A DNA stretch of 42,234 nucleotides from Macrostomum lignano (Eukaryota): assembly GCA_002269645.1 (NCBI GenBank), contig NIVC01000683.1, positions 1 to 42,234 on the forward strand. Direction: 5' to 3'. Both the position numbers and the translations under genes were made by a program. Of the stretch, positions 1 through 42,234 are shown piece by piece. Numbering within the stretch: the first letter of the stretch is position 1; each line of letters starts with the position of its first letter. The notes below the pieces were generated by a model. The model was not told the origin of the DNA. It ran no database searches and was given only the letters and a program-made list of their open reading frames with translations.

Positions 1-95
1 AAATTATTGAAGCAAATGTGATAGAAAAGTGAACATTTTATTTGTAGTCCTATGTACTCACTTTCTTTAATTGCTATTAGTTAAGCAACCACTCT

Positions 96-795
96 AGATC
101 CTCAGTTGCTAGGCCAGCCTCCCTGATCCTCAGTTGCTGGGCCAACATCCAGATCCCCAGTGCTGAGCCAGCTCCCAGATCCTCAGTTGCTGGGCCAGCG
201 AGATCCTCAGTTGCTAGGCCAGCCTCCCTGATCCTCAGTTGCTGGGCCAGCATCCCAGATCCCCAGTTGCTAGGCCAGCCTCCAGATCCTCAGCTGTTTG
301 TTGGGCCAGCCTCCCAGATCCTCAGTTGCTGAGCCAGCCTCCCAGATCCTCAGTTGCTGGGCCAGCATCCCAGATCCCCAGTTGCTAGGCCAGCCTCCCA
401 GATCCTCAGCTGTTTGTTGGGCCAGCCTCCCAGATCCTCAGTTGCTGAGCCAGCCTCCCAGATCCTCAGTTGCTGGGCCAGCATCCCAGATCCCCAGTTG
501 CTGAGCCAGCCTCCCAGATCCTCAGTTGCTGGGCCAGCCTCCCAGATCCTCAGTTGCTGGGCCAGCCTCCCAGATCCTCAGTTGCTGAGCCAGCCTCCCA
601 GATCCTCAGTTGCTGGGCCAGCCTCCCAGATCCTCAGTTGCTGAGCCAGCCTCCCAGATCCTCAGTTGCTGGGCCAGCATCCCAGATCCCCAGTTGCTGA
701 GCCAGCCTCCAGATCCTCAGCTGTTGGGCCAGCTCTCAGATCCTCAGTTGCTGGTCCAGCCTCTCAGATCCTCAGTTGCTGTGCCAGCCTCCCTA
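96..795. repeat. 28-bp minisatellite (GGGCCAGCCTCCCAGATCCTCAGTTGCT)n, about 25 copies
   Basis: Direct reading. Explains the overlapping repetitive ORFs at 298-855. Confidence 0.97.
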
Positions 796-866
796 AATCC
801 CCAATTCAAGGCGTCAATGCTGAACGCCCGCAGCAATCCTATTGCCTATCGCTAACGCCGCAGAGA

Positions 867-1252
867 ATGTCCCAGTCGCGTTCTCGTTCGCTGTCGCGGT
901 CTCCGCGTTCGCCGCGCCTGCTTGAACGCCAGGAACTTCAACGTCGCGGCAGCTTCAGCCGCAGTCGTAGCCGCAGTCCACTAGGCGCTGGCGCTGCAGT
1001 CTTGTCAGCTCCAACGCGATCCAGGCGTCTGCAGTCCAAAAAGTTGCCATGTTGAATTTGCCCTACAGCATTGAGGTGCTACGATTGAAGAGTATTGTTA
1101 GAGAGCGATTGGGCTTCACCGGCTACCTCACTCTGTTAGAAGAACAGGGCAGATTCTCCGGCATCGGCTACATGGACTTTAGAACATATGAAGGCGCTGA
1201 GGAAGCCATTCAACGATTGAACGGCATGGACATTGATGGGCGTAGGATCAAG
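867..1252 (+). CDS. HNRNPM: hnRNP M/MYEF2/Gbp2-like RNA-binding protein, exon 1 (RS-rich N-terminus plus RRM1; apparent 1-nt frameshift at about 1038-1042)
   Basis: ATG at 867 opens MSQSRSRSLSRSPRSP...RSRSRSP. In the -1 frame KVAMLNLPYS (RNP2) ...SGIGYMDF (RNP1) ...AEEAIQRLNGMDIDGRRIK is a clear RRM. Donor AAG|GTAGAC at 1253, phase 0. Symbol is a family-level assignment. Confidence 0.75.
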
Positions 1253-1313
1253 GTAGACTGCTTGTGTTTATCAGCAACATGCTGTGGGGACTAGTGTTCT
1301 TTGTAGCCCAGTT

Positions 1314-2190
1314 TGACTGTCTATAGTGCCAATCTGACTGTCTATAGTGCCAATCTGACTGTCTATAGTGCCAATCTGACTGTCTATAGTGCCAATCTGA
1401 CTGTCTATAGTGCCAATCTGACTGTCTATAGTGCCAATCTGACTGTCTATAGTGCCAATCTGACTGTCTATAGTGACAATTTGACTGTCTATAGTGACAA
1501 GCTGACTGTCTATAGTGCCAATCTGACTGTCTATAGTGCCAATCTGACTGTCTATAGTGACAATCTGACTGTCTATAGTGACAATCTGACTGTCTATAGT
1601 GCCAATCTGACTGTCTATAGTGCCAATCTGACTGTCTATAGTGCCAATCTGACTGTCTATAGTGACAATCTGACTGTCTATAGTGCCAATCTGACTGTCT
1701 ATAGTGCCAATCTGACTGTCTATAGTGACAAGCTGACTGTCTATAGTGACAATCTGACTGTCTATAGTGACAATTTGACTGTCTATAGTGACAAGCTGAC
1801 TGTCTATAGTGCCAATCTGACTGTCTATAGTGCCAATCTGACTGTCTATAGTGACAATCTGACTGTCTATAGTGCCAATCTAACTGTCTATAGTGCCAAT
1901 CTGACTGTCTATAGTGACAATCTGACTGTCTATAGTGACAATCTGACTGTCTATAGTGACAAGCTGACTGTCTATAGTGACAATCTGACTGTCTATAGTG
2001 CCAATCTGACTGTCTATAGTGCCAATCTGACTGTCTATAGTGCCAATCTGACTGTCTATAGTGCCAATCTGACTGTCTATAGTGCCAATCTGACTGTCTA
2101 TAGTGACAATTTGACTGTCTAGTGACAATCTGACTGTCTATAGTGACAATCTGACTGTCTATAGTGACAATCTGACTGTCTACAGTGACA
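1314..2190. repeat. 21-bp minisatellite (TGACTGTCTATAGTGMCAATC)n, about 42 copies, intron 1 of the hnRNP M-like gene
   Basis: Direct reading. A unit length divisible by 3 yields the spurious (TVYSANL)n ORF. Confidence 0.97.
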
Positions 2191-2240
2191 ACTTTCTATT
2201 TTCTATTAGTAATAATGTATCTATACTACTAACTGAACAG

Positions 2241-2500
2241 GTACGCGAAGAGGTGCCTAGCGATCGGGGACGACTAGAAAGAATGGAACGCGAATCCGCC
2301 GCAGGTATCGGACGGGGAGGCGGAGGCGGAGGTGGCGGCAGGGGCAGGGACGGTGGATCCGGCTACAATCGAAGAAGCCCAGAAAGAGCCGACAGAGGAT
2401 CTGGTGGCGGCAGCGGCGGCAGTGCTCAAGCTCTGCTCAATCAGCTGGGCATTCGAGGACCAATTAGTAATAGCGTGTTTGTCAGCAATTTGGATTCGAG
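2241..2500 (+). CDS. HNRNPM: hnRNP M-like protein, exon 2 (end of RRM1, Gly/Arg-rich linker, start of RRM2)
   Basis: Acceptor CTAACTGAACAG| at 2240 continues RRIK-VREE. Encodes GRGGGGGGGGRGRDGG and NSVFVSNLDS. Donor GAG|GTAAAT at 2501, phase 2. Confidence 0.9.
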
Positions 2501-2577
2501 GTAAATTTATTAATTAATATTGTTAGCTTGATTCTGTAATATACTGTTACTGCCATTTTGATCTATTGTTTCCTTCC

Positions 2578-3540
2578 ATTCACTGAGAGTCACTCTTGAT
2601 CCGCCCCTATCCTGAAAGTCACTCCTAAACCGCCCTTTTCCCTGGGAGTCACTCCTGATCCACCATCCTCACTGAGAATCACTCCTGATCCGCCATCTTG
2701 ACTGAGAGTCACTCCTGATCCGCCATCTTCACTGAGAATCACTCCTGATCTGCCATCTTACTGAGAGTCACTCCTGATCCGCCATCCTCACTGAGAGTCA
2801 CCCCTGATCCGCCATCTTGACTGAGAGTCACTCCTGATCTGCCATCCTCACTGAGAGTCACTCCTGATCCGCCATCTTCACTGAGAGTCACTCCTGATCC
2901 GCCATCTTCAATAAGATAAGAATCACTCCTGATTCGCCATCTTCACTGAGAGTCACTCCTGATCCGCCCTTTTCCCTGAAAGTCACTCCTAAACCGCCCT
3001 TTTCCCTGGGAGTCACCCCTGATCCGCCCCTCTGAGAGTTACTTCTGATCCGCATCCTCACTGAGAGTCACTCCTGATCCGCCATCCTCACTGAGAGTCA
3101 CTCCTGATCCGCCATCCTCACTGAGAGTCACTCCTGATCCGCCATCCTCACTGAGAGTCACTCCTGATCCGCCATCCTCACTGAGAGTCACTCCTGATCC
3201 GCCATCCTCACTGAGAGTCACTCCTGATCCGCCATCCTCACTGAGAGTCACTCCTGATCCGCCATCCTCACTGAGAGTCACTCCTGATCCGCCATCCTCA
3301 CTGAGAGTCACTCCTGATCCGCAATCTTCACTGAGAGTCACTCCTGATCTGCCATCTTCACTGAGAGTCACTCCTGATCCGCCATCTTCAATAAGATAAG
3401 AATCACTCCTGATTCGCCATCCTCACTGAGAGTCACTCCTGATCTGCCATCCTCACTGAGAGTCACTTCTGATCCGCCATCCTCACTGAGAATCACCCCT
3501 GATCCGCATCCTCACTGAGAATCACTCCTGATCCACCCCC
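2578..3540. repeat. About 30-bp minisatellite (CACTGAGAGTCACTCCTGATCCGCCATCCT)n, intron 2
   Basis: Direct reading. About 30 copies, with degenerate flanks. Confidence 0.96.
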
Positions 3541-3646
3541 TCATGCGAGAATCGCTGCTATATCTTTAGCTTGATCCTAAGGTAAGTGGGATCTTGATTC
3601 CTTTAGCTTATTTTTTAAAGTAAACCGCACTAATTCAAACCTGCAG

Positions 3647-3975
3647 CGTGAACTGGCAGAAGCTCAAGGACGTGTTCCGCTTAGCCGGGCGGGTAGTGAA
3701 GGCTGACATCATCGGCGATCCTCGCAGCTCATCGGGCAAGGTGGCCGGCCTCGTTCAATTCGAGACCCCATTAGAAGCCGCTCAAGCGATCAGCATGCTA
3801 AACAATCAGATGCTTTACAATAGGCCCATGCGAGTTAGAATGGACCTGCCGGAGGGTGAACGGCCCGATGGTAAGCACCGTGGAGGCAGCAGCGGCCTGC
3901 CTGAAGGTCTTGGCGGCGTTGGAGCGGCACTGGATCAGGCCACGGCTCGGGAGCTGCAGGGCATGCTTGGCGGAG
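3647..3975 (+). CDS. HNRNPM: hnRNP M-like protein, exon 3 (RRM2)
   Basis: Acceptor CTGCAG| at 3646, phase-consistent. VNWQKLKDVFRLAGRVVKADI...GLVQFETPLEAAQAISMLNNQMLYNRPMRVRMD matches hnRNP M RRM2 from memory. Donor GAG|GTACGT at 3976, phase 1. Confidence 0.92.
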
Positions 3976-4029
3976 GTACGTAACTTCATTTTTCATGTGC
4001 GATTTTAACTGTAGATATCAGATTTGTCA

Positions 4030-4840
4030 GGCTCAAGCTAGGGGGTCAGGAGTGGTTCTCAAGCTAAGGGTCAGGAGTGATTCTCAAGCTAAGGGTCAGG
4101 AGTGATTCTCAAGCTAAGGGTCAGGATTGATTCTCAGTCGGTTAGGAGTGATTCTCAAGCTAAGGGTCAGGAGTGATTCTCAAGCTAAGGGTCAGGAGTG
4201 ATTCTCAAGCTAAGGATCAGGAGTGATTCTCAAGCTAAGGGTCAGGATTGATTCTCAAGCTAAGGGTCAGGAGTGATTCTCAAGCTAAGGGTCAGGATTG
4301 ATTCTCAGTCGGTTAGGAGTGATTCTCAAGCTAAGGGTCAGGATTGATTCTCAGTCGGTTAGGAGTGATTCTCAAGCTAAGGGTTAGGAGTGATTCTCAA
4401 GCTAAGGGTCAGGATTGATTCTCAGTCGGTTAGGAGTGATTCTCAAGCTAAGGGTCAGGAGTGATTCTCAAGCTAAGGGTCAGGAGTGATTCTCAAGCTA
4501 AGGGTCAGGATTGATTCTCAAGCTAAGGGTCAGGAGTGATTCTCAAGCTAAGGGTCAGGAGTGAATCTCAAGCTAAGGGTCAGGAGTGATTCTCAAGCTA
4601 AGGGTCAGGAGTGATTCTCAAGCTAAGGGTCAGGAGTGATTCTCAAGCTAAGGGTCAGGATTGATTCTCAGTCGGTTAGGAGTGATTCTCAAGCTAAGGG
4701 TCAGGAGTGATTCTCAAACTGAGGGGTCGGGAGTGATTCTCAAACTAAGGGTCAGAAGTGATTCTCAGGCGGTCGGGAGTGAATCTCAAGCTAAGGGTCA
4801 GGAGTGAATCTCAAGCTAAGGGTCAGGAGTGATTACCAGG
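4030..4840. repeat. 25-bp minisatellite (AAGCTAAGGGTCAGGAGTGATTCTC)n, intron 3
   Basis: Direct reading. Its reverse complement shares GAGARTCACTCCTGA with the intron 2 array. Confidence 0.96.
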
Positions 4841-4996
4841 TGCCGGATATAATGGTAGTCTTTTAGTGCAATGATGCTTTAAGTTCATAACAATACCTAA
4901 TATAGTATCGCAGTGAGTCATATAGTTTTGTGAAATCTGGATGGCATTAAATCGTTAATCAATCGATGCACTCGCTGTGCCGTCTGGTGACATCAG

Positions 4997-5298
4997 CAGA
5001 TGGTCGTCATCGCAGAGGCGGAGGAGGCGGCGTAGGAGGAGGCGGCGGAGGCGGAGGCGGAAGCACGGACACAGTGTTTGTTAGCAATCTGCCTTATAGC
5101 TACGATTGGAGCAGTCTTAAAAAGGCGTTCCGCGGCGTTGGCGGAGTTCGATTTGCCGATGTTGACATTGGGCCGGACAAGCGCAGTCTGGGCACCGGCC
5201 ACGTGCAGTTCAGCAGCTCGTCGGATGCTCGCAGAGCCGTGTCGATGATGGACGGCGTTAAAATTGAAGGCCGATCTATTCGTGTAGCGCTGCGATGA
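4997..5298 (+). CDS. HNRNPM: hnRNP M-like protein, exon 4 (poly-Gly plus RRM3, stop TGA)
   Basis: Tandem acceptor CAG|CAG| (start 4997 or 5000) in phase 1. DTVFVSNLPYSYDWSSLKKAF...GTGHVQFSSSSDARRAVSMMDGVKIEGRSIRVALR* is a C-terminal RRM as in hnRNP M. Confidence 0.9.
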
Positions 5299-7938
5299 TT
5301 GGATCGTTCGGTCGCGGTCTGAGTGGAAGGGTGGGGGCGATTTCGACTGTGGAGTATAACAATGATTCGGTTTTATTTTAAAAATGTTTTTGTTTCTCTG
5401 TCATTTATTATAACATGTTTTTGCATTCTAGTTGGTCTGTGTTGTGTTCAGTATGGATGGCAACTAAATTAATTGCAAGGTTGTCAAAAGACCTAAGCAT
5501 GAAATCTAAAACTCGGCGTTTTGTTGGCACTTAATTATATTCGCTGGTGTAATTGGCCTTCCGTACAGTATAGGGCTATAATAATTTACAGTACATCCTC
5601 TCTGCGAGACCTAGCGCAAGTCTAGCCCGTTCGGTTTTTTACGTTATATATATTAGTACTAGTGTATAAAACCCTATTAATAGTGTCGCTATGAAACGGA
5701 ACTTTTTATGTTTGGTTTTTATTCAATCCCCCTTGCACTGTCATGCATTAATAAGTTTTGTTAGTACTCTTACGTGCCCATTGTAGTTGACGTTTCTCCC
5801 ATTTTTTATGTCATCTCTTTGTGTGTCATTTCTCTCTACGTCACTCTGCTGTATTGGTTTCTACGAAAGTGATCGGTCAGTCGCTCGATCGGTGTGACGC
5901 GCCGTTGATATTTGGGTCTTGTATGCTGTTATCCGATGGTGTCGTATGGAGGTTTTTGCGCTTCGATAATGTTGGCTACGCCTTGGGCTCAGTTCGTTCG
6001 TTAAAACTGGTTTCGTATTATAACAAAAAAAACGTGAGCGTTCGGACTGCACTGCAAAACGCTATTACAACTTTTCTTTAATACATGGCGTGGCTGATGC
6101 GTTTAACGTCCGTAAAATAAGCCGTTTAATGTGCTCGCTGTGTAAAAAAACCAGATGTTGATGATTTTGAACTCGTTGATCCATTGCTATTAGAAGAGAG
6201 GAAGAACTAACGCAACGTACTTTAGATTGTCGTATAACTGCAGCAGCAAATATGGAGGCTATGGCTGGTCTGTCATCATGTCCCGTGGAGAGGATGATAA
6301 CTGAGCCTAATGCAGACTTAAGGCGACTCAAGCAAGTTCAACAGCAGGCACAAAAAGCAGCCCAATAATAGTTTGCAGCTGTCGACACGATGCTTGTACA
6401 GGTTGGTTGGTAGTACAAATGACAAGATTCGAAGCTGGTTATGAAGCTGTAAAAGGATAAACTACCTGATGAGATGAGATGAGTCTCCAGGTGCGAAAGA
6501 TTTAAATGGTATGGCGGCCGTATAGTGAAAAGTACCTCATGCAACATTGCAACTGGGGTCTTCGATGGTCTGCAAAACTGCGTTGATAAGAGTGTCCTTG
6601 GCTGTTTGTTTGCAAATTTAATAATCGAGAGAGCGCGTACGCATGAAGGTCTGGACACCTAAAAAGCTCAACAACTTCACCACCTACGTCTACATATTGT
6701 ATTCTTTTATTTGTAAGAGGTCGTTCTTTACGATTGGGGAGTTTACTGCGTTGGTAAATTTAGATGAGTTTGGCGAGCTTCCAGAGGCTGGTCATTGGTT
6801 TTCTAAGAATTGTAGACGAATTCGGTCTAAAAGACTTACAGTCAATTCATTGATCGTTTGTTTTATTTATTGATCAACAGCAGACTTCGAATTTCAGTGT
6901 TTCCATCTGTGTCGACAAGTTGGCTCGTTTGGCAGTAAGGCGACTCGCGGTTCGGCTTTGGTTGGGTCTGCTGTCTGGTGTGGCTGTCAACTCTTGTAGC
7001 ACCAGCCTGGTGTTCTGTCGGTTTTCGGTCGAGCACGAGTATTCCTCGAAGGTTGTCGGATTATGATGCGTTTTCTTAAAATTCTACTTATTTCGATGCT
7101 TCGTAAGTAGCATCATGCGGCTGCAGAATCTGCATTTATATTGCTCAAAAAATGGATCAATTTGGTGGCTAATAGCTTGTTACAAATTTTATCTAGATGT
7201 GTTTAACTTCAGTAACTAATTTATCGCGTTTTTAAAAGATTTAATTTTAATGTCAAATCTTTCGTGTTAATCTTTCAACAGTTTATCGCATTCTTTCTTG
7301 TTCGAATTTCTGCATTTTTAAATAGTGACCGCTTTTTATAAAAAATGCTAGTTTTTATTAGTATCTAATTTATGAGTACATTGGCGTTAATTAATTTTTA
7401 ATATTTAAATATTACTCGGCTATTCTTTTTTATAGCTGTTAATTAAATTTTACCTGTGGAAATGGAAACCCGATTCCTGAACATTTTACATGGTTATTAA
7501 CTAAGTCTTCTAATGGACTCATTTAGAGGTTATATCTATTCGTAAAGGCGGCCACACTTCACAACTCAAGGCTCATGGGAGAGTTGCTGAGTTGCTGTGG
7601 CTCATGGGTTTGCTCAGATACTTTGAGTTAAAGGCTCATATGGTATCTGATATCTTAGGCCAGATAGCGCAGCAAATGCGTACACGATCAAAAGCTACAT
7701 GTAGTTTATTTGTTTTTTAGCACAAAAATACCAGATTAAATTTATTCAAAAAAATGTGCCGGTTAAAAATGACCAAAATTAAGTTGTGTTTGTGTCTGCT
7801 TGTTCTTGATCTGGGATTAAAAGTTTGGAAACTTTCCGGACACGCTTCAATCGTACTCAGATGTTCAATGTCCAATTGTCCATGTTGAGCGTAACTAAAG
7901 CTATAAGCCATGAGGGCCCGCGGGGCACATGCGGCTCT

Positions 7939-8350
7939 CTCATATCCCCTCTCCCTTTCTCTCTCCTCTCCTCTTCCCTCTCCTCATCTCTCCCCTCCTC
8001 TCTCCTATCCTCTCATCTTGATCCCTTCTCCCCTCCCTCTCACTCTCATCATCTCTCCTCTCCTCTCCACTCTCCCCTCCTTCCCTCTCCCCTCATCTCC
8101 TCTCTCCTCTTCTCTACCTTCTCCTCTCTCCCCTAATCTCCATTCTCGTCTCTCCCCTCCTCTCCCTTCTCTCTCCTATCCTCTCATCTCGATCCCTTCT
8201 CCCCTCTCCTCTCTCCCCTTCTCTCTCCCCTCCTCTCCCCTCTCTCCTCTCTCTCCCTTATCCTCGTCCTCTCCTCTCTCTCCCTTCCTCCCCTCTCCTC
8301 CTCTCCTGTCTCCGCTTTCATTCCCCCCTCCTCTCTCTTCTTTCTCTTGC
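7939..8350. repeat. CT-only low-complexity homopyrimidine tract
   Basis: Almost exclusively C/T on the + strand. Gives Pro/Ser/Leu ORFs. Confidence 0.92.
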
Positions 8351-8409
8351 CCGCAGTCATGCGCTATATTCTATATTTGGCCCTATGATCGCCGACCCCT
8401 GTTACGTTC

Positions 8410-8805
8410 TTTTTTCGTTCTAATTCGATAAAACTGCATTCGATTTCGGCAAACTGTCTTTCATTTTCGGCATCAGCTACGGCCGCACATCCAAACTGCA
8501 TTCGAATTCGACAAACCGCGAGAACCGATTTCGGCAACTCGAGTTTCTATTTAGACAAACTGATATACAAACTCGGCAAACTGTATTAAAACTGCATTGG
8601 CGCTGTCGAAATTGAGCGCAGTTTGCCGAAATTGAAAATCAGTTTTTGGGTTTAGATGCGCTTTTATTTCCGTAGACAGTCTGTGGCACGAGGCGCTTGC
8701 TGCAGAAATTGAATGCAGTTTTGGATGTGCGGCCGTAGCTGATGCCGAAAATGAAAGACAGTTTGCCGAAATTCAATGCAGTTTTATCGAAATAGAACGC
8801 AAAAA
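8410..8805. mobile_element. MITE/foldback-like element with about 95-bp terminal inverted repeats
   Basis: 8410-8505 (TCGATAAAACTGCATT...TTTCGGCAAACTGTCTTTCATTTTCGGCATCAGCTACGGCCGCACATCCAAA) is the near-perfect reverse complement of about 8710-8805. No TSD identified. Confidence 0.65.
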
Positions 8806-9483
8806 GGTGTATAAGTTATAAGCTAAAGTGTAAATTTGAAAATTGTAACCATTCTAAGAGTGTAAAAGTTAAAAAGGTAGGCAGGTAGTTGGCATATTCG
8901 GTACAACTGCCGTTCGATTCTCCGGAAATCAAGAGCAACGATGTAGCCATTGTTTGCTAAAAATGAGAAGTCGTGTCAGCCTAGTACAAGAGAAGAAATC
9001 GAAATTACACTGAGACTAGCAGATAGCTAGCTATTGTATTAACGGATTGGTTTATTCTCGCTTTCTCATTTACCCTTCAAGTCTCATTTCCTATCTGAGA
9101 GGATTCTCTTTCAACCGCGCATGACAGCTCTTGCGGATGTGTTCTAAAGCCAATGGCTATTGTGTGCGGTCTGGTGCATGCATGCATGCATGTGCCTCCC
9201 CTGTATGTTTTTTTCTATTTTAGCTGCACATGTAATTCAATCGTTTCTAGCTATACTCCTGTAGCTCTTTTAGGCTTTTTTCTCACGAAGTCTGAATTCA
9301 TGCAGTCTTCATGATCTGATGGGCTTGTATGCAACGAAAGTCACGTTTTGTGGGAGTAGCTATATATATACATGTAGTAGAGAGCTTGCTAAGACACGCA
9401 GCTTTTGTCTACCAACCAAAAAGTTTTGTTTATGCTTTAAGCCGTAGCTGCAGTATACTCATACACTGTATAGCCATTACAAC

Positions 9484-9905
9484 TCCGAAAACTCGTACGA
9501 AGTCCTTCAGAGACTCGTAAGAAACCCTTTGACGACTCGTACGAAGCCATCCGAAGACTCGTAAGAAACCATTTAAAGACTCGTAAGAAGCCCTCCAAAA
9601 ACTTACGAAGCCCCCGAGGACTCGTTAGAAACCTTCCAAAGACTCGTAAAGGAAACCCTCTGAAGACTCGACGAAACCCTCCAAAGACTCGTACGAAACC
9701 CTCCAAAGACTCGACGAAACCCTCCAAAGACTCGTAAGAAACCCTTTGACGACTCGTAAGAAGCCCTCCGAAGACTCATACGAAGCCCTCCGAAGACTCG
9801 TAAGAAACCATTTAAAGACTCGTAAGAAGCCCTCTGAAGACTCGTACGAAGCCCTCCGAAGACTCGTAAGAAACCATCTGAAGACTCGTACAAAGCCCTC
9901 CCAGG
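9484..9905. repeat. Degenerate 21-22-bp tandem repeat (CCGAAGACTCGTAAGAAACCCT-like)
   Basis: Recurrent GACTCGTAMGAA core. Confidence 0.9.
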
Positions 9906-11027
9906 ATTCTTACGAATCGGCTTTCCGAAAAAGCTTCGCGGGCCGGAGTTTACCGAGCCTTGGTGTAGGCGCTCTCTAGTAGTGTACATGTACTTACATA
10001 TTAACAGCGATCGTTCAAATTCCGCTTAACTTATCCCATGCTCGACTAACCGACAAGCTATAAACTATTGCTGTCAAAAATGGCCAAGAATCTGATTGTG
10101 AGGTCCGAAGTCTCCCAAAAAAGGATACTAAAGTGGCCAGGTGCGTGTACAAGCCAACACAAAGTTTATTTTTCAAAAAAATAATCTGTGAATATAAATA
10201 TTTTATCGCCTCAAGAAAACAGTATTATAATTAACGACGTGTCATTAAAAACCATAGAATTTTGAAACATAGATGGAGCAAAGATGGGGTTGATTACATT
10301 AACTAGCGAGAGCTCCAGCTAATAGCTATCTCTCTCATACACCCGGACCCGGGTGTGAAGGTAAAAAAGCTGTTATAGCTGTATTTCGGCTGCCTCAGCT
10401 GCTTCTGTGCACAGTTTGCTTCACACCTCTTCTTTTGCAACGAGGCTTATGGGATCGCGATTTTAGAAGAAAATTAAAGTAGAAAAGACCATCGAAAAAA
10501 ACGGTAATTGTCTTCCTTTGAACAAACTAAAGCTAGGGGGTCTTTGGGTTATGAAAATAGGTCATGTGATTATTAATTGAATTTTTCTGTCTAACAGTCA
10601 AATTGCTTTTGGAAAGCGGATGCAGAGTAGCGGAGTGATTTCCGGTATTGGCTGCAGACAGAATCAGAGCTGCAGGCGGGGTCTCAGACCGCGGTAAGTG
10701 CATTAGCTAGCTGGCCGCATTGCCGTATCCGCAGCTGATAGAATGCCTTTTAGCCATCTGCCATCTGCTCTCCTAAAATCTGTTGTGTGGTTGATTTCGT
10801 GTAGCTATGGGCCAAGGTCGATTCACTGACTATGTGCAATAATGCAGTTTGACTCTACTCATTTTTAGATCATAAAGGCATTACATAGGGATGGAGGCAA
10901 ACCCCTAAGTCACCAGAGTGCACACAGCTCGAACCTTGACTGACGATTCGAAAACCAGGGCCGCTGTGCATCCTGTGTGAGCGTGTGCACTGTATGAGTG
11001 CGTGCCTGCGAACACGATTGACGCAAG

Positions 11028-11520
11028 AGTCAGTCAGAGTCAAATCCAGAGTCAGCTAAGAGTCAATCAATACTCAGTCAGAGTCAATCGAGAGTCAGCT
11101 AAAGAGTCAATCAAGAGTCAGTCAGAGTCAAATCCAGAGTCAGCTAAGAGTCAATCAATACTCAGTCAGAGTTAATCGAGAGTCAGCTACGAGCGCGTAA
11201 GAGTCAATCAATACTCAGTCAGAGTCAATCGAGAGTCAGCTAAGAGTCAATCAATACTCAGTCAGAGTCAAATCCAGAGTCAGCTAAGAGTCAATCAATA
11301 CTCAGTCAGAGTTAATCGAGAGTCAGCTACGAGCGCGTAAGAGTCAATCAATACTCAGTCAGAGTCAATCGAGAGTCAGCTAAGAGTCAATCAATACTCA
11401 GTCAGAGTCAATCGAGAGTCAGTCAGGGTCAATCGAGAGTCAGTCAGAGTCAATCGAGAGTCAGTCAGAGTCAATCGAGAGCCAGTCAGAGTCAGTCGAG
11501 AGTCAGTCATTCAGAGTCAA
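11028..11520. repeat. GAGTCA-rich compound tandem repeat (GAGTCAGTCAGAGTCAATC-like)
   Basis: Direct reading. Includes a duplicated higher-order block. Confidence 0.9.
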
Positions 11521-12051
11521 GCGATAGTATGAGAGCTCGTTCTCTGCCGCTATAATCTGAACAAACGGAAAGGGATAGGTGGGGTGAATCGAACAATAGC
11601 AGGGCCAGGAAGTAGGGAGATTTTTTGCATAGCTGCATGGACCTCATGCAAACGTATATGCATGTATTTGCCTAGCCTGAGGGGCCGCAAGCAAGCTGTG
11701 GAAGATGTCTCCGCGGACCTCCGTTCTCATTGGCCAGCCGATTTTGGTCCGATGCTAACCCAGATCTGCTAGATGACGGAGACTGGGGGTTGGGGGAGGA
11801 GAGGATGTGGTAGGATCTGCCAAGGGGGAACAGTGGGATGCTGCATCTTATGTAGTAAAAGGAGGCGATGAAAAGAGATATCCCTTCCTATGTCCAAGTG
11901 TGCGCGCCACTCAGCTCTGTTCCAGAGAGTCAGTCAGACAGACAGATAGAAGAAAGAGGAGAGCTGTTGTGCAGTTTTCACTCCCACGCAAATTTTCAAA
12001 CTTCAAACCAGCGGCTCCAGTCGAAGTCCGATCGGCCTCAACTGAATATGA

Positions 12052-12263
12052 ATGCATCAGTCTAGCGGTGACGTCATCGAGGAGGCCTGGTCGCCCGCGG
12101 CGTCTGGCTGCGGCGTTGCCATGGAAACAGACGACGCCAGCCCTGAGATTGAAGTTCGAGCCGAGGAGGAAATACCATATCCAGGATTTTATCCCATTGT
12201 GCTGCGCTACCTGCATCAGCGGCACCCAGTGCGCGCCTGGTGCCTACGCGTCATCACTTGGCC
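12052..12263 (+). CDS. Cav3: T-type voltage-gated calcium channel alpha-1 (Cav3), coding exon 1 (N-terminus)
   Basis: EEIPYPGFYPIVLRYLHQRHPVRAWCLRVITWP matches the conserved Cav3 N-terminal segment (LPYP...WCLR...NP). Start is ATG 12052 or ATG 12121 (GCCATGG, strong context). Exon ends at the ATATCCTTT U12 donor. Confidence 0.88.
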
Positions 12264-13315
12264 ATATCCTTTTTCACTCGTGGTTTGTGCTCAACTTTCA
12301 TTTTGAGACGATACTCATTTAACTTCAACCTGCGATTTTTTTCGGGGGCGGTTTCACCACAGGACCTCAATATCAAACTCGATCCATACTGACCCGGTTC
12401 AAAAACTCGAAATCGACACGAGAGTTTGTCGACAGAGCTCACCAGTAGAAAAATAAGCAAACAAAACAAACTGCTCACCAGTTTCTTCAAGACTTACTCA
12501 TTCGAGAGCATCCCATATGGAGCTCATATCGTTAATTCAAATAAGCCGAACCGGCTCCCAGAAAGTCTCCATGCCATAATCCGTTTAACTATTTATTCAG
12601 TACACAAAACCAAACCTTTTGCCAACTGCACTGCAGTGCAAACTCCAGTATATACTCTGCTAGGAAACCCGCCTCCCGCTTTTTCTAGAAGCCGCTTTCT
12701 AGTCTCGCTGCGTAAATACTGGATAAAGCAAAGTTCCAACTTCTACCTTCTGGCTAGGACCATGCAGTCTGTCCAACTTCCTGGATGCTTTAAACACACA
12801 CACAGACCCACGGCTCAATTGCATCTTAATCTTATTCAATTCCCTGGCTCCCTGCGATTGAATGTACGTTGAAAACTGGCGAAGTCATTAATTCTCAGGT
12901 CACAGGGGTTTTTGAAAGGCTGGCTGCGTAGAGAGAAGAAGAACGGTTGAACAGATCTGAGGCGTCTCACCTGATTTCCCGTTTTCTCTGCACAATTTCC
13001 ATGACATGCAGCTCAACTCAGTTAGAGAGGGAAATTGAGAGAAAAAATCAGAGAGGGGGGGTACGCTCGTACCTTAGCAGAGCAGTTTAGTAATGGGACA
13101 AGAACCCGCCATCAGCAGGGTTCTGACGCATCCTGGTATTTGTTGGGCCTCAGTTGAGAAGTTGTTTCTTTACAAGATTCCTTGCTTTAACAACAACAAT
13201 GGATTGGCGCGATCTATTGTGTGCCACTGCCTCGGCGTGACAGCTCCGACTGCTGGCTGCTGACTGCGTCTGAACTGATAAACTTTTGACCTGACACTCT
13301 ATCTCAAAGTCTCCG

Positions 13316-14388
<1,073 letters not shown>

Positions 14389-15733
14389 GCCGAAAAAAAT
14401 ATTACGATACTGTTAAGCTTGGTTTAGGCTACTGAGAGCGAAAGTTAAATCGGTTGTAAAGTTCGAATCGGGTTCGATCAGTTTTTGGTTAGCACCGTGA
14501 GACATTAAATTTAACGTCCTGCATGCGGGCAGAACGAGAACGAGTTTTATTACCTTATTTTTTTAGCCGGACTCTCGATCTAAGCAGAGTACCTCGTAGC
14601 AGGCAGGGCTGAAAAGTGAAATTGAGCAAAGCATACCAACGAGGGAACGGAAGGGTAATGCGGTGATTGAAGCGGAAATGCGAAGCATGAATTCACGAGC
14701 GAATATTATAGGCGAGAATTGAGGGGCTCCCCTTATTCTTTCTCTCCTCTGTCTGTCTGCCCGCCTCTTGCCTGCAGCCGGTTGTTCGTCTCCATTTCGC
14801 TTCCTTCATTTCTCTTCGGCCCACTTCCCACTTCCCCGGGGCAATAAATATTCATCCTCTAGATAAGGGTAAGGCGGAGGCGGATGGTGGCAGAGGGGAG
14901 CCCGCAGACGTGCTCCACTGAGCAGTCTGGTAAGCACTCAACGCTTATGCGCCTCAGATTCCCATTGGTAATTCCCCCGACAATAATGATAATGAAAATA
15001 AAAGGACACCAGTTTCCTAACAACATTTCGTTCACCTGGAGTATAGTTACTAGTTAGTTAACTGCCCAGAGGCGCCACTTAAATTCGATTGAGTGTCCGG
15101 GAAGCGGACTGAATTTTTTTTCATTAAGCACCGCTAATTTGTCACGGTTCAGTTCAGAAGCCCATAAGATACTTTTCGTTTTTGTGCTCCAATATGATTA
15201 AGTATATTTAAAGTAACCAAAGTTATGCCACAGTCTTTGGAGTACGAAAATAGCTAGGTTTTAATCAGAATTATAGTTTTATTCAAAATCAGAAAAAATC
15301 CTTCTTTAGGCTGCGAATTTACCGATTTCTGTGCAAAACAGACAAAAAAACGGAGCAACGTTAAAGTCCACAAGCCCTACTCAATGCAAGATTCGATCTC
15401 AAATTTGGTTCGTATTTGCAATGCAAAAGTTTCCTAAAGCACGGAGTCTGCCCACTTTCCCGATTAACCGTAATAAGTTAGAGAGCATGCAGAACATTGA
15501 TTTGTTTCATAGCAGCTGGGCAAAGGCCCAAAAGAACGCTGATTCATTATATTGGTGGTGTACGTCTGCTGGGAATTTCCACCTCCTAATCACTGTTATT
15601 ATTGCTGTACTCATTACCATTACTTTCACAAGAGTTTATACATAATTTATCCATCAAGAAGAAAAATTGCAGGCCTCATAATAACTCACTTGTCCGACAG
15701 TGCAAGCTTATTCACATCGTTTAAAATATATAT

Positions 15734-16121
<388 letters not shown>

Positions 16122-17994
16122 TTACAGTTTCGGATGCCTTGAAGCCAGGCGCTAATCGGGATGGTCAAGGCAATTCCAAAATCTTGCACTAAATCATGAC
16201 ATTTCCTATTCTTCCCATTGCCAAGCAAAACCAGATCGCTTCCAACCTGTCGCACTCGAAGTGGACGGCTTACTACATATGCCACCAAATTATAGCTTGT
16301 CAAATGACCAACAAAAAGGTGAAATCAAGCATCGAATTGCGTGACGGTCAAAAGAGACACGGTTCCGCTTTGGAATGCCGGAGCCCGTTGTAGGCTGTGT
16401 GTGGGGGGAGGGTTAGAGAAATCACAGAGCGAAAAAGAGAGACAGAGAGCGGATTAGGCCAGATTAATAAATAGTAAAGCGCGATGCATGCCATGGCCAG
16501 GAATGCTGGCAGGGTCTGTGCGAATCCAGCAAACTGAAACCCATCTGGCAACGCGATGGGTCCGACTGCGCCACCCGCCTCTTCATTCTTGCCCCCGCAG
16601 GTTCGTTCGTGCCTTTTACCCGAACTAGCTTATGAGGCATGAAACTGAGAGCCCGTTCCTTGTACTGGCTAAGTAGGGCGCCTGATCCAACTTGCTTCCA
16701 ACGATACAATGCGTATTTATTTGCGTAAAATTAGAAGTAAAACTGGCCATTAATTAATCTTATTAAACTGGCTTCGGTTTAGCACTTTGGACGTAATTAG
16801 TGCATCCAGTTGTGGCTCGAACCGTGTGTTCTTACCGTAGTTGAGAGCTCAGAGCCCTTAATTGTAATCTCTCGTGAATCATCTTAGCGAATATTTATAT
16901 TACCGACGCTATCGTAAAAAAGGATTAAACTTGCAAAAATCCTGTTCGCTACATGCGAAATTTGCTGCTTTATTCAGTTTTAGGTAAGCTTCTATTCGGA
17001 GAAGAAATCCCCCCGTTAAAAACGACTAATGACAAAAAACTGGAAGAAGAAAACCAGAAAAGCTTTGCTTTGAAAACGCAGTACGACTCGAAACCACAGG
17101 TGCGTCATTAAGAGGAGGCCGCGGTACAAGTAATGCCCACCAGGCGACTGCAATAAAAGCGAACTAATGCGCGGCACCTGTCTAGCAGCAGACGAAAATT
17201 CCAGGCATAGTAACCATTCTTTTGGGGGTTTAGAATTAGTCCGATGCAGCAAGCACTATGGTGGGTGCTTTATTTTCCATTACAACACGGTTGTATTAAT
17301 GTACTTCAGACTTCATACTATAACATTCCTTCGCAAAGTTTCCGCCGACATTCATTCAGAATTTCGGGTGACTAAATGCATGAAAAGAATGTCTTAAGAT
17401 TAGCATCCAAACGCTGTTGTATACATTAGGCTTTGGTTTGGCTGAACAGTGCCCGTGTAGTGTATTTATGGTCAAGGTCAAAGGAATTCTAAGTCGCCAC
17501 TAGACAAGGCAATGGTAAGACAAGACTAAAAGGGGTCTCAGGCACTGCTGACAGGACCTTCACCGCTCCGGCAGCTCCTCTCCGCATATATTGCCCCCCC
17601 CCCATTTGCCTGTTGCAGTCCAGCTGCTAGAATGGAAACCATTGAAAGCTGAGCGTGGGGCAGATGGACAGCCCCAGGGGTTGCTGGTGGTTGTCGGCCA
17701 GGGACGCCGGCGGAGGTGGCAAAAAGCGTCAATCAAGGATAGAGTGCAGAGGATTATGGCGCTAACGCACACACGGGGTTCGAGTTATTTTCCTCGGCAT
17801 GCATCGATCACGCGACGAGTAGCTTCTTGTTGATTCTGAAGTGTGCCTTTCCCCTCTACTGGCTATTATATTATACACTTGGTCAGGGTAGTTGAGAAAC
17901 AGATTTGCAAGGATTTCTGTTGAGGACGTGAGGAAGCTTGGCGAAGGGTGGTAGTAGATCATCATGCAGAGCTATAAATTTTTAGTATATTGGA

Positions 17995-18024
17995 CTAGCG
18001 ATCGGCGCCCCCCTTTGGGGAGGC
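17995..18024 (-). mobile_element. Putative Helitron 3' terminus (minus strand)
   Basis: Minus strand reads GCCTCCCCAAAGGGGGGCGCCGATCGCTAG|T: GC hairpin, 8-nt spacer, CTAG, then T. Similar in sequence to 42096-42124. Confidence 0.45.
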
Positions 18025-19098
18025 AACGAAATTGTTGAATCAACTACCTGTACGTTTTGACCTTGTACAGTTGCTATCGTCAGTCTCTTCATGAAAATTC
18101 ATGAAGTCACTACTAAATCACGCCGTAACGCGCAAACGAAAGTTAAGAAGTAATGGGCCATGGTATTTATAGAACATTCACCCAGACACAATGGCAGAAT
18201 TGTTTTGTGCGCGAGTTTCTCCGGCTTTGATTCCGGATTCTGAACAAGTTCGTTGTAGACTATAACTCAGAAAAAGCGTTAATTTTTTGTGTTGAATTTA
18301 ACTTAAGAATTTTAACGAAGAAAGGGGATTTGGGAAGTTCATATTTAGTCATAAATCTGTAATGCCTGACTGAGCAGCCGTGAAAGCTTCAGACTAACTT
18401 AGCTCTGCTCAGTGGGTTAAAAGTTAATTTTTCAGCTATATGTGACTTTAAATAGGATTAACTCGTTGCTTTCTATTCATAGCTCTCTGTCTCTTTCTAA
18501 ATAAGCCGGTCTTTCAAGCTGATGATTACAATGCTTTCTATTTGCAGAATCCATCGTTTCTGAGTTATGCGTGAAGAGTCCATAAATACTAGATCAGAAT
18601 CTTTCTGTGCGTTAAGTACGCTCGTATACTTAAGTGCATACTAGGTGTTTTTGCAGACTTTTTATTTCATTTTCAGTTCCCAATAAGAATACTGAGAAGT
18701 TACGAGAGTGTAAAAGTATATCAGACTAGAATTGACTTGCTGTAAATACAGGTCCTTTCTACGAAACGGTTTTTTATTCGAATATATGAAGTCGAAATTA
18801 AAATTAATCGAAACTTTTTTTGGCAATCATCTGCACTTTATAGATGGATAGATAGATGGATAGATAGATAAATATCTTAGATAGATAGATAGATAGTAGA
18901 TAGCGAGAAAGAGCGAGCGAAGCGAGCTCTTTCGAGCTTGCTTGCCGCAGCCAATCAAGCTGAATGCACGCACACAAGATCACCGGAAACGATTAAGGCA
19001 GCTGGAAAGCCAATGGGCGCGGTAAGCGCTTTTATCCAGAGGAACTACCTGCTGGAACCAGCCATGCCGAACGAAAATCAGACTACTCAAGTAGTGCA

Positions 19099-20680
<1,582 letters not shown>

Positions 20681-20884
20681 TAGAAAAGTGCATATACTGT
20701 TGTGTTTTCCAAACGACTTTTATTTATATCTTAAGGTGGACAAGGAATCAACTTATGTTATCTCAAATATAAATTCAGTCAACTAGTTGAGGTTTCTGAC
20801 GTCATTTTGTTAATCTATGAATGTTTTTTTAAATGCAACTTACTTTCCTTAACTTAACCGCAAAAAACCCGAATCTTGGTGCAC

Positions 20885-21130
20885 TTGGTTTGAGCGAGTC
20901 AGCATGCTGGTAATTCTAGTCAACTGCGTCACCCTCGGCATGTACCAACCGTGCACGGACGAGCAGTGCGTCACCACCAGGTGCCAGGTGCTACACGGCT
21001 TTGACCACGCTGTATTCGCATTTTTCGCTTGCGAACTGGCCGCCAAGGTGTGCGCAATGGGCCTCTGGGGCCAGCTGGCCTACCTGGGCGACTCCTGGAA
21101 TCGGTTGGACTTCTTTATTGTGATCGCCGG
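20885..21130 (+). CDS. Cav3: Cav3 exon 2 (domain I S1-S3)
   Basis: [23 protein letters not shown]...[19 protein letters not shown]...[17 protein letters not shown]. Donor GG|GTGAGT at 21131. Confidence 0.96.
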
Positions 21131-21361
21131 GTGAGTAGGTGTAAGAGCCGAAAATTTAGAGATAATTTACGAAGTATATTTTGATGCACAATAATTTAGG
21201 AGCGATTAAATAGTCAGCGATGATAGATCGATTTAAGTGACTCACCCAACTGGGGTGGCGGGCATGCACAGAGAAGAAAGCGAGATGCAAGTACACATAC
21301 TAATAGAGCAGCCCCCAACCCCGACGGCCCAAACCAAGCGCAACTTTACATAGGGATTGAG

Positions 21362-22947
21362 CAGTGTTTCACAAAGTACAAGACCGTAGCGTCACAACAC
21401 TGAATCATCGTGTTGTTTCACAAAGTACAAGACCGTAGCGTCACAACACTGAATCATCGTGTTGTTTCACAAAGTACAAGACCGTAGCGTCACAACATGA
21501 ATCATCGTGTTGTTTCACAAAGTACAAGACCGTAGCGTCACAACACTGAATCATCGTGTTGTTTCGCAAAGTACAAGACCGTAGCGTCACAACACTGAAT
21601 CATCGTGTTGTTTCACAAAGTACAAGACCGTAGCGTCACAACACTGAATCATCGTGTTGTTTCACAAAGTACAAGACTGTAGCGTCACGACACTGAATCA
21701 TCGTGTTGTTTCACAAAGTACAAGACTGTAGCGTCACAACACTGAATCATCGTGTTGTTTCACAAAGTACAAGACTGTAGCGTCACGACACTGAATCATC
21801 GTGTTGTTTCACAAAGTACAAGACCGTAGCGTCACGACACTGAATCATCGTGTTGTTTCACAAAGTACAAGACCGTAGCGTCACAACACTGAATCATCGT
21901 GTTGTTTCACAAAGTACAAGACCGTAGCGTCACAACACTGAATCATCGTGTTGTTTCACAAAGTACAAGACCGTAGCGTCACGACACTGAATCATCGTGT
22001 TGTTTCACAAAGTACAAGACCGTAGCGTCACGACACTGAATCATCGTGTTGTTTCACAAAGTACAAGACCGTAGCGTCACAACACTGAATCATCGTGTTG
22101 TTTCACAAAGTACAAGACCGTAGCGTCACAACACTGAATCATCGTGTTGTTTCACAAAGTACAAGACCGTAGCGTCACAACACTGAATCATCGTGTTGTT
22201 TCACAAAGTACAAGACCGTAGCGTCACGACACTGAATCATCGTGTTGTTTCACAAAGTACAAGACCGTAGCGTCACAACACTGAATCATCGTGTTGTTTC
22301 GCAAAGTACAAGACCGTAGCGTCACAACACTGAATCATCGTGTTGTTTCACAAAGTACAAGACCGTAGCGTCACGACACTGAATCATCGTGTTGTTTTAC
22401 AAAGTACAAGACCGTAGCGTCACAACACTGAATCATCGTGTTGTTTCACAAAGTACAAGACCGTAGCGTCACAACACTGAATCATCGTGTTGTTTCACAA
22501 AGTACAAGACCGTAGCGTCACAACACTGAATCATCGTGTTGTTTCGCAAAGTACAAGACCGTAGCGTCACAACACTGAATCATCGTGTTGTTTCACAAAG
22601 TACAAGACCGTAGCGTCACAACACTGAATCATCCTGTTGTTTCGCAAAGTACAAGACCGTAGCGTCACAACACTGAATCATCGTGTTGTTTCGCAAAGTA
22701 CAAGACCGTAGCGTCACAACACTGAATCATCGTGTTGTTTCACAAAGTACAAGACCGTAGCGTCACAACACTGAATCATCGTGTTGTTTCACAAAGTACA
22801 AGACCGTAGCGTCACAACACTGAATCATCGTGTTGTTTCACAAAGTACAAGACCGTAGCGTCACAACACTGAATCATCGTGTTGTTTCACAAAGTACAAG
22901 ACCGTAGCGTCACGACACTGAATCATCGTGTTGTTTCACAAAGTACA
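21362..22947. repeat. 49-bp minisatellite (GTGTTGTTTCACAAAGTACAAGACCGTAGCGTCACAACACTGAATCATC)n, about 32 copies
   Basis: Period 49 confirmed between 21541 and 21590. Highly homogeneous. Confidence 0.98.
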
Positions 22948-23444
22948 GAATGATAGATACAGACACGTGAGAGGTACATATAGACATATTATTCATCGCT
23001 CTTTAAACTTCTGAAGAAAATCAAATCTTTAAATATTTCGGCGTTCTCTTAGTTGCTCAATACTCTCAGGTAAGCCTATAATTTCTCGATACTAATCCCT
23101 TGGGTTCACTCGCCAATCAATGTCTATACCTGGTTGACGTGCTCAGTCTAAGGCGCTGAATAACTGCAATAGATACGCTGTTGTTTGCGGCCGAAAAGAA
23201 AGGCCGACGAGACGATTAACCAACCTTTGGAGGCCTCGCTCTTTTAACCTGAGACGCCTGTGTCTGCATTGATGCCTTTGTATATTTTTATAGATTTTTT
23301 ATTGTGTCTGCTCTTCTTGTGTGCGCTCTGATTAAGCCTATGCATCCTGACTGATTCACCTGTCTACCCTTTTGTGACAGTAATATTCGCTGTGCACTGT
23401 CTAATATATTGATTCTATATTCTACTTTACTGCCTCAGCAATCT

Positions 23445-24512
23445 ACACCTCTCTACCAATTTCTTCTACAACTCTTTACCGACTTCCTTCTACACCTCTC
23501 TACCGATTTCCTTCTACACCTCTCTAACCGACTTCCTTCTACAACTCTCTACCAATTTCTTCTACAACTCTCTACCGACTTCCTTCTACACCTCTCTACC
23601 GATTTCCTTCTACACAACTCTACCAAATTTCTTCTACACCTCTCTACCGATTTCCTTTTACACCTCTCTACCGATTTCCTTCTACACCTCTCTACCGATT
23701 TCCTTCTACACCCCTCTACAGACTTCCTTTTACACCTCTTACCGACTTCCTTCTACACCTCTCTACCAAATTTTTTCTACACCTCTCTACCAAATTTCTT
23801 CTACACCTCTCTACCAAATTTCTTCTACACCTCTTTACCATCTTCCTTCTACACCTCTCTACCATCTTCCTTCTACACCTCTCTACCATCTTCCTTCTAC
23901 ACCTCTCTACCATCTTCCTTCTACACCTCTCTACCGACTTCCTTCTACACCTCTCTACCGACTTTCTTCTACACCTCTCTACCATCTTCCTTCTACACCT
24001 CTCTACCATCTTCCTTCTACACCTCTCTACCGATTTCCTTCTACACCTCTCTACCGATTTCCTTCTACACCCCTCTACAGACTTCCTTCTACACCTCTCT
24101 ACCGACTTCCTTCTACACCTCTCTACTAAATTTTTTCTACACCTCTCTACCAAATTTCTTCTACACCTCTCTACCAAATTTCTTCTACACCTCTCTACCA
24201 TCTTCCTTCTACACCTCTCTACCATCTTCCTTCTACACCTCTCTACCATCTTCCTTCTACACCTCTCTACCGACTTCCTTCTACACCTCTCTACCATCTT
24301 CCTTCTACACCTCTCTACCATCTTCCTTCTACACCTCTCTACCATCTTCCTTCTACACCTCTCTACCAGCTTCCTTCTACACCTCTCTACCATCTTCCTT
24401 CTACACCTCTCTACCATCTTCCTTCTACACCTCTCTACCAGCTTCCTTCTACACCTCTTTACCGATTCCCTTCTACACCTCTCTACCATCTTCCTTCTAC
24501 ACCCCTCTACCT
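23445..24512. repeat. 24-bp pyrimidine-rich minisatellite (TCTCTACCATCTTCCTTCTACACC)n
   Basis: Direct reading. Source of the (FYTSLPSS)n and (VERCRRKM)n ORFs. Confidence 0.96.
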
Positions 24513-25444
24513 TTTTTCTGTCTAGCTTCTCAACCCTGTTCCCTCTTGCCGTCTTTGCCCTCTTCCGCCCTCCAAGCAACACAACACGAGTCAAATAAGC
24601 GCTAATTTCACACTCTATCGAACCCTGAAACCAATCGTGTGAGCTCATAGAAGTAGAAGTGCCCTCCCCACCCTAAACAGGACTCTAGACAGCACAATAT
24701 AATAATGCAATAAATAAAGCAGTAATTGTCGGAGATTAGATCCTATAAGATCCGACCTCTGTCTCCTGAAGTTCAAGTCAAGATTTATGCGCACAGCAGA
24801 GCAGAGAAGGGTTGGAGGGCAGCAGTGAGCCAGACAATTAAATCTGCGCCCTCCAAATCCCTGGCACACCAATAATAAGTGCCTCCGGAGGCTCACTGCA
24901 AAGTTCTCTAGGGAAAGTTTAGAAGCTCTTTTTTACTTATTTTTCTTTCTTCTCCCCCTCCCTCTCCTTTCTTTACTCTGCTTCTGGAGGCCTTCTAAGC
25001 CTGGATTAAAGAATGGGAAGTGAGGCGTCCACTTCTGCTTCCATAATGCCAAGGAAAGCAGGGAGAATCTTATTTAGCTGGCTCGGGAAAAGTTGGCGGC
25101 TCCAATATCCCCCCAGGGGGCAAATGCAATCAGTGGCATTGGCTGGGCCTCTTAATCCTCTTAAATTTAGAATTAGTATCCTGCTTTCTCTTAATTTTAT
25201 GTCCATATACTAAAAATGATTTATTGCTAATTTATAGAAAAAGTTCGTACAGCCAAAATGTTGGAAAGCAGAAAAATTCTGAATTATGTCCACAATAAAA
25301 AATGGTGCCCCCTCATGCCCATGGACAGCTGAAGATTCTTTTTACACTGTAAAGTGCACATTTTTCTCGACCAATTTTTTTCTATAGTGAAACCTATGGT
25401 AGACTAAGTGATTCATTAAAAGCCATAAAACCGCATATTTTCAG

Positions 25445-25542
25445 ACTGCTCGAGTATCTGCCTCAGACTAAAGACCTGAGCCTTACAGCTATAAGAGCTA
25501 TTCGAGTTCTTCGACCGCTGAGGGCAATTAATCGAATACCGA
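25445..25542 (+). CDS. Cav3: Cav3 exon 3 (domain I S3-S4 voltage sensor)
   Basis: Acceptor TTTTCAG|. LLEYLPQTKDLSLTAIRAIRVLRPLRAINRIP has S4 Arg periodicity. Donor at 25543 (GTGAGA). Not in the ORF track. Confidence 0.95.
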
Positions 25543-25606
25543 GTGAGAGCTCTGCGCTGATTTGAGCACCTGCTAACCTGCAAAAATTCATCTCAACTCC
25601 CCACCC

Positions 25607-26117
25607 AAACACCCACCTCACGCCTCCAGATAGATTCTCTAACCCCATCCCGGACACCCACCTCACGCCTCCAGATAGATTCTCTAACCCCATCCCGGAC
25701 ACCCACCTCACGCCTCCAGATAGATTCTCTAACCCCATCCCGGACACCCACCTCACGCCTCCAGATAGATTCTCTAACCCCATCCCGGACACCCACCTCA
25801 CGCCTCCAGATAGATTCTCTAACCCATCCCGGACACCCACCTCACGCCTCCAGATAGATTCTCTAACCCATCCCGGACACCCACCTCACGCCTCCAGATA
25901 GATTCTCTAACCCCATCCCGGACACCCACCTCACGCCTCCAGATAGATTCTCTAACCTCATCCCGGACACCCACCTCACGCCTCCAGATAGATTCTCTAA
26001 CCCCATCCCGGACACCCACCTCACGCCTCCAGATAGATTCTCTAACCCCATCCCGGACACCCACCTCACGCCTCCAGATAGATTCTCTAACCCCATCCCG
26101 GACACCCACCTCACGCT
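25607..26117. repeat. 45-bp minisatellite, about 11 copies, filling Cav3 intron 3
   Basis: Unit CACCCACCTCACGCCTCCAGATAGATTCTCTAACCCCATCCCGGA. Period 45 confirmed between 25681 and 25726. Confidence 0.97.
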
Positions 26118-26137
26118 TAGACAACTCTCATTTTCAG

Positions 26138-26309
26138 GCATGCGAATTCTGGTGATGCTTCTACTAGACACGTTGCCAATGCTCGGAAATGTTCTTTTAC
26201 TTTGCTTCTTCGTTTTCTTCATATTTGGAATAATTGGTGTGCAACTTTGGAAAGGAGTACTGCGCAACCGCTGCTTTCTAGGCATCAACGATACGATTGC
26301 ACATCCGGG
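26138..26309 (+). CDS. Cav3: Cav3 exon 4 (domain I S4-S5 linker and S5)
   Basis: [46 protein letters not shown]. Acceptor TTTTCAG|, donor GG|GTAAGG at 26310. Confidence 0.96.
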
Positions 26310-26483
26310 GTAAGGCAGCCAATGGTAGTCAATGATAATGCGTTAAAATAATTGCTGTCAAGATGATTTTTTACTTTTCAGCTTGAATTGCGAGCAAAAG
26401 AAACTTTTTTATAGCTGTTTTTGAAGATTTTTAGTGGAAATCCTAAAATATACCATATGGTACGAGCGTATTCATGTCAACTT

Positions 26484-26830
26484 CTACCTTACCCCTCCCT
26501 ACACCTACCTCACTCTCCACTTCTCTTACCCCTCCCTACACCCACCTCACTCTCCACTTCTATTACCCCTCCCTACACCCACCTCACTCCCCACTTCTCT
26601 TACCCCTCCATACACCCACCCCACTCCTCATTCCTCTTACCCTCCATGCACTCACCTCACTCTCCACTTCTCTTACCCCTCCCTACACCCACCTCACTCT
26701 CCACTTCTATTACCCCTCCCTACACCCACCTCACTCCCCACTTCTCTTACCCCTCCATACACCCACCCCACTCCTCATTCCTCTTACCCTCCATGCACCC
26801 ACCTCACTCCCCACTTCTCTTACTTCTCCC
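26484..26830. repeat. About 37-bp C/T-rich minisatellite with about 147-bp higher-order period
   Basis: Unit CTCTTACCCCTCCCTACACCCACCTCACTCTCCACTT. The block at 26521 recurs at 26668. Confidence 0.88.
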
Positions 26831-27425
26831 CAACAGCCAAGACATCCATTAATCCAAGTTCTGTATCTTCATCGACCCATATTTCCAAGCATCGAATTTG
26901 CAATCTCAAACATCCAGTTATGCCAAGGATCGTAAAAGTTCGAAGCGCCCTTCGCAACATAGTGTGTGACAAAACTCAACCTACGCTCGTATCGATTTTA
27001 CGATGCGGTCATTCAGTACTTCGCCATATGATATCTCTGCCGTGTGGTTTGCCCCCTTCCCTGGCATTGCATTCCAATCCGCCAAGAGGGACCCCAGCGA
27101 ATAGAGACAAGGGGGGGGGTAGTGCAGATTTACAGCTCTGGTAGTTTGTTCGAAAGCAACAAGCCTTCGGGCTATAAATTTTTACTGGGGCCTCTATAAA
27201 TCAAGGCATTTGTGTGGGTATACCAGTGTAATAAGCACTTAAAATACTATCTGCTAAATGGTTATGGTGAAGGAATTCTGACCTCGTACAAAGCGCATAG
27301 TGTAGACTTGGTAATATTCTTAAAATCACATTGCCGTTTAGGTGAAATAATTTGATTATTGTATTGTTCAAATGAATTTACCTTTTGAATAGTAGAATGT
27401 ACAGTAGCTTACTTTTTATAGCATG

Positions 27426-28201
27426 TTAGACACAATCATCTACCTGTTAGACACAATCATCTACCTGTTATACGGAATCATATAAATATTAGACAGAATC
27501 ATCTATCTGTTAGACACAATCATCTACCTGTTATACGGAATCATATAAATGTTAGACAGAATCATTTACCTGTTAGACAGAATCATCTACCTGTTAGACA
27601 GAATCATCTACCTGTTAGACAGAATCATCTACCTGTTAGACACAATCATCTACCTGTTATACGGAATCATATAAATGTTAGACAGAATCATTTATCTGTT
27701 AGACAGAATCATCTACCTGTTGGATAGAATCATCTACCTGTTAGACACAATCATCTACCTGTTAGACAGAATCATCTACCTGTTAGACAGAATCATCTAC
27801 CTGTTAGACAGAATCATCTACCTGTTAGACAGAATCATCTACCTGTTAGACACAATCATCTACCTGTTATACGGAATCATATAAATGTTAGACAGAATCA
27901 TTTATCTGTTAGACAGAATCATCTACCTGTTGGATAGAATCATCTACCTGTTAGACACAATCATCTACCTGTTAGACAGAATCATCTACCTGTTAGACAG
28001 AATCATCTACCTGTTAGACAGAATCATCTACCTGTTAGACACAATCATCTACCTGTTAGACAGAATCATCTACCTGTTAGACACAATCATCTACCTGTTA
28101 GACACAATAACCTACCTGTTAGACACAATCATCTACCTGTTAGACAGAATCATCTACCTGTTAGACACAATCATCTACCTGTTAGACAGAATCATCTACC
28201 T
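27426..28201. repeat. 21-bp minisatellite (TTAGACAGAATCATCTACCTG)n
   Basis: Direct reading. Source of the (LDRIIYL)n ORFs. Confidence 0.97.
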
Positions 28202-28257
28202 TTTTCGTAGGCATGAACATCTGTAATCTGCAACATGAACTACCTCACAATTTGCAG

Positions 28258-28576
28258 TCTAAACCTCACCGAATACTACCAGCTCAACAGCAGTGTAGAC
28301 AGCCTAGTTGCGCCAAAAGATTTCATCTGCACCTTGAACGACGCCAATGGGATTCAAACATGCGACCAGATCAATCCTACTGTGATGTGGCTGTCCACTG
28401 AGTCCTACATGGTCTGCAATCGAACTGCCGACCCATTCGGCGACAATCTGCCTACAAACGACAGCTGCGTCAACTGGAACCAGTACTACTCGGTGTGCAA
28501 TGCGAGCGTCAGTAATCCCTATATGGGATCGATCAACTTTGACAACATTGGATTTGCCTGGGTTGCCATCTTTCAG
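28258..28576 (+). CDS. Cav3: Cav3 exon 5 (domain I extracellular turret to start of P-loop)
   Basis: Acceptor TTTGCAG|. LNLTEYYQ...FICT...CVNWNQYYSVC...NPYMGSINFDNIGFAWVAIFQ. Donor CAG|GTTGGT at 28577, phase 0. Confidence 0.95.
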
Positions 28577-28649
28577 GTTGGTTGTCAGATTTTTGTTATA
28601 ATGTTGACTATAGAATTAATAGCACATCTAGTTTGAATAGCACTTTGGA

Positions 28650-29430
28650 ATGGATTGCCAATCTAGCGAATAAGTAGAATGGATTGCTAATCTAGCCAAT
28701 GACCAGAATGGATCGCTAATCTAGCCAATGAGTAGAATGGATTGCCAATCTAGCGAATGAGTAGAATGGATTGCTAATCTAGCCAATGAGTAGAATGGAT
28801 TGCTAATCTAGACAATGAGTAGAATAGATTGCTAATCTAGCCAATGAGTAGAATGGATTGCTAATCTAGCCAATGAGTAGAATGGATTGCTAATCTAGCC
28901 AATGAGTAGAATGGATTGCTAATCTAGCCAATGACCAGAATGGATTGCTAATCTAGACAATGAGTAGAATGGATTGCTAATCTAGCCAATGAGTAGAATG
29001 GATTGCTAATCTAGCCAATGAGTAGAATGGATTGCTAATCTAGCCAATGAGTAGAATGGATTGCTAATCTAGCCAATGACCAGAATGGATTGCTAATCTA
29101 GACAATGAGTAGAATGTATTGCTAATCTAGCCAATGAGTAGAATGGATTGCCAATCTAGCCAATGAGTAGAATGGATTGCTAATCTAGCCAATGAGTAGA
29201 ATTGATTGCTAATCTAGCCAATGAGTAGAATGGATTGCTAATCTAGACAATGAGTACAATGGATTGCTAATCTAGACGATAAGTACAGTGGATTGCTAAT
29301 CTAGACAATGAGTAGAATGGATTGCTAATCTAGCCAATGAGTAGAATGGATTGCTAATCTAGACAATGAGTAGAATGGATTGCTAATCTAGACAATGAGT
29401 AGAATGGATTGCTAATCTAGACAATGAGTA
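28650..29430. repeat. 29-bp minisatellite (GAGTAGAATGGATTGCTAATCTAGCCAAT)n, about 27 copies
   Basis: Direct reading. Confidence 0.97.
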
Positions 29431-30069
29431 CTACTTTGTTTCGCTAATTGTAGTGAGTAATAATTAATAAATTGATTTAATTAGTCGGCTTGAAATTATT
29501 CTAAGTGATTCAGAGCATTTTAGTCACTCAGAAAACTCCAAGTAGCTATGTTTAGCATCCAGTGGTGAACGAGCACAGGAAAAACATGTCCAACGGACTA
29601 AGTGTTTACCACCCGGCTGGCATCCATGCGATACAAATATTTTCCACTACTCTGATAGTTCGGCTCGGCATCACGGAGTGTTTTATCATTGCGCGTTGTT
29701 ATTTATCTTGGCCTAACACCTAACACGTGGGCTTCCATCAAAGGCTACAGTGGGGGTGGAGGTCCGATGATGCACCCTCTCGGAATCAATTCCTGGGGAA
29801 CTGCGCGCACACTCTGTGCCGGCTCTGCGCCGGGCCTGGGTAGCGCATTTTGGGCCAGATCAATATAAAGACATCTCCCAGCACAGCTGCTGCAGAGCTG
29901 GGCTGAGCCGCCGCTAAGCTATTCGATGGCGAGCTGAGCCGAAACAAGTTTTGGTCACGCGCGTGCGCTTTGTGTGTGCGTATTTTTTTTCTGGAGGAAT
30001 TCAATATGAGGATTATGAAGATTATCAATAGTTGATGAGTTCAGTTCGAATGAGGCTAATGCTTGTTTT

Positions 30070-30670
30070 CGTGTCTGTCTTAGTGCCGGTCCTAGTGTTT
30101 CTCTTAGTGCCTGTCTTAGTGTCTGTCTTAGTGCCTGTCTTAGTGTCTGTCTTAGTGTCTGTCTTAGTGTCTGTCTTAGTGCCTGTCTTAGTGCCTGTCT
30201 TAGTGTTTCTATTAGTGCCTGTCTTAGTGCCTGTCTTAGTGTCTGTCTTAGTGCCTGTCTTAGTGTCTGTCTTAGTGTTTCTCTTAGTGTCTGTCTTAGT
30301 GCCTGTTTTAGTGTCTGTCTTAGTGTCTGTCTTAGTTTTTCTATTAGTGTCTGTCTTAGTGCCTGTCTTAGTGCCTGTCTTAGTGCCTGTCTTAGTGCCT
30401 GTCTTAGTGCCTGTCTTAGTGCCTGTATTAGTGTCTGTCTTAGTGTCTGTCTTAGTGCCTGTTTTAGTGTCCGTCTTAGTGCCTGTCTTAGTGCCTGTCT
30501 TAGTGTTTCTCTTAGTGTCTGTCTGTCTGTCTTGGTGTCTGTCTTAGTGTCTTTCTTAGTGTCTTTCTTAGTGTGTGTCCTAGTGTCGGTCTTAGTGTCT
30601 GTCTGCCTGTCTGCCTGCCTGCCTGCCTGTCTGTCTGCCTGCCTGCCTGCCTGTCTGTCTGTCTGTCTGA
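30070..30670. repeat. Compound satellite (TTAGTGYCTGTC)n then (TGTC/TGCC)n; inverted copy of the 13316-14388 family
   Basis: TTAGTGCCTGTC is the reverse complement of GACAGGCACTAA, and the order of the two modules is also reversed. Confidence 0.95.
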
Positions 30671-30714
30671 CTCTATTAACAGCCAGAATCGGCATTGGCA
30701 ACTCCTTTTTTTAG

Positions 30715-30900
30715 ATTGGCTCCTTCTTTATGATCAACCTCTGCCTGGTTGTCATAGCTACGCAATTCTCCGAGACTAAGAAACGCGAAGTCGAAAAGAT
30801 GCTTCAGGAGCGAAAGCGCTTCAAGTCGACGTCCAGCTTGCCCAGCTCGGCGGATCCGGGATCCTGCTATGGCCAGATCGTGAAACTGTTAATTAGACAG
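30715..30900 (+). CDS. Cav3: Cav3 exon (domain I S6 C-terminal half and first part of gating brake)
   Basis: Acceptor TTTTTTTAG|. [25 protein letters not shown]...[15 protein letters not shown]. Donor CAG|GTTCGC at 30901, phase 0. Confidence 0.95.
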
Positions 30901-30983
30901 GTTCGCATAATCTTATAGGTTTTTCATTCAACTTGATTTCATGCGCCTAACTCAGATGAAAACTCAAATCATTACGAGTTTAG

Positions 30984-31526
30984 GTTCGTCGGCTACGACG
31001 AGGTCTTCGTAGGCGCTATCAAGAGTTTCAACGTCAGCGAGGCGCGAATGCGACCGTCGTATCGGCGACTGCGGTGCTGGAGGCGGGCGAAACGATGACG
31101 GCTGGAGGCCGGCCTCCCCTGTACCGGTTTGGCTGTCGCGAGTGCCAGCAACGAAACGAAGCCGTTACATTTCGTCAGCAGCTGTCGCCGCCACGCGCCA
31201 GTCCCGAAGTGTCTTCCGATTTTGTGGACGAAGAGTCGACAAGCGCATCGGCGGCATCGGCTGCGGTTGCAACTGCAAGACGCGTGTCGTTGCAGCCTCC
31301 GCCGCACCTGCAGACGCATCAGGCGCTGTCGGTAAACGACGCGCAGGGTAGCCGACGGTCGTCTTGGAACAACTCCGACTGCCGGTGTCGCAGGAACGAG
31401 TCAGCTAGGTCCAGCTTGAACTGCCGGTCGCTGCTGGCGGGCTACCGGGAGTCCGACCTGTTCCCGGCTGGCGGCTGGCGCACTGGTCCTCCATCTCTTC
31501 CTCAATTGCGGCACGAGAGATGACAG
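30984..31526 (+). CDS. Cav3: Cav3 I-II linker exon(s); 3' boundary ambiguous (31347, or 31526 with an internal 77-nt intron or a frameshift)
   Basis: Acceptor TTTAG| at 30983 continues VRRLRRGLRRRYQEF (gating brake helix 2). Contains PPRASPE, resembling the conserved APRASPE motif. Frame 0 hits TGA at 31521, before the strong donor CAG|GTGAGC at 31527. Confidence 0.7.
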
Positions 31527-31560
31527 GTGAGCGTTGCTCTGCAAGTGCTGTTAGATACGA

Positions 31561-31955
31561 GCTGGGCCAGCCTCCCAGATCCTCAGTTGCTGGGCCAGCC
31601 TCCCAGATCCCCAGTTGCTGGGCCAGCCTTCCAGATCCTCAGTTGCTGGGCCAGCCTCTCAGATCCTCAGTTGCTGGGCCAGCCTCCCAGATCCTCAGTT
31701 GCTGGGCCACCCTCCCAGATCCTCAGTTGCTGGGCCAGCCTTCCAGATCCTCAGTTGCTGGGCCAGCCTCCCAGATCACCAGTTGCTGGGTCAGCCTCCC
31801 AGATCCTCAGTTGCTGGGCCAGCCTCCCAGAGTGTCAGTTGCTGGGCCAGCTTCCCAGGTTCTCAGTTGCTAGGCCAGCCTCCCAGATAATCAGTTGCTG
31901 GGCCAGCCTCCCAGGTTCTCAGTTGCTAGGCCAGCCTCCCAGATCCTCAGTTGCT
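31561..31955. repeat. 28-bp minisatellite, same family and orientation as 96-795, about 14 copies
   Basis: Identical consensus GGGCCAGCCTCCCAGATCCTCAGTTGCT. Confidence 0.96.
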
Positions 31956-32528
31956 CTCGTAATATGGTGGGGCTGTGGCACTACTGCAAATCAAGGCAAG
32001 CAAACACACGCTCCCTCAGGATGTACGGCGGTTCCTGACTTTCTAATCGTCGGGCACGTACATAACTGTAGTCTTTTTTACAACCTCCAAAAACCCCCTC
32101 CGGGCCAATTTTTGGGCACGCAAGTCCCAACTGAATGGGCTTCCTTCCACATGTACTTGAGTGGTTCGCAATTCGTTTTTCTGGGCATTTTTAGCTGATT
32201 GGCAATTAATTGCTTGCTCAGGTGGCAAAAAAGCAGTTAGAGTCGATCTTAGACTTGCATGCGTTCGTTCAATCTGAAAAAAGAAGCAATTAAGATGAGA
32301 TACTAGAAGAGATCAGGAGAGGTAGGAGAAGGCAGGTGAGGTAAAAACATCATGGGCTAATTAAAAAATTGTCATTTATTCTTAGCAACTATAGGCTCAA
32401 ACGAAATGTTTTGATATCCAAAGGATCTCTGGCTACACATATATGTTATTTCTTTTCGAACTAATTCGAGTTGAAAAGTACTCGAAAAGGCCAAATGACG
32501 TCAATTATTTAATTCGATTCACTTGCAG

Positions 32529-32615
32529 CTGCAGCACCGCAAACTGAGAAACTGCTGGGCCGCTTGTCTCGAGCTCCTCTCGGCCGGCTGAGGTCGAGCG
32601 GCAATCTGCTTACCT
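32529..32615 (+). CDS. Cav3: Candidate optional 87-nt Cav3 I-II linker exon
   Basis: TTGCAG| ... |GTGAGC, phase 1-1, 87 nt, open frame AAPQTEKLLGRLSRAPLGRLRSSGNLLT. No recognised conserved motif. Confidence 0.45.
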
Positions 32616-32871
32616 GTGAGCCTGATTGGGCACTGTAATTTTACCGTTCCCAGTGCAGCTAGCATGCCCCTTGGCCTGTCTACCTGCTGGACAGAAACTG
32701 GTTACCACTTAAAGACATGATCGAGATTGTTTATAGAAGGAGGTCCACTTCAAAACACAGGTGTCCGCTTCAAGACACATTTCCACTTTATAATACAAAT
32801 GTCCACTTCAAGACATAAATGTCCGCTTCAATGCACAGATGCCCAATCAAGGCACAGATGTCCACTTTAAA

Positions 32872-33165
32872 ACACAACTGACCACTCCAAGAAACAACTG
32901 ACCACTCCAAGACACAACTGACCACTCCAAGACACAACTGACCACTCCAAGACACAACTGACCACTCCAAGACACAACTGACCACTCCAAGACATAACTG
33001 ACCACTACAAGACACAACTGACCACTCCAAGACACAACTGACCACTCCAAGACACAACTGACCACTCCAAGACACAACTGACCACTCCAAGACACAACTG
33101 ACCACTCCAAGACACAACTGACCACTCCAAGACACAACTGACCACTCCAAGACACAACTGGCCAC
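32872..33165. repeat. 20-bp minisatellite (GACACAACTGACCACTCCAA)n
   Basis: Direct reading. About 14 copies with degenerate upstream units. Confidence 0.95.
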
Positions 33166-33317
33166 TTTAGGACGCGTGCAAAAACTTTTTAAAACACAGA
33201 TTTTTGTCCAAATAAATACAGAGTTATCCATTTCGAGAAAGTGATAGCAGGGTTTATAACAGTAGTTTAACTGTACCTGACTTAAGAACCAATGAGCAAT
33301 TCTGAAACCTTTTCCAG

Positions 33318-33439
33318 CATTTTGGAAGACAATCCGACGTCAGGTTAAGCAGCTCATTGATCACAGATTTTTTCAACGAGGGATTCTAATTGCCATACTC
33401 ATCAACACTATGAGCATGGGCATCGAGTTTCACAACCAG
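33318..33439 (+). CDS. Cav3: Cav3 exon (end of I-II linker, domain II S1)
   Basis: FWKTIRRQVKQLIDHRFFQRGILIAILINTMSMGIEFHNQ. Acceptor TTTCCAG|, donor CAG|GTAAGC. Confidence 0.96.
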
Positions 33440-33515
33440 GTAAGCAAAAAATCCGTACAGTTATAATAACGGAAACAAATTCACAACTTTCTCAATAAAA
33501 CTACTCAATATTCAG

Positions 33516-33667
33516 CCGCAAACGCTCACGGACATCATTGAGTACAGCAACGTGTTCTTTTGTGGCGTATTTGCTCTAGAGATGCTGCTCAAACTGCTGG
33601 GCGATGGTCTCATTGACTATGTCAGCAGCGGATTCAACGTCTTCGATGCGTCCATTGTTATTTTGAG
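33516..33667 (+). CDS. Cav3: Cav3 exon (domain II S2-S3)
   Basis: PQTLTDIIEYSNVFFCGVFALEMLLKLLGDGLIDYVSSGFNVFDASIVIL. Donor AG|GTGAGT. Confidence 0.96.
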
Positions 33668-34052
33668 GTGAGTAGCTAGTTTAATCGTTTCTTTATTTAC
33701 AAATTGAATAAACATGAATTGTTATTAACAGTGTGCCTATTGAGATATCACTTACCCACAAAATTTCGTAAATGTTCTAAATATAAATAGATACTGTCAT
33801 GAGGGTTATTTGTCGCGGTCAGGCTCGGGTCGTGCGGCGCGAGACACATACGCTGCTCTGCCCCTCCATATACATTTAGATCTATCTACTATAGAAGCTT
33901 ATATTTAAAATCATACTACGGAACTTTAACCTACAGAAAACTTACCAATTGTAGCATTATGCAATACTGTTGGGTAGTTACATGTATAGCTATATGCTCC
34001 TACACCCACACAGATAAGATTTAATTCACACTGGTTTAAACATTTTTCGCAG

Positions 34053-34238
34053 CGGTTTCGAGCTTCTGCAAGGTCACGGCAGCGGCCTATCGGTACTGCG
34101 CACCTTCCGTCTGCTTCGAATACTCAAGCTGGTGAGATTTCTGCCGGCTTTGCGACAACAGCTATTCGTCATGCTCAAGACTATGGATAATGTTGCTACG
34201 TTCTTTGCATTGCTAGTGCTGTTTATCTTCATATTTAG
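34053..34238 (+). CDS. Cav3: Cav3 exon (domain II S4-S5)
   Basis: [51 protein letters not shown]. Donor AG|GTAAGT, phase 2. Confidence 0.97.
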
Positions 34239-35563
34239 GTAAGTGAAAAACTATTTAATCATAATATTTTCATTGTTTTTTTCATCATAAATTACATGTA
34301 TGTTTATGCGTACAATAACTGTAAACATATCACTTTATTCATGACCTACTGATGAAGTAACTCTGATTTGTTTAAATGAGCGTTTTTTCCCGAATGAATA
34401 GCATAAATTTCCAAGTACTTTATCGTTGATTTTCGAATTGAAAATCAATTATTTGCTACTCTAGAATTGCATTGCTTCTGCTATACTTGGCTCAGTTCGA
34501 GTTGCTAAACACAACGTTCTTGCTCAAACATTTAGAAAAAAAAGAATAACAAACGAAGAAGCGTCCGTAATTGGCCTGCGCCTGATTGAGAGATTGCTCG
34601 TTTGGCCTGGCAATCTGTTCATGATCTTTGCTGGAAATCGCTCGCCGCAACCCTTCTTACTACAGCAGATTTAATCCCCGGGATTGAGCAGGGAATGGAG
34701 GATGAGAGAAAAGGAGAGAAGGCCGAGTATGCACTTTTTCAAATACGAGCCGTAGATCAAGCATCCATAACGCGATAGAAAAGGGCAGGAGGGGTTGCCG
34801 AGCATCTCGGAGACAACTGCAGGGTCAGAGCAACGGCAAGGCAAAGGCTAACTGGAATTTGTTCCGCATGGTTTCTCCAGATCATCCCCTCTTTCTCTTC
34901 CCCAGCCGTCCCGCTTGTCATCGCGAGCTGTCCTGACGATGAAAGCCAGAACTAAAGAGATGTTTGCGTGCGTTTAATTCTCTGAGGGTCAATGAAACAC
35001 GAAGCAGTTCCTGTTTCCTAATTACTTTGTAGAATATTCACAATATCTGTTGCAGCTTTGCTTTAATTAAAAATGACGCAGACATCATTACGGACGCATC
35101 GACTTTCTGACTATTACATTATTACCGATTTCCCATTTTTCCAAGTTTTTGAGTTCGAATATCTCGATTTGCATCAAAATGGTGTAAAAGGTGTGCTTTA
35201 AAATTGACGAGAATTTTGTCGTAAAAATATTTTATCTTTGGCTGTGTTTTTGTGCCATTTTTTGTGAAGTCTTCCGAGGAAACTTTTTCGATAGAAAGCA
35301 GAAAGAAGAGCCATGCAATATCTGCTTGATAGACCAAAATTGTAATTCATATTTTTCAGGTCATTAGACTTTCATGTACGATATCACTGATACATGCGTG
35401 CAAAGTTGCCAAATTTCTGGTTTAGAAATTCAAGCTAACAAGTAACAATTACGAGGTTCCAGTTAGTTTTGTAATATGCCTCATCTTTGATAGCGCCCAC
35501 TTGGTGTGTGTAATGTTAGCGCTCGTTCGGTAATGATTGGGCCGCGCTAACCCAATGTTTCAG

Positions 35564-35681
35564 CATATTGGGCATGAGTCTGTTCGGCTGTCAATTCTGC
35601 GGTACAACACCGCGTGGCAACTACAGATGCGCAAGGCAGAACTTTGACACCCTGCTGTGGGCAACTGTCACCGTTTTTCAG
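35564..35681 (+). CDS. Cav3: Cav3 mutually exclusive domain II turret exon, 12a type (short, 3 Cys)
   Basis: [39 protein letters not shown]. 118 nt, phase 2-0. CTAAC branch, TTTCAG| acceptor, |GTATTC donor. Confidence 0.93.
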
Positions 35682-36596
35682 GTATTCTTTGTGGCTCCAG
35701 AGACTGACTGAACATGAGCAGGTAGTGCTCCTGGGGTTAGGTGGGTTGTCACGCCACACTAAAGCCAGCGCGCCGGTGTCTTTTTGACAGGCTGTTTTGT
35801 TTTGTCTTTAAATTTTTCTACAATACTCGCTTGCAGTTTCGTGTGCATTTTTTATTCGTTCGTCTTTTGGTAGTTCAATTAAGTACGGCAACCTAGTCGC
35901 TTTGGGGAAGAAGCGATTGAAAAACTTGAGAAGTATGATCAAACTACTCGTAATAATCCATATGAAATATTTTCATGTTTTTAAGAAATCTTCAAGCGAC
36001 TAGATTGCTGTTTAGATCAAAATTTGGCTGTTATAGAACTAACTCAGCCTAATGTTGCACCGCATGAAACGTTCTCAATGTACGCTCGTAGTATTGTAGT
36101 GACTTTTCTATTCAACAACTATTAAAATCAAACAAAGCGGTGTAACTTCTCTTTGAAATAACATCGAATAATAAGTTTACTATCGAGTTTTTCAGATAAT
36201 TAGGAAAGATTTTTAATAGCAGCCATTTTTGACTACGTGGTCGTTTGTGAAACGTTTTAGTAAATATTTAGCGTATTGTCGAACTCTTGTCAACTACTGT
36301 AGCTTGCAAACTGGTAGCAATTGTAGCACAACTTCGCACTAAATTTTACTTCTTTTGAGACGCTGCTGCCTTCTTGGCAGCTTTCCTGTAATCTTGTAGT
36401 TTACCACAGAAATGTTTTGTAGTATACTCTACTAATAAGTAATATGCCCAGTTTTTGCGCCAAAGAAACAGTTCTACCGCTCGTCATTGCAAGTTGTTTG
36501 TTTTCACACAAAGTCCACAGTTGCCATGACATCCGCACTGATGTACATCTCTCCCGTATCCAATCCTCCCCTTACTCTATGCTATGCCCATCTCAG

Positions 36597-36750
36597 CGTC
36601 CTTGGCATGACCCTGTTTGGTGGTAAGTTCTGCTGGCATCCCGACGGCTCGACGTGCACTTGTTCAGAGCGCGCCGATCCTGACACGGACTGCGAGTGCG
36701 ACAGAGCCAACTTCGACAGCATCATGTGGTCGCTGGTGACAGTATTCCAG
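36597..36750 (+). CDS. Cav3: Cav3 mutually exclusive domain II turret exon, 12b type (long, 5 Cys)
   Basis: VLGMTLFGGKFCWHPDGSTCTCSERADPDTDCECDRANFDSIMWSLVTVFQ. 154 nt, phase 2-0. Paralogous to 35564-35681. Confidence 0.94.
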
Positions 36751-37407
36751 GTAGAACGGCTAGCTTTACGGAGTGATCATCCACCTTCTAATTGCTTGCA
36801 GATTAGGGGAGGCCAAAGGGCCTTTTTGGATGAAGTGCAAGTTTGGTTATTCAACCAGCAGATATAAATTAGAAATGTACACTTGTCAACCATTCACAGT
36901 AGCATTATGACATTTAATCCATGCCAGATTTGCAAAAGAGACGAAGGGTTGATTTCATTTCTCTATGATCTCAAAGTCTGCCATTGCAACATTTAATTTA
37001 GTCTTATAAACGTCAGTTTTGGTCTTCTACGCCTGTAAAATCAAGCCAATCGTCGAGGCTGTCAACTCATATCGCCATGGAGCATCAACAAGAATTCTTG
37101 AGAAGAGCTAGAAAGCAATTAGATTTGACTCGTCTGGTTTATAGTTTAGGATACTAAGGGGCTGATTTCGCGTGCTGTTTAAGAAGTGCTGTTTATTGGA
37201 TCTTCACATACTGGAATAACTATATGTGACACTCACAATTCAATGTGTGAAATATTAGTGTCTACACTTCTTTCAGTATCAGCCCAATGTCACTTAAATT
37301 TGCCATCTTCTTTTCCTTGGGTTTTTTGGCCTCAGGAGCGTAGGAGTTATTAATGAACAAAAAGCATTTAACTCAATGTACACAAGTAAAGGCAAGATGG
37401 ACTTAAC

Positions 37408-37645
37408 GCAGCCTAGGGGGCAGGCCCAATCGGTCTCAGCCAATGAGAGAGCAGTAAAGAGAGAGGTCAAAGTCAGACAGACGAAACTCAGCCTAGGGGC
37501 GGGCAGGCCCAATCTCGATCAGCCAATGAGAGAGCAGTAAGGAGAGAGTTCTAAGTAAGACGGACGAAACTCAGCCTAGGGGGCAGGCCCAATCGGTCTC
37601 AGCCAATGAGAGAGCAGGTAAGGAGAGAGGTCAAAGTCAGACACA
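37408..37645. repeat. Three tandem copies of an 80-85-bp unit, each with two CCAAT motifs
   Basis: CAGCCTAGGGG...GCAGGCCCAAT...CAGCCAATGAGAGAGCAG recurs three times. Confidence 0.85.
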
Positions 37646-38451
37646 AGCGGGCAAGAGGAAAGCCAAACTGTTTGCTTATCGGCCTAGCCCTTCTCCTTCT
37701 CTTTCTTGCTGGCTATGCACACGCACTGGATTTGGAGTTTTCATGCAATCTTCATTCAGTCTTACTTTTATTCTTTTTAAAAAAACGAGTCTGAGACAGC
37801 TTGGAGTAGGTGAAACAGGGTCTTTAATGGGTCTTTAATGGGTCTGCTTGTAGAAAGCCATTGTTGCAGCATAAAAAGGAACTTTAAACGTTGTGTAAAA
37901 ATGATTTTATTAGATTATATTATAACTAATTAATCTTTGCTATGAAACTAACCTTTGTACAGTGTAAGTCCGTTTAACAGTAGAAAGACCACACTAGGCA
38001 ATTGAAATCCATAAATATATATATATATACATGTATATACATTTGATCAGAATGAGTAGTTGGAATCCCTTTTGGCTTGGGTTGATAGCTGAAATTCCTA
38101 CAGTTACTGATGTCTGTCTACTGAATCAGGAAGAAGCCTTTGACAGCGTTATATTGTCACAAATTAATAATTATATTTTCTTAATCCTTGATGTTTTTGA
38201 CATACTGCATTGCAAATACCCACTAGCACCATTAATTAGCAGAAAAGTCTATGGACTGTTTCGTATTTTTATTTAACTTTCCAATGGATGTTGTGCTGTG
38301 TCTGGCTTAATAAAGTGTGGCTTTTTATTTACTATTTGGGTTTTTAGGAGGCATGCTATAGGAACTGCGTATTGAGTAGCTACATTCATTTGTTTTTTGC
38401 TAAAACCCGATTACTGTATATTAATTTTTAGGAGCTAGATTTTCAGTGTTT

Positions 38452-38722
38452 AATGAATGGATACTCAGTGTGCATATGAGTGGATATTCATGAGTGTTTA
38501 ATAAATGGATACTCAGTTTTTAATTGAATGGATACTCAGTGTGTATATGAGTGGATATTCAGTGTCTATATGGGTGGATATTCAGTGCGTATATGGGCGG
38601 ATATTCAGTGTCTATATGGGTGGATATTCAGTGTCTATATGGGTGGATGTTCAGTGTTTATATGGGCGGATATTCAGTGTCTATATGGTTGGATTTTCAC
38701 TGTCTATATGGGTGGATATTTA
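38452..38722. repeat. 23-bp minisatellite (GGATATTCAGTGTCTATATGGGT)n
   Basis: Direct reading. Confidence 0.93.
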
Positions 38723-38777
38723 TGACTATGAATAATGAACTAAACTGTACAACAACTTTCACGTCAACCATTGGCAG

Positions 38778-38933
38778 ATCCTGACCCAGGAGGATTGGAA
38801 CACGGTCCTCTACAATGGCATGGCGAGAACTTCGCCTTGGGCGGCTCTGTACTTTATTGCTCTAATGACATTTGGCAACTATGTGCTATTCAATCTGCTG
38901 GTTGCCATCCTCGTTGAAGGATTTTCCAGCGAG
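38778..38933 (+). CDS. Cav3: Cav3 exon (domain II selectivity filter and S6)
   Basis: [52 protein letters not shown]. Donor GAG|GTGAGA. Confidence 0.97.
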
Positions 38934-39388
38934 GTGAGAATGACGTCATCAATAAACTCTGCCTGCGTTTTATTAGAAATGATTTTAAATTGCTAACCAA
39001 ACTTCCTTTGAGCACAATTACTTTATATGTTTCATGGAGTTTAGCCTGGCATTTGAAAACATCAGGAATATCATGTGAAATTTTTCGAGCTAGCCATCAT
39101 ACTTCAGCTGTAGAGTAATTCCATGCTAGTTAGCATTATTAGCGATGGACATTATGGACCCCATGATGCACCGGCTCTGCTTGCTAGCTGAACTTGTAAC
39201 CTACTCATACTTGCTCACTGGTTCCATATCACAAAGTTTTAACCCATAATTAACCAATGCGAAACTTTATACAAACTTTTTTTTACGTAATTTTTTATGT
39301 TTAAACCTACGAGTACCAGTGCCTCCGCAAGCTCAATCACAATATCCCTCCTTCTGGGCTAACGGAGCAAGTGTGAGTGTCTGATGCG

Positions 39389-39520
39389 CCAGGCTCGATT
39401 CCAAGTGCAGTCACATCAATCTGGGGCTAAATTGGAATCTCGGCTTGGCTCTGCTCGTGCAATTAACGCCCAGCTTGAGGGCCAACCCCAAAGGCACAGC
39501 AAAGTGTACGTGTCTAACGA
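39389..39520 (+). repeat. Dispersed repeat of about 132 bp, copy 1
   Basis: CCAGGCTCGATTCCAAGTGCAGTC...GGGGCTAAATTGGAATCTCGGCTTGGCTCTGCT...CTAACGA recurs at 41854-41985. Confidence 0.9.
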
Positions 39521-40231
39521 TAAATAAAGTTAGGGCCGCTGTACACTCCTGTGTGAGTGTGTGCCTGTGCGTATGACTGCGTACGTATCCGCACACTTGT
39601 GTGCCTGCTCAGGGGAGTCGGTTGAATGGGCAGTAATGCCTCTCGCCGGCTGTGTGACAATGTCGCTTAAAGTGTGCCAGGATGCACACAGCCCCTGCCT
39701 TTAATTGAAAAATAAAAAATACAGTTGACTGCCAAGGAAGCTAAGTTAGTTTCAGCCGTTCCTGTCTGTTTAGTGCAGCTTTATCAAAGATTTTCGAAGA
39801 TTTTTCGCGACCAAATTTTCTATGACGAAACACCATCAGTGCTTGTGCAAAAAAAGTAAATCTTTGCAAAATCCGTTTAGAACAGAACTGCATTACAGCT
39901 CTCTAATAATGCTTCGTAATCTTTTAAAGCTAATCTAAGTAGTATTTGTGATATGCAAACGCAATTCGTCACTACTGCTTTCGAGTACTTTTGCACCTAT
40001 ACGCGTTTAATCTTTCTCTCAACAGAGAAAATATTATATCATGGAAAAGTACCGACTGCAAAAGGTAATGAAAAAAGTTTGCATGCATTCCCAGCCGAAC
40101 TATTTGGATTTTTGACGCTTGCTATACTGAGCAGACTTTTGCATTATGAAAGTAAAAAGAGTTGCGTTAATTTACTATGTTGTCAAGACTTTTATAATAT
40201 GAATAAAAATTGGCTGAAACTGTACAATCAG

Positions 40232-40314
40232 AATCAATGTAGTCCAGCGGTGAACGCGTCTGACTCTCGCGATACACGACCCTGGGTTCGAATCCCTGCG
40301 TGGCCACATTGATT
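40232..40314 (+). mobile_element. tRNA-derived Pol III element (tRNA pseudogene or SINE head)
   Basis: A-box-like TAGTCCAGCGG at 40240 and B-box GGTTCGAATCC at about 40285, at tRNA-like spacing. The anticodon and acceptor stems do not pair, so it is not a functional tRNA. Confidence 0.55.
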
Positions 40315-40801
40315 TGTTTGAAAGTCAAGGGTCGCTGTACACCTTGTCATCAGCCATATATTCGAATTTTATGCGTTAATTTTTATTTGTCTTTTGGCAA
40401 TGTGGATACGACTATATAGAGTCGCAGGATCAAAAGTCTATCGCTTATTTTAACATTGTGTCTTCTGACACGTAGCCGCCTAAGTTTTCATTCCTATCGC
40501 TAATCGAAAAAGGTATTATATTATAGTTTGTCTGTTTTTCTTTTAAACTTCAACTCTCGCAGTACGAATATTTCATTGCTACTTTACTCGTATAAGTCGC
40601 ATTTCGTATTGCAAAATATTTAGTAGCTAAAAGACATTCTCCAATATTCAACAGTTGAACTCTTCAATGTTGTCCAACCTTTTAATTGACCCCAACGCAA
40701 CTTAAAAACTGTTTTTTTCAAAGAGGAATTAATGCCCAAATTCGGTGAACCAGAGTTTTAATTACCCTAAAAAGATTACCTGACAATTTTTGCGAGCGCA
40801 G

Positions 40802-40946
40802 AAAGCGGCCAGTTCTGTCCAGCTCAACTCAGTTCACGGCGCCGACTCCGGCCTGGGGCCAGGCAGCGACGCCGAGGACGCCGAGGACGGGGAGCCGCCC
40901 GACACCGTCGAATTGTCGAAGCGACGCCTGCCCAGTCGACTGTTCG
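40802..40946 (+). CDS. Cav3: Cav3 II-III linker exon
   Basis: GCGCAG| then KAASSVQLNSVHGADSGLGPGSDAEDAEDGEPPDTVELSKRRLPSRLF, donor G|GTGAGA. Phases (0 in, 1 out) fit both neighbouring exons. Low sequence conservation. Confidence 0.72.
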
Positions 40947-41079
40947 GTGAGAGTTTTGTTGCGATCGATAGGTTAAGTCTGATTCAAATCCATTTAAACT
41001 GACAGAGCGAAATGATGAGAACTTGCTTAAGGACTGCGATAAATCTCGATTCCTATATAGATTCCATCAAAGCAAACTC

Positions 41080-41400
41080 GAAACCTACTCAAAACCTGCT
41101 CAAAATCTACTCAAAACCTACTCAAAACCTACTCAAAACCTGCTCAAAACCAACTCAAAACCTACTCAAAATCTACTCAAAGCCTATTTAAAGCTTAGAT
41201 GAAAGCCTACCCAAAACCTACTAAAAACCTACACTAGGCCTACTCAAAACCTACCCAAAACCTACCTAAAACCTACCTAAAACCTACCCAAAGCCTACTC
41301 AAAACCTACACAAAGCCTACTCACAGCCTATCTAAAGCCTATACTCAAAGTCTATCAATGCTTATAAAAATTGCAAACTCAAATACTCAAAACCTGGCAA
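41080..41400. repeat. Degenerate 11-bp repeat (AAAACCTACTC)n
   Basis: Direct reading. Confidence 0.9.
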
Positions 41401-41442
41401 AAAGCCTACTGAAACTCACCGAGTTATAAATTATCCAATCAG

Positions 41443-41765
41443 ATGAGCCGTCAGCAGCCGCAGGCCGCCCAGACCAGCAGCAGCAGCAGCAGCCGCAGCC
41501 GCCATCATCAGCACTGATCCCTCCAATCATCACCCACACAGCAGCAACGCCTCAGCCCACACCGCCGCAGGGCAGTCCCGCTATTGAGGCCACTTTTGCT
41601 GCAGCGGAAACCGCTGTCGCCAAATACAGGGCAACAGAAACAGCGGAGCTGCTTCAGCAACAACAACAGCTGCAGCAGCAGCAGCAGCAAAAGCAACAGT
41701 TGGATCTTTCCAGTGCATTTCGATTCAGCTCAACTAGCATTGCTTCCATTGATCGGTCATTGTCT
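41443..41765 (+). CDS. Cav3: Cav3 II-III linker exon with poly-Gln tracts (gene continues beyond the window)
   Basis: AATCAG| phase 1. Contains PPIITHTAATPQPTP, matching the conserved Cav3 IIHTAATP motif. Donor TCT|GTGAGT at 41766. Confidence 0.85.
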
Positions 41766-41853
41766 GTGAGTAGCTCGTGGATAATTATCTTCAACGAGTA
41801 TCTGAGACACTTTGCAATGTACTTGTAGCTTCTGAAGACCGTAGCCCAGCGGC

Positions 41854-41985
41854 CCAGGCTCGATTCCAAGTGCAGTCGCATTAATTTGGGGCTAAATTGG
41901 AATCTCGGCTTGGCTCTGCTTGTGCAATTAACGCCCAGCTTGAAGGCCAACCTCCAAGGCACAGTGAAGTGTACATGCCTAACGA
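41854..41985 (+). repeat. Dispersed repeat of about 132 bp, copy 2
   Basis: Same orientation as 39389-39520, with scattered substitutions. Confidence 0.9.
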
Positions 41986-42095
41986 AATTTCCTCAAATAA
42001 GGTGATTTGTAAACTGAAGAAGGAGTTGTATTGGTTCTTAACGAAGTGTGCTTTTTAATGGACTTGCATAAATAATTTTTGCTCATTGCTTATTG

Positions 42096-42124
42096 GCCGC
42101 CCGAAGGGGGCACAAGATTGCTAG
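42096..42124 (+). mobile_element. Putative Helitron 3' terminus
   Basis: GC hairpin GCCGCCC-GAA-GGGGGC, 9-nt spacer, then CTAG followed by T. Confidence 0.5.
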
Positions 42125-42234
42125 TCTAATAAACTAAAATAAATACCAATCAACCCCCACAACAGCAGAACGACAAGTCCGTATCTGAGGGTTCCCGGTA
42201 CGTAAGGTGCGCTCAACTTCCCAGGGCGAAAGTT

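Follow-up and report, generated by a model that had tools for sequence, protein, structure and literature searches.

Paired 12a- and 12b-type turret exons, exclusive by reading frame, in the domain II region of a Cav3 (T-type) channel gene from the flatworm Macrostomum lignano

Introduction

The T-type calcium channel Cav3 of protostomes is known for two alternative exons, 12a and 12b, which were described in Lymnaea in 2014 (Senatore et al. 2014) and have since been surveyed across protostomes (PMC4436565). Exon 12a is defined as encoding 38-46 amino acids with a CxxC…C pattern, and exon 12b as encoding 48-55 amino acids with a C…CxC…CxC pattern (Guan et al. 2020, PMC7382465). Platyhelminthes are given as the group in which the alternative loop makes its first appearance, and Macrostomum lignano is named as one of its bearers, with exon 12a and/or 12b (PMC7382465). 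Flatworms are said there to carry 'one or both' exons, and a later study also lists flatworms (Guan et al. 2022, JBC; PMC9694082).

What the two exons do is best understood for the channel of the snail Lymnaea stagnalis, LCav3. Here, lysine K1067 of exon 12a neutralises the domain II Asp, which yields a Na+-permeable channel; the K1067A exchange turns 12a 12b-like in its selectivity, and the Ala-to-Lys exchange in 12b does the reverse (PMC9694082). A division of this kind, with Lys in 12a and a neutral residue in 12b, has been claimed for molluscs and nematodes only (PMC9694082, PMC10120453). Work on the snail channel further identified C1054-C1064 as an intraloop bridge with nine residues in between, the domain I S1-S2 loop as the disulfide partner region of the domain II turret cysteine, and the D4L6 loop as a second requirement, besides 12a, for chimeras to be permeable to Na+ (PMC7382465).

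Here, we follow up a first-pass annotation of a stretch of M. lignano DNA, which we refer to as the window (42,234 nucleotides, forward strand of contig NIVC01000683.1). Made from the sequence alone, the annotation had noted a pair of mutually exclusive Cav3 domain II turret exons and proposed that this animal keeps the snail switch between Na+-permeable and Ca2+-selective channels. Its account of the 12a/12b biology of Lymnaea is accurate when compared with PMC7382465, PMC9694082 and PMC4436565. Its suggestion that the pair may be unreported in this lineage does not hold, since M. lignano had already been named in PMC7382465 and flatworms in PMC9694082. The exon pair is a correct re-discovery of something already known for flatworms and opens no new question by itself. 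It does, however, put a published invertebrate T-type feature at exact genomic coordinates in a model flatworm, and these coordinates help annotation. Mildly new are the Gln at the position of the snail lysine, the omission of 12a from the protein models and the absence of a domain I pore segment from the assembly.

Results and discussion

Similarity assigns the window to the 5' half of a Cav3 gene

Similarity to known channels shows that the window holds the 5' half of an M. lignano Cav3 T-type channel gene, comprising domain I, the I-II linker and domain II (Table 1). The domain II product found its best matches in human Cav3.2, Cav3.3 and Cav3.1, well ahead of every structure of the Cav1, Cav2, Nav and NALCN types; taken by itself, the domain II stretch reached 335-337 bits against human Cav3.2/Cav3.3, while the best Cav2 match amounted to about 323 bits in total. 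When domain I was joined from the upstream exons, the same ranking was obtained, with scores of 328 bits (Cav3.3) and about 200 bits (Cav1), and a Pfam search with the gene product detected Ion_trans. The Cav3-type succession of Glu and Asp in the domain II filter is present (ILTQEDWN, 38778-38801), as is a gating-brake segment after IS6 that aligns to human Cav3.3 residues 376-441. A complete Cav3 channel would have an EEDD filter ring formed by domains I-IV; the domain I filter segment is absent from the window as assembled (see below), and domains III and IV lie beyond it.

For a UniRef protein of M. lignano, A0A1I8GIZ2 (P0043, 232 residues), one chain of GT-AG exons in the window gives a 100% match; it runs through the four exons listed first in Table 1 and ends in exon 12b. 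This match identifies the source as M. lignano, a free-living flatworm. The second M. lignano entry, A0A1I8IGT2 (P0137), differs from it by one residue. Both entries are 232-aa fragments that begin after one minisatellite and end inside 12b at …VTVF. Protein database searches returned no M. lignano protein containing 12a, and the two fragments that were found use 12b. The Cav3 gene is badly under-annotated: its protein models are fragmentary and exon 12a is missing from them.

The M. lignano Cav3 included in PMC7382465 (text and Supplementary Figs S1 and S5) comes from the same species and is very probably the product of the same gene. The garbled text of Supplementary Fig. S5 contains two apparent Macrostomum rows whose D1 S1-S2 stretch resembles the loop encoded in the window; the row labelled 'Macrouron' has the reading 'EQCVTRCOVLEHGHAV'.

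Table 1. Coordinates of the Cav3 features discussed in the text (positions in the window).
Feature	Position	Strand	Evidence or remark
End of I-II linker exon, start of the A0A1I8GIZ2 model	32531..32615	+	sole GT-AG chain at 100%
Domain II S1 exon	33318..33439	+	exon chain matching A0A1I8GIZ2
Domain II S1-S3 exon	33516..33667	+	exon chain matching A0A1I8GIZ2
Exon '11', domain II S3-S4-S5 (…FIFIF)	34053..34238	+	donor GTAAGT; ends with AG of a Ser codon
Intron 11-12a, 1325 nt	34239..35563	+	CTAAC branch-point-like motif about 15 nt before AG; weak pyrimidine tract
Exon 12a type, 118 nt, 3 Cys (CxxC-9-C), Gln (CAG) before NFD	35564..35681	+	translation, alignment
Intron 12a-12b, 915 nt	35682..36596	+	folding z = -1.16, RNA structure not unusual
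Exon 12b type, 154 nt, 5 Cys (C…CxC…CxC), Ala before NFD	36597..36750	+	strong pyrimidine tract; used in both annotated fragments
Intron 12b-13, 2027 nt	36751..38777	+	holds an 83-nt x 2.9 repeat (37405-37643) and a 23-nt x 12 minisatellite (38438-38720)
Exon 13: end of P1 helix, domain II filter Glu and 'beacon' Asp (TQEDW), P2 helix, S6	38778..38935	+	donor GTGAGA
Domain I S1-S2 loop cysteines	20949..20984	+	translation of ORF 20853-21131; aligns to human Cav3.3 'pcddmdclsdrc'

Exons 12a and 12b are exclusive by reading frame

Exon 12a (39 codons) is bordered by …tttcAG and GTattc, and exon 12b (51 codons) by …atctcAG and GTagaa. Translated in frame, the cysteines of 12a read C-Q-F-C, followed by nine residues and a further C, and exon 12b encodes VLGMTLFGGKFCWHPDGSTCTCSERADPDTDCECDRANFDSIMWSLVTVFQ, in which the five Cys are arranged as C...CxC...CxC. 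The two exons share 43% protein identity (tblastn E of about 1e-9 within the window), and tblastn detected no third exon-12 copy within the window. Re-reading of the sequence reproduced the annotated coordinates, lengths, Cys patterns and S5-P identity exactly, with the AG/GT borders in place.

Exon 11 ends with two bases of a codon, AG, and both 12a and 12b start with the C that completes it to Ser. As annotated, both exons are 3n+1 long, so that inclusion of both or of neither shifts the frame. Splicing in silico bore this out: the 12a-only and the 12b-only products are both open through exon 13, whereas inclusion of both exons leads to a stop nine codons into 12b and omission of both to a stop after two codons. 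By reading frame, only the single inclusion of either 12a or 12b encodes a channel. The pair can be confirmed as Cav3 domain II turret exons of the 12a (3-Cys) and 12b (5-Cys) types, exclusive by frame.

Each exon is nearest to its own class in other animals

Both exons lie within the published length ranges and show the Cys patterns of their respective classes. An alignment to the 12a and 12b exons of other animals, which the first-pass annotation had put forward as a check, placed each exon nearest to its own class. With the 3-Cys exons found in other animals, 12a had BLOSUM62 scores of 125-151, compared with 101 for its neighbour 12b and 83-96 for 5-Cys exons; 12b reached 161-184 with 5-Cys exons (from the animal locus L001 and from a mite), compared with 99-130 for 3-Cys exons. 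The introns flanking 12a and 12b show no similarity to each other. Since each exon scores higher with its own class than with its neighbour, and since the flanking introns are dissimilar, the duplication is old and each exon is the counterpart of its class elsewhere. On the strength of these scores the duplication is placed before the split of the protostome phyla. Both copies have stayed in open frame and have retained their splice sites together with every signature residue. The comparison loci from other small animals (L001-L004) have a single exon-12 type each and few or no introns, and are uninformative on the paired arrangement.

One mite model (P0065, Leptotrombidium) reads from the tail of a 12a-type exon (…CDRKNFDSLLWALVTVFQ) directly into a 12b-type exon. 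This read-through looks like an annotation error that reveals both exon types adjoining in a mite. Its 12b-type exon has Lys before NFN.

Compared with Lymnaea LCav3, the flatworm pair agrees in family, in position (the S5-P1 turret before the TQEDW exon), in lengths (39 and 50-51 codons) and in Cys patterns, as well as in the placement of 12a upstream of 12b and in the Ala before NFD in 12b. It differs from LCav3 in that 12a has Gln in place of K1067. Exon 12a also aligns without gaps to the turrets of human Cav3.2 and Cav3.3, has the same loop length as human Cav3.2, and its first Cys matches the vertebrate turret Cys that bonds to the domain I voltage sensor. Unlike the turrets encoded in the window, those of vertebrate Cav3.1-3.3 come from a single exon, have one Cys and no intraloop disulfide, and carry Lys before NFD yet are Ca2+-selective.

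Control of the splice choice

All splice sites of the exon pair are of the GT-AG type. At 915 nt, the intron between 12a and 12b is long enough to splice, so that steric hindrance is not the cause of exclusivity. This intron folds no better than shuffled sequences, and Rfam detected no RNA family in the window. A docking/selector RNA pairing that would enforce exclusion was considered and rejected, given that only short, weak inverted repeats were found (the best being 21 nt at 76%, besides an 18-nt local hairpin). Aberrant products containing both exons or neither would presumably be removed by nonsense-mediated decay, and the choice between 12a and 12b is presumably made by a regulator. The stronger pyrimidine tract of 12b gives only a hint that 12b might be the default exon; the tract of 12a is weak but is accompanied by the CTAAC motif upstream of its AG.

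Proposed role of the two turrets

We consider it likely that the two exons are the flatworm counterparts of protostome 12a and 12b, that is, ancient cassettes of which one is spliced between exon 11 and exon 13, and that the differing turrets should tune the channel. According to this model, each exon would encode the whole S5-P1 extracellular turret of domain II, and one of them would be joined between exon 11 (ending at 34238) and exon 13 (starting at 38778). Inclusion of both or of neither would lead to a stop within 2-9 codons, the step reproduced in silico, and only single-exon products would encode the channel. Extrapolating from the snail channel work, the products would differ in turret length (39 versus 51 residues), in the number of Cys (three versus five) and in their disulfide pattern, and one turret Cys would probably form its disulfide with the S1-S2 loop of domain I, the cysteines of which are present. 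Located over the domain II filter (TQEDW), the turret should, if the snail analogy holds, tune permeation, divalent block or gating.

The lysine position and Na+/Ca2+ selectivity

From the numbering of the C1054-C1064 bridge it follows that K1067 is the third residue after the last Cys, directly before NFD, and the gapless alignment of 12a to human ...DRKNFD places the equivalent position at the same site. In the window, this residue is Gln in 12a (C-A-R-Q-N-F-D) and Ala in 12b (C-D-R-A-N-F-D); a Lys before NFD in 12a combined with a neutral residue in 12b, as in the mollusc/nematode type, is not found, 12a having Gln. The proposal that this animal keeps the Na+/Ca2+ switch is uncertain: the exon pair is conserved, but the lysine that confers Na+ permeability in the snail is replaced by Gln, and a domain I filter segment is absent from the gene as assembled (see below). 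Another hallmark of the Na+-permeable 12a isoform, the four-cysteine D4L6 loop, is encoded in domain IV and lies beyond the window.

These residues bring up the strongest alternative, to which we assign a substantial weight that stays short of even, namely that 12a and 12b are alternatively spliced but play no part in a Na+/Ca2+ switch and differ instead in gating kinetics, voltage-sensor tethering or divalent block. Gln in 12a and Ala in 12b would both leave the domain II 'beacon' Asp un-neutralised, and in the snail the exchange of this one residue is sufficient to convert either isoform towards the other (K1067A in 12a, A-to-K in 12b; PMC9694082). The wider distribution of the residue points in the same direction, given that the Lys/neutral division has been claimed for molluscs and nematodes only, that arthropod 12b exons carry Lys at this position (P0018, P0024, P0065) and that some 3-Cys exons have Ala or Gln before NFD (P0007 group, P0046). 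On the other hand, the Ca2+ selectivity of vertebrate loops with Lys at this site argues that the residue acts only in context, and other basic residues of the 12a loop (R at TTPR, NYR and CAR) might reach the Asp. With Gln in place of the snail 12a lysine and the usual Ala in 12b, the size of any Na+/Ca2+ shift is uncertain. We tentatively raise the possibility, to which we give a slightly smaller weight than to the alternative just described, that the pair arose, or is kept in this early-branching flatworm, for a purpose other than Na+/Ca2+ selectivity, such as gating speed or voltage-sensor tethering; in that case, Na+ permeability of 12a would have been acquired later, in some lineages. 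The Lys-to-Gln difference offers a cheap test of the single-lysine selectivity model outside molluscs and nematodes.

Gln before NFD is likewise seen in the 3-Cys turret (…CNRQNFD) of a Cav3-like gene on a metagenome contig (L002, 10238-10627). In the domain II filter of this gene, VLTLVDWN stands in place of TQEDW, and the filter Glu is apparently replaced.

A domain I pore segment is missing from the assembled gene

As assembled, the gene is devoid of about 21 codons of the domain I pore loop: there is no counterpart of the stretch with the filter Glu and the P2 helix (residues 355-375 in human Cav3.3), and nothing similar to the domain I filter segment was found on either strand of the window. 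The preceding exon ends with …NFDNIGFAWVAIFQ (28577), after which only a remnant, YYFVSLIV (29432-29455, followed by GTGAGT), is recognisable before coding resumes from 30715. The gap is filled by a 29-nt x 27 minisatellite (28648-29430) that lies directly against YYFVSLIV, and the repeat unit, which starts with GAATGGATT and ends with TGAGTA, resembles the 3' end and donor of the expected exon. The segment 28578-28650 was considered as a decayed remnant of the missing domain I exon and rejected, its alignment score having been reached by 445 of 1000 shuffles. Either the segment was lost when this repeat-rich region was assembled, or the copy carries a real lesion; in its assembled form, the gene may not give rise to a functional channel.

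A second alternative would be that the locus is a damaged duplicate or a misassembled Cav3 copy from which no working channel is made, the exon 12 pair having survived intact merely because the damage occurred recently. The unmatched pore segment with its filter Glu, the minisatellite abutting YYFVSLIV in its place and the shortness of the annotated models, which are fragments, all speak for such damage. Nevertheless, we regard this explanation as unlikely: neither frameshifts nor stops interrupt the alignments of all the other domain I and domain II exons, identity between the exons and the annotated protein is 100%, and sequence lying between repeat arrays can go missing from repeat-rich assemblies of long reads. 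The lack of any detectable degraded exon remnant is equally compatible with a clean loss during assembly and with a deletion.

A third alternative, in which splicing of this gene always takes 12b and 12a is a relic without use, is in our view highly improbable. In its favour, both annotated fragments use 12b, the pyrimidine tract is stronger at 12b and 12a is without the lysine. Against it, 12a still has an open frame, AG/GT borders, the correct phase and the CTAAC motif in spite of a duplication that predates the split of the protostome phyla, and it keeps the NFD…W…VTVFQ helix as well as three Cys spaced by exactly nine residues, none of which neutral sequence would have preserved for so long. 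Moreover, some lineages that lost one exon have no trace of it (PMC4436565).

Other features of the window

Upstream of the Cav3 gene, the window contains a separate gene on the forward strand (971-5295), the product of which has three RNA-recognition motifs (RRM_1, E 2e-9 to 3e-16). The exons of this gene were located near 971-1291, 3624-3980 and 4951-5295, with minisatellites filling the introns. Tandem repeats make up about 35% of the window, in more than 20 arrays with periods of 4-140 nt, such as (ATAG)x390 at 19099-20646 and an array of 49 nt x 32 at 21365-22947, and nearly every Cav3 intron has one. One 28-nt minisatellite unit (AGATCCTCAGTTGCTGGGCCAGCCTCCC and its rotation) occurs both at 96-793, just before the RRM gene, and 31 kb away at 31561-31955, in the region of the Cav3 I-II linker.
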